Of a stretch of DNA of 64,000 nt, positions 1-64,000 are shown in pieces. Source of the DNA: Octopus vulgaris (lineage: Eukaryota). The translations under genes and the position numbers were made by a program. Below the pieces are notes generated by a model. That model saw nothing but the letters and a program-made list of their open reading frames with translations, was not told the DNA's origin and ran no database searches. The DNA is taken from positions 63,426,001 through 63,490,000 of the forward strand of contig OX597820.1 in assembly GCA_951406725.2 (NCBI GenBank), in the 5' to 3' direction. The number at the start of each line of letters is the position of its first letter. Position 1 is the first letter of the stretch.

Positions 1-1226
1 AAGAAGGATGTATTTAGGAAAGCTAACGCCCTCCAAGGTAAAAGGAAATGAAGGGATTTGATTGCCTGAGACAAAATAGGTGGACATAGAAAAAGAGATA
101 AATCCTGCGTAGGTGTTGATGATCGTACGAAGCCAGAGTTAGAAAAAGCAGAAAAAGAATGGGTTTGTGAGCGACTTCACTCCATTTAACTGAGCAACCG
201 TTTTCCACGAAGTGTAATTTTTCACCAGCATGTGTAATAATTACAACAATAATGTCCAAAATAGAGTGGAAGGCAATATTCCATTGTTATTAGAATGCAG
301 AGACATGCAATCACAACGGTTAGAAATTTTGATGGTGCAGTGTATCTTTGTATATTGAAATCAGTATTTGACGTATTTGGGAGAGATGAAATTGGCTTTA
401 GCGGTATGGCTGTCCATTTGATGGATATTGCCTTATTAAGAATGTTTTATATAAATGCTCCGTATGTGCATTTGGGAATGTTAATGAATATAATGTGGCT
501 ATGTCAAACAATTTTAAATGAAGATACTAAAATCCCAATTGTAGTTTTAGGAATGGGAGTAAAGGTCATACTACATCTTTAGCAAACTTTCTATGGATAC
601 TTATTGTAAAAATATTTAGTATGACATTGCTGTATAAAGTTAGTGATGATAAATGCCGTTTGTTTATTCTCGAAACCTATGAAATAGTTAGGTGTACATA
701 AAATTTCATTAATCAATGACATGAGGTTATGATACAGTGACCGCATCTGTAATGTATGTCTTTCGTACACAATAGTAAAATTAAGCTATTAGCTTTAACC
801 TGAATACTATTAGCATTACAATTCAACTCCTGAATTTTTACCCACTGTAGTATATCTTCTATTTTGCTATATTTGTTTTTCTAATAATGCTTAGATTCTC
901 TAGGCCCCTTTAACTTTACTACTTAGTTTCAATTAACACAACAGAAAATTATAGGTATAATATATCCGAACGTTCATCTTGGATTCATATCATGCATGCT
1001 GCGTTGCAAATAATCATATTTTCACTATCATACTGTTATATCCTGACTGCGTTGATTTTTATTGGCAGTTCAGCACTACCATATAGAGATAGTAATGATA
1101 AATATAATTAGTGTTTATCTTTAATCTATGAATTAATTAGCTGTAAACCATTTCTCATTAATTAGTGATACAATGTCTACATATGTTCTGCAAGTACTTG
1201 CTACATTACATTAATAGTTAAACTAT

Positions 1227-1392
1227 AGGCGTTGGAGTGGCTGTGTGGTAAGTAGCTTGCCTACGAACCACATGGTTCGGGATCCAGTCCCACTGCATCG
1301 CACCTTCGGTAAGTGTCTTGTACTATAGCCTCGGGTCGACCAAAGCCTTGTGAGTGGATATGGTAGACGGAAACTGAAAGAAGCGCGTCGTA

Positions 1393-1423
<31 letters not shown>

Positions 1424-1663
1424 CTTTCGTATATATATGTATATATGTATGTATATATGCATGTATGTATGTATGTATGTATGTATGTATGTATGTATGT
1501 ATGTATGTATGTATGTATGTATGTATGTATGTATGTATGTGTATGTGTATATGTTTGTGTCTGTGTTTGTACCCCCAACATCGCTTGAGAACCGATGCTG
1601 ATACATTTATATCCCCGTAACTTAGCGGTTCGGCAAAAGAGACCGATAGAATGAGTACTAGGT
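1227..1663 (+). mobile_element. tRNA-derived SINE (octopus-type) with internal (TA)n/(TATG)n microsatellite
   Basis: Head with A box-like TGGCTGTGTGG and B box-like GGATCCAGTCC. Body runs to GGAAACTGAAAGAAGC, then microsatellite 1391-1550, then a 3' part ending ...GACCGATAGAATGAGTACTAGG. Related fragments at 5.97-6.33 kb and 9.3-9.5 kb. Confidence 0.85.
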
Positions 1664-3449
1664 TTCCAGTATTAGCGTGAAACTTAGTGCACTAGTAACC
1701 CCACCCGCTGCATTAGTTGGAAAAATTTTGTATTTCAGTATCCTTTCTTTATTTCATTATATACAGTTTCTGCGTATACGATTTGGTTATATTAGATCCC
1801 TTGTCGCTTCCGTTTACATAACCTGTAACTTTGTCCATGTTACATCCCAATTCTCAAGATTGATAGGATACGGTACATATCGACGTAAGCATGTGTCTCT
1901 TTCTCTGTGTGTGTGTGTTTCTGTTTGTGTGTGCGTGAGTATCTGTTTGTGTTTGTCTCTTTGTGTGGGTGGGTGAAAATTGTTAGAATGTGTGGTTGTG
2001 TGTGTGTGTATGTGGGTGTGGGTGTATGTGTGAATATATCTGAGTGTATGTATGGAGAAATAATGGATATAGACTACTTTTATTGGTTGTCTATTCATGA
2101 TGAAGTATTCTTACTACTTTAAGGAATCTGTTATTTTGATATAAACATTTTTGTGTAGGGAAACTCATGTCGGCGTGTGTGTGTGTGTGTGTGTGTGTGT
2201 CTTTGTGTGGGCGTGTTTGTGTGTGTATGTGTGTGTGTATGTGTGTGTGTGTCTGTGAGTGTGTGCGTGTGTATGGCGAAGCTGGTCTATTTGTAAGCAT
2301 GGGTATGTGAATGTTCATGTATGAATGAGTCTCCGAAAATTCACATGATGTATATGTGTGTTTGCGTGCATGCGCAGGCTATAAATTGTTTTAGAATAAG
2401 ATACCTCTCTATGCGTGAAATTCCGCATTGGTATGATCCTAAATATCAAAAGTATAATACATACCATTATATTTAACATACCAGGCTCCCAGTCTTTTTC
2501 TGACAGCCCCAATTTATATCCTCCGTATTTCTTCTTCTAGTTATTCATATTATTTTCTATTTTTTACTATATATATTCATTTGAACTCCATGAGATATTT
2601 CGTTGTTAAACAAATCTTTCCGATTAACTTATTTTAATTTGAACTATCTTAGATTTTGAGTTTTGCTGTATTTTCCCTGAGTTTTGTATTTATATACGTA
2701 CCATGGGCTTTTTAGCACGTTCTGAAGAAAGCCATCGTAAAATTTGTAAAGGGTAGTCTTCGGAATATATCTATTATCGATTACTATGTAATGAGAAAAC
2801 TTGGTAATTTCATAGTCCTTAACTTCCCATGATACGTTCTGATGTGTAGTCTGTTCATTATGTAACAGTACAGTTATATTTATAAATATGTATGTGTGCG
2901 GGTTTTCTTTGTACGTTTGTATGTGTGTGTGTCTGTGTGTATTTATGTGTGTTTCAGTGTGTGTGTCTGTGTCTGTATGTATGCAAGTTAATACACATAT
3001 TTATGTACATGGGAGATATAATGAAGCGTCACATATTATACCAGATATAGATTAAGAAACGAATGTCTCAAAAGAGAACAAACAGCGATTCTTTCACGTT
3101 TCTTATCTGGTTATTTTTTCATATACATTCTTCACAATTTCGCTTCTTGGATTTTCAAAACCATGATCAGGTTATCAGATAGCATTAACTACAGTTTTTC
3201 TTCATAGCTGACCGGAAGTGAAAAGCATACAGTGAGATTTGTGATGCTTCAAATCGCCATTCTTTTTATTACACACACACACACATATATATGTACAGTG
3301 AGAATTTACCAAAAAAACAAAAGACGAAGACTCGTGTGTAAACGACAAACATATGCATTAGTTTAACGCTCAGGAAATGATAGTTTATCACCAGATTCCT
3401 GTTCACTCTAAGAGCATTCTGAAGATTACAGTAACAACACAACTCGGCT

Positions 3450-4340
3450 CCTTTGAATTCTACGCCATTTGGCCTTCGAAATGCTGCCAGCACATCTCAG
3501 CGGTTCATAGACGAAGTCATTCGTGGACTGGATTTCGTCTGTACATATCTCAATAATATCTTGACTGCCAGTTCTTCTGCTGAAGAACATGCTCAACATT
3601 TAAAGCTACTCTTCCAGCACCTTAATCAATTTAGTGTGGTGATTAACCCTGCTAGATTTGTTTTTGGCGCAACTTCCTTTGTGTTGCTTGGCCACATCAT
3701 GAAAAAGAGGGCATTAGACCACTTCAGGAGAAAGTACAACCTATTGAGCATCACCTTCCTCCTACTTCCCTTCGCCAGTTTCGCCATTTCCTCGGCTTGC
3801 TGACCTTTCATTGCCACTTCATCCCTCACTGGGCTAAACTCCAGTCTCCACTTACCGAGCCATTAAAAATCGTCCTAAGGAGACTGATGCTATTGCGTTG
3901 ACTTCCGTCCCGATGGAAGTTTTTGATGCTGTGAAACGTAAGCTTGCTAAAGCATCTCTACTCGCACACCCTGTCTCCGATGCAAAGCTTTCGCTTGTAG
4001 TTGATGTACCGGACACAGCAATTGGTGCCATATTCCAACAGTTTCACCAACAATACCTGCAACATCTTGCATTTTTCTCTTAGCAGCTGAAACTTGCTAA
4101 GACGCGTTACAACACATTCGCACGCGAATTATTTGCTATCTACCAGCACATCCTCGAAGGAACTTTACCATCTATATCAATCATAATCCCATTACCTTTC
4201 CCTTGCGGTCCAAGCCTAAGAAGTATTCACCGAGTGAGACTAGACACTAGGACTTCGTATCGCACTTTACCGGTGATATCCAGCAAATCTCCGGGGGTCA
4301 GAAGACTGCTGATGCATTGTCCCACCTGTCGGTAAATTCT
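3450..4340 (+). pseudogene. Decayed Ty3/gypsy pol fragment (reverse transcriptase and RNase H)
   Basis: ORF 3453-3803 has PFGLRNAASTSQRFIDEVIRGLDFVCTYLNNIL (RT; YLDD decayed). ORF 3898-4083 has LSLVVDVPDTAIGAIFQQ...LAFFS, followed by RYNTFARELFAIY (RNase H). Stops and frameshifts are present. Confidence 0.9.
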
Positions 4341-4529
4341 TTGTCATCTACTTCTGAGATCGACTTAACAGTTTTGTGCTCGGACCAACCTCCTCTAGAC
4401 TCACCTAACGCATCGTCTTCTGAATTTGCGACATGCACATTCATGTACTAACCTCTAATAACGGCTAACATGAAGATGTTGTTCTTTCATCTTATTGCTT
4501 GTATCAACATACAGTTGGACGTGGGGTCA

Positions 4530-5072
4530 TGTAGTGAGTCAAAGAAGCCATACTTCTTGTTTCAGGTTGGCAGAGATGTGCTTTGGCAACAAGCTAATCA
4601 GATCTGGTTGTGTACCTATAAAAACAGCAGACATCAGCCCAGTAGGAGTGTGCCGTTTGGCACACAATCATGAGAAGGCCTCAACGCCATTGAACAGACC
4701 TCCATGACCGTTAGGGAACAGATCTCCACGACCGTCAACGGACTGTCAGCGAAGAGATCCATTCAGCCGTCAGTGAACAGATGTCCACAAATCTCAGCGG
4801 ACAGATCTCCACAACCGACAGCAAACAAATCTTGACATTTCACACCAGCCTTCGTACCACCATCAATTGTGTGTTTGTGATTCTTACATCCTTAGCACCG
4901 CAAACCTCTAAACTAATACTTGTGCAATTGTAAGTTTCAAGGCTTCTCACTGACTCATACATTTAAACACTAACTTTGCGTAGCACTTATCAACAATCCA
5001 ACAAAATTTATTTTTGAATACAATTCATTCTGTGTTATATTGTGACTATGTTACTTTCGAACCATCGTCACA
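4530..5072 (+). mobile_element. Probable 3' LTR of the gypsy element, with an internal ~27-30 bp tandem array
   Basis: Starts TGTAGTGAG right after a G-rich PPT-like GTGGGG and ends ...CGTCACA. Tandem GAACAGATCTCCACGACCGTCA-like units lie at 4690-4830. Located downstream of the pol remnant. Confidence 0.55.
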
Positions 5073-5974
5073 CTCGCACGCACACACATATACATACATA
5101 TGAATGTACATACATACATGCATATATACATACAGAAGAGTTTGCTGCTAAATTTCTTCTTTAAGTGTATTACGAAATGCCTAGTTGAAGGACCAATCTC
5201 CTGAGTTACTTTATAGAGCTTAAGAAAACTGGAGAATCGCTGCTATAACTGTATGCATCTGAGAGGAGAAAATACTGGATAAAACTATAATTAACTGTTT
5301 TTCTTGTATTTTCTTTTACTCAAAGTTAGAAACTATTCTGTACCTCATCGTATATTCATACACACACACACACACACACACACATATATTCCACACTATA
5401 TCTTTCCCAAAAGAGTTTTATAAGTAGGAAAACTCCAACCCAGTATACAATTGAAACTGTCAAGTTAAAATATTTCTTACTATTTCTGTTACATGTAATT
5501 GTTTAAACTTTTGAATAGTTCGGTATGTATTCCGAAATTAGATATGCAAAAGTTATCCATCCAGCCTTCCTGCCATCCAGCCATACATACATACATACTT
5601 ACATACATACGTATATATGTTTGTATATTCAGATGTACACACTATTCAGCTGTTATTGATTCTGGTCTTGCTTTTATACATTTCTCTATCAGGATCCCTG
5701 CTTTGTCTCTTCGGATTTCGTTGCACCACCTCGTATGTTTCCCTAAGGAAAGTCTTTCCTCTCTCAGGTATCTTCGATGTGTATCGTTATAGACGCTTCT
5801 GTAAATTTCATTTCCTTTTATTTATCTATTTTTTTATAGGTAGAGATATTAAACCTAGGTACACCCATTTCTACCTCCGGGCTGTCGTCGCCCATACTAG
5901 TCTCTCCTCCATCATTTGATTTGGTCAGTGCGAAGGCCCTACAGTGGACTAGCACTCTTCTGGTCGTAACAAGG

Positions 5975-6330
5975 ACTGGACATTGTAATGTCGTCTACTA
6001 CAACCCCGGGCATACCAATTGCTTTCTCTGTAAAATTGACTGACCGAAACCTGTATGGAAGCCCATTATACATATAAATATATATATGTGTGTGTGCGTG
6101 TGTGTGTGTAACTTTGTATTTGCCTATATCCCCACAACATTCGACCAATGTTCATTTAGTCAATTACTTGTTATTTAGCGGCAAAAGTTGCAGATAAGAT
6201 AAGATAAGTACCGAACTTGAAACTTAAGTAATGGTATCTTTTTATATATTTTTTCCGATAAAACCTATGAAGAATGTACCCCAACTACAGTCGCTGTTCA
6301 ACGAGTGAAATACGTAAAATGTAAAACATA
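5975..6330. mobile_element. Diverged SINE fragments (5' part on minus at 5975-6068; 3' part on plus at 6110-6330)
   Basis: Similarity by eye to the body and tail of the SINE at 1227-1663. Confidence 0.5.
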
Positions 6331-6788
6331 AGGACACAGAATTTATTTAAAGTGACAAAATTAAAACCAGAAAATGCGTAAAGTATGGAAGATCAGGACT
6401 TTGAATGTTAGATAAAACAGTAACGAAATAGAGGCTTAAAATATACATATTTTTGTTTCTTTTAGTTTTTATTCATTACAGATATTATTTATATATTTAG
6501 TCATTGGTACCATTTTCATGTTATTGTATTTAGTCGTTTAATACTGCACCACGTTTGACATGTAGACCTATTGTCGCGCTCTTTATGCTAACTTATTGTT
6601 TAATATTTATTGAGCACTTTGCGGCATTATGACACGGATTCACTTGGCTGAACTTAAATTGCATATGTGTGTGTGGGGCGTATATATCTGTATATTTATG
6701 TGTGTCTATGTGGGCGTACATATATATAGATGTTTATGCGTGTCTGTGTGTGTAGGTATATATATATTTATGTGTGTCTGTATATGGG

Positions 6789-6835
<47 letters not shown>

Positions 6836-7672
6836 GTATGTCTGTGTGTTTGTTTGGTGCGTGTATGTATTCGTATGCGTGTCTCAGTGTGTATGCGCTT
6901 GTTTCTACGGTGTGTTTATTTGTTCGCATGTGAGAATTTTTATATACATGCGTGTATGTGAATACAGATGTACACATTCGGACGCGTTTGAATGATTTAT
7001 ACCGGAGTTTCCCGTATATGTATAAGACTAAGTTGATGAGTTGCGCGCGTGCCTGTTTGTGTGTGCTTAGTGCAGTGTGACTGGCTACGTTATTCTACGA
7101 ATATGTCTCCTTTAATATTCCTGAACGGACGTGTATTATTCAAAACTCGAACCATGAAATAACAATGAGTAAATGAAGACTGAGATGTCTGAGCATGTGA
7201 ATATTTTGAAATGTGGTCCTATATATAAATGTGTGTGTGAGTGTGTGTGTGTGTACGTGAGTGTGAGTGTGTGTGTAAGAGTGTGAATGAGTCCGATCAC
7301 ATACACAAACAAGCAGCAGACCCACGCTCTCCTCATATGTAGGTGTGTGTGAGTGTGTGCGTGTGCGTGTGTGTGTGTTCCTGTCTGTATATATATATAT
7401 ATATATATATAGAAAGATAGATAGATAGATAGAAAGATAGATATGTGTGTGTGAGTGTATATATATGAATATATGTGTATATGTATATGTGTATATATAT
7501 GTATATGTGTGTGTGTGTGTATGTATGAGTGTGTATCTATGTGTGTCTGTGTGTGAATACATATGGTGGTGCAACTGTATCTTCATTGGAATATATACAT
7601 GTCCGTACGTCCAAATATATGTGAGTGGGTGTATATATATTTGTACATGTGTGTATATGTATGAGTAGATTC

Positions 7673-7718
<46 letters not shown>

Positions 7719-7757
7719 GTGTGTATGTGTCAGTGTATGAATATGTATGTATCTGTC

Positions 7758-7820
<63 letters not shown>

Positions 7821-8523
7821 CCTTATGTATGTTTGATGTATTTTTCAGTATATGCATGGGTGCATTGTTAGTTGATGGAGTGAGTGAGTGTGTGAGTGAA
7901 TGAGTGAGTGAGCGCGTCAGTTGCAAAGAGAGAGAATTATTATTGTCGATTGATGCAAAATTTAAGATTGTGAAAATTTGATAAACGAAGAAACCACATA
8001 ACAATGAGTTTATTACGTATGGATGGACGGTTGAGTGGCTAGAGACGAAAGGTCTGGTGGTGAGGGGGAAAGGTGCGTAGTGTGGAGGAGATAGCGACTC
8101 GATTGAATAGAGACAAAGAATGGAGGCAGGCAGGGGATAGATGGTTTGGATACGCTGTGTTCTCAACCGTGTTAGCTTTCAATTGTATATCTCACACAGA
8201 ACACTTCCCGCTTACGTACACCTATATATATAATTGTGTATTTGATTGTGTGTGAGTGTGCGTGTGTGTATGTGAGTGTGTGTGCATGTGTAAGTAAGTG
8301 TGTTTGTTTGCGTTTGTCTTTGTGTGTGTGTGTATTATATCAGATGTAGACATATACTCGTATAATAATAGAAATAATAATAGTAAGAGAATTAGAGATA
8401 ATGATAATAATGATATGCTGGTAATAACAATATGATAGTATGTTAATAACAATAATCATAATAATAATAATAATAATCATAATAATAGTAATAATAATAA
8501 CAATAATAATAATAATAATGATG

Positions 8524-8600
<77 letters not shown>

Positions 8601-9263
8601 CGAAGATGAGGGGTAGGAGTAGTAGTAGGAGTAGCAGAAGGAGGAGTAGGATAATGAGGGGTTGATGACTAAAAATAATAATATTCATAAGCATATATAT
8701 ATATACAAATCGACGTATATACACTTTTATATGTATACATATATATGTATACATATCAATACATACAAACATGTGCATGCACGTGCGTATGTGTGTATTT
8801 GTGTATATGAATTTGTATATATATACACACACACATACATACATATATATATATATATATAGATACACTGACATACGAGTGAGAAAAGGGGAGACACTTA
8901 ATTTTGTGTGTGTGCGTGCATGCATGTGTGTGTTTATGTGTGTGTATATAGTTTTGTCCCCATTATATGACGTATATATGGTATCGTATAATTATGATTT
9001 GTGTGACTCAATAGTTCACATAGATACGCACACATATACACACGCACAATTACACTGTCACACATACACAATCGCTCAAACTCTGGTAAACGCGTTGATA
9101 TATAAATACAACGTGTCCTCATGTGTGTGTTAATTTCTAATATTATGTTTCTGCCTCGTTACCTACCAAATTTCTGTATATGTAAGGAAAGGATTGTGTA
9201 TATGCTTCTATTTCAAATCCCTTTTACAAATCTATATTCACACACACACATACACACACACAT

Positions 9264-9294
<31 letters not shown>

Positions 9295-9307
9295 CTTACA
9301 TATGTCA

Positions 9308-9495
9308 TTTATTGTCATTGAACTGTAACAATGCTGGAGCACCACTCTTAGCGGCGTCAGTCTCACGAAAAAATTGACCGAGCACTTATGTCTCTCTTCT
9401 TAAAATCAGGTACATATTCTATTCGTCGCCTCTTAGGACAAACCGCTAGATTACGGGTATCTTACCAAACCAATTCCGGTTGTCGAGCGATAGTA
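9308..9495 (-). mobile_element. SINE 3' tail fragment
   Basis: Reverse complement resembles the 3' portion of the 1227-1663 SINE (CCCGTAATCTAGCGGTTTG..., GAATAGAATATGTACC). Confidence 0.55.
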
Positions 9496-9602
9496 AGCCC
9501 CACCCCACAGGGTATATATACTGTCACTTTTACAATGGCTTTTTTCCGTAATCGTCTGCCATCTTATCTCTCTCTTTCTTTCTCTCTCAGCCTGTATTTA
9601 TT

Positions 9603-9659
<57 letters not shown>

Positions 9660-9669
9660 TATCTATCTA

Positions 9670-9715
<46 letters not shown>

Positions 9716-9717
<2 letters not shown>

Positions 9718-10460
9718 AATTAAGGACTGAACACGAAAAAGTGGACAGTCAACATGCTAGATAAAGACGTCAAATCGCCATTCTCCACAAAGATTTTTCT
9801 TTGTGGAGAATGGCGATTTGACGTCTATATCTAGCATGTTGACTGTCCACTTTTTCGTGTTCAGTCCTTAATTGGTATATATAAATATTTTAATCTTCGG
9901 ATTCTTTTTAATGTGCTAGACCACTGGTTTTAATTGACTAATATCAATTTTTACCCTTAATTTTTAAATATGAAATATATGTTCTCAAACCGATAAATTG
10001 ACTGCTGCTAATTATTAGCTGCAGGCTGGCAAAAGTAGAGGCATTTGAAAGATACATCCGAACGTAATAGGTCGTACTTTTTGCATGCGGGACTCCGGTA
10101 CCGTTTTTCATCTAGTACGGCATATTATGCTCATAACAAACTACGCTGACGAAACTACAGATATCCTTGTGATATTAATAGCTGAAACTGTACGGTACGT
10201 AGGTGATTATTCCATTTCGTATATTTCTTTTGTCTCATCCATTGCTTTAGGTCGTGCTGAATTTTATTTTTATTTGAGAACAAAATCTTTGTGGAGAATG
10301 GCGATTTGACGTCTATATCTAGCATGTTGACTGTCCACTTTTTCGTGTTCAGTCCTTAATTGGTATATATAAATATTTTAATCTTCGGATTCTTTTTAAT
10401 GTGCTAGACCACTGGTTTTAATTGACAAATATCAATTTTTACCCTTAATTTTTAAATATA
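9716..10460 (+). mobile_element. Short Penelope-type pLTR element: 78-bp fold-back plus ~174-bp direct repeat plus hammerhead, between (TA)n tracts
   Basis: Hairpin arms 9716-9793 and 9798-9875 (one mismatch, 4-nt loop). Segment 9798-9971 repeats at 10286-10460. HHR at 10141-10202. Flanked by (TA)n on both sides. Confidence 0.75.
10141..10202 (+). ncRNA. Type I hammerhead ribozyme (minimal stem III)
   Basis: CTACG | CTGACGA | AACTA..GATATC-CTTGT-GATATT..TAGCT | GAAA | C-TGTACG-G | TA | CGTAG. Stem I is 5 bp, the core is intact, loop III is quasi-palindromic, and the cleavage triplet is GUA. Confidence 0.8.
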
Positions 10461-10493
10461 TATATATATATATATATATTAATATATATATAT

Positions 10494-10750
10494 TGATAAA
10501 AATGGTAAGACAACAAAAGATTGAAATAGACTTCGATATTATGTTAATAGAGAAATTTGTCTGTAGATGTAATATGTGACAACTATTCGGTAGTCATGAT
10601 AAAACTCCGAGTTTCGGATGCCGCAGTGGAAATCCACGCCGCTATTTTCATAGCACTTTTTCCGATCGCCGGATAACTGAAGAGATGGCGGCGTGGAGGG
10701 CGGAGTTTTATCATGGCTACCGGATAACTATCACATATTACATTTACAGA
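10494..10750. mobile_element. Second short fold-back element with two partial hammerhead copies
   Basis: Inverted arms 10560-10609 and 10701-10750. HHR 5' half on plus (GATAA CTGAAGA GATG, 10672-10697). HHR 3' half on minus (CATCC GAAA CTCGGAG TT TTATC, 10598-10642). Bounded by (TA)n. Confidence 0.65.
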
Positions 10751-10758
10751 TATATATG

Positions 10759-10793
<35 letters not shown>

Positions 10794-11322
10794 AGTGTGT
10801 GTGTGTAGTGTGTGTGTGTATGTGTGTGTGTGAGTGTGTGTGTGTGTGTGTGAATGATGTGTGTATCTGAGTGCGTGCTGTGTTTGTGTATGTATGTGTC
10901 TGTGCTTGTGTGTGCGTAATTGTAAGTGTGCACATTTTTGTATTATTTATGTAATAAGTATTTATATAGGCGGGCTTTCTGTTCCACTCACTTCCCGTGC
11001 ATGATGTTTCCGAATAACGAAATAAACTTTTAATGTCAGCCATCCTGATTATATCAATAATGATTTCGGCGATGATTATTATAACGATGAATATGACGAC
11101 GACGGGGCATAAAATGTTGATCACAACGTTATTTATGTTCACGACATTGAATGATCATAATGATAATGGTTATAATTATTATGACGATGTTAATGATAAT
11201 AATATTTCCATGATGTTTATGATAAGGAGAACGTTGACGATTAACGATTATGAGACTCTGATGATGTTCTTGATAACATGAAAGCAAAACAATAAATATA
11301 ATTTTAAATCTAAATAATAACG

Positions 11323-11404
<82 letters not shown>

Positions 11405-11949
11405 CAACAATAGAAACAACAACAGCATGATAAAGAACAAGGATACACCCATTCAGAAAATATGCAACAAAAAATTCTATTAAAATTAAGCTATTGTTTA
11501 TTATTGTCTGTAATATCATATACAAAATAGAAAGCGAAGAAATAATTGGTTAGACGTCATCTGTTGGTGCAATGTAACATTGATGTTGGATATGATTTTC
11601 AGTTATTACAGCGTTGCTATTTTATTATATTGTGCTGAATATGTTCTTGTGGTTGATGCTGTTTCTCTTTTTTTTCTTTTGCTGTTGTTGCATCTACTGC
11701 GACTGTTGTTGATGCTTTAGTAATTGCAGCTGTTGCTTAGCGGCGAGTGGTTCCTCGACCAGAGCTTTGATCAAAGATGCGTAATATACAAGCATATGCC
11801 TTTTTTTTTCTTTTTCGTTTTTTAGGATTATTATTTCGCGCTTTGAATGGACTTTGGATGCCTAATTTAAGCCAGCTTAGTTACTATTCAGAGGCATCAC
11901 CATTAGTGAGACAACAATATATTTGTAACACTGATGCAGAAGATATATA

Positions 11950-12527
11950 CAGTGATGCCTCTATATGTGAGTTAATTGTTCCCCAGAGAGCGCTCGTACA
12001 GCGAAAGCTCGTTAAGTAGAGCAATATTTTCCCGTAGCAGCAATGTTATAAACAGTAATTTGTCCTAGAAAAATATTTTGCCTATAAAATTTATAATACT
12101 AGTAAATAAATAGCAATAAAACAGCAGTGGAATGTAAAGAATATTGTATGTAAGTAAAATACAACATCAAGATCATTTATAATTAAAGATATTGTCGTTT
12201 TCTGCGTCCCTTAAAATCACACTACACTCGCGCACTCCAACAATTGTGGATGTGATCGCTGATTCACGAACACTCGTAGACGGTCTTGTAGATCTCTTTT
12301 TTTAAAAAAAGTCTAGAATTGTTTGTTTAAAAGAAGCTTTTTTTCTGCTCTATAAATTACCCGGTAACGCGCAGAAGCATTTCTTATTGTAGTAGAAACT
12401 TTTGAACCTAATTCAAAATTTGGATCTCGTGCTTGAAGAATTTCATGTCCCCATACAAAAGTAAGCTGAAAAAACTCATAAAGCCGGAGTCTCGTGAAGC
12501 CGGCCCTCGTAAAGTGATGTACTACTA
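11950..12527. mobile_element. Tigger/pogo-like non-autonomous DNA transposon (MITE), diverged
   Basis: TA|CAGTGATGCCTC... left end and ...GTAAAGTGATGTACTACTA|TA right end resemble CAGTGGTACCTCG-type TIRs with TA target sites. Subterminal CTCGT repeats are present. Confidence 0.5.
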
Positions 12528-12619
12528 TATATATATATATATATTAGACAAAATGATATAACAAATCCAAGGCTGTGAGGAGTTTTCAGGACATTTATAA
12601 GGACAAATATATAGATATA

Positions 12620-12661
12620 GTCTTACAGCTTGTTTCCGGGATATTATGGATATCCCTTCAT
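12620..12661 (-). ncRNA. 5'-truncated hammerhead ribozyme in the PLE 3' pLTR
   Basis: Minus strand reads ..ATGA | AGGGATAT-CCATA-ATATCCCG | GAAA | CAAGCTG | TA | AGAC. The start of the core and stem I 5' are lost. Confidence 0.6.
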
Positions 12662-15602
12662 TTATACACATATACTTATGCATATACTCATATGCTCACA
12701 TGTACCGACACATATAAATGCATATAAACATATCTAGTTTCCTTACGTACACACAGCCATACACACATATATGCATACATGCATATATTCATGTACATAC
12801 AAACATGTGTGTGTGTTCACCAGGTATTAATATGTTGCTAAAGTATGCGTTAATGGGGTTATTAATGTATGGAAAATATATAAGTAGTAGTGAAACAGTT
12901 ATAAATGTTACCAAATGTTTATGTTCACATGTTAGTAAAAAGGTTTCTAAAGATGTGTAAAGGTGGTTGCTTAACAGATTTAATGGGTGCAATGATAATT
13001 TTAAAAATTTAGTTGTAATAGATGTATATATTAATACTAATGATTGTATAGTTAAGTAAGAGTTAGATAGTAGGTGAGTAATATTATTGGGATTAAAGTG
13101 TTAAAGTGATCATACAAATTTTTCAGTGAGAGCAATAACAAATCAGTTATTTAATGTAGAGAATACATATCTTTCGGCGTGAATACACGAAATATTTTTC
13201 TCATTTCTTAGGTGTATGTTTAGAGATAAGAGTGAAAAAAGCCTCAGTTATGCAAATATTGCATTTTTTGTTGTTGACGTTTTAAGCCGTGCAGAAGCAA
13301 TCACATCGCTTTTAATTTCAAATTCAATATTATTATGCTTTAATTCTCATATAAATTTACTTAATCAAGTGAAGTCGATTTTCTGTTTATTTTAAAAAGT
13401 TTGGAGATGATTGGCCCTGCGATTATTAACTTTATTTTCAGTCGAACCGATATAAAAGTAATTTCTTACCGTGTGCTATAATAGCGCATTGATAGACCAC
13501 ATTTTTTCTTTTACATTGATTTCTTAAATTTACAATCAGTTTTGTCTCTACAGTAACAATTTTCCAGAATGCTATTATGTGTATATCTTTTAGAAGAATT
13601 AGTATTACTAGGATTAGTATGGTTCCATCATTGGGAGCTATGTGTACGGTATTATTAGACCTAGTAGAATTTGGATGCTATAGTTTATGTTTAGTGTAAT
13701 TAGTAAAATTATTGTTATGGTTTTTTTCTATTTGTGCACAATTTATTTAATTTCTTGTTGTTAATTGTTGATTTAACTGTAAATATGTTAGGAATTAGGC
13801 TAAAACAAACTTGACAGTTTTGTGATTTATAATTTCATTATATCTATTATCGATGCTAAAATATTTATGAATGGCTTTAAATATACTTTTAACAATGTTA
13901 TTTGTAATTTTCATTGCGTATGGAGTAATTAACCATATTTTATTAGATTTATCATAGTGATTGTTGATTATAGGAGTTTAGTAATTCCTTTTAGATTTGC
14001 TAGAGTTTGTTAAATGAGTATTTGTTTTAATATTATTATTTAGAGCATTATATGGGATAGCGGGAGGGAATTAATTGGTTATTCATACCAATATGTTTAT
14101 TAATTATGCCTTTATTATTGTCGAGATCTTATAATTGTAAATTGATGGCTTCTTTTATTTATCTTAGGTTTGAGATAATTTTATGTTGGTTTTTCTAATA
14201 TTATATTTGCTATTATTAGGTTCTTTTGAAATAATTTAGGGTTTGTTATTATCAATTCCCCGTTTATATGAAGTTGGATAACTAGTTATATGCTTATTTT
14301 TACTTATATTATTAGTTATAGTGGGATTATAAAATTTTCCAATTTTTATTGTTTTCCTTGTTATACGTTATGTTGTATTTATTGATGTTGTTATTAGGTT
14401 GATGTTATGTTATTATATCCTTATACCCAACGTTTGTAAAAGCTGTGTTGTAGTAATCCGCATGTCTATTAAATATTTCCTCATTAGAAGATAAATAGTT
14501 TAGTCTCTTACCAATTCTGGAGGATAATACATTTCTAATTGATCTCAGATGGTTAGTTTGGAAGTTAATATAGTTTAAATTAGAATTAGATTTTCGGAAA
14601 GGTTCATGTAATCCGGTTGTTAAATTAAAGTTAACTTCTAAGAAATTAATTGAAGTATTATCTCACTCAATAGAGATAGAAAGACGATGCCTTCTGAAAA
14701 ACTTGTAAAATCTCTTCTTACGTAATTCTACTTTTCTATTGGATGCATTTTTTACGATGAAAAGTGCATTGTCTCTATACAATCCGCCGCCAATTACCGG
14801 ACATTCATCTTGCTGGTCGGACAGCAAATGGATTCCAACAAGGTCAGTCACTTGGGTGGCGTCTTCGGTGCCCATTGTGATATCAAATAATTAGGGGTGT
14901 CTTTCTTAGTGCAAAATATATTGTCAACATTGGGTATGGATTTATGGACCGTTCGGATGACATTAATTTTATTCACGCTAAGATTAGCATATTTCTTCGC
15001 GAAAAGAAGAGCACTGTTAGTACAATATGGTTGATAGAGGAATAAGAATTACCAGTGTCTATTTGTAAGAATTTAGGTTTGTCCTTGTTTGGAAATTTAG
15101 TGAACCAGCTAATCGCTTCTTGGGTGTTAGACCATAGTTCAAGAGATATTTTCTATATAAGTATAGGTATATATTTATCTAGAATTATTTTGCATAATCT
15201 ACCTTGGTCCGACTTAGCGGGCCATATTGATCTAACTATAGGGTTGGTTTGAAAGTTAACTTTATGGACTTTTACTGTTATTCCAGATCTGATAGGTATG
15301 AATGGTTCAGTTTTATCATCGATGCAATATTCTGAAATGATTTTTCATGCGTCTAAATTACATTGTTGTTTAATATTTTGTATTCTTTTTGTGATTTCAT
15401 TTCTTGGTAGGTCATGATACGTATCAATGTTAAGGTTATATATATTGTTAGCTTTATCTGAATGCACAATAATTCCATCCTTGGCTTTTATGTCACGTTG
15501 TAAATCAATAAGTTTTCTTTGGTGTGTACTTCATCTAGAAGGTGTTTGGTAAATTTAGTATTTTTAATGATGGTCCAAAGTTCTTGTTCACATGTAGTAT
15601 TA

Positions 15603-15745
15603 TCCTTACAGTTTCGGGCAGTTACACTTGAGACTGTTCGAATCTGGCTGCCCGCCAAAATCTAAGCTAAGAGCATTAAATTTTTGTGAGAAAACAAGGG
15701 AATGTGTACGACAACAAAGACAAACAACAAACAAATACAAACAAG
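15603..15745 (-). repeat. Diverged copy of the 24.4/25.2 kb repeat, nested inside the PLE
   Basis: GCTGCCCGCCAAAATCTAAGCTAAGAGCATTA... aligns by eye with the reverse complement of 24500-24650. Confidence 0.65.
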
Positions 15746-16817
15746 AAAATAACAACTGGTGTTTCTCGACTAATAAAGATGAATGAAGTTGCATTGAAGG
15801 AAAGCTTTGAGGCAGGAACAAAAGAGACAGGAATATCAGAGATGCATCCCGGCTGCTGAAGACACTTGTTGATGTTTGGGTTCTGAGTGGTGGCACAAAC
15901 ACAAGTGTAAAGAAACTTATTCAGTATATGGAAATTTACAATCTGTTCCTTTTCCAAGTATACTATAATAATATTCGGGCTTAGAAGAGAATATAGTTCC
16001 AACTACTACAAGGTCACTCTCTTCCATTGGTGAGTCAGCTGAATATTGCGATCCGACAGAAGAGAAATATACATGACGATATGTTTTGTTTTATGAACTT
16101 TTGTCCCTGGTGTCATTTTAATCAATATTCTCTCTCCTAATCACAAAGCTTGATGATAAGTATTCCTCCCATGACCATCATGAGGTATACTTTATGTAGA
16201 ATAAATGCATCTAGGCCTACTTAATCCATCCTATCTTTCCTATTTCGAAAGATTATCTACTGATGTTTAAACTAGACGGCCATAGCTATTGCTAAATCCT
16301 TTTGTGAAGTCTTATTCAGTAGTTCTGTTTGTTTTCTTCCGTCTGTATTCTTCACATCATGTGGAAGTGTATCTAGCCCTGTATTTTTCATTGTATGTCC
16401 TTAAATTTAGTAAGATAATAGATTTTAATTTGGGAACAATCTAAATCAAGTTTTTGGAAGTCGTTTGTTAAAGGTTACAGCTTTCTCGGCGGCGCCAAAC
16501 GATACTGACTGGAGGTTAGAAGAGTTAAAGCTGTGTTATGTTCATGCGTTATCAGACGTTTCTAATCAAAATATAGAGATGTGTAGCGTGAAATAATTAA
16601 TTTAATGACATAAGTTGATGATAGACACAGTTGAAAGGAGAATAAATATAGGGGGACATAGATGGCGAGAGGACGAGATTGAAATAGAGATAGATAGAGA
16701 AAAAGGAGACGATGTCTAATCTTAAAGGTGGAGAAAACTAAGCTTCGTGTATATATATCTCACTCTCTATTTATATCACATCGAAACTAAGTATGACTTA
16801 ATTTTTCCTCTCACACC

Positions 16818-16869
16818 GTCTCCGATGAAGGGATATTATTAATTAATATTCTAGAAACAGCTGTAAAAC
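16818..16869 (+). ncRNA. Degenerate hammerhead ribozyme in the inverted pLTR
   Basis: GTCT | CCGATGA | AGGGATATTA-TTAAT-TAATATTCTA | GAAA | CAGCTG | TA | AAAC. Has a U4C core change and one stem I mismatch; palindromic CAGCTG in stem III. Confidence 0.7.
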
Positions 16870-16935
16870 CTTCTATCTATAAATGCTCTAATATCTATAC
16901 AGTCTTGGTTTTTTTATCTCATTACGCAAAAATTC

Positions 16936-17023
<88 letters not shown>

Positions 17024-17024
17024 T

Positions 17025-17140
17025 GGCCTGCTCGCTTAGCCAGCGGGGTGGCGTCATTCGATCGAGGCTAAAAGAATGCGAATCGCATTGTGACCAGCGA
17101 TGAGTAGCACCATCTGATGGTCTGGTCGGTCACATGATCT

Positions 17141-17146
<6 letters not shown>
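17025..17146 (+). mobile_element. SINE 3' tail fragment between (TA)n tracts
   Basis: Matches the tail of the SINE at 55020-55268 (GGCGTCATT..AGGCTAAA..CGCATTGTGAC.AGCGATG..CACGTGAT). Confidence 0.65.
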
Positions 17147-17176
<30 letters not shown>

Positions 17177-17182
<6 letters not shown>

Positions 17183-17623
17183 ACAATTTAATAAATAAAA
17201 CATATGCATACATACATATATGTACATGCCAACATCTATATGTATATATACATGCATATGTGAGTACAGAACACCACAAATAAACGTAGAACACCGGATC
17301 GTGTTGTGCCCTTACTTTCGAAACACGCATTGAGCCGAAACAGGGGCAGCTGATGAAGGGGGATATTCCTTGTATTGTTTGTCTTGTACACGGTTTTTAC
17401 GTTGTTAGAAAAAGTCCGTTTCCTTGTTTGATTTTATGTTTTTGTTTCTCGTTGTGTTCTACGTTTATTTGTGGTGTCCTGTACTCATATATGCATGTAT
17501 ATACACATATATATGTAGGTATGTACATATATATGTATGTATGCATGCATATGTTTTATTTATTAAATTGTTATTATGTGGTTGAACGCCACGCGTCGTT
17601 TTTTATGCTCCAAGTAAGTTTTT

Positions 17624-17627
<4 letters not shown>
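17177..17627. mobile_element. Short fold-back element in (TA)n
   Basis: Inverted arms 17177-17294 and 17454-17577 (~120 bp). The spacer contains GAAA and CTGATGA but no clean HHR fold. Confidence 0.65.
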
Positions 17628-17689
<62 letters not shown>

Positions 17690-17741
17690 CACATTTATAT
17701 ATACATATAGATATATACATACACGCACACATTTAGTGGGA

Positions 17742-18380
17742 AACTGGAAAAGATACTTAGATGATTGCTTTATATTCTAGAACAGAATTAAGAAAGACCT
17801 TAAAATTTATTTTGAACTAATAAAGAGCGTCCATGTATCAATCCAATTTACTACGGAAATCAATGAAAGAGAACTCCCATTCTTAGGTTTCTTAATAATT
17901 AAAGAGAATGAGATTATAACTGACCTCTATTACAAACGCACAGACACACCAATTTTTAGAGTTTAGATCTTGCTATCCTTCCTATACAAAAAGTAACACA
18001 CACTTTAAGACGAATATGCACAGTAGTTTCGGAGACAAATAGAAGAGAAAAACGATTCGCAGAACGTAACTTGTTCCTTAAAAAGGTATCTCAACAAACT
18101 AATAGAACAAGTGATAACTGAAGCTAAATATATCCCAATCTCTACACTAAGAAGAATAAATAAGACTGGCGATAAACGGAAAAAATGAACATAAATATAT
18201 CCCAAGAACCCCAATATTCTACAAACAGCCTTATTCTACACCAGTCGCCATGTCTCTGACAAACAATCAAGGAACAACAAGTAATCAACAGCTGAAGGCA
18301 ACAACCAGACCTTAAGAAACTGATAAGATTCACATTAGGGGAAGAAATGATGCAACTTACCAAATGTGAATACTCCTGAT
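17742..18380 (+). pseudogene. Penelope-like RT C-terminal fragment (different lineage from the 12.5-16.9 kb element)
   Basis: Translation from 17742: NWKRYLDDCFIF*...SIQFTTEINERELPFLG...DLYYKRTDT, later RQQPDLKKL. These are typical PLE RT/thumb motifs. Confidence 0.8.
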
Positions 18381-19317
18381 GAGAGCATGTCAAAGATTGT
18401 TCCTGTCTCGAATTTATTACAATATAATTCTCGTGCCTTAAACTTCTTGTAAATCTAGAAAATTCTTCTAAACATAAGTCGCATATTTTAGTTCTAGGCC
18501 TGTAAGGTTTTTGAAATACAAATTAATTCCTAATTGACGGTATAGTCTTTGTTTCTGCCTTTAAGAGACCAGATTAATTTTCTAAGACTTGTTGGGATTC
18601 TAAAATGAATGATCAAGTTAAAACTAAATCTGAGAGAAATGTGTAAAATTATCTTTGCAGTTGTTCAAAACGGGAATCCTGTTATGTGAAAAATAAACGT
18701 AAGACGAAAACTGTAATATAAAAATGTAAAGTTACATCTGAGATGAATGAATACTTTTACATCGGTGCAACATCATGAATTTTCAAGAGGAGGATGCTAA
18801 ATCATTTGAGTTCATTTAGAGATAGAAATAAAAAAATTTCCAAAGAAGTCTTAGAAAATTAATCTGGTCTATTAAATAGAGAAACAAAGATTATATTATC
18901 AATTGGGAATTAATTGGTCCTGCAAAACAATAGACTTGGAAGTAGAAAATGTGACTAATATTTAGGAGAATTTTACCGGATTTTTACATCCAAAGGTAAT
19001 GTAATAAATTCAATACAGGAACAAAATTTGAGATATTTACAATGAAGAAATTCAAATTAGCCCAGTATAAATGAATAATAAAGTTTTCAATAAAAGTGTA
19101 GTTTGAAATAAGGGAAGATAAGTGATTACCCAATCAAAGCGTGAATTGGAGATTGCTTATGTCTAGGTTATCGGACAACTCTACACCATACAAGGCAGAG
19201 TTGGCAAACGAAAAACCGTAAACAGTTAAATCGAAGGATATTCAGTAAAGACCCTGAAGAAACTGCACTGGTATCTTAGTAGGGCTGCAACTGCAACGTT
19301 ACTAATCATCATAATCC

Positions 19318-19370
<53 letters not shown>

Positions 19371-19475
19371 GTTGTTGTTGTTGTTGTTGTTGGATTTATA
19401 TATTAACTGTTGAATAGCCTATTTTGAATACCTGAGTGCAAACCAGTAGACGTTTTTCGGTAACCTCTTACTATT

Positions 19476-19546
<71 letters not shown>

Positions 19547-20760
19547 CTATCTATATATATATATATACATACATATATATTTCGAGAGGAGATTTTTCCT
19601 CAAAGCGTTAAGACTGAGGAATGAAACTTTATAGAAAGTGGAAAGACACTAATCTTTGGGAAGCGAGTTCACAAAACGTGCGTAGCCTTTGCTTGTATAA
19701 ATGTGCAAGCCATTTCAGTTCTTAACGTTTTCAAGCAGGTGTTATTATATATATGGAAAGTTGTTTCAGTAAAATTATCGTTGACTATTTCCGGTTTAGT
19801 TTCGGACTCAGAAATCTTATCAAGTATTCTCCTTTGCCCTCCGGAGAATGTAGATCCCATCGTTTATTTTATGAAGATAGAAAATTTAATATTTAAATTC
19901 TCCTAAATATTAGTCACATTTTCTACTATTGTTCTGCAGGACCAATTAATTCCCAATTGATAATATAATCTTTGTTTCTCTATTTAATGGACCAGATTAA
20001 TTTTCTAAGATTTCTTTGGAATTTTTTTTTTATTTCTATCTCTAAATGAACTCAAATGTAAAAGTATTCATTCATCTCAGATGCAACTTTACATTTTTAT
20101 ATTACAGTTTTCGTCTTACATTTATTTTTCACATAACAGGATTCCCGTTTTGAACAACTGCAAAGATAATTTTACACATTTCTCTCAGATTTAGTTTTAA
20201 CTTGATCATTCATTTTAGAATCCCAACAAGTCTTAGAAAATTAATCTGGTCTCTTAAAGGCAGGAACAAAGACTATACCGTCAATTGGGAATTAATTTGT
20301 ATTTCAAAAACCTTGTATTTCAAAAACCTTACAGGCCTAGAACTAAAATATGCGACTTATGTTTAGAAGAATTTTCTAGATTTACAAGACGTTTAATGCA
20401 CGAGAATTATATTGTAATAAATTCTAGACAGGAACAATCTTTGACATGCTCTCACATGACGTAATTCACATTTGCCCAGTGTAAATTAATAATAAACGTT
20501 TAAACAACAAAATTGTTTCAAATCATGGACTATAAGCGATGACCCAGACGAAATTGAATTGGAGATATTTCGCCTCTATCTTAAGCGATAACTCTACATC
20601 ATACAGCGCAGAGTAGATAAATAAAAAAATTCAAACAGTTAAATCAAAGAATATTAAGTAGAGTAACTGCAGTAAGGTTGAAATTGAGGCTGTTACTAAC
20701 CGGTGCAATTGAAACATATATAGGTCTACGCAAAACTGTATATATATTAAAACAATTAAA
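18381..20760. mobile_element. Nested inverted array of four PLE 3' ends (GIY-YIG C-terminus and 3' UTR)
   Basis: Large inverted repeat 18381-18973 / 19895-20453. On plus, 20225-20470 encodes TSLRKLIWSLKGRNKDYTVNWELI..PYRPRTKICDLCLEE..INSRQE..C.H. A diverged second variant lies at 18845-19050. Confidence 0.8.
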
Positions 20761-20815
20761 GCTAATGCAATGCAACTTCGTAATAATGCTTATTAGTATT
20801 ATTATTGATATACAT

Positions 20816-20916
<101 letters not shown>

Positions 20917-20917
20917 C

Positions 20918-20997
<80 letters not shown>

Positions 20998-21134
20998 GTG
21001 TGTGTATGTGTGAGGATAATTTTCTAACTTCGTTAAACCCAATAGCAATTTTGTTAAACCAAAGAACAGGAATAAAAATAGAACTGCAGCTAGTAGTACT
21101 TAGGTGGCACCGAGACGAAAAGAGAAATACATTT

Positions 21135-21728
21135 AAAGATATAATGAATAAATGCTCCAATCAATCAAAACAACTTTGTATCATTCCCAAATTATGAAAA
21201 ATCAAATATAAATATATATTAAAAGAATAGGGCACCCAATGGTAAATACACACGTGTACACGAATAAAAGGTGATAGAACCTAAAATAGTAACATGAGTG
21301 AAGTCGAATGAAGGAAAATATATGGAACAAAATAATGCATAATAAACACGACTAAATAATTAAAGCAATGAAGCTAAAACAACATAAATATAAATATATA
21401 AAAATACAAGAATTAAAATAAAAAAATAAAAAATATATTTATATTCATGTTTTTTGGTATATATTAATACTTACATTATTTTAGCTCGTTTGCCTTAAAT
21501 TTTTAGTCGCCTTTATTTTGCATTAATTTATTCCATATATATTTCTTCATTGGACTTCCTTTTGGGGTCTATCAAATTTTTCATTTGTGTATATGTGTAT
21601 ATTTTATACTGTTGGGTTTTACCATTGGGTGCTCTATTCTTTTAATATATATTTATATTCGATTTTTCATAATTTGAGCAAAATATAATGTTCTGACCGA
21701 CTGGAACGTTTATTCATTACACCTTTCT
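21135..21728. repeat. Diverged ~275-bp inverted repeat (fold-back element) next to (TA)n
   Basis: CAAATTATGAAAAATCAAATATAAATATATATTAAAAGAATAGGGCACCCAATGGTAAA (21.19 kb) versus its reverse complement at 21618-21676. Arms are ~21135-21410 and ~21450-21728. Confidence 0.75.
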
Positions 21729-21747
21729 TTCAATTTATACATACATA

Positions 21748-21832
<85 letters not shown>

Positions 21833-21893
21833 GTACATACATATATACATATATATGTATATATAAATATATTTACACACACAAAAATAAATA

Positions 21894-21925
<32 letters not shown>

Positions 21926-24445
21926 AACACACACATATATATATATAAACACATATATATATATATAAATGTGTGTGTGTATAGTTATTTATAAAATAAA
22001 ACACGCTATTGAATCAACATACGAGGTGACCGAGTGTACCAGAGATACAAATATGTAACACTAAGTTAGAATGAGCGGATACATGCGTAAAAAGCTGGAC
22101 CTTTGACTGACACCGCTGCTGAGACGCTTCCACATGGACTATCTTTATGTTTCACCCACAAATCTAATGACATATTGCCACTCGCCTTGCAATATTGTCG
22201 AATCCTTGCTCTCATGACTGTGAAATTAATTTCTTAACAAGTCATCCATTACTGTGTCCATGTGTGTATGACAGTGCGTATGTGTGTGTATGCGTGTGTG
22301 TGTGTGTGTAAGAATGCATATAATAAATGTGATTTATTTATATAAAGCTAGCATAAGAATACACTATCTATTCTGCATGTAACTGTTCCTTTATTTTATG
22401 ATAGCAGTTTTACCATATAGCAAACAAGGACATTATTTCCTCACTGGTAAATCTATTATTAAACCAATTATCAAAGTAATTCACTTTTTATAGCCCTAAG
22501 CGCTATTATGACCCATTTCTGCCCAGTATAGAAGTTAAATACACTTTTATTGCATCGTATCTTATGATATATTCATGACATAAATTCATATATTGCAGTA
22601 TAAGCTTTCATTTTACTCATAGTATTAGATTCTTAATGCATGCTTACTGCTAATTTTATACAAACACCCAACGAAAACATTGAAGTAAAACTAACTGTCG
22701 CAATGAAATGCAAAATGCTTTGGGAATTTCGAGTCGATTTTCGCACTTAAATGTCACAAGTTTTCCAAACAATTTAAATCTAGAGATTGAGCTGATTAAT
22801 CGATGGCATTCAATTTTATTACATTCCTGCAATCTGATGCCAAAACTATAAAATAGAATGGAATATTATCCTGTACACATTGTTAAATTAATGGAATATT
22901 ATACTATACAAAGTGTTAATTTAATGGAATATTTTCATTATCAAATAGCTCAAAATGAGTTTCAAGTTTCTTGGCCTGAATCTGCTTGTTCATATTGACG
23001 ATGACTAGAACATGATACCAGTCCTTATACCTGAGAACACAAGCAAGAACATGACCGAATTTCCAGTTTAATTACTGTATTGAAGACCTTCATTAAAATG
23101 GATGTATATTCTGAAATAGACACAGTCTCATATATGTTAAATTTTCTTCATTCGGAAAAATGAACAATTCCGGAAATTTTCGGTCGTCGAAGTATTTAAT
23201 GAGCGCTGCAGTCAATTGCAAGAATTCAGAAATGATTTGAACAGATAAGTCTGTTAATACTACGTTTGAGTTCAAGTTGATGAAAACGACATTGTACAGT
23301 ACTGATAGATTTGGCGAAATTATGAGGCGCGTTCAGTTTGGATCAATCTAAACATCAGCCTTTATCCTGTCGTTTCGCAATGATATGATTTGTTGTTGGA
23401 TAACGATAAATCGTATCCATGCAAATGTCTATTTTTCGACTAATATTAGGCTTTGCCAGCGAGTTGCTTGATGTATACGTCTCGAAATGCATCAGGCATG
23501 AATTCAAGAAGAAGAGCAGCATTGAAATTCATTACTGATTAACCGGTAAGAAATCTATTACGTTTCTCAACTAGATAACTACAGCTAGTTTGGCCTGACA
23601 TGAGTTTATTTTTTTCTTTGTCATTATTTTCCCTCAAATACTAGTGAAAACATGCAAAAGAAAGATATGGATAAGATGAGTGTGTTGCTATAAGTCCATA
23701 TTTACAGAGTTGATATGAAGAAGTCAGCTTTACTAAATATAAGATGCATTTCACCGTATGTTCTAAGAAATGATACAGTATATAATACAGAAGTCTGAAA
23801 TATATTCTCTTGAATAATTTCCCTCATAATACACAAAACGGTAGACAAAAATTTACTCTCTACTTGATCATTTTCAAAATAGTAGCTATGAACAGTTAAA
23901 AGTAGTAAAATTAGTTTCAGATTTCAATAAACGTGTTTTTTATAGAACGCCTGCTTCTACAGTACGCGTACTCTTAATGTAGTTTTCAGGGAAAAATCAT
24001 CGTGAAATGCCAGCCATTTGAATTACAGGTACAACTAATTTTCGTCAGAGGAATGAAGATAAATAAGAATATTTCTATGGAATGATCCGTAAATGTACAA
24101 GTGATAACCTCTGTATAGCAATCTGACAATGGCTTGGTCTTCCGAATCTTGGAAGGCACTCTGAACGACATTGATGGCTAAGAATTATAAATTTGTACTG
24201 TTCATCAGCATGAAATAAATTCATGTAAAATCGTTTTTCTTTTTTTTTTGGAACTAAACATAAAAAAGCAAACATTAATATATAGATAGTGACAGCCGTT
24301 GTTAATCTGATGATGGAGGAATGTTGGATTGTTGATATGGGCGTTATTGTATGTACTGAATAGTTTCATAAGGCATCTATTTGATATACATACATGGCCA
24401 CAGCTTTCAGCTAAAACTAATTAAAAATACAAAAGAAAAATACAT

Positions 24446-25545
24446 CGTTATTGTTTTTACGTTTTTGTATTCTTATTGGTGTCACGTATTCTGTATTTTT
24501 GTTCGTGTACTTCGTTCGTTTTCCGTCCTCGTGTTGTATACATTCGAAGCTTTCTTCCAGGGGATCTAATGCGCTTGGCTTAGATTTCCCTTGGCGGGCT
24601 GCCCATATCGGAGCAATCTCAAGATTAATCAGCCGAAATTGCTAAGATGATCTGGTTCTTGACTGATGACTGAGGGCTTCGAATGTCCCGTCCTGTGGTT
24701 CTTGTGTCGTCTCTGTGGTGTTTCATGTTCTTGTCCATGTCTGTAATTATTTTTACTGTTTACCTATATAATCGGCGGCTACGTATCCACAATTGTCCTT
24801 ATACGATAAGTATATTTTTTCTCTAGCATTGATACGACTCTTAATCTGTCTCTTTCTCTCTCTCTCTCTCCTCCCTTATTCCCCTTCCTTTCTTTCCCTC
24901 TCCATCCGTCTCCCCCCCTTCTACGTTTCTCTATCTCTCTCACCTCCAGCCCCCTCGATCTGTCTCTTTCTTCTCCTCCCTCGTCCACCTTCTCTCTCTT
25001 TTCATCTGTCCCTTTCTCCTGTCTTTTGTTCTCACGTGACCGCTAGCCTCTGTTGAGCGCTCTTTTCGTTCCAGCAGTCGCCGAAGCAACACGTATTTGT
25101 TCGTCTCCCTGCGGCCATTAGGCACAACTTCATAAGCCAGCCCCATACTCAACTCGTCCTGTCGAAAGACCCTTGTCCTACGTCCTGGTTTTGTTTTGTT
25201 GTTTATTTTTTATTTTTTCCGTTATTGTTTTTACGTTTTTGTATTCTTATTGGTGTCACGTATTCTGTATTTTTGTTCGTGTACTTCGTTCGTTTTCCGT
25301 CCTCGTGTTGTATACATTCGAAGCTTTCTTCCAGGGGATCTAATGCGCTTGGCTTAGATTTCCCTTGGCGGGCTGCCCATATCGGAGCAATCTCAAGATT
25401 AATCAGCCGAAATTGCTAAGATGATCTGGTTCTTGACTGATGACTGAGGGCTTCGAATGTCCCGTCCTGTGGTTCTTGTGTCGTCTCTGTGGTGTTTCAT
25501 GTTCTTGTCCATGTCTGTAATTATTTTGACTGTTTACCTATATAT
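24446..25545 (+). mobile_element. Element with two near-identical ~320-bp direct repeats (pLTR-like), ending in (TA)n
   Basis: 24446-24768 is approximately equal to 25220-25542 (identical ORF-track translations). The spacer is pyrimidine-rich, and each copy ends ..GTTTACCTATATA. Confidence 0.7.
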
Positions 25546-25614
25546 ATATATATGCATTCATACATACATACATAAATACATACATACATATATGTATATA
25601 TGTCTAACACTCCA

Positions 25615-25868
25615 CCAGTTTCCGCAACGAGGGTTTTTGTTGTTCCGATCAAGGGAACAGCTCTTAAAATTTACGGGCAAGTGGTTGATCACTCCACAAA
25701 ACGCGTACCCTTAATATAGTTCTCAGGGAAATTCAGCGCGAACCAGAATGTGACAGGGTCTAATTTGTGCCAACTGAGCGAACTTGAACAACGTGAAATA
25801 ACGTGTCTTGCTCAAATCCAACCTTATGATCGTAGGCCGAATATCCTAACCACTTAGCCATGCACTTA
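25615..25868 (-). mobile_element. tRNA-derived SINE, internally deleted
   Basis: Minus head GCATGGCTAAGTGGTTAGG (A box), followed by TGAGCAAGACACGTTATTTCACGTTG, which is shared with 35802-36073. Confidence 0.7.
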
Positions 25869-26008
25869 AAAAAATATGCTTATAGCACATAGGTTTCATG
25901 AGCAGTCGCCCATCTACGTACTAACAATAATTAACGTTGCTGAATTTCAGTGTTCGGACTAGAACTCCCCCCACACATCTATACAAACAGACAGACAGAC
26001 AGACCCGC

Positions 26009-26039
<31 letters not shown>

Positions 26040-26587
26040 CACGTGTATGTCTCTGTATTTCTATATCTATATATATACATATAGATATATATGTATGTGT
26101 GTGTTTTACGATACCGGGAAAATGCTACTTTATGCCCCCTGACCAGTCACTTATAGTGCTAAAAGAGGAAGGAATATCATACATAATTCAATGGAGAATT
26201 GTGGAACAATCCGGTCGTATGTAAATGGTAACAAAGCTGTAAGCTTTGCTTGGCAGAGAGAGCAAGAATCCTAGAAAAAATCGTTTGATTCGGGCGTTTT
26301 CGAAACCCTAGGAAAGTAGTATTTAGTCAATGCCCGCATCTAAAACATTTCCTACTACACAAGTACTTCAATTGGCCCTGTTCCGATCCTTCGAATATGG
26401 CCTCAACTGCACGGACACATATTGTTTATTTACAAAACTACCTGACATTGGTGCATTGCTGCCTCCACTTGCAGAGAGGTCATGCTCTACCAGCCATTTG
26501 AGGGCTATTATATCATGCTTTATATACTTTATATATGCACATATGTATATATATGTGTATATATATATATAGATATGTATATATATA

Positions 26588-26644
<57 letters not shown>

Positions 26645-26744
26645 GTATATATATGCATATCTATATATATGTATGTATGCATGTTTATATTTATTTTTCG
26701 ATTTATCTCTCTTCCTATATTATATATATATGGATATATACATG

Positions 26745-26775
<31 letters not shown>

Positions 26776-27326
26776 TTATGTATGTACTTATGTATGTACA
26801 TACACACACGTATAGACACATACACACATGCATGGAAATGCATGCGTGTGAATGCGTGTGTATGTATGAGTTATGTATATTTTTGCATATATTAATTTTC
26901 TGTTACTGCAGATTTGAGCAACCTTGCATGTAATAGCTATTAACATCATACTTATGACTGGAAGATTCTTGTTTCAATGTGTATACCACACAACCGTATA
27001 TCTAGAGATTTTAGCCTCTTATGTACGTAATAGATATAAACAATATCTTCATTACCCGTCGTGTAATGTTTTGTCTCAATGCTATATTGCACTGCAGAAT
27101 ATATCAAGAGATTTTAGCCTGCAGTGTATACAACAGAGATATATGGAAGCATGTAATAAACAAACATAAATGCTTTCTCTATTATTGATGCGTTAGAAAT
27201 GCATTGTGTGAATGCGATATTTTACAACTGAATATATCTTCAGATTTTACTACGCAACATATGTATATACATATATCAATATGTTATCTTATATGCAACA
27301 TTTTCTTTAACTAAAAAATGGGATCA

Positions 27327-27367
27327 GCCGGACCATTTCAATCCTGTGTTGAGATTTCATCAGCGGC
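27327..27367 (-). ncRNA. Minimal type I hammerhead ribozyme
   Basis: Minus strand reads GCCG | CTGATGA | AATC-TCAACACAG-GATT | GAAA | TGG | TC | CGGC. Stems I and II are perfect 4-bp helices, the core is intact, the triplet is GUC, and stem III is vestigial. Confidence 0.75.
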
Positions 27368-29167
27368 AAAGTATCTTGTTTTGATGTTTACAGAAACTCT
27401 GCTCATAAACCATAATTTGGTATTGACTCAACTAAATATAATGCAAAGTTAACAACTAGTTGTGTTAGCAAATTAATGTTGCGTTCGCAAATTCTGCTAG
27501 TTCGTCAAACAAAGCATTGTTGCGTTAACATTGTTTCTTTCGGGTTCTTTCATTCTGTTATAAAATATATGCTAAGACAGTAGAGTGTGATTTGAGGGAG
27601 CATTGGTTACTATTTCTTACAGCTTGATCAATCGTGTCGCTCGTTCACTTGCTTGTTGACATAGGATATTGAATATTTAGCTGCGGGAAATAAGTTGTAA
27701 CAGATGCACCCAGTAGTTTTAATATCTGTATGCATATAGTTTTCTTTGTATAAGAGGATGTTATTCTAGAGAAGTAAACAAGTAAGCACTGACACAATAT
27801 GACGAGTACGGTAAATTTAATAAATCCAGACCAGAGGCGTAACGAAGGGAGTCAGCGAAAATCGAACAATGCTTAACTGAACCGAACTGAACCGAACAAA
27901 GGCCAGAATGTTAACACATTGCTTATTCTGTTTCTATTCAGTTTTGTAGTTGGAAAGTTTGGGGTAAGTCAGGGATGAAGATACAATGAAGAATTCATAC
28001 TATAGTCGTTTGTTATTAAGTCAGTGCTTTTCTTCTATTTTTAAGGTGTTTGTATTCACTAAATGACTCGGTATTATTAATAAAGGAAAACATGTTCGGT
28101 GTTTTGGTTCCTGTAGTGAGAATCAACAAGAAAAATGAAAAAAAAAAGAAAAAGAAATGTTCACTTATCTCTCAACTATGTATCATATAGTACATCGAAT
28201 TTTGCGTATGTATGACAATTACACTAACGACCTATTGTTACGTGGGAACTATATTAGTGATCCAATTTCTGAAAAAAAGATGAATTTAAATTAGATATAT
28301 AGGATGAGGAAACGAATCGTGTATTGCACACTAAAAAGATAAGTCAGAAAATTCTGAAATCCGAATGGATTAAAAGTTTAAATGGATTTATGCATGGAAA
28401 ATCAATTTGATATTTGTTAAATGTGGTGACATGTTTCCTTCTTATTCAAATTATCACCTCAATTAAAAAAATCGATTTTTGTAGGGCCACCCGCTCAATC
28501 CACGCGTGCGTGAACAGAGAGAGTTTTGAGGGTTATATGTGTTAGTGGCATAAACATTCATTCATTTTGATTAGAGATGGTATTGATATATATCTTCGTT
28601 GGATTATCTTTCACATTACATCGTTATATCTTAAGCTATTAAGAAATTATGCTTAATGAAATTACATTTATTAGTGAATCACTTTCTAATTGATTGTTAA
28701 TGTCGGATAGCATGTATGAGGTAACAGATTTATCATAAATAGAAATATCAAATATAAGCGATATTAATGCTATATTCATTTCATATTTTAGCATAATTAT
28801 TGTGCAAGTTGAGATTTATTTATAGAATAATTTGAGTAGAGTATACTTCCCTATATGAAAATTCCCCCAGCTTGTATTCTGTTATTTTTTCTACCTTCTT
28901 TTGGGTCGGTTTCACGTTGTGTATTCGATAAACTTAATTTTACTAATAATATCACTTCTTAAAATAGCATCACCCTAGGGTTTAGAAGAATCGTAGATAA
29001 ATTCCTTATCCGTGGGCTGATTAGAGTACCTGCGGAAACTATTATTTACTAAGCTGTTCTTAACATTTGTTTATATTGTTTAAAGTTCCATTACGATTAC
29101 AATACTGATAATAATAGGGGTTGGTTAAGGCCAAATTAACATCTTAGAGATGAACTGTGTTAATATC

Positions 29168-29373
29168 GGTTTCCAATTTTGGCAGAAGGTTAGTTATTCC
29201 GGGGGAATCACTTATATCGACCCCTGCGATCAAATGGTGCTTATTTTATCGATTCTGATAGGATGAAAAGCAATGTCGACCTTGGTGGAATTTGAATTCA
29301 GAAAGTAAAGACAGACGAAGTAACGCTAGACATTTTGCTCAGCATGCTAGCAATCCTGATAGATCTCAACCTT
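29168..29373 (-). mobile_element. tRNA-derived SINE (CORE-like body)
   Basis: Minus strand reads TTCTGAATTCAAATTCCACCAAGGTCGACATTGCTTTTCATCC..TCGATAAAATAAGCACC. Same family as 32885-33050. Confidence 0.75.
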
Positions 29374-29904
29374 AGAACTGAGTTAATACTACCCTCTAAA
29401 ATGCTCTAAAATACTAATGTGAAGACTTTAAGTGAATTTTATTTCGCAATTAATTAAATCCGCTTATTGGAGCTTACAATTACGGAGGAATAAGCCTCGT
29501 TCATGCGGTGTGAATACAACTTGATAGAGTAAAACCAGGTTGTTAAGCATTTCATTTGATTCGTTCTCAACTATGTTCACATGAAAACATAGTATTGTAA
29601 TGTTTGATTTTCAAACGGAATATAATTGATGTAAAGCATTGTGGATAATATCCATTTCCGAATCTATGATATTAGCAATTAATGTGAATAATATCGATTT
29701 CTGAATCTACGATATTAGTAATTAATTTGTTAAAATTGTTAAGCCCTCATTGAGTATAGGTTTGGTAATAGCGGTTTAGTTGTTTTAGTTCTTATCTACA
29801 GGGCAATAATTTCGCTTTTAACGTTTGAGATGTTATTATATAACAAGAGAAACATTATTCCAAAACTGTTACTTTTAAAGAAATTTTAAATATCAAGACC
29901 TAAT

Positions 29905-30690
29905 CAATGAAGCCTTTGTCCAGGCTGATATGCAACCCCATTCACCAATGAAGTCATCGACATCGACTGGCCGCTAACGACCAGCATTGCCGTCGTCCTC
30001 CTTGGTGGCCTGTCGTCAGCAGCCACCACCATGAGGCACGATATTGGCAGCATCAACATTGGAGTTCGATAGTCTTCGCTGATGAGAGCCATTACTGCGC
30101 TTCCACCTCGGATGGTAGAGTGAGGCTGAGGCATAGGAGGAATGAACGCTGCAGAAACGCTTGTGTCACCATTGCCACGTGTTTCAGCAGGACAATATTC
30201 CTTCCCAAACAGCCAGGGTATCCATGGACTTCCTGCATCAGCACAACATTAGAATCATGGCGTGACCGGCTCTCATCCCAGATTTCAAACCAATTGAACC
30301 TGTCGGATGATATCCAGACACGACTGAACCAAGTGATTTCAAAGCCAACAACTTGTGTGGAACTGGAGACTGCTATCCTCAGTATGTGGGCACGGGTGTG
30401 AATGTCTTTTATGAACCGCCTCATGCACTCCATATACCGAAGGTGTATCGCTGTTTTGAAGACCCAGTGAGGGCATACACAGTATTGGGCATGTTACATC
30501 CTACAATTGCGATGTGCTGGATCTGCGCATTACCAGAACACATGACAACGACGCGCAGACAGTGGTCAAAGTGCATCCAAGAAATTGACTTTATTTTATC
30601 AGAGTTATCAAAATTTAATGCTGACATAATAAAATCGAAACATATTTCACAGTCTCACACGTCTCGCGTTTCTTTTGCGGTTCAATGTAG
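29905..30690 (+). pseudogene. Decayed Tc1-like (DD34E) transposase and right end
   Basis: IVFADESHYC (~30070) and FQQDNIPSQTARVSMDFLHQHNIRIMA*PALIPDFKPIE (30182-30300). Right end is ..CGTTTCTTTTGCGGTTCAATGTA. Confidence 0.8.
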
Positions 30691-31255
30691 TTCTGGAAAC
30701 TAGACAATTGATGAAAACCATAGACGAAATACGCACGGCAACTGAAACTTGCTCAGGATGGCTATGATTGATAAGAGACTGCAAGTGGAACCCTTACCTA
30801 GAGTGACATAGCGAGAATCTCAGTTCTCGCTATATCACTCCGGTGAAGCGTACAGGCGAAGAAGCGAAACGTTTGCGACCCTGAGATACATGCTGATGAT
30901 ATGCAATGGTTTTCAACATTACATTATACATAGAAGAACTTGCAAAAGCTCTTAGAAGCTCCTGCAGATTTTGCTTTGGGCAAAAGCCTCTCCGTTGCTT
31001 GTTTCCCTAATATAACTATATACAGACTTCTGAACACAGTGGCTTTTTAATAAAGATAAAGCATCTTTTTCAAATGATGGATGCAGGTTGTTTATGAACG
31101 CTTTAAAAAATTAATTGCAAATATATATATATTATATATATATTATATATATATATATAAACATCTACATATACATACATATATACACATATATATATAT
31201 ATATTTATAAATTTATATAAATTTATATATTTATATATATATATATATATATGTG

Positions 31256-31296
<41 letters not shown>

Positions 31297-31987
31297 ATTT
31301 ACATTTGGAAGTGTGTGTGTGTGGATGTGATATTCTTAAGAATTAAAAGGAAAAGGATATTGTTTATAACACTATACAGACTTCTGAACACAGTGGCTTT
31401 TTAATAAAGATAAAGCATCTTTTTCAAATGATGGATGCAGGTTGCTTATGAACGATTTAACAAATTAATTCCAAATTTCTGTTTGTTGTTTGTGCTATGT
31501 TTCTCTATTTCAAACAAAATATGATCGTCACTTGTCAATTTTTTGCATTCGATGGCCAAATGATGGAAGTAGGGGATATACATATGTTTTTTTCCTGACA
31601 AATCTAATTCTGAATTCAGCATTCTAGAATCTGTAGTTATATAGCTTCACTCCTATAATTGGTTCACCTTTGTGCCGGGAATCCATCTCCATTGATGAAC
31701 TAACAAATCTAACTCCATCCCCCAGATGAGTAATGAATGACAAAACATGAGTCCAGTAAACTATCTTATTGCATACAAATCGCAAAATTAGTTTCCATTA
31801 TATGCTGTCACAAGCTCATTCTAATGTTCGAAGTAATTTATCCTGAATTTTCAAAATTCATATAATAAAACATTATCAGTTCATTATTGTTCAAACACCT
31901 TCCGAGGTTGAGACGCATATGTCTATGCGTATTTGTGTGAGCATGTGTATGCCTATATGGCTGTGTGTACGTTTTTGAGAGTTTGTG

Positions 31988-32300
31988 TAGGCAGAGTATG
32001 GCCGGGCAGTTAAGGAGCTGACTTCTCTGTTATCAAATTTTGTGTTCGAACCTATCATGTAACATCTTGGGCAAGTGTCCTCAACAGGAAACCGTATATA
32101 TAAGCTTTTAGGGAAGATTATACTTGTGATTCAAAACGGATTGTCTTTTCATTGGCTGAGTCACGTTAATTCTGAATGAGAATCACATTAAGGGTACACA
32201 TGTGCGTGGAATGCATTTTCATTTACATAGTAATTAAGGAACAATATGCGGTTGATCAGTCAATTAAATTCTCATTGTCGAGCGTTGGAGATTCTGCGCC
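31988..32300 (+). mobile_element. Diverged SINE
   Basis: A/B-box-like head followed by TCTTGGGCAAGTGTC. The tail ATTAAGGGTACACATGTG is shared with 25615-25868. Confidence 0.55.
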
Positions 32301-32884
32301 CACCTTATATGTGTATGTATTTGTACGTGCACGCGCGTGTGTCTGTGCGTGTCTGTGCTTGTAAGTGTCTTAGATATTCAAAATTGTAGGCGTCGTGAAA
32401 TTTACATTAAATCCCATTGGATGATGGAGTCTCTGATGTGTAAGATACTGGAATGGGACACTGGTCAAATAGATCTTAGAGCTTAAAGAATACAAATATA
32501 ACATCTATGAAGACACGGAAGTAAACCAGTTTTCTGGAAAACCTCACAGTAAATCATCTGGTACAAAAGTCCACGACAATCGTTGGGAACTACTTGTAAT
32601 ATATCAGTGAGTTCGCCTTTATGAAGTCGCTGGTCTGTTAGAAGAAGTTGGCCTATTCCCCTAAAATTATATCCTGTTGTTTACAAAAGGAAGTGTCACA
32701 TTGATATAGAAAAATTCCAATTGGTAATACACAGGTAAAATTAAGGAGAGTCTTGGCTGGAACGCACCTGGTTGCATCTCTGTTATGTGAACGTCACCCA
32801 TGGTCGAATCGCGATATCTGCACATGGTGAGTAGATATACTGATTTCAGAATTTTTTTGCAGAGTCGCAAATTTCGATGAAGGA

Positions 32885-33050
32885 GTAAGTTGATTACATC
32901 GACCCCAGTGATCAACTGGTACTAATTTTATCGACTCTGAAGGGATGAAGGATAAAGTCGACCTTGGCGAAATTTGAACTCAGAGAGTAAAGCGAAAAAT
33001 GCCGCTAAACATTTCGCCCGGCGTACTAACGATTCTGCTACCCTACTGCA
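32885..33050 (-). mobile_element. tRNA-derived SINE (CORE-like body)
   Basis: Minus strand reads GCAGAATCGTTAGTACGCCGGGCGAAATGTTTAGCGG..CTGAGTTCAAATTTCGCCAAGGTCGACTTTATCCTTCATCC. Confidence 0.8.
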
Positions 33051-33681
33051 TTAATGGGGGTGTAAATATTAAAATAATGTTTTAGTTTTCTATCATAATT
33101 ACATTTTCAAAGGCGTGTGAGTTAAATAACGCCGTTACCTCTTCGGTGTAATATGCTTATCTGTATTTCACCAATCTAGTTTAAGTTCTGGATTGAAATA
33201 CTACAGAAGTGACCTTTTCCTTTGATTCTTTCAAGCTCGACCACTCCCTTACAAAATAGACGTCCTTATGCCAAAAGTGGAATGAATTATAATTATATTC
33301 ATAGGTTGCCGGTTAACAAAATCTACCACAGAGCTTATTTTAGTGATGAGAGAAGGCAAACCTGACCGAGACGAGGTTTCAACTCAAAGTTAAAGAGTCA
33401 TACGTAAATACAGCAAATGCTGTTTCCCTACTCGTGAATAATAATGAAAATGATGATTTTGAGGGTGGTAAAGGAGATGGAATTTGTGGTTGAGGAAAAT
33501 TAAGATGCTTAAGTCTTGCTTAATTTATTTCAAATGTTTTAACACAATATGTCTGAAAGCCTCTTTGTGTGTATAGGTATCCATGTATTTACATACGTGC
33601 ACTTGCGTATATGTATCTCTCTAAATAACTAACTATCTAACTATATATGTATATTCATGTGTGTATGTGTATATTACATAT

Positions 33682-33717
<36 letters not shown>

Positions 33718-33772
33718 ATCTACATATACATACATATATACATATATATATATATTCATATATATATTTATG

Positions 33773-33849
<77 letters not shown>

Positions 33850-33866
33850 TTACATTTGGAAGTGTG

Positions 33867-33905
<39 letters not shown>

Positions 33906-34775
33906 TTACATTTGGAAGTGTGTGTGTGGATGTGATATTCTTAAGAATTAAAAGGAAAATAATAATATTAACCAAATACGACAATTTCTGAACAAAAGAA
34001 AGGAATTATGTAAAAGTAAACCAGCAAAAGTTACTTAAAAATAGAGGAAATTTTTTTTCCTTTAAAAAAAAATAAATTGAAATCTATTTAGAATAGAGGA
34101 AAGCAAAAGCAGAAAAAAATTCCCTTGAGGACTCAAAGTGTAGAGTGAAACAAGAGAACAAAGGGAGAAAGAGAGTCAGAGGAGGAAATATGAGAAATGT
34201 GAAAGAATGTTTATTAAAAAATATATACACTAACAAAGCGCAAAATCATAAATGACAAATTAAAAGGAATATGAGAGAAATAGGGAAAAACAGAGTAATA
34301 TAGAATGATTTAGTTTTGGTAACAGAGGAATTTATAAAAACATAAGAAAGTTAAGAAAGAAAAATATATCAAGAAAGCCATATTTTTTTCCGCTTATTTA
34401 TTAATTTATTTATTGTTAAATATATTTATATAATCAAACAATGTTGCGAGGTATTTGTTTTTTTTTTCTATTTAAAATATCTGCCGCCTCGTATTTATTT
34501 CTGTTTCGGTTGTTGTTTATTTATATAGGTAGGGAGCTGGTGTGTGCGTGAGAATGAAAACAAGTGAAGGAGAGTGAGATAGAGAGACAGATAGAGCGAA
34601 AGAGAATTACAGAATAGAAACAGAAAGAATGGAAGGTGTAATATACATGCACACGCGAAAACGCAAACACACATGCATATATATATATAAATACACACAC
34701 ACACATAAGATCTATATGTAATATATGCACATATACATATGCATACGTACACATATGTGTATGTATATGCGTGTG

Positions 34776-34828
<53 letters not shown>

Positions 34829-34833
34829 GTATG

Positions 34834-34891
<58 letters not shown>

Positions 34892-34940
34892 CATATATAC
34901 ATCCATACATACATACATACATATATATAGATACATACAC

Positions 34941-35025
<85 letters not shown>

Positions 35026-35431
35026 GCTTCGCAGAGCAAAAGAAGAAATAGAGAGCAAAGGAAAAACAGAGATAACGTCAACTTAGCACAGATTTTGCAG
35101 CGAAAATGTCGGAAAGATTTACAAATAACAACCCCAATTATTTTATTGAAGTTTACCGAGAAATGTTCTTGTTTATAACGAAAAAGATATGCCTTCAGGG
35201 AAGGGTGTATTTGGTTTTATATCATTTTTGCTAGCAGCTCGTTTTTGTTATGCTTCTATTGTCGAGTTTTTCACCCGTTTCCTTTCTTCACTTTTCCATT
35301 GAGATATAGTTGAATGTTGCCTATTGGGTAACATTATATGTGAGTTTTACAAGTGCACTACGCACGGTGTATGTCAGGTATTTTGTTTGTCTGATGTAGG
35401 GTGTGTGCCTATGCATACGTATGTATGTATA

Positions 35432-35466
<35 letters not shown>

Positions 35467-35801
35467 TATATATATACATATAAATATATATAAATATATA
35501 TATGTATGTATATATATGTAAGTATATATATGTATATACATATATATATATATGTTTATATATATATATTAGCTAGATGTACACAATTTTTCAATTGCAC
35601 AGAAACTTTGAAATACATCTATGTATATAAGTGGGTATATGTGTGTGTGAGTATATATACATATATATACATATGTGTGTGTTTATGTATATATATATAT
35701 ACATATATATATAGATATATATATACATACATATATATATATACATATATATATATACACATATATATATACATATATACATATATATATATACATATAT
35801 A

Positions 35802-36072
35802 AGTCTGGGCAAGGTTGTTTTATGGAAGACCAGCAGTCGCCCATGCATACCGGCCTCCCCTCTCCACGTCACCGATGTTGTCCAAGGGAAAGGCAAGGGC
35901 CGATACAGCTTGGCACCTGTGACGTCGCAACTCATTTCTACAGCTGAGTGAACTGGAGCAACGTGAAATAAAGTGCCTTGCTCAAGAACACAACACGCAG
36001 CCCCGTCCGGGATTCGAGCTCACAACCTCACGATCGTAAGCTCGATGCTCTAACCACTGAGCCATGCGCCTT

Positions 36073-36073
<1 letters not shown>
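35802..36073 (-). mobile_element. tRNA-derived SINE, well preserved, within (TA)n
   Basis: Minus strand reads GAAGGCGCATGGCTCAGTGGTTAGAGC (A box)...GAGCTCGAATCCCGG (B box)...TTGTGTTCTTGAGCAAGGCACTTTATTTCAC. Confidence 0.85.
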
Positions 36074-36168
<95 letters not shown>

Positions 36169-36949
36169 TATACATACATATATACATATATACTTATATA
36201 TATCAAATGGATGTCTTAGAACACTATTCCGCACATGCAATAACACCCAAACTAACAATCCAACATTCCTCCATCATCAGCTACTCCACAGATATCACTA
36301 TGATTTCGGCACCTGGGCAGTACAATTCAATTCAATTCAGCGGTGTCAACAACACTAAAATAAGTGTTGTTTGGGAACAAAAAACTTACCTTAGATATCA
36401 CCACATTCATTCAATTTAAATCCTAAGAAGGATTATACACTAGCATTAATAATAAAAGTGCAACAAGGAATCCACATTTACCCTATGTACAAACCAGTAT
36501 CGGTAAATTAATAATTCTATAAGTGAGCCTATAACTAACTCCTAAAATATCTAAGTAAATAGCAACATACAGATAGTATTCCCACCAGTCTTCCATAGTT
36601 ATTAATATAAAGGTGAAAGCTTTTATATGCTTTTTCTTCCGAAACAAAACAAACTCGGTGGAAGTTAACTTAATCATATAATCCTAAGTGAATTATACTA
36701 TTTCATATCCCAAAAGTTAATAATGAAAACACTCCATACGTATTAAACATTCGTTATCCTCACACGTATTAATGTTAATCTTATACCAGTAATTAACTGA
36801 TGGTACTAATTTATCCTTATTAAATTAGCAACTAATAAAAGGATACCTTTAAATGACAGTTATCATTAAAACCTTGTTACGAGTAAAACAGAAATTACAA
36901 CTGTTTAAAAGAAATTATACATTAAAGTACTACCACTTACATGTTTGCT

Positions 36950-37032
36950 ACACACACGAGTTTCAAGTCAACAATTTTCCCAAAACCATATTTGGTGGTG
37001 TGGTGCGTAGTCCACTACTTTCTTCAGTGTCT
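36950..37032 (-). ncRNA. Degenerate hammerhead-like motif
   Basis: Minus strand reads AGACA | CTGAAGA | AAGT..48 nt..ACTT | GAAA | CTCG | TG | TGTGT. The core is intact but position 17 is G, which is predicted non-cleaving. Confidence 0.45.
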
Positions 37033-37450
37033 CAACTATCTGGTTACGTAGTGCGTAGTCTCAAATATATTTAACAATTTTGGTGACGTAGTACGCAATT
37101 AAATTTACCTGCAAACATTCCAGGAAAACTTACAATCCAGGGTACTACCGAAACACATAGGTCCCGGTCAAATACAGATGTTCCGATGTATCTATGTATA
37201 TGTAGATTTGTCTAACATTTGTAGCATGCTGAGCTACCACATGCATGCTCTCACACTGGATCGATAATATCTACTTCACTAAAAAAATTGTTGCTTTATT
37301 GGATGTGGTCTAAAAATATGTATATTCACCGGATTTCTGCTAAGCAGCATTTCATTTATCTTTCACAACACATTTCGTGTACATCGTTACCATCCACTTT
37401 TCTCTTTCTCTTTCTCAGTCATTTTCACTTTCATTCTCTTCCCCACTCTC

Positions 37451-37532
<82 letters not shown>

Positions 37533-37619
37533 GAGAGAGAGAGAGAGAGACTGAGAGTGAGAGAGAGTTAAAGAAAATAGTCTAATAATGGACCATATAA
37601 GTCCTCGACGGAAAAAAGT

Positions 37620-37830
<211 letters not shown>

Positions 37831-38897
37831 GTACTGTTCCGTGATGGTAAGGTCAACAAAAAGGGGCCTCCATCTGGTGAAGGACAAATATTGTTTTATA
37901 TAAACAATATATATTTTTATGTGTTACTATTAGTTTCATGTTCTGAGGGCATGCCAGACAGCATTCTTAACACTTCCGGTGTCCTGGCACAATAATCAAA
38001 CACTCATACAATGTGGGCAGTGCCAGACTTGTTAAAAAATACTGTTTTGTGTGCCCTCAGTGCATTAAACTAATAGTAGAATACATATATATATATACAC
38101 ATACCTATTTGTCTATCTGTCTAATTCCGTATCTCGAAATGAATACAATTACAGCTAACACCATTCGTCATTTTTTTTCAAACAAAATATATCAAATACT
38201 TTGATGTACAACTTAACTTGGAGTTTGATTAATTGCAAATATTCTTCACACATAATACCGCATTAGTTACCTTCCAATGATGTCATGAGGACTCGTGTAG
38301 CATAAATCACTTGCAATTATATGGTTGATAGATGAGACTTGTCTGATACATGATTTCACCCTGCTATGGGTACCAAAGAGAGAAATGTCCAGCAGTGGCA
38401 TAACAGCTGACTTTTCCGACAACGATATATAGAATATAAGTGTCTGTTATTATAGAATATAAGTGTATGTTGCAAAAAGCCAGTGCAGTTATCAAATAAT
38501 ATTTATTTGTGGTAATACAGTATTAATAACAACATGTAATCTTGATCCCCAACTTCTGTCACTATTACTTCTATTTAATATTCTTTATTACTAAAACACG
38601 TGGAGTCACGTAGTACATGAGAGATAATATCTCGTAATATTTGACGAGATTAGATGTTTCAGTTTGTAATTGGGGAATAAGGAAAGATGTGCATAAAATG
38701 CAAACGCTTAAATACTTTTTGCTCTAGTATTACAAACTTCGGAAGTGTCTAATCTTTAGTGATCATGTATAGCACTAGTTCAGTCATTTTAGGAATGTTT
38801 TAGAAATCATCAACTTGACATAACTCCAGATTATCATCATAATCATCCTATTCATCATCATCATCATCATCGTCATCACCATCATCATAATCGTCAC

Positions 38898-38942
<45 letters not shown>

Positions 38943-40037
38943 TGTCACCATCATCGTCCTCGTCACCACCATCCATCATCATCATCGTCACCACCACCAT
39001 CATCATCATGTGAGAGAGGTGAACTGGCAGAGTCGGTAAGGCGTGGGGGAAAATACTTACCGATATTTAAACACACACCTTTACTGTATATGTTCAGGAT
39101 AAATTCGGTTGTATTTTATGTCTTGTGTTTCCCCCAGGAAAAGCTGACTATATCGGTGAACCATGAAAGGCGCTAGAGAGCATAACGTTTAAAGTTGTAG
39201 TTGAGAAAATATTAGCTGACATGGAGGACTGGGATCCATCTGAATTTGGGGAAACGAGTTACCTATATCATGATGATTCGCTCGGATGTCATAAATCCGA
39301 CATCACAACTAATGCTCAATGATCTGCGAGCACTTTAAAGACTGGACAGCGGCAACGTAGACTACGATGCTGAGAAGCCCCACGTAGGGATACAGCAGGC
39401 TTCCTGATTGCATCTACTCGTCGGGATTTATCTAACAGCTGCATGAACATGGTTTTATCCTCCCCTGAGACAGTTAAGAGAAGCTGCTGAACACTCTGGC
39501 CAAGTTCTGGCTGAAAAGCGATGCTGCTAAAGGCCATGTGTGACAGGGGATTCAGCTTCTTGTTATACATCTGGAAAAAGTCAGATGTGGGTGTTGAATA
39601 ATTTATACGACTTCATCTGCCTCAACTTCCGCTTTTCTTATTCCCCGGACTGTAATCTAATCAATCATTTTATATGACGCACGCAGGACGTTGACTTCAA
39701 CCCCTCTAGCGGCAAAACTAAGATATTTACAATTGAAATTTCTATTATGTGCAATGCGCTATGATCTCTCTCTCTCTCTCTCCCTCTCTCTCTCGCCCCG
39801 ACTCAGCAAACTCCTACTCTTTACCCTCTATGCCTATACTACCTTTTTAATCCTTCATTACAAAGCAAATCTCCCTTCTCATTTCCCCCACCTCTATCTC
39901 TTTCTCTGTATGCTATCATTTTCTGTGTTTCTCTTCGTAATTGCCCTCTCTGTATTCACAAAGACTATCAATGGAACAGTGTGTTCGAAACATTTTAAGC
40001 TTCCTTTCAGCATAACTGTGCCACGTTGTGTTATAAA

Positions 40038-41302
40038 TTGGCTCATCCCATAAATAATGTGGTTTTTCAATTGCATGAACTAAAAGTCGAAGTGGAACGG
40101 GATAAACCACCTGCACCAACTTGCTATGAAAGCAGATGGTAATTTTGCCTTGTATTTATTCTTAGAGCAAATCTTGAAGGGTGCAGTTCGGTTTTAACAG
40201 TTATTTTTTCAAAGATATAATAGAAGTGACAAATCAGACTGTTCGGCATATTTTGTTTATGAATTTAATAAAAGCAACGGCGCAACGGAAAGTGAGAGTA
40301 ATTTTAATGCAGTACATGAGGATCGGACAATAAGCGTAAGCCAGTGCCAATTGTGGTGCCAGAAATTCCGAGTCTGAAACTACAGCCTAGAAGACGATCC
40401 ACATCCTGAAGGAGCTGTAGAGCTCAAACAGGACGTCCTGCAAACCCTAGTGGAAGAATATGCCCTCGTAAATGCAGAGAAACTTGGATATGGTCATTCA
40501 ACTATTTATCGACAACTGTGTTCCATCAGATGAGTCCCAAAATTGGGTCAATGCGTTCCTCACAAACTTTCCGAGTTTAACCGCGTGCAGAGAGTGATTG
40601 TGTGCTCTTTTTTGCTGTCACGTCTCACGAATGAACCTTTTTAAAAGCGAATCGTGACTGGTGACGAGAAATTGGTTCTCTATAAGAAAACATATCAAGC
40701 TTTGAAGACTGTGGGTAGGGTAAGGAGAAACACTGGCACCCCAGGCTAAAGAAGGTCTTCGGCCACGTAAGTTGTTGTTATATGCTTGGTGGGATATGAA
40801 GGGTTGAGTCGACTTTAAATTTTTAAACCCAAACCGAACTATAACAGATGCGAGCCAATGCGAGAAGCTTGAGCAGCTTAAGTTAGTACTAGAAGAAAAA
40901 GGACCATATTTGGTCTCTTCCATCAGGATAGTGCTCGGCCACATACAACGAGGATAACATTCCAATGGTTGGCGCAGTTTGAAGACGAAAAGCTGCCCCA
41001 CCCACCATATTCCCCGGACGTTGCCCCATCTGCTTTTCATTCATTTATTCTGCAGTCTTCAAAATCATTTGGACGGAAAAATATGGATTCTGTAGACGAG
41101 GTCAAAACAGTAGTAAAGCAGTATTTTTGGTCAGAGTAAAGTGAACTTTGGATGAGCGGCCTTGTAAGTCTACCAGAGATATGGAAGAGTGTTGTAGAAA
41201 ATAAAGGGGAGTATTTTGTAGCTTTTAAAAGAACTTTGTTTATCTTAAATATTTAAATAAAAGAAGTATAAAAACAACAGCATTATTTATGGGTTGACGC
41301 AA
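40038..41302 (+). mobile_element. Full-length decayed mariner (DD34D-type) element
   Basis: TIRs TTGGCTCATCCCATAAATAATG / CATTATTTATGGGTTGACGCAA. Transposase motifs CVPHKL, RIVTGDEK, HQDSARPH and HPPYSPDVAPS. Length ~1.26 kb. Confidence 0.92.
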
Positions 41303-41742
41303 TATTTTATCCGAAAACACCAAGATTTCGGTTTTATTGTCTCCATTTTTTGTTGCAGAGACCTCAATAGCATATTTAGTTTGTGTATCGATTTAGTCCC
41401 ATTGCTGCATTCTTACACTTAGCAGTCTCTTCTTAGGTTGATGTTGCAATTGGCTTATAATGAATTGCTTATAATGCAATTGGCTTATAATTTCCGCTGG
41501 AGTGGAAATCGCAATAATACCGAGTAGATAACAGATGAAAAAAAATGTTAAATCAGCTCCACATTTGTTTTCTTTCTTTTCGTTATTTCTTTTTTCGTAT
41601 CGTTTATGTCTAATTTTTCCCAGTATCAGAAAAAAGTTATTTAATAAGGTACGTTGTTCTCTTTGCTAAGTAGTGATTCGCTGAAAAAGTTGAACAATTC
41701 CAAGTGTATGCCCTTATAGCATATCTACAAATTTCATTTACA

Positions 41743-42157
41743 CATATCAAGATAAACAGCACATGACCTTGCAGGTGGGGCCCAGTTTGAATTTTATTCT
41801 AATCGAGTAACTCATCCTGCTCCAAAGATCCCTGAATAAGCGTTGTTTAAGGATGCTGAATGAAACACCTACGTTTCCAAAGGTGAATTATTCAAACCTC
41901 CAAGAATCCCACTCAACACATGGCTATGATACTCCCCCACTACTTCTGCTCGTGATCAGAGATGCACATATCGTCAGCTACTAAGGGACATGATCAACTG
42001 GTTAAGATCAAACAACTGACAAGCAAATCTGTGTTACTGAGCAGAATATTTGCAGTAGCCCATCTTTTATACCAAGACAAAACAATGTACATGATAACAC
42101 TTCCAGTCAGTTAAGATCAGAAGCCACTAGAGCCACTGCCTGGTACTGCATCAGGGC

Positions 42158-42196
<39 letters not shown>

Positions 42197-42201
42197 TAAT
42201 T

Positions 42202-42255
<54 letters not shown>

Positions 42256-42615
42256 GAGTGAGAGAGTAGTTCATGCCATCAAAGTGACACTGGGGTAAAA
42301 TGTACGAAGCCCAATATACCCATCATGACTACCCGTCTGATAAAGGTACACCAGGCACATGCATCACAACCATATGTGCGCGACATGGTGATCTCATATC
42401 AAGATAAACAGCACATGACCTTGCAGGTGGGGCCCAGTTAGAATTTTCTTCAGGTTGAGTAGCCCATCCTGCTCAAAAGGTCCCTGAATAAGGGTTGCTT
42501 TAGGATGTTGAACGAAACACCTATGTTTCCAGAGGTGAGTTATTCAAACCCCAAAGAATCCTCTCTCAACACATGGCCATGATGCTCCCCCACTAAGCCA
42601 TGATGCTCCCCCACC
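41743..42615 (-). mobile_element. Two partial tandem copies of a non-coding (TAA)n-associated element
   Basis: 41743-41942 approximately equals 42395-42595. Copies 41743-42159 and 42256-42615 are separated and followed by (TTA)n. Orientation is inferred. Confidence 0.7.
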
Positions 42616-42762
<147 letters not shown>

Positions 42763-42916
42763 GTCATTTACTTTTAATCTGCATGTTTGATGCAATCACC
42801 TGCCGGGGCACACCCAGCGCCCTAGGGCAAGTGAAGGTTAAGAGTTGTTGAAATATAGCTGAAAGCTTGGGGAGGGGAAGTAGAGAAATATCTCCATGTA
42901 ATACAAACACAAACAT

Positions 42917-45900
42917 TTACATTGATAGGGTTTTTCTAAGGATGTGGGCAGTACTTGTTAGCACAATCTTTTGGATTTCCTTGAGACATGGTTTTCCAGG
43001 GATATTGTCTAGGTGTTTCTGACATCCCTTTTTTATCATACCTAGGGCACCTACAATAACAGGAACAGTTTTTGTTTTAAGATTCCACATCCTCTGTATT
43101 TCGATTTCCAGGTCCTTATATTTACTAAGTTTGTCAAATTCCTTGACAGATACATTTTTATCAGTGGGGACGCTTACTTCTATTAGTCTGCAGGTATTTT
43201 CTTCCCTGTCTTTAACAATTATGTCTGGTCGATTAGCCTTGATCGTTCTGTCAGTGTTGACTGGAAAATCCCAGAGGATGGTGACATCTTTACCTTCAAC
43301 AACTGGCTGAGGATGGTGTTCATACCAGTTAGCAGGAGTGTCGGATTTGTAGTGTTTACATATCTTCCAATGTATATACTGTCCTACCCTATCGTGGCGA
43401 TTTTTGTATTCGTTTGGTGTCAGCACAGGACATCCCGAAACGAGATGGTCTATTGTTTCGTCAAATGTGTCACAGAATCTGCATTTAGGGTCAGTACCGT
43501 TTCGGAGAACGTTAGCCTGGTAATTTCTGGTAAACAAGCTTTGATCTTGTGCTGCCATTATGAAGCCTTCAGTCTCTGCTTTCAATCCAGAACTCTTCAG
43601 CCACTGATGGGTTGTTGCTTGGTCTACATCAGCATTTTGGCTTCGGAGAATGTATTGTCCATGCAGGGGCTTCTGGCTCCACCGCCTCTCAATTTGATTC
43701 TGCCCATTCTTTTTTGCAGTCTGCCTGATTCGCTTTGCTTGCTTGGTAGCAGTGGTTTCTGGCTCTTCACCTGATTCAAGGTTAATGCCTAGTTCCCTTT
43801 CGAACTTATAAGCTTCCTTGACAATAGAATGCAGCTTTTTGCTGCTTTCGTGTTCACACACAAGTCGCAGCATCCAGTCGTTTGTACTAGATAGGTACCT
43901 GTTCATTCCTACAGTAGAGGTCTTATAGCACAGCTCCAATTGCATCATTCCTCTCCCCCCGCTGCTTCTAGGTAGGTACAAGCGGTCTACATCTGCCTTA
44001 GGGTGGTGCATGCTCCTGGATGTCAGTAACTTTCTTGTCTTCCTGTCCAAGCGTTGGAGTTCCGTAAGGTTCCAGTTAATGATGTTAAAACTGTACTGGA
44101 CTACTGGAAGTGCCAGGGTGTTAATGGCCTCAATGCAATTTTTGGAGTTGAGTTCAGTCTTCAGTACAAGCCTTATTCTCCTATAGTACTCCTTTCTTAT
44201 TTTTTCCTTCATAGTAGCATGATGTATACCATCTCCTTCGTTGATTCCTAGGTATTTGTAGCTTTCTTGTGGGTCAAGTTCCTTGATGGTAGTGTCAATA
44301 TCTAATTTAACAGAAGCTGTTTGCCTGAGCTTGCCTCTTACAAAAGTTGCTTTAGCACACTTATCAAGGCCAAAATCCATTCCGATATCATTGCTAAACT
44401 CTTTAACAGTTGTTAGCAGCCCTTCTAGCTCTTGGTCATTCTTGGCAAACAGCTTTAGATCGTCCATATAAAAAAGGTGGTTTATTAACTTGCTAAAAAC
44501 TTTGTACCCATATCTGGCACTATCCAATTCGTTTGAGAGTGGGATCAGTGCCATGCAAAAAAGTAATGGAGAGAGGGAGTCACCTTGAAAGATGCCTCGT
44601 TTGATGTTGATGCTGTTGGACTGGCTCATCCCATTACTATGGCTTAGAAAGAGACGTGTGTTCCACATGGTCATGCTATTCTCTAAGAATTTTGAGACGA
44701 CAGGGGAGATCTTGTATATCTCAAGGGCCTTGAGTATCCATTTATGTGGGACACTGTCATACGCTTTCCTGTAGTCTATCCATGCCATACTCAGGTTTTT
44801 GTTTTTGCTCCGGCAATTCTCTACAATCATTCTGTTTATGAGCAATTGGTCTTTGCACCCATAAGAGTTTCTTTTACAACCTTTTTGAGCTTGTGGAAGG
44901 ATAGAATTTTGTTCAAGGAAAGCGTACATTCTCTCCGTTATTATGGATGTGAGGATTTTGTAGGTGGTGTTGAGACATGTTATTGGCCGGTAATTCTTTG
45001 GGTTTTTTGTGTCTTCGGTTTTAGGTAATAGGTAAGTGGTTCCTTCAGTCAGCCAAGCAGGTATTTGCTCTGGGTTCTGAATGACATCAGACAGAGATGC
45101 AGCGAGATGTTCGTGTACCTCTGTCAAACAATTCAGCCAGAAGTTAGGGATCCGATCCAGTCCTGGGGTTTTCCATTTATGAGCCTTCCTAAGGACACAC
45201 CTTAGCTCCTCTATTCCTATTGCTTCCCATTTCTGTTCTTCAAGTTCATCCAGTCTCTCTTTCTCACGTTCTATCCAGTCAGCCTCAGCATTAAACTCTT
45301 TTTCGTTGCTCCATACCTTCTTCCAGAACTCCTCCACTTCCTCAATCTTAGGTGGATCTTCTATGTGTATTTTATTTTTGCCAATTTCCCTATAAAATTT
45401 CTTTGCATCTGTCTTAAAAAATTTATTTTGTCGATAAAATTTGTTTCTTTTGTCATACCTTCTAAGCCGTTGAGCTTTCAACTGTATCCGTTGTTTCAAC
45501 AGTTCCTTAGTTGCAGGGAGGTTTATGAGATCTTTGATTTTATATTTTTGCTTGATTTTTCTAGCTTTTCTCGGCTTAATATTCACTCCTCTAGCAAGCT
45601 CATCGAGAACTGAAACATCCGCCCGCAGAGATTCAATCTCTTTTTGTATCGCTACTTTCCACTTAGGAGGTTCATTGACATGCCTGGCCTTTTTCTTTGT
45701 CATCTTAATACCTAGTTGGGTAGTTACTACTTTAGCAGTGGAATAAATGAGATTATTTAAGGTTGTCAAATCATTCCCCTTATTTCTTAAGATCTGTCCT
45801 AGGGCAACGTTATATGTCATGATTGTGTTGTTATTTCTTGTGCCATTTGAAAACTTTGGTAGTGGTTCTCTATTAACCATGTCAGTGAGCTCAATCTTGC

Positions 45901-46798
45901 CGAGTTCTCTCATAATGTCCACTTTTGCTTCCATAATCTTTTCTCTATTATTCACCTCAAATTCTATGTCATATCTATTTTGGTTTTCTTGAGGAAGGTC
46001 TACGTTCTCCTCTTTTTTCAAATCTCTCGTCTTCGCTATTCTTTGTTTAACTTCCCCATTGGGAAGTTGATTTGCCGCTTGTACACTGGCTTCTGTGCTA
46101 CTATTACCTATTTCGTCTACATTGTTGCTGTTTTCTTTTGGTCTACCATGAGCTATTAGTGTCCTAATTTTGTCAATTTCAGCGTCAGTTAGTCTTTTGT
46201 TTTTAATTATATCTCTGCGTACATTACTTAATTTATTTGCGTCTATATATCTACGTACGTCATTGCCTACTGAATTTCTCCATGAGATGTATGTTTGTAC
46301 ACTGAGGTTATTGTTTGGGTTTAGTTGGGCTGTATAAAAAGCTTTCAACACATCTCTATAGTCCTCTCTGGTCCATTTTATACGTTTTGCTTTAGGTGGT
46401 GTTTTTGGTGGTGTCACTACAAGTCCAGAGTTAGAAGTATTCTGGTTCTGGTCACCTGGTAGATCGTCTTTTTGAGAGTTTGTTCCAGCAGCAAACTTTT
46501 CGACCCCAGTCTGGTTCCCTACTGGGTAACGCGGTCCTTGTTGTCCCGGGCGATGACCGATCCGGCATGATTTTTGGCTTGTTTTCATTAAATGATTGAC
46601 GGCGACATCAGAGGGGTCCATTTTTTCAGAGTCAACTTTTTGACAAGACGCCGCTTCTGTGACGGTGACAGGGTCAATTTTTTGACAAAACACCGCTTCT
46701 GAATTCTCCGAATTAATATATTGTTCATATCGAACTCGCATAAGACTTACAGATCGAAATTCGCCTCTATTTCTTTTGGTAGTCATGTTTCCGGGCAT
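42917..46798 (-). CDS. Reverse transcriptase with CCHC zinc knuckle and restriction-enzyme-like endonuclease (1293 aa)
   Basis: Motifs WKTPGLD, NYRPITCL, WIDYRKAYDSVPH, GIFQGDSLSPLLF, HLFYMDDLKL, YKYLG, CRFC..DETIDHLVSGC, RHD and RPDIIV..CRLIEVSVP..K.SKY. No stops or frameshifts. Confidence 0.96.
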   Translation of the reverse strand: MPGNMTTKRNRGEFRSVSLMRVRYEQYINSENSEAVFCQKIDPVTVTEAASCQKVDSEKMDPSDVAVNHLMKTSQKSCRIGHRPGQQGPRYPVGNQTGVEKFAAGTNSQKDDLPGDQNQNTSNSGLVVTPPKTPPKAKRIKWTREDYRDVLKAFYTAQLNPNNNLSVQTYISWRNSVGNDVRRYIDANKLSNVRRDIIKNKRLTDAEIDKIRTLIAHGRPKENSNNVDEIGNSSTEASVQAANQLPNGEVKQRIAKTRDLKKEENVDLPQENQNRYDIEFEVNNREKIMEAKVDIMRELGKIELTDMVNREPLPKFSNGTRNNNTIMTYNVALGQILRNKGNDLTTLNNLIYSTAKVVTTQLGIKMTKKKARHVNEPPKWKVAIQKEIESLRADVSVLDELARGVNIKPRKARKIKQKYKIKDLINLPATKELLKQRIQLKAQRLRRYDKRNKFYRQNKFFKTDAKKFYREIGKNKIHIEDPPKIEEVEEFWKKVWSNEKEFNAEADWIEREKERLDELEEQKWEAIGIEELRCVLRKAHKWKTPGLDRIPNFWLNCLTEVHEHLAASLSDVIQNPEQIPAWLTEGTTYLLPKTEDTKNPKNYRPITCLNTTYKILTSIITERMYAFLEQNSILPQAQKGCKRNSYGCKDQLLINRMIVENCRSKNKNLSMAWIDYRKAYDSVPHKWILKALEIYKISPVVSKFLENSMTMWNTRLFLSHSNGMSQSNSINIKRGIFQGDSLSPLLFCMALIPLSNELDSARYGYKVFSKLINHLFYMDDLKLFAKNDQELEGLLTTVKEFSNDIGMDFGLDKCAKATFVRGKLRQTASVKLDIDTTIKELDPQESYKYLGINEGDGIHHATMKEKIRKEYYRRIRLVLKTELNSKNCIEAINTLALPVVQYSFNIINWNLTELQRLDRKTRKLLTSRSMHHPKADVDRLYLPRSSGGRGMMQLELCYKTSTVGMNRYLSSTNDWMLRLVCEHESSKKLHSIVKEAYKFERELGINLESGEEPETTATKQAKRIRQTAKKNGQNQIERRWSQKPLHGQYILRSQNADVDQATTHQWLKSSGLKAETEGFIMAAQDQSLFTRNYQANVLRNGTDPKCRFCDTFDETIDHLVSGCPVLTPNEYKNRHDRVGQYIHWKICKHYKSDTPANWYEHHPQPVVEGKDVTILWDFPVNTDRTIKANRPDIIVKDREENTCRLIEVSVPTDKNVSVKEFDKLSKYKDLEIEIQRMWNLKTKTVPVIVGALGMIKKGCQKHLDNIPGKPCLKEIQKIVLTSTAHILRKTLSM

Positions 46799-46949
46799 AA
46801 CTGTGTAGTGACTTTCTAAATTCAGTGACCAATTTTCTCTTTTTTGCGTTTGTTCGTGAAAAATCGCTTTGTTTTTGTTTTGTTTTCGTCCGCGTAACGT
46901 GGTTTTTCCTTCTGTGTGTACGTGTGAGCGCGTGTATGCATTATTTATG

Positions 46950-47047
46950 CTTTATAATTAAAATGTGTACATGTATGCACAAACAGTTGCATGTATACTT
47001 TATAATTAAAATGTGTACGTGTATGCATAAACAGTTGCATGTATACT
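46950..47047. repeat. 48-bp tandem duplication in the LINE 5' UTR
   Basis: CTTTATAATTAAAATGTGTAC.TGTATGCA.AAACAGTTGCATGTATA occurs twice. Confidence 0.85.
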
Positions 47048-47208
47048 TATTTAATTAATTAATTAATTAATCAATTTATGTACTTACTGTCTTTCAAGAG
47101 CTCTGATGTTCGCTTCTATTTCTTATGCATGTCACATGGAAATATTGTGCATAAAAGAAAGAAAACCATACTATATATGGCAATAATAGTTCGGACTTTT
47201 TAGTTACT

Positions 47209-47890
<682 letters not shown>

Positions 47891-47928
47891 AGAATGAGAA
47901 CCCAGGGTTGGGTTCAAAATTCTACCAG

Positions 47929-47974
47929 GACACGTAATGAAGGCTGAAGTATAAATCTGCCGAAACCTTGTAGT
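47929..47974 (+). ncRNA. Highly degenerate hammerhead-like relic
   Basis: GACAC | GTAATGA | AGGCTG..CTGCC | GAAA | CC | TT | GTAGT. Spacing fits a minimal HHR, but there are two core changes. Confidence 0.35.
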
Positions 47975-50882
47975 AATAAGAAACAAGATGAGGACACATA
48001 GAAATAATGTACAGAGTTCCTCACCTCTAAAATACAGAACGACATATAAACATGTGCAATGGTATGTAATAATAGGATATTGCCGATTACTGCTATGAGG
48101 CTGTGCTACAACAACTCTCATTGCTTCACTGCCTCCGCCATCAGCACCATACGACCTCTTCTACTAATAAGACTCCTCTCTAGAATCAGCACGACCAGTA
48201 AGGAAAACGTGATAACTGACACTTATGAAACTATTGCGAAGCGTGGCTTAGTGTTTGGTGAGTTTAATGAGCAAGGCACTTTATTCTACATAGGCTGCTG
48301 TCCACCTGTATTTCAAAGGGGCCATACTAAATATGTCTGACCGTATATGTTCTTGCGTATGGTGCACCATTTCACTGATTGTGTGCTAACGAATGTTAGG
48401 ATATATATCTGTTTCATTTTCGGTAAGTATTAATCTTCATGTTTTTCTACTATTTTGCAAGGTGATTTAAGAATACATCCAACTTGAATTGACATTATGT
48501 ACAGATATCAAAAATATCTTACGTCCACAATCTGCGTATTCAAATTTTGGCATCTATCTTTCTCTTAAATGACTTTTGAATACGATTGCGGATTTCAGGC
48601 GCCAGATGGCCTGCCATTGAAGCATTCATTGGCCAATACTGAATGGTTTGTAGTAAGTTTGGCCTCATATCTCTATAAACCGAAAAGAGTCGTGCATCAG
48701 CCTGCCACGAGTAATGAATATTGGAATATAAGCATGTGGAGCTGAGCTAAATAAGTTGACAATTTTATCATATTATGTTTTGGCAAGGCAAATACATATT
48801 CCGGAAAACTGTGGAGCAGAGATATTTACATAAACAGAAAAATCATGGTTTACGATACTGTCAGGTTTACAATTCTCCACTATGTAGCAGAAACATGAAG
48901 AATGCCTCAATCCCATGCTAAAAGTCTTCATCACGTCCATATTTCATCTAAGGAAGATTTGTACAGAAGTTTTCAGACTTGCCAACGTTCTATTTTGGTT
49001 TTCTAACCTCCAGTACAATTGGTGAGAGTAAACAAGTTACAAAGAAAGAAAAAAAACTTAGATGAGCAGCAATTAAATTGCTGACATTGATGTTCATACA
49101 AAACCGATCAACAGACCATATTGTTGGAATAATTGAGAGTAGATTAGAAAAGCAATCTCCTCTTCTATGGTTGAATATGGTGGACTAAGTGTTGGTGAAT
49201 CACGTAAAAAATTCGAGAATGCACGAGAGTAACCTTGCAAGAATGGCAGGTGGGCTCAAACACATACGAAGATATTGCTAGTTACAGGCATACATGAAAG
49301 GAGTCGAGCAGTAAAGTCTCATGAATTTTCCCCATTCTATAGTAGTTGCACAGACGGAAGCAACAAAGTCTCTAAAACAGCGCTGCTAAAAGTCAACAAC
49401 AGTATGACGGCAGTAACATACTTTTTGGTTACCGCAAACATCATTTAAGGATGCTTTTCTTCTCCTACTTCTCTCCCCCGTCTTTCAATATATGTATATC
49501 TTTCTAGCTGTAAGCCCATCGACTGACATGAATATCAGCCGAAGTATCATATATCATATATCATTTATATAGAAATAGACAAACAGACAATCAGAGAGAC
49601 AGACAGGCATACAGATAGGTTGATAGAAAGAAAGAAAGAAACAAACATAGATAGATAGATAGATATATGTATATGAGTCTGTATTAAAGAACATATACAT
49701 ATATAGGTATATATGTACAAAGAGAGACAGAGCAGAGAGAGAATGGGGGAGAGAAAGTGATAGAAAGAAAGAATGAATGAAAGGAAGAGGGAGAGAAGTA
49801 GGAATGACAGTTTGAAAGCGAAGGAGAGAAAATTGGTGAGAGAAAGTAAGTTACGGAGAGAAAAAAAAATTAGATGAGCAGCAATTGAATTGCTGACATT
49901 GATATATAAATTCCGATAGAATGTTAGAAACGTTTTTGAAAAAAAATATATATTAAGAGCTAAAGCAAGAAATGGTGATAGAGTAAAAGATATGTCGGAT
50001 TAGGATTGAAGAACCACTTTTTAAAGAAAGAAAAGAAAAAGACAAAGAATAGGAATGATTGATGAAGGAAAAAATTAACTAAACAAAACCAAAAAAAAAC
50101 ATAAATACCTCACCCAACAAACAACCATCTAAAGAAATAGAGTCAAAGATATTAAATTCTACAAACAAATAAATAATATATAACGTAATTGTTTCACACA
50201 AAAAATTGGAAGTACGATGAAGAGAGCGAGTAGAGTAGAGAGACAGAAAGATTAGGAAAACAAGCGTATATAATAGAAACTATATAAATGGCTGCGTTTT
50301 CTAAAATGGCTGACTAATCAGAAGAGGTTGTGATTTGTGCGGGTGTGTGAGTGTGTAAATGTGAGTGCAATTGTATGTGTATATGTTTTCTCTATGTGCA
50401 TGTGTGTGTTTCTGTTTATGAAACACAGCTGACACTAACGAATCTGGACAGGAATCATAGAAAGAAGAAATTAAGGTTGAATGAAATGACAATCGAATAA
50501 GCAAAAAAGAAATTAAGGAATAAAAATATATATAGATGAGTAGTGAAATTGTAGGGGAGCGTAGGACATGTATTGACGGAAATTTCAAACAAAATGAAAG
50601 AAAGCAGTAAAACGGATAGAGGGATGAAAATGAACATTTCAGAAAATATTACATGTGTATGTATATGTGTCTGTATGTATGTATATGTGTTTGCGCGTAT
50701 GTGCTAATATGGCACTTTGGCGTACATGTTTATGAATTTACCTACCTCTAGTCATCTATAAAGACGTCGGTTGCATCCAGTATAGGAGACCATGCAAATG
50801 GAGAATTAGATCAAACTAAATTAAGCAATCATATAAAGTGGATAAGGAATATGGTGTGGGTATCTACTTATACACTCATACC

Positions 50883-50925
<43 letters not shown>

Positions 50926-50926
<1 letters not shown>

Positions 50927-51028
50927 CGCTGTCAAGTTTATTCTTCAGCTTTCCAGGTTCGATAAAATGGTGTACAAATATACTACTGCGCAGAAACTTT
51001 TAAATATAAACGCATATAAGTCTGTACT

Positions 51029-51094
<66 letters not shown>

Positions 51095-51132
51095 CATATT
51101 TATATACATATATACGTGTATATATATACATG

Positions 51133-51200
<68 letters not shown>

Positions 51201-51325
51201 TATATACATATATATGTACACAAGTACACACGTATATGCGTTTATATTTAAAAGTTTCTGCGCAGTAGTATATTTGTACACCATTTTATCGAACCTGAAA
51301 AGCTGAAGAATAAACTCGACAGCGG
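50926..51325. repeat. 110-bp inverted duplication flanking a (TA)n tract
   Basis: Arms 50926-51035 and 51216-51325 with a few mismatches. The right arm continues into a diverged minus-strand SINE (to ~51410). Confidence 0.9.
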
Positions 51326-54300
51326 CAGGATTTGAACTCAGACGTTATACTTCGCGAACATTTAAGGAAATACAATTATCCAACTCTTTAATGTTTCTGC
51401 GAGATCGCTACTTATTTATATGCATATACATATAATACATGTATATGTGCGGGCACATATATGTACTTACATAAACACACACATAAATCTGAGTGTGTAT
51501 CTGTGCATGTATATGTATTTATGTATATGTGAACTTGTACACAGAGCAAACTATAGAAAAAGAAGTCAAGTTTGAGAGAGTTGTAATAAATGCTATAATG
51601 CAGAAATGAATATGTTATTATTTTATGAAATGAATTAAAGACGCAGGGAAAGCAATTCGTGTATGTGCTTCCCCATAGGTTTCCCACTCGTGTGAAGCGG
51701 GTGTCACTTTTTAACTCGTACTATTAAAGCAGGATATTGATAGCTACATCCAATACGAAACATGCAATTAACTTGTATAAAAATACTTCTCATATTTAAT
51801 TAAAAACATGTTTCCATTGTTCGCAAAAAAAACCCCGTTCCACAAACACATTCATATACATACATACATTCAGATACACTTTCATATGCATTCATATACG
51901 TACATATATATGCGCACATATTGAAATGCATTCACATACAGACGTCCACCAAAATACGTTACCGAAGATTGAAAAAGAGGGAACATGCAACATTCGATGT
52001 TCAACTCAGGCAACCGCTGAAATTTGATAAGGGTGGACGATGAAGTAGCGTCACTAGAAAATAAAGACTAAAAATAGTATACCTAATAGAATGATCAGAA
52101 CGCTTTGACTGTAAAAGTCTCCTCGGAATTAGACATCATAATGTCGGCTTCCTTCGCATAAAGCACGTGTATTATGACAGCGATTCAGTAGAATATAGTT
52201 CGCCAAATGTTTTTAAAATTCTCATAGTGCCTCTTCTTACAATCTGCATTTGGCTGAAAATTATTGAGAAAAATGTTGGTTAGTTGGCAGCATCTTGAAG
52301 AATTACTATAAGAACTAACTTGTGCAATCTGGATTGAGCTAGATCCTGCTGAATTCTTAGTGGAATACATAGCTTTCACATCTCCTTGTTTTAAGAGCCT
52401 GGTAGGGGCTTTCCTATTCAGCCATAGTTTTATAACGTTGGGTGAATCTAAAATAAGATTTCGAAGGGATTTATTGAGTTGCGTTCATTGTTGTTGCAGT
52501 TTCCACATTGCTCTTAGTTTCAAGTGGTAAACAGCCATTACTGCAAGTAAAGTAGAAAAACTGCGGCCTGGTCTGCTAGAGTATCTCAGTTATAAGCAAC
52601 ACTGCGGAGGTAGAGTGATGAAGTTCTTCCTTTTGTTTCCAAATATATGTTTCTAGGATTCTTTACACTTTAGCTGGTGCACTTTTGCAATACCTGCCAG
52701 AGATTGTACTGAATTCCTCGGGGAATAAAACTAAGAAGCCATTCGTATTAGTAATGCTAATTCTATATTTCTTAAAATTTCCTTTGACCTCCATTCATTT
52801 TTGCAGCCACGGCAAAAATATAACATCTGAAAGAAGCAAAAGTCAAATTTCTCATAAAAATAATTGCAAAAAATTGAAGCATATACATTAATCTAACCTG
52901 AACTTTAAAAAAGTAGACGTTTCTCTCAGAGCAGAAAATGCAAATGTGCATTAAGTAATTAGAAAAAGCTGTAAATCAGTCAATATTGTGAACATAAAAT
53001 CCAATGACAACTTCGTTGTTTCCTGTAATGTCTTTATCAAAAGATAATGATGTTGTTGTTGATTATGAATCTCAAACGATTTCTCAAAAGATTTCTTTGC
53101 AAATAAAATGATGACGTAGTATCAAGATATAGTGTTTTGAGTTTCAAATATACACACATTGATCAATAAAGCTTTTGGTGTGTTTTGTAGGAGCCATTGT
53201 TTAAGTGTTAATAAATAAATGTATCTTGAGAAATGGTTTTAAGAATGTGTTTACTTTTACATGCCCTATAGCTTGGCAACGCCTGCCATAGATTTTTGTA
53301 AGTTGCAATTAAGAACTCTATATAATATTGCACACTCGTCTCTTACTTACTTTTTTTTTTCCAAAGAGACTACCAGTCTCGAACGTCTGCCACCTTTGCA
53401 TGGAGGAGTGTCAATGTGTAAAAAGTTGAAAGTCAGCATAAATGTCACCGCTTCGAGTGTTGAGTAAATAATAACATATAGAGCGTTGATATTCCACTAC
53501 GTTCTTTTCCAATGAATATATTTGGTTGAGGTCTGATTATATTTGACTAATATGATCGGAAATATTTTTTTATTCATATCTTCGGCTGGTGTTTCCTTGA
53601 TCCAGATTTATTACGTTCGCTACTTCAATTCTACTGACCAACAACTGCTTCCATGTGCTTTATAGGTTTCCAGCTCCATAGCCTTCATTATTGACTTTTC
53701 TTTTCCTGCTTGCTTCTATCTACAAAGTCAAGAGTGTTTATCATTTTTTTCTTCTTTTGTTGGTATTGCAATGGTTGTTTTCGTTGTATCTTGAGTGGTA
53801 ATAATCCTCGCTTTTAGTAGTTTATGTATTTTTTTTTTCATCTAAGCCACTCCTTTCTTTTTTACTTTTATAAATTTCTTTTATTTCCTTGTATTGCCGT
53901 TTCTGTTGTACTCTGATGTTACTCTACTGAGAATTCACATGTTGTTTTCTTGATAAATTCTGCTGTACTACTTTCATTAGGTGGTGAGGGATTAACATTT
54001 GTTTATACATTTTCTTTGTTGTTCATTCTTTTGCATTATTTTCAGTGTTCCTTCTTCATATGAACCGTTCCAGTTTTATTTATGAGATTTTTTTTATTAT
54101 GTATTATAAATATGCATAGATTCAATAATATATTTGAATTTAGTTGCCGTGTTAGATCATACGTTTCTTGTTCTACATATCTCATATGTCACTTTTATGT
54201 TAATGGCTTGTGTTGGACATGGCATGACTATCTGTAATAGACATGTAATACATCAAGATATTTTTTGTTTTCGTTATATCATTCTCTTGTAGTTACCATT

Positions 54301-54401
54301 TTCTCCATTATGGTCGAAACGTATGCATATACACATATGGCTGTGTTTACGCTTTTGTGTTTGAGTGAGAGCAAGAGTGTATGTGTGTATGCGTGCGTGT
54401 T

Positions 54402-54471
<70 letters not shown>

Positions 54472-55019
54472 TGATCTGATCGTTACTGGTAAGATGTAAT
54501 TTACTATAACCTGTTTCTTGGTCTGGTCATCGGTGACTAAATTGGTTCTCCTCTTAGGCTATCCTGGTGACCATCTGCACATGGCGAATGAGATCGTTGT
54601 AAAACCACATACTGATTAACAGCCGCTGAAAGTTTTCAAAACATTTTGTTTGGATACAGACACTGAATTCAAACGATAGCCGTTCTGCGAACTCTTGGTT
54701 AAGCAAGATTAAAACTTAGAATCATCTGATATAAAACCTAATGTTCTTGTATGGTTCAGTCAATCCATTTCATTGTGTCATAAAAATCCAATCCAAGCCT
54801 TACACAAGCATTGCCTTCATTGCTGTTAAATGTGGATTAACTCAGACGAGATTCCCCGAAGTGTACCCTTAGATAATGTCTCAAGCATCCTCACATGATT
54901 TCGATCAAATTTTGTGATTCAAGTGAAATGCGAACTGGTACATTAGAGGGTGCTTACACATAAAATCGAGTGGGTGTCTAGTACAGTTTTGAATGCATGG
55001 AGTGGGGAGTGATCATATA

Positions 55020-55268
55020 TAATGGTTAGGCTGTTGCGTTCACGATCGCTAGATTGTAGGTTTGATTACCTGACTGGGTGACACGATGTGATCTTAAGCA
55101 AAAGATTTCATTTCATGTTGCTCCAATCCACCTTTCAATCGGGGGGAATGGTGGCCTGTTCGCCCAGCCATCGGTTGGCGTCATTTGAAGGCTAAATCAA
55201 TATAAAAGCGCATTGTGACAAGCGATGCGTATTATCTGATAGCTTGGACGGCCACGTGATTACGTGAT
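55020..55268 (+). mobile_element. tRNA-derived SINE
   Basis: AATGGTTAGG..CACGATCGC..GGTTTGATTACC head, then TCTTAAGCAAAAGATTTCATTTCATGTTGCTCC. Tail shared with 17025-17146. Confidence 0.7.
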
Positions 55269-57060
55269 GAATTTATATACATATGTGTGTGTGTGAGCAT
55301 ATTTGTTTGTGTGTGTATGTATGTGGGTGTGTATTTGTGTGTACAATATAGGTCTCTCACTTCCTTCGTGAGTAGATGTTTTGAAAAGTAAACCGTATCT
55401 CCTACTCTCAAGAGTCTAAGATAAGCTAACTTCTAAACAAGATTTGGGAATGAGGAGGGCAAAGGCATCAAAATCCCTCCATTCACATATGACAACTATT
55501 AAACGATGCCAAATAAAGGAGAATCATCATCACTTGGTACTTTTGCTCCGTGGCCACAAAACTGAGCTGAAAGTAGTAAAAGAGTAAATATATATATATT
55601 TACACCCGCCACACACACACACACACATAGACACATATCGCCAGTATGCCCTACAATTGATACGACCTGTTCCTAACAACCACATGCATTAGCAATCCTC
55701 AAGTATTGGACGAGTGTATGCAGAACGGATTCATCACTCATCGAACGTATCGATTAGTTGGGTTGTATTTTTCTCCCATCACTCCGTTAATATTACCATG
55801 GAAAAGATTTATGGAAATATTGATAATTCCCTTCCTGAAAATATTTCAGAATAGACTAACAAATTGCTTTTTATCGTTGCTCAAAGTTAGCACGAGGACG
55901 TTGAATTGTTCGCCACCGATTTTATACAGAAGGAAAAATGTAGAGTTTAAACTTCGCGCATTGCCTGACTTGTAGAGATATATTAGCCCTTAAAGAGATT
56001 CCACATGACAAGTCCCCTACCACGGTCTTTGCTTGATCAGGGCAGCAACTAAGTTATAGAAAAGACACAGAAAAAAGTGTCTGACAAACGTTGCTTGTAC
56101 AATTTCATCGTCAAACTCTTTTGTTTTTGATCAGTTGGAAATCTCTCCTGTTCTGTATTTTTTTTAATTTCTGTGTTTGCATATCATTTTGTTAGTGTGA
56201 TGATATCATTTTGTGTAATGTTTGTGTGTTGACGTATATGTTTCTCTAATTCTTTTTTCAATGTGTCAATGGCCGTATGGTGTTATGTTTCGTTACGAGT
56301 TTTATTCTTGTTGTTTGTATTTATTGTCGTACTTGTAGCGTTCATGGTGTCTGTGGCAGGTGTTTTCGGTATTATCGTTGGCATTGTAATCCCTTCAATT
56401 TCCTCCTCTAGAATCTACAGCGCCATGATTTTTTATTTGGTGGGGAGAGTACTGTGTTGTCTTTACTTTGGTTCTGACTTCAAATTCCCATATTTCATCC
56501 TTGTCCCCTCGTTGCAAGGAATGTCTGAATGATCTGAAATGGGGTGAAACATAAGTTCTCGTATGGCCTTGAGGTTGTCGAGATTTTGTCGACGCTCTAG
56601 CTTCTATAGTTTTTGTTATGGACATGTATATTTGACGTTCCCTTTCTCTTCATTTCATGTATGACAACTAGTTCTTTCGCATCCACTTTGACGTGAAGGG
56701 CGGAAATACATGTATCCTATTCATCACTTGGGACATATACGGTACATCACCTGCCGATAGGCTAAAATTACATAAATTTTAGTGAATGGAAATTTTTGAT
56801 TATTAATTTGTAGGAAAAGAAAATCAGGCGAAAACTTCAAAAACTTGAAGTGGGTAAAACAAATTTACCAAGATTCAAGTTTTCACCACACTTTCAATAA
56901 AATTTTAATACTCACCATCTCTCTCTCTCAAACAGGTAAACAACACACATATGTAACACACATACATACTCTCATATACACATATAGAACACATAATCCT
57001 ACACACGCTTTGCTACATACATACTTACACATAAAACAGACACACAGACACATATGTAAA

Positions 57061-57098
<38 letters not shown>

Positions 57099-58032
57099 TG
57101 TATAGATATATCATTCTGCCTAGATTATATAACGGTTTGTGTTTTGGTACTTCGTTCGTTTCTTTTTCATTTACTGTTCAATTTTTCATTATTCTAATTC
57201 ATTCTTTTCACTTTTTTAACATATTGTTGATTTAATTTGACTCTCCTAATAAATTATTCCATACATAAATACACACTGATCGATTGCATCACATGGAAAG
57301 AAAAAGTCAATATCAGATATCAACAGATGATGCCAAATGTTGTCAGGAAGCGACAAGGGCAAAGAAACAACAGGAAAGAGCTGAGATGATGGCAATCGGA
57401 GTCTAGGACAACTGAGTCAGAGCAGAAACGACAGAAACAAGACTAAAAATGATAGTAATACACGTTTCCTGGACGCGTGACAGAGAAGAAATAGCAGAAA
57501 CCTACATTCTCCAAGATCAACGCCGGTGCATTAAAAAATTAGAGGGTCAAGATTCCTAGAATTAAGATCACTACACCAAAAAGATGTTTAGCAGACCTAG
57601 GTCCTGATACAGTTGTATTTTTCAGTAATTATACATAAACCACAAGGACAGACTACGTATTGTTCCAGTGAAAATTTTAGAACGACGTCAGGTGTCCAGA
57701 AAACTAGTCATATTAACTGTTATCTTTTAAACAGTGAAGGACAGCTGTCTTTCTTTTTAATGCGAAAAACCTTATCATTAGGCATTTCGTTCATCGCGTT
57801 TCTTCATGCTTTTAGCATATTCGTTTTCTTCTGATTAAGGAAGCTCAGATGTCAACTCACACACACACACACACAAACCCCCCCCCACACATATATATAT
57901 AAACTGAGAGAGATGGATATATATATATATATATGTTCATGTATATCTATATATAAACATATATTCATGTATATATATATATATACACATTATATATATG
58001 TATATATATATATTATATATATACATATATTC

Positions 58033-58100
<68 letters not shown>

Positions 58101-58146
58101 AAACAAGTCAAAAATAGAAAATGCTAAGATGATTTTATAGTGAATC

Positions 58147-58190
58147 TTTCAGTACCGGTTTCGGTCATTTTGAGACCTTTTCAACTGTAA
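58147..58190 (-). ncRNA. Identical hammerhead copy on the opposite arm
   Basis: Exact reverse complement of 58420-58463. Confidence 0.7.
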
Positions 58191-58419
58191 CGATTAAATA
58201 ATTAATTTAGAAAAATTTAGAAAAATTAGAAGAAAGGTTTTTTTAAAGGAATTCTTCCAAGTGTTCAATAAATTTGTTTGCACTTGTGCAAAAGTGCAAA
58301 CAAGGGAGTCAGAGAAAGGCAGAATGCCACCTATATCTGAACACTACTATGGAAGAATTCCTTTAAAAAAACCTTTCTTCTAATTTTTCTAAATTTTTCT
58401 AAATTTAATTATTTAATCG

Positions 58420-58463
58420 TTACAGTTGAAAAGGTCTCAAAATGACCGAAACCGGTACTGAAA
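58420..58463 (+). ncRNA. Minimal type I hammerhead ribozyme, U3-A8 core variant
   Basis: TTACAG | TTGAAAA | GGTC-TCAAAAT-GACC | GAAA | CCGG | TA | CTGAAA, with palindromic ACCGGT in stem III. Confidence 0.7.
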
Positions 58464-58591
58464 GATTCACTATAAAATCATCTTAGCATTTTCTATTTTT
58501 GACTTGTTTTTTCATATATATCAACTCGTGTGTTCCTTTCCACCCTTATACATATATATATATATATACACATTATATATATGTATATATA

Positions 58592-58657
<66 letters not shown>

Positions 58658-58658
58658 A

Positions 58659-58842
58659 TAGGGTTGGCAAGGAAGTAGTTTTGCATTTCCCAAATAGATA
58701 GAGTTACAATGTTTTGAATGACTTTTGTCAGTGTTATGATTCTTTTTCCTTTTGACATTTGATAGCCGTTACCTGTAACTTACTTTAGAAGAGAACTGTG
58801 CGAAATTTGTTTGCAGCTGTTAGTTCAGTGTCAACTTCAACA
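58659..58842 (+). mobile_element. Possible mariner left end truncated by the assembly gap
   Basis: TATAGGGTTGGCAAGGAAGTAGTTTTGC resembles mariner TIRs (TA TTGGGTTGGCAA.TAAGTA). Confidence 0.4.
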
Positions 58843-58942
58843 NNNNNNNNNNNNNNNNNNNNNNNNNNNNNNNNNNNNNNNNNNNNNNNNNNNNNNNNNN
58901 NNNNNNNNNNNNNNNNNNNNNNNNNNNNNNNNNNNNNNNNNN
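58843..58942. other. Assembly gap (100 N)
   Basis: Run of N. Confidence 1.
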
Positions 58943-58978
58943 TCCAGCCATTGAACTGTGCGCCTTCACAACACTTGA

Positions 58979-59030
58979 CGTGCATCAGCTGGGAGTCGAA
59001 CCCGGATCGACTTCGTGGAAGTTACAATGA
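58979..59030 (-). pseudogene. tRNA-Gly-like 3' half (pseudogene or SINE head)
   Basis: Minus strand reads ACTTCCACGAAGTCGATCCGGGTTCGACTCCCAGCTGATGCA: T-arm, acceptor 3' strand and a TCC loop. No 5' half. Confidence 0.45.
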
Positions 59031-59220
59031 TGATAAAATTTTTCCATGGTCAAATATAAGAGAAAGAGAATATGAGACAAGAAAAATTGCGTGCAATTTC
59101 TGGCACGTATAATGATTGCATATAGACTTCATGTTTGTTCGCTACTGTCAACAGACAAGCAATATCAGAAACAAAATGCTGTTTAAGGCCGCGTATTCGT
59201 GCTATGTGTGCAACTCCCGC

Positions 59221-59267
<47 letters not shown>

Positions 59268-60116
59268 TATGTATATATACTCAGAAGAATCAGCAATGGA
59301 AATCCTTATTGCTGTACATACACCCCTAAATGATATTTATTTATGCGTGACATAAACAACTTTAAAAGCTTGCTCAGTCTTAAAATTCAGATTTTATACC
59401 GTCGCTCTAATGAGTAGTGCGTTACCGGTTTTCGGCACGACTAGGTATTTTGTTACAAATATTAATCTTTTAAAAGTATGATATTTGATAAGAAGGGGTA
59501 GGGGAAAAAAGAATTTATACGTATTGATAATCTAAGATTTAAACGCTTATATTGTAAAGCTTTTATATAAGATATCCAACATATGATATTTAACAAGGTA
59601 GCTAGGTTTAAGTGTAGAAATAAAATGAAAATAAAAATTGTACTCAATTCTCTCACTATGATGAAATATTAGGAAAAGAAGACACGGAAATAAAAGGTAG
59701 AAGAAAAACGAAAAGGAAAGTATAAAATTATATAAAAGCGAGAAATAGAAAAGGATAAAGGTTATGTTAAGATTAAGATGGAGTGTTATGGGTGGAATAA
59801 AGGTAAAAATGATACTCGTATGAGAATGGTGTAAGATTTAGGAGAGCGTTCACTTAAGCTACTGTAGAGTAATGGAGAGAGCATTATGGATATGTGCAAG
59901 TCAAAAGAAACACGAAAGTCTAAGAAAATGCATGTACCGAAGCTAATGGAGAGGCGGGGATGAAATGGGAAAAATATGAGAATGTTCCGTAGTGTGAAAG
60001 ACTTTGAAAAGTAAATATATTACAAATCGGAAGACTCATAAATACGTGTTGGAAAAAGAAAGGGGAAAAAGGCCCAATGATATTGGACATAACAGAAGTT
60101 GAGGTGGTATGTTATG

Positions 60117-60303
60117 TACGAGGCTGCGTTAAACAGGTCCTGGCGTTAAGGGTATCGCGAAAGGCCTGGCTGGACGTCAAACCATCCCAATTCTTTTACA
60201 GGGCTTAGAAAAATTAAAGGACCGCAGCAATAAGTGTTTGAATCTGAAGAGAGAATAAGTTGAATAAAATCATACTTAACTGATCCTGCTGTATTTTCTT
60301 TTC
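60117..60303 (+). mobile_element. Mariner-derived MITE (right end lost)
   Basis: Starts TACGAGG. Internal segment encodes a mariner C-terminus-like GLEKLKDRSNKCLNLKRE*VE*. Confidence 0.6.
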
Positions 60304-60315
60304 AGAGATATAGAC

Positions 60316-60606
60316 CAGTGCCACTCAAATTGGTGTTCCGCGGACCGGTGCCGGTCCGCGAGTCATCAGCTACCGATACCCGACGAGTTTCCAGAAAAGG
60401 AAGAAACATTATAAAATTCTTATCTAATATTTTATCATTTGTTTACAAAATAAATATATGATAAAAAATCGTCAACTTTTATTATATTCAGTATATATAT
60501 TGTTTCCGGTATAAATTAATATCACGAAAAAATATTGCCGGTTCCAGGCACTTTGGAAAACAAAAAAACTGCCGGAACGCCACGTCAGATAATTTGAGAA
60601 ATACTG
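60316..60606. mobile_element. hAT (Charlie-like) MITE
   Basis: TIRs CAGTGCCACTCAAATT / AATTTGAGAAATACTG. Degenerate 8-bp TSD ATATAGAC/ATTTAGCC. Subterminal palindrome CGCGGACCGGTGCCGGTCCGCG. Confidence 0.7.
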
Positions 60607-60659
60607 ATTTAGCCGAATCCTTGAATATAGGAAATTTCTTCAACTTGAAATTCCGAAAT

Positions 60660-61420
60660 CCAGATGAGCGGGGTGAGAGTTTTGTTCAAAGCAGATCCAA
60701 CTATGTGATTTACCATCAGTCGAATGAGAGATAAGTTTGAAGCGGATGGAAATAGTATGCCCGCAAGAAACCTTTCATAAGAGCACAGACATCAGATAGA
60801 CTCACAGAACATGAAAGGGCGTTGGAAAATAATAGCCAGCGTCCAAGTAAATAGGTATTGCAAAGAAATCCAAAGCCAAACATCCACTGATATTGACATA
60901 AATAAATATCCATATCACGAATAATCCAAGCTCTCAATGGAGGTGAAAATTGGAGTGGTACATGGAGATGAAGATGTGTTGAAGATATACACCATCAAAC
61001 AAAAGTCGTTTGGAATGTGGTGAGACTACATTTAGATTAAATGGGTTGATTAACCTCCGAAATTCCTCCTAGTGGGAAACCAGAGAATCCTCATATTACG
61101 GAGAAACATGACGTTAATTTATCAGGATTTACGTAATAGTGCGACATATCACCTATTTTAGACGATGCTGTGGTTGATCATATATACTTAAACATGCTTC
61201 AGCAATCTGTTATGCTAAGCGTGCAAAGGGTCTATGAAGATGTAGAGTTCTATTGTCAGAAAGATCGACAGCCCCATATTAGCATAGTAATATAAGGGCC
61301 TTGATGAAACATTGTCATGTCATACATTGAAGAGATGTTGCATAACAGACGGATTGGACAAAGAAGTTCACCAAAATACTCTCCGTGTTCACCGGACCTT
61401 ACACAACAAGACATGCTTAC
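60660..61420 (+). pseudogene. Decayed IS630-Tc1-mariner transposase (DD41D/rosa-like)
   Basis: Fragments RDKFEADG, GETTFRLNGLIN..W..ENPH, FYCQKDRQPH (QQDGAPPH-like) and PCSPDLTQQD (PRSPDLTPLD-like). Confidence 0.65.
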
Positions 61421-61710
61421 GTAAATTGTCCACTAATTTCAGGACACTGTCTGTTATTTCAGCCTCAGGGAAACTCAGATAAATTTAACAATTTAAAATC
61501 ACTTTCTTTTTAGGCAAAAAGGATGCTTCTCATTATTTTAGCTAAGATCAAAGTATAGTTAACAATTCGAAAAATAAATAATCACGTTACATACACATTC
61601 ATACGTATATACGTATGTATGTATGTGTATGTGTGTGCATTTATATTTTAGGGGGACACATGAGTATCTATCTATCTATCAATCTATATATACATATACA
61701 TACGTGTATA

Positions 61711-61750
<40 letters not shown>

Positions 61751-61776
61751 CACACAAATATATATATATATATATG

Positions 61777-61888
<112 letters not shown>

Positions 61889-61895
61889 CATATAG

Positions 61896-61931
<36 letters not shown>

Positions 61932-62522
61932 CACCCTATTTATGCGTGTCTATCTTTCACTATAATATGTGTGTGTTTGTGCCTATGTGATTATAAATCA
62001 ATCACCCGCACCACCATTCTCTATATTCTCATCAGATTCAACACAACCACTGCCACCACCAATCCGCCCCCACCCCCGTAATGACCTGTAACAACAATTG
62101 CAACATGATAACTCCATCTAAAATAAAAGACAATGACATGAGATAATGTAGTAACTTAGTGTATTTTAGAAGTTGACTGAAATCTCTTTGATCTTAAATC
62201 AAAGAGGAATGACTTGAGACTAAACAGCAATAACTATTCAATTAATATTATCATCATCACCACCAACAACAACAGCAACAAGAATATTAACCCCCACCTT
62301 CACTGACATCCTCCCCACCCCGTCACCAGCTACCACCAATGTCAAACCCACTACAGCCAACACTATCACTATCAAGGCACCAACTTTTTCAGTATAACTG
62401 ATGACGTAAATAATAGTATGAACCTGAAGCAGCGTTTGTAGCTAAATAACTATTATGTCAACCCAACGGTTTGTGAGTGCATGTGTGTATAATAGACAAA
62501 TGTAGAAAGAAAGAAAGAACGA

Positions 62523-62570
<48 letters not shown>

Positions 62571-63802
62571 AGAAAGGAAGGAAGAAAGAAAGCCCAAGTC
62601 ATGCTTGTGAGGGGGTGAAGTACTTACGAACCTAGTAAAAATTAACTGGAATCATATCCATACTCCCTCCCGTCTCACTCCTTTCATAATCTTATCAACA
62701 TTCTTACATCAGTAAGAATAAGGGATTCTTTTTTTATCACCCTCACAACTCACATCTTTCCTGCACTTTCTTGTACACTTCTTACGTTACCATGCAAAGG
62801 CATTACACAAGATATTTAACTTGATACGTTTAAAAGGCTTGATGCAAGGCAAAAAAAAATATTCAGCTACATTGCTAAAACTTTAAAGCTTGCACCGTTT
62901 ATAGAAAAACCATACTTGAAGATACAGAGAAGACTACACTAAGGACTCTAGAAGCTGCTCTTTTAAATACTTGTACCCGCTTTCCTTCGTAGATGCAATG
63001 TGATGATTAAAATAGTACGGTTTTTGAGTGTATGGATTGATCATCAAAAGCAAGGTAATGTAACACAATGGTAATTCAAAAAAATAAACATAAAATTTGT
63101 ATGATGATTTGCAGGAACGGAAAGGGACACTAATGAAAGGCCGTTTCACGTTTGAAAAAGTTATTCTGATAGGATTAAACAGTAGGATAAACGGTACAAC
63201 ATAAAATGCAAGTTCCAAAAACACCTGACACACGTTCAGGTGTAATATGAGAATAAAGCCTCTATTCCTGTATCATTCCGAAAATCTTATGTTTTTTTAG
63301 AGATACTCAAAATTTAATCAACCTCTCATTTAGCCCTCAGATAAGAAAGTATGATGATAAGGATGTTTTTAAAATCTCCGCGTTTTAACTTATGTGTCAC
63401 AATTATTTACTTACTTAGGTTGAAGTTGCAGTTTTGGTTGAAATGCAATGAATGTCTGTGTTCTATAGTTTATGATCGGTTATCCTGGACTTCGCAGATT
63501 AGTTTTGGGGAACGAGAAATACTTTAGCAAAGACTGTCATACTCGATAGTCAGTCGATAGAAATCATATATGGCAATAAAGTATATTTGTATGTCAGTTT
63601 TTATGTATTCTTTTATGCATGTATACAAGTGTAAAGACACATGCATATTTAATTGAACAATTTGCCTTTGAGGTTTATGTGGTGACGTGCACAGAGTTTG
63701 AGTCACTTCCTAGAAAAGTAGCAAACTATTTTGCTTGAATGGAAAAGTTTCAGGAATTTCTTAATGAACTCTCTGTGCATATATGTACGTAATGAGGGTG
63801 CA

Positions 63803-63900
63803 TTACTGAGTGGTTAGGGCGTTGCACTTATGATCGCAAGGTGGTGGGTTTGAATCTCAGACTGGGTAGCGGGCTGTGTTTTTGAGCAAAATACTGCATC
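63803..63900 (+). mobile_element. tRNA-derived SINE head
   Basis: CTGAGTGGTTAGGGCG (A box), GGGTTTGAATCTC (B box), then TGTGTTTTTGAGCAAAATACT. Same family as 55020. Confidence 0.7.
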
Positions 63901-64000
63901 TCCTCTTTCTTTGCGATTTCTTCGACATCGTAAGTATGGCACAGCGTGCCCCTATAAAAGGGAATTTGATTGAGAGGAGTTAGCTAAACTACAGCGCGAA

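What the first reader, a model, noticed from the sequence alone, without database searches (positions are those of the whole stretch)
9716..10460. 78-bp hairpin, direct repeat and intact hammerhead in one 745-bp unit
The inverted partial copy, direct repeat and HHR (10141-10202, full CUGACGA/GAAA/GUA core) form a complete miniature pLTR architecture with no coding sequence. The repeats are nearly identical, suggesting a young insertion.
Basis: partly seen in the sequence, partly recalled or inferred. Interest (0 to 1): 0.7.

Follow-up and report, generated by a model that had tools for sequence, protein, structure and literature searches.

The report
Penelope-pasted hammerhead repeat, damaged copy
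This stretch is one slightly damaged copy of a young, dispersed, protein-free repeat that carries a hammerhead (predicted self-cutting RNA) motif, and its back-to-back shape suggests it was pasted in by a Penelope-type retrotransposon enzyme, likely from a small RNA circle, which makes it a new member of a known kind of genome parasite.

Summary
The hairpin (78 bp, one mismatch), the 174-nt direct repeat and the hammerhead core are real. The 745 bp is not the unit. The family monomer is 508 nt and non-coding, and it inserts into (TA)n as tandem arms of 0.1-3 units. The 5' ends vary. The 3' ends fall at two fixed points 96 nt apart, and 20 of 20 two-armed loci in a sample blind to end type pair one short end with one long end. 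This is the Penelope 'tail' footprint, so I read it as a non-LTR retrozyme mobilised by a Penelope-like element. Hammerhead helices I and II show compensatory changes across subfamilies. This copy is not intact: it has a private G-to-A change in helix II (10154; 48 of 49 motifs keep G), a private 20-nt deletion and only one ribozyme, so it is probably a dead end. No coding parent was found. An active Hydra-type element in the genome shares the footprint but not the sequence. Cleavage and RNA circles are untested. The scan has already noted this kind many times in this genome. New member of a known kind.

The parts
9686..9715 (.). (TA)15 target tract on the left; its last 8 nt could equally come from the element's own TATATATA
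9716..9797 (-). Short (inverted) arm, monomer positions -4 to 78, ending at the short fixed 3' end; one private change at 9764
9798..10459 (+). Long arm, about 1.3 monomers, ending at the long fixed 3' end (monomer position about 174)
9798..10285 (+). One monomer: 488 nt here, 508 nt in the family
9876..9971 (+). 96-nt 'tail' between the two fixed ends, beginning with an internal TATATATA; second copy at 10364-10459
10029..10030 (+). Junction of a 20-nt deletion private to this copy (absent from the 14 other monomers aligned)
10141..10202 (+). Type I hammerhead motif: helix I 10141-10145/10198-10202, core 10146-10152, helix II 10153-10183, GAAA 10184-10187, self-complementary helix III 10187-10196, predicted cut after 10197
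10154..10154 (+). Private G-to-A in helix II that breaks the pair with C10182
10286..10459 (+). Direct repeat of 9798-9971 (start of the next monomer); one private change at 10427
10460..10493 (.). (TA)n tract on the right, shared with a separate neighbouring insertion

Best explanation
This is one insertion of a dispersed, non-coding 508-nt hammerhead repeat, built of two back-to-back arms in a (TA)n tract, and it was likely written by a borrowed Penelope-type reverse transcriptase/endonuclease copying the repeat's RNA, probably a circle. Shown: the monomer, the (TA)n target, two fixed 3' ends 96 nt apart, variable 5' ends, the pairing of one short with one long end, tandem units that share locus-specific variants, and a covarying ribozyme fold. 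Inferred: tandem source loci are transcribed; paired hammerheads, joined through the palindromic helix III, cut out monomers that a host ligase closes; the Penelope protein nicks both strands of (TA)n, primes one cDNA at each of two internal sites 166 and 262 nt downstream of the cut, and runs on through the ribozyme junction; repair joins the two cDNA ends. The hairpin and the direct repeat are by-products of that insertion. This copy has one damaged ribozyme and is probably a dead end.
For: In the sample (the first 22 opposite-strand clusters listed, less 2 already held; the 22-mer lies in both arm types), 20 of 20 two-armed loci have one short and one long end, p about 1e-6 against independent ends. 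In the earlier, less neutral set of 43 loci, 24 were two-armed and 21 of those were short plus long; the other 19 were single-armed. PMC11167929 (main text read): a purified Penelope protein cuts and extends both strands of AT-rich DNA, starts at two internal RNA sites that define the genomic tail, and is predicted to be a dimer. Tandem units within L004 and within L005 are 100% identical while the two loci differ from each other; 64 non-majority positions are shared by all copies within a locus across 19 loci, including across opposite arms. Hammerhead: 96.2% of cells paired and 3 pairs with changes on both sides among 14 variants; the helix III stretch pairs with itself over 10 nt at -12.0 kcal/mol, the dimer design described in PMC4209133. 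The circular monomer folds at z = -3.9 against 60 shuffles, GC 34%. Sister subfamilies of about 505 and 530 nt share both end points and also run into tandem non-coding units.
Against: No cleavage, transcript or circle was shown. The same PMC11167929 found that ribozyme mutants do not affect insertion in vitro and found no reads ending at the cut, so the ribozyme may not be needed. In bioRxiv 10.64898/2026.07.22.740005, 8 of 9 retrozyme dimers tested did not cleave. No coding partner with matching ends was found. The tail is 96 nt, not the 30-40 nt described in PMC8557442. One search also counted 57 positions that differ within loci, and shared variants fit a homogeneous linear multimer as well as a circle. 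Covariation counts come from related sequences (pairs measure: 26 of 500 shuffles reach it). The minimum-energy fold of the monomer does not show the active core. One locus (L011) pairs two short ends and two (L007, L063) are irregular.
Confidence: 0.65

Rival explanations
1. Same family and same Penelope-type insertion, but the template is a linear read-through transcript of a tandem source locus. The hammerhead is a conserved passenger or acts at another step, and no circle is needed.
For: Tandem arrays of 3 to 4 units per arm exist and could serve as templates. PMC11167929 found uncleaved RNA to be the main substrate and ribozyme mutants to have no effect on insertion. Variants shared within a locus fit this too.
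Against: Compensatory changes in helices I and II and a kept palindromic helix III point to selection on the fold. Coral, mussel and axolotl retrozymes accumulate as circles (PMC7229834, sections 14 and 17 read).
Confidence: 0.25
2. It is only the 5'-truncated non-coding end (pLTR) of an autonomous Penelope-like element.
For: The tandem plus inverted layout, the tail and the (TA)n target are those of truncated autonomous copies (PMC8557442). Loci were read with only about 1.5 kb of flank and searches scored only the top 40 candidates.
Against: Long copies run into further 508-nt units, up to 3.0. tblastn with four Penelope-type proteins on 122 and then 50 loci (some overlapping) found no coding stretch upstream on the same strand; the hits lay downstream, on the other strand or across a TA tract. 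The ends of 30 Hydra-type and 30 Neptune-type loci do not match the monomer, apart from L130, which is a separate insertion at a locus already counted.
Confidence: 0.06
3. The hairpin and repeats arose at DNA level (fold-back or satellite-type duplication, or a MITE-like element), and the hammerhead is incidental.
For: The flanks are unstable microsatellites, no target-site duplication can be defined, and Rfam gives no hammerhead hit.
Against: Copies are dispersed over many contigs with fixed 3' ends and variable 5' ends. The inverted arms differ in length from locus to locus, unlike terminal inverted repeats. The ribozyme helices covary.
Confidence: 0.04

Closest known systems
Metazoan non-LTR retrozymes (Cervera and de la Pena 2020, PMC7229834; Li, Clavereau and Pollet, bioRxiv 10.64898/2026.07.22.740005)
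   Same: Non-coding tandem monomers, one type I hammerhead per unit, low GC, co-existence with autonomous Penelope-like elements.
   Different: 508 nt is longer than the 170-400 nt of the first paper, though within the 51-972 bp of the second. In the parts read, neither describes back-to-back arms with two fixed ends (no 'inverted' in the main text of PMC7229834). No target-site duplication can be defined. RNA not shown here.
Endonuclease-positive Penelope-like elements and their pLTR/tail structure (Craig et al. 2021, PMC8557442; Frangieh et al. 2024, PMC11167929)
   Same: Partial tandem plus inverted 5'-truncated copy, a tail at one end only, (TA)n target, two internal start points, hammerhead upstream of them.
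   Different: No RT or GIY-YIG frame. Tail of 96 nt against 30-40. The short start sits on 8 nt of TATATATA that match the target, whereas the anole enzyme started at a site not homologous to the cut DNA.
Non-autonomous Chlamys elements such as MRC1 (PMC8557442, passage read)
   Same: Non-autonomous Penelope derivatives that form pLTRs and head-to-tail insertions.
   Different: Those resemble their autonomous family at the 3' end and Chlamys mostly lack canonical hammerheads. Here no matching partner was found.
Hydra-clade Penelope element of this genome (L127, 717-aa frame, 2,590-nt unit)
   Same: Young, (TA)n target, two fixed 3' ends, tandem and inverted copies, a hammerhead-like motif upstream of the ends.
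   Different: Ends about 68 nt apart; core reads CCGAAGA in 32 of 32 hits; no sequence similarity to the 508-nt monomer (best E 0.16; local score reached by 228 of 300 shuffles).

Membership tests
Non-LTR retrozyme | Short non-coding monomer in tandem copies | tested here: met
   508-nt unit, up to 3.0 units per arm, longest ORF 74 aa
Non-LTR retrozyme | Type I hammerhead in each unit | tested here: met
   49 motif hits in 43 loci (one is a degraded partial); three in L004 and three in L005; covariation
Non-LTR retrozyme | At least two consecutive complete ribozymes ('active' by Li et al.) | tested here: not met
   This copy has one ribozyme with a broken helix II pair. Other loci of the family do meet it (L003, L004, L005).
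Non-LTR retrozyme | GC content below 45-50% | tested here: met
   34%
Non-LTR retrozyme | Self-cleavage and circular RNA | not testable with these tools
   Needs bench work or raw RNA reads
Non-LTR retrozyme | Autonomous Penelope-like elements in the same genome | tested here: met
   150 top matches at 97-100% to a Hydra-type endonuclease region, many in open frames of 717 aa; an older Neptune-type family
Autonomous Penelope-like element | ORF with RT and GIY-YIG endonuclease | tested here: not met
   None in the unit, none upstream on the same strand in 122 + 50 loci
Penelope-type insertion footprint | Partial tandem and inverted 5'-truncated copy | tested here: met
   24 of 43 loci two-armed; 5' ends variable
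Penelope-type insertion footprint | Tail between two fixed 3' ends | tested here: met
   Two ends 96 nt apart (longer than the published 30-40 nt); 20 of 20 short plus long
Penelope-type insertion footprint | Microsatellite or AT-rich target | tested here: met
   (TA)n follows the 3' ends in the loci printed
Penelope-type insertion footprint | Terminal homology to an autonomous partner | tested here: inconclusive
   No match in 30 Hydra-type and 30 Neptune-type loci; other families not sampled
Rfam hammerhead families | Score at or above the gathering threshold | tested here: not met
   No hit at gathering score or at E up to 10
microRNA precursor | Conserved, constant hairpin reaching a family threshold | tested here: not met
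   All MIR hits lie below gathering score; the arms vary from locus to locus

The most novel reading that the evidence does not exclude
The strict pairing of one short with one long end is a genomic record of a dimeric Penelope enzyme priming from both nicked strands at two sites of one retrozyme RNA circle, with the short start set by base-pairing of the (TA)n primer to an internal UAUAUAUA. The family is carried by a Penelope clade with which it shares no detectable sequence, so recognition would be by RNA shape. That would tie animal retrozymes to Penelope enzymes by mechanism, where the papers read argue from co-occurrence and pLTR homology.
Probability: 0.4. Interest if true: 0.55.

Novelty: new member of a known kind. 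Interest (0 to 1): 0.32.

Why it matters
The class is known, and this copy is a damaged one. The value lies in the family. The papers read propose Penelope-like elements as the carriers of animal retrozymes but do not show it, and this family's insertions bear the two-start, both-strand footprint that the one in vitro Penelope study predicts. It gives defined RNA templates and start points for a direct test with a young, intact Hydra-type protein from the same genome. The same reading has already been reached for other families in this genome, so the gain from this locus alone is small.

Tried and rejected
Rfam scans: no hammerhead hit; the sub-threshold MIR hits are generic hairpin matches. 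RNA evidence: no RNA holder listed. Laying Logan contigs of 4 of the 24 runs on one monomer showed fragments of this and sister subfamilies, but contigs cannot show ends, strand or circles and the runs may be DNA, so this is no evidence either way. Partner search: Hydra-type and Neptune-type loci and three sister subfamilies gave no link to an ORF; the L218/L219 adjacency is one duplicated locus with a TA tract between the two parts. My first scan found no hammerhead in the Hydra-type element because it asked for CUGANGA; a CCGAAGA variant is there. Symmetric junctions: 9 of 24 and 13 of 20 two-armed loci seemed to have both 5' ends within 12 nt, but many of these are places where similarity to my reference stops in a sister subfamily, so I do not rely on the counts. 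The junction in this copy is a blunt join with no microhomology. A target-site duplication cannot be defined in (TA)n. Pfam and NCBIfam did not name the Hydra-type protein; the label rests on its RWK, DKT, CxCX5C, CxxC and CxH motifs set against section 11 of PMC8557442. Dropped rows: duplicate loci of one place were left out of the census (L006, L012, L014, L015, L030 and others; L029 was replaced by the longer L063); L022 and L027 (length variants) and one degraded motif were left out of alignment A1, which holds 14 of 17 variants. Earlier-finding look-ups by sequence and by relatives gave nothing relevant. Literature searches (hammerhead + Penelope + octopus; retrozyme + cephalopod; octopus + hammerhead ribozyme) listed no paper on this family; supplements and Repbase or Dfam were not seen and may hold it.

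Full report
Observation. The hairpin stem is 9716-9793 with 9798-9875, 78 bp, one A-A mismatch, 4-nt loop. The direct repeat is 9798-9971 and 10286-10459, 174 nt, one mismatch. The hammerhead at 10141-10202 is type I, with CUGACGA at 10146-10152, GAAA at 10184-10187 and GUA at 10195-10197. Both flanks are (TA)n. Rfam finds no hammerhead here, even at E up to 10.

The unit. The genome is 2.8 Gb in 227 contigs; that it is an octopus is my inference and is also said in earlier notes. A search with the 745 bases gave 1,478 candidates, of which 40 were scored. The copies show a 508-nt monomer in head-to-tail arms. Exact 22-23-letter patterns give 31 matches for the 3' half of this hammerhead variant, 1,933 for the short end and 1,617 for the tail, each with 0 for the reversed control. 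The two larger counts are matches, not loci, and include sister subfamilies that are 70-95% identical elsewhere, with periods of about 505 and 530 nt. The monomer is 34% GC, its longest ATG frame is 74 aa, and it folds as a circle at -119.5 kcal/mol, z = -3.9 against 60 shuffles.

This copy. It is an 82-nt inverted arm (9716-9797) joined bluntly to a 662-nt direct arm (9798-10459, about 1.3 units). Against the family it has a 20-nt deletion at 10029/10030, seen in none of 14 other monomers aligned, and single changes at 9764, 10154 and 10427. The change at 10154 turns the first G-C pair of helix II into A-C; 48 of 49 motif hits in 43 loci keep G. The canonical fold weakens from -9.1 to -2.4 kcal/mol, the predicted probability of the core-closing pair falls from 0.96 to 0.05, and the fold z-score goes from -2.08 to -0.26. 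With one ribozyme it cannot excise a monomer from its own transcript. Identity to the closest monomers is 99.4%, so 'young' holds.

The ribozyme in the family. Among 14 variants, 96.2% of cells pair and three pairs change on both sides: two in helix I and one in helix II. Helix III keeps pairing through one-sided changes. These are related sequences, so the shuffle figures are not probabilities; 26 of 500 shuffles reach the pairs measure. The 10-nt helix III stretch pairs with a second copy at -12.0 kcal/mol. PMC4209133 (passages read) describes this short palindromic helix III as the dimer design of metazoan type I hammerheads. Activity is untested; in bioRxiv 10.64898/2026.07.22.740005 (parts 1-3 of 5 read) only 1 of 9 dimers cleaved.

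Insertion footprint. In 43 loci the 5' ends are scattered and arms span 0.1-3.0 units, but the 3' ends fall at monomer position 78 or about 174, followed by (TA)n. Of these loci 24 are two-armed: 21 pair a short with a long end, one pairs two short ends (L011) and two are irregular (L007, L063). Of the 19 single-armed loci, 14 end short and 5 long. That set was partly chosen with a query of the same shape, so I drew a second one from a pattern present in both arm types: 20 of 20 two-armed loci pair short with long, p about 1e-6. Most of those 20 belong to sister subfamilies. The short end lies on an internal TATATATA that matches the target, so its exact position is ambiguous over 8 nt. Units within L004 and within L005 are identical. 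Across 19 loci, 64 non-majority positions are shared by all copies in a locus and 57 differ within a locus, of 5,767 positions covered twice or more. This fits one template lineage per insertion but does not separate a circle from a linear multimer.

Mechanism. PMC8557442 (passages and section 11 read) describes Penelope-like insertions as partial tandems with an inverted 5'-truncated copy and a 30-40 bp tail at one end. PMC11167929 (main text read) shows that a purified Penelope protein cuts and extends both strands of AT-rich DNA and starts at two internal RNA sites that define the tail; it also found the ribozyme dispensable in vitro. PMC7229834 (passages, sections 14 and 17 read) shows circles for coral, mussel and axolotl retrozymes and names Penelope-like elements as candidate carriers. 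I commit to: transcription of tandem source loci, dimeric self-cleavage, circularisation, then two-strand target-primed copying from sites 166 and 262 nt downstream of the cut and repair of the two cDNA ends. I put Penelope-type insertion of a non-autonomous RNA at about 0.9 and the full scheme with a circle at 0.65.

Partner. The genome holds a young Hydra-type element: 717-aa frame, 2,590-nt unit, 150 top matches at 97-100%, with the RWK, DKT and CxCX5C motifs given for that clade. It has two fixed ends about 68 nt apart in (TA)n and a hammerhead-like motif with core CCGAAGA in 32 of 32 hits, but no similarity to the 508-nt monomer. An older family that I label Neptune-type from its linker motif also shows none. 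No Penelope coding stretch lay upstream on the same strand in 122 and 50 loci tested. The carrier is therefore not identified, and a rare coding parent is not excluded.

Novelty. This is a new member of the non-LTR retrozyme kind. Three paper searches listed nothing on this family; supplements and repeat databases were not seen. The scan's notes hold 249 entries fitting these words in this genome, several with the same reading for other monomer sizes; they are unchecked and are not counted as support. Interest 0.32.

Noticed in passing
window 10488-10770: A separate short two-armed fragment of a Hydra-type Penelope end, 79-83% identical to the active family's non-coding region, lies in the same TA tract; its hammerhead-like motif is split between the arms.
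   Followed up: partly
window 42917-46951 (-): Open frame of 1,343 aa with an RT domain (Pfam RVT_1, E 3.7e-31), a C-terminal CCHC motif and a PD-(D/E)xK-like stretch, between two long (TTA)n tracts (42617-42762, 47210-47889). It looks like an intact R4/Dong-type non-LTR element targeting TAA repeats; that label is recalled, not tested.
   Followed up: partly
window 411-692, 13290-13572, 14330-15467, 17742-17948, 18656-19006: Decayed Penelope-type RT and endonuclease fragments, 26-50% identical to the proteins used.
   Followed up: no
window 24446-24770 and 25220-25544: 325-nt direct repeat, 99.7% identical, 774 nt apart; no hammerhead found by my scan; possibly another young tandem insertion.
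   Followed up: no
window 58097-58513, 50926-51325, 18361-20474: Further inverted repeats (97%, 96% and 87% identical) of the kind left by two-armed insertions.
   Followed up: no
L127:3491-5641 and L067-L096: The most recently active Hydra-type family has a hammerhead-like core reading CCGAAGA instead of CUGANGA in 32 of 32 hits, although PMC8557442 reports canonical hammerheads throughout that clade; whether it still cleaves is open.
   Followed up: partly
L220 (G000:C1:13046000-13049950), L236: Sister subfamily of about 505 nt in long arrays (2.5 + 4.2 units; 3.8 + 0.7 units); the commonest hammerhead in this set of loci has a longer palindromic helix III and U at the first helix II position.
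   Followed up: partly
window 9716-9875: If transcribed, the 78-bp hairpin would be a long double-stranded RNA open to editing or small-RNA processing; this is inference and was not tested.
   Followed up: no

What the first reader, a model, noticed from the sequence alone, without database searches (positions are those of the whole stretch)
58097..58513. Bidirectional hammerhead hairpin with compensatory U3-A8 core
Both arms carry UUGAAAA in place of CUGANGA. Established: positions 3 and 8 form a tertiary Watson-Crick pair, so C3-G8 to U3-A8 is compensatory. That argues for selection on catalysis, and canonical-core searches would miss it. Either strand's transcript contains one ribozyme plus its exact antisense, so hairpin formation could switch cleavage off depending on direction and timing (inference).
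Basis: partly seen in the sequence, partly recalled or inferred. Interest (0 to 1): 0.75.

Follow-up and report, generated by a model that had tools for sequence, protein, structure and literature searches.

The report
Inverted Penelope retroelement end with hammerhead
This hairpin is an ordinary remnant of a Penelope-type jumping gene: two short copies of the element's end lie head to head in a TA microsatellite, each carrying a published variant of a likely self-cutting RNA motif that the hairpin is predicted to lock shut in both directions rather than switch.

Summary
In detail: both arms carry UUGAAAA in a type I hammerhead frame, with the predicted cut after 58457. The hairpin is two 5'-truncated end repeats (pLTRs) of a Penelope-like retroelement (RT plus GIY-YIG, Neptune-type linker, 4.4-kb unit), inserted head to head in (TA)n. 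The exact motif has 1,820 genome matches.

U3-A8 is a real covariation. Stem I covaries across 13 motifs (35 of 39 pairs), and U3-A8 outnumbers C3-G8 by 9,007 to 175 among ACCGGU-stem-III motifs. However, U3-A8 in Penelope hammerheads and nearby opposite-strand pairs were published in 2014 (PMC4209133), and one C3-A8 mismatch subfamily did amplify.

The switch is not supported. The antisense arm is transcribed first on both strands, and ribozyme stems get probability 0.0 in read-through RNA. Arm lengths run from about 110 to 3,500 nt across 20 unselected pairs, so the geometry is an insertion by-product. Those 20 pairs each carry the tail on exactly one arm.

The scan noted such insertions before on other DNA. 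Cleavage is untested. New member of a known kind; low interest.

The parts
58036..58096 (.). (TA)n microsatellite, left flank of the insertion (target)
   Evidence: sequence; TA runs flank the ends of related insertions
58097..58288 (-). 5'-truncated copy of the Penelope-like pLTR ending at start site 1 (no tail); small deletions near the apex
   Evidence: window maps to parent unit 4378 down to about 4224
58134..58198 (-). type I hammerhead motif with U3-A8 core, minus-strand copy; predicted cut between 58153 and 58152
   Evidence: mirror of the + copy
58289..58513 (+). 5'-truncated copy of the pLTR (in the full element: 3' end of one unit, 5' leader of the next ORF1)
   Evidence: 99% match of query 193-418 to 11 longer copies; adjoining RT/GIY-YIG ORFs; upstream of the ORF1 ATG
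58412..58476 (+). type I hammerhead motif: stem I 58423-25/58458-60, U3-A9 58426-32, stem II 58433-36/58444-47, GAAA 58448-51, palindromic stem III ACCGGT 58451-56, A17 58457 (predicted cut after it)
   Evidence: (monomer stem II probability 0.95, stem I 0.76)
58514..58552 (+). one-sided 'tail' between the two fixed 3' ends (38 nt between sites; unique part 58522-58551); both ends sit on short TA runs of the element
58553..58627 (.). (TA)-rich microsatellite, right flank (target)

Best explanation
The hairpin is a truncated insertion of a Penelope-like retroelement in a (TA)n run: two short copies of its end repeat lie head to head, likely made as two cDNAs primed from the two cut target strands, and each carries a U3-A8 hammerhead that is predicted to be locked in the hairpin whichever strand is transcribed. 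[quoted passage not shown] Shown: inverted insertions end at two fixed points 38 nt apart, one per arm, and are truncated at variable points inside. Inferred: an RT-endonuclease dimer cuts both strands of (TA)n, each 3' end pairs with a short TA run at one of the two start sites, and the two prematurely ended cDNAs are joined. Inferred: the ribozyme belongs to the parent's RNA cycle and works weakly, as a dimer through the ACCGGU palindrome or with protein help. Inferred: the template RNA was uncut or re-ligated at the ribozyme, since every arm runs through the cut site. Inferred, weaker: read-through hairpin RNA of this family is an ADAR substrate rather than an active ribozyme.
For: Parent: RVT_1 E 4.1e-08 and a sub-cutoff GIY-YIG hit (E 0.005) in L035; arrays with a period of about 4.4 kb. 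Copy number: 1,820 exact-pattern matches, control 0. Of the first 100 listed, 21 neighbouring pairs within 10 kb are head to head (185-4,279 bp apart) against 4 in other orientations. In 20 of 20 such pairs fetched (20 of the 21) the tail is on exactly one arm, 10 left and 10 right, with arms of about 110-3,500 nt; the 21st pair, L040, also has one tail. Arms of a pair share subfamily variants (72 shared, 17 unshared in 41 pairs), and the window's private A at 58356 is in both arms. Folding: stems 0.0 in read-through RNA on both strands; intermolecular ACCGGU duplex -10.3 kcal/mol; monomer active-like fold -0.2. Literature: inverted 5'-truncated copy, 30-40 bp one-sided tail and microsatellite bias (bioRxiv 2021.04.23.441226); two RT start sites delimit the tail, both strands are cut and extended, and the hammerhead is protein-assisted and not needed in vitro (PMC11167929).
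Against: No cleavage assay. The two-cDNA model is inferred from insertion anatomy. PMC11167929 reports initiation at sites not homologous to the target, unlike the TA microhomology seen here. Stem I is only 3 firm pairs, and its distal extension AAUC/GAUU is broken in a common subfamily (G58464T, A58465G in 15 of 41 pairs). An amplified C3-A8 retrozyme subfamily (repeated rows and a 360-bp tandem array among the 100 listed of 266) shows the 3-8 pair is not always required for spread. The GIY-YIG Pfam hit is below its cutoff. Neptune placement rests on a motif, with no tree. The editing hint is family-level, from contigs, and absent in 2 of 5 guessed-RNA runs.
Confidence: 0.9

Rival explanations
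1. One reading: a selected bidirectional switch in which hairpin formation turns cleavage on or off by direction and timing.
For: A transcript that starts inside the loop (58289) can fold stem II (0.93) and partly stem I (0.40), so an internal start or strong co-transcriptional trapping could free one ribozyme. The two motifs are intact and identical.
Against: The antisense arm precedes the ribozyme on both strands and stems are 0.0 in read-through RNA. Junctions differ in each of the 41 pairs examined. Single arms decay at core positions, e.g. G5 in L021 and G16.2 in L013, and both arms of L030 carry A17G. No host gene was identified next to the element (ORF listing only).
Confidence: 0.03
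2. The motif keeps a hammerhead fold but is catalytically negligible in vivo; it is retained as a structure (for example for protein binding) or by descent. This rivals only the catalysis step.
For: Minimal Penelope hammerheads cleave poorly even as dimers (PMC4209133). Catalytic mutants do not affect insertion in vitro, and no RNA-seq ends were found at the cut site (PMC11167929). 0 of 20 copies holding the ORF1 start begin at the cut site. C3-A8 copies amplified, and related families have poorly formed stem II (L102, L114).
Against: Core 17 of 17 conserved against 65% in flanks. Stem I covaries, 35 of 39, with 0 of 20,000 shuffles reaching it (related motifs inflate this). UUGAUAA against CUGACGA in relatives 290/342 identical. 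U3-A8 is described as active in vitro (PMC3088659 passage).
Confidence: 0.25
3. The second arm arose by fold-back self-priming or by copying the first arm, not from a second target-primed cDNA. This rivals only the origin of the inversion.
For: Both arms share the private A at 58356, and arms nearly always share haplotype. The apex holds a short palindrome. Self-priming was proposed for Penelope inverted junctions (PMC3846280).
Against: Either arm can be far longer than the other and hold sequence the other lacks, including the tail (L119, L130, L132), which simple fold-back copying of one arm cannot supply.
Confidence: 0.15
4. A MITE or foldback DNA transposon with TA target duplication and a chance hammerhead look-alike.
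For: Long terminal inverted repeats in TA context.
Against: The arms are contiguous with RT/GIY-YIG ORFs in longer copies, the ends are asymmetric, and lengths form a continuum.
Confidence: 0.01

Closest known systems
U3-A8 minimal hammerheads of Cercyon Penelope-like elements in Schistosoma mansoni (Cervera and De la Pena 2014, PMC4209133; parts 1-2 of 4 read, supplements not seen)
   Same: Type I motif in pLTRs, U3-A8 instead of C3-G8 (about 1,300 hits there), dual motifs 100-700 bp apart on opposite strands, short palindromic helix III, dimer requirement.
   Different: Here stem II is 4 bp with no extra base after A9, loop II is UCAAAAU, and stem III is ACCGGU. U3-A8 is the majority form of its class in this genome (9,007 against 175) and spans several retroelement and retrozyme families.
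Inverted 5'-truncated insertions with one-sided tail of endonuclease-bearing Penelope-like elements (bioRxiv 2021.04.23.441226, passages; PMC3846280, passages)
   Same: Inverted 5'-truncated copy next to a direct copy, 30-40 bp tail on one end, partial tandems, microsatellite targeting, CX2-5CxxC linker before GIY-YIG as in Neptune and Nematis.
   Different: The one-tail rule is strict in this sample (20 of 20). The unit has a separate 411-aa ORF1 joined to RT-EN by a putative -1 slippery site.
Poseidon PAc of Anolis (Frangieh et al. 2024, PMC11167929; parts 1-2 of 4 read)
   Same: Two internal RT start sites delimiting the tail, both target strands cut and extended, hammerhead upstream of the start sites.
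   Different: PAc has C3-G8, its ORF starts within the ribozyme, and its start sites are not homologous to the target. Here both start sites lie on short TA runs matching the (TA)n target, and the ATG is about 130 nt downstream.
Natural U3-A8 hammerheads (Perreault et al. 2011, PMC3088659; passages)
   Same: Covariation of the 3-8 pair observed in nature and described as active in vitro.
   Different: Reported there as several examples; here thousands of copies in one genome.

Membership tests
Penelope-like elements (EN+) | Reverse transcriptase followed by C-terminal GIY-YIG endonuclease in the parent | tested here: met
   RVT_1 E 4.1e-08; GIY-YIG E 0.005, below cutoff, residues 767-854 of the L035 ORF; YIGQT motif visible
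Penelope-like elements (EN+) | Tandem or partial-tandem units forming pLTRs | tested here: met
   Arrays with about 4.4-kb period on C9 and C2
Penelope-like elements (EN+) | Inverted 5'-truncated copy and 30-40 bp tail on one end | tested here: met
   20 of 20 unselected pairs and the window
Penelope-like elements (EN+) | Hammerhead motif in the pLTR | tested here: met
Neptune clade | CX2-5CxxC Zn-finger-like linker between RT and EN | tested here: met
   CGRPNCGIC upstream of the GIY-YIG motif; definition. Shared with Nematis and Naiad endonucleases
Neptune clade | RT phylogenetic placement | not tested
   No labelled reference RTs were fetched; Neptune is itself paraphyletic in the cited tree
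Hammerhead ribozyme, type I | Core U4 G5 A6, A9, G12 A13 A14, A15.1-U16.1, H17 and a Watson-Crick 3-8 pair | tested here: met
   17 of 17 conserved in an older family
Hammerhead ribozyme, type I | Stems I and II supported by covariation | tested here: met
   Stem I 35 of 39 in 13 U3-A8 motifs; stem II 4 of 4 in 8 of 13, weak in L102 and L114
Hammerhead ribozyme, type I | Stable stem III as a monomer | tested here: not met
   2-nt loop; active-like monomer -0.2 kcal/mol, intermolecular ACCGGU duplex -10.3: the dimer-type subclass
Hammerhead ribozyme, type I | Self-cleavage at H17 | not testable with these tools
   Only assembled contigs were available, which cannot show RNA ends
MITE / foldback DNA transposon | Symmetric ends and uniform size, no RT parent | tested here: not met
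   Asymmetric tail, arms of 110-3,500 nt, RT parent
Non-LTR retrozyme | Short non-coding tandem monomer of a few hundred nt | tested here: not met
   The repeat unit is the 4.4-kb coding element; true retrozyme-like arrays exist separately (L112)

The most novel reading that the evidence does not exclude
This family is a clean natural record of Penelope integration. One RT-endonuclease dimer primes two cDNAs from one uncut or re-ligated RNA, always one from each of two fixed start sites, using TA microhomology with the cut (TA)n strands. The resulting foldbacks silence their own ribozymes and feed ADAR, which edits the A-rich U3-A8 core (A6-A9). The genome also preserves the evolutionary path C3-G8 to C3-A8 to U3-A8 in amplifying families.
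Probability: 0.35. Interest if true: 0.45.

Novelty: new member of a known kind. Interest (0 to 1): 0.2.

Why it matters
As a locus it is ordinary, one of well over a thousand copies. As a family it offers three modest things. First, hammerhead censuses that fix CUGANGA would miss about 98% of the paired-core ACCGGU-class motifs in this genome (9,007 U3-A8 against 175 C3-G8). Second, the strict one-tail-per-insertion rule and the TA microhomology at both start sites make the unresolved Penelope integration mechanism testable. Third, thousands of such foldbacks are a plausible source of the long double-stranded RNA that ADAR hyper-edits (general link: PMC5625713 passages).

Tried and rejected
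Rfam at gathering score: 0 hits in the window. My first relaxed descriptor printed nothing because of a regex fault and was rewritten. The pattern left position 3 open to U, C and G instead of excluding U as intended; I used its counts as they stand (10,850, control 454) and ran the four 3-8 combinations separately. One repeated match class (CUGAUUA, L105) has no stem I and was rejected as a hammerhead; its variants also inflate the C3-A8 count.

Cleaved RNA as template: 0 of 20 ORF1-bearing copies start at the cut site; four run past the fetched flank. Sequencing runs: no RNA holder listed; only contigs, so no starts, ends or strand. No host gene was found among ORFs at 45-64 kb other than a LINE; splicing was not modelled. 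No strong stimulatory structure was found 3' of the slippery site (-1.8 and -6.9 kcal/mol).

Lunse et al. (PMC5785218) is not held; only its title was seen in a reference list, and it may already describe such variants. PMC7151607 had no bearing. Literature searches: 'U3-A8' gave 1 paper; octopus + hammerhead + Penelope gave 1 work; Neptune + Penelope + ribosomal frameshift gave 0; one search returned only viral papers. Structure prediction and large protein searches were not used.

Full report
Observation. The window holds a near-perfect inverted repeat: 58097-58259 pairs with the right arm ending at 58513 over 163 nt with one 1-nt indel, and pairing continues with small deletions to the apex near 58288. 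Each arm carries TTGAAAA GGTC TCAAAAT GACC GAAA CCGG TA, flanked by CAG/CTG. This is a type I hammerhead frame with U3 and A8, a 4-bp stem II, a palindromic stem III and A17 at 58457. Rfam gives no gathering-level hit in the window. At relaxed threshold both arms match Hammerhead_HH9 end to end (E 0.0029).

It is a repeat. A DNA search of the own genome (2.8 Gb, 227 contigs; probably a cephalopod, my unverified guess) gave 1,068 candidates, of which 40 were scored. The 34-nt motif with positions 3, 7 and 8 free has 910 + 910 matches and 0 in the reversed control; 99 of the 100 listed read UUGAAAA.

The parent. Of 11 longer copies fetched, several continue into an ORF with reverse transcriptase and GIY-YIG motifs (RVT_1 E 4.1e-08, GIY-YIG E 0.005 and below cutoff). 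The linker CGRPNCGIC fits the CX2-5CxxC motif of Neptune and Nematis elements (definition); no tree was built. Head-to-tail arrays have a period of about 4.4 kb, with the hammerhead about 130 nt upstream of a 411-aa ORF1, followed by RT-EN in another frame. The window's arms are therefore 5'-truncated pLTR copies of a Penelope-like element.

The hairpin is an insertion by-product. Among the first 100 listed motifs on C1, 21 neighbouring pairs within 10 kb are head to head, 185-4,279 bp apart, against 4 in other orientations. I fetched 20 of the 21. In all 20 the tail is on exactly one arm (10 left, 10 right), the 3' ends fall at two fixed points 38 nt apart, and arm lengths vary from about 110 to 3,500 nt. 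The 21st pair (L040) also has one tail. Twenty-one short hairpins chosen by similarity to the window (the window among them) have differing junctions. Over 41 pairs, arms share subfamily variants (72 shared, 17 unshared), while private changes are mostly one-armed (26 against 3) and include core positions. The window's A at 58356 is private among the loci held and is in both arms; runs covering that place read almost only T. This anatomy is described in print: an inverted 5'-truncated copy, a 30-40 bp tail on one end and microsatellite bias (bioRxiv 2021.04.23.441226, passages; PMC3846280, passages). In vitro, a Poseidon protein cuts and extends both strands and starts at two internal sites that delimit the tail (PMC11167929, parts 1-2 of 4). 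I infer two cDNAs from one source, one per target strand. Both start sites here lie on short TA runs, which suggests pairing with the cut target, whereas the Poseidon study found no homology.

U3-A8 is a real covariation, and known. An older family (37 copies) keeps 17 of 17 core positions against 114 of 175 flank positions, and swaps G10.1-C11.1 for A-U. With the stem III word ACCGGU fixed, genome counts are: U3-A8 9,007 (control 48), C3-G8 175 (21), U3-G8 174 (26) and C3-A8 266 (36). These count copies, not independent events. From 22 loci picked by eye for diversity, 19 distinct motifs remained, 13 of them U3-A8. In these, position 7 is free and stem I pairs in 35 of 39 cells against 19+-3 in shuffles (0 of 20,000 reach it; relatedness inflates this). 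Stem II is fully paired in 8 of 13. Two retrozyme-like relatives 290/342 identical read UUGAUAA and CUGACGA. Against strict selection: a C3-A8 subfamily appears repeatedly, including a 360-bp tandem array, and stem II is poor in some families. Natural U3-A8 was reported in PMC3088659 (passage). PMC4209133 (parts 1-2 of 4) reports it in Penelope pLTRs, about 1,300 hits, along with opposite-strand pairs 100-700 bp apart and low activity that needs dimers. Its supplements, and Lunse et al. (not held), may bear further on novelty.

The switch fails on geometry. In a head-to-head repeat each strand is transcribed antisense arm first. Pair probabilities for stems I and II are 0.76 and 0.95 in the isolated motif, 0.40 and 0.93 for a transcript starting in the loop, and 0.0 in four read-through transcripts covering both strands. 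These are equilibrium models without kinetics. The monomer cannot form a stable stem III (-0.2 kcal/mol), while the ACCGGU duplex between two molecules gives -10.3. Every arm runs through the cut site, so its template was uncut or re-ligated, and 0 of 20 ORF1-bearing copies start at the cut. This agrees with the report that cleavage is not needed for insertion in vitro.

RNA hint. No run is on record as RNA. Of 5 guessed-RNA runs laid, X3, X7 and X11 show 12-15 A>G/T>C places, and X1 and X5 show 0 and 2. Three deep unlabelled runs show 2-4. Some of the excess comes from single diverged contigs. In X3, five records continue after 58428 with GGGGGGTCTCAGA where the DNA reads AAAAGGTCTCAAA, as hyper-editing of A6-A9 would give. 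This is family-level, without matched DNA, and only a hint. Editing of palindromic repeats is established (PMC5625713, passages).

Verdict. This is a new family member of a known kind. The regulatory reading is not supported. Earlier notes of this scan reached similar readings on other DNA; I treat them as leads only. I also read part 1 of 5 of bioRxiv 10.64898/2026.07.22.740005 and passages of PMC6765202 for background.

Noticed in passing
L062/L063 (G000:C9 array), ORF1/RT-EN junction; L108:2813-2825: ORF1 (411 aa, no Pfam family) and RT-EN overlap in the -1 frame with a U UUU UUA heptamer in the right phase, in 31 of 31 family anchor matches (overlapping loci included) and in the diverged family of L108. 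Likely programmed -1 frameshift. L035 has the ORFs fused; no strong downstream structure was found. Not found in print, though mentions ORF1 frameshifts in some Penelope-like types.
   Followed up: partly
window 27328-27366, minus strand: A second hammerhead-like motif with canonical CUGAUGA core, stem I CCG/CGG and stem II AAUC/GAUU; missed by Rfam at gathering score.
   Followed up: no
G000:C4:80857199-80857948; C3:8250915-8251260; C1:23282300; L110; L112: Retrozyme-like 360-bp family with cores CUGACGA, CUGACAA (mismatched 3-8, yet in a tandem array), UUGACAA and UUGAUAA: a possible stepwise path between C3-G8 and U3-A8.
   Followed up: partly
L086:1336 (+): Hammerhead-like motif with a G3-C8 core (GUGAACA), paired stems I and II and a palindromic ATAT stem III.
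   Followed up: no
L097, L099, L100, L102, L108, L114, L115: U3-A8 families with good stem I (3-7 bp) but a U-U first pair or a poorly formed stem II; L108 carries an RT ORF between inverted ends.
   Followed up: partly
window 42917-46951, minus strand: Uninterrupted 1,344-aa frame with reverse transcriptase motifs and a C-terminal restriction-like endonuclease signature, likely a young non-LTR retrotransposon (family not tested).
   Followed up: no
L032:2658-4395: A second, unrelated Penelope-like family forming its own inverted insertion in (TA)n about 0.7 kb from a copy of this family; my descriptor found no standard hammerhead in it.
   Followed up: no
L030 both arms; L008 minus arm: L030 has A17G at the cleavage site in both arms; L008 has one arm rearranged at stem III.
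   Followed up: no
L105:1809-1835: A dispersed GC-richer repeat with CUGAUUA...GAAACCGGUC but no stem I; 10 of the first 100 rows, counted by eye; not a standard hammerhead.
   Followed up: no
window 58844-58942: Assembly gap of N about 300 bp downstream of the element.
   Followed up: no
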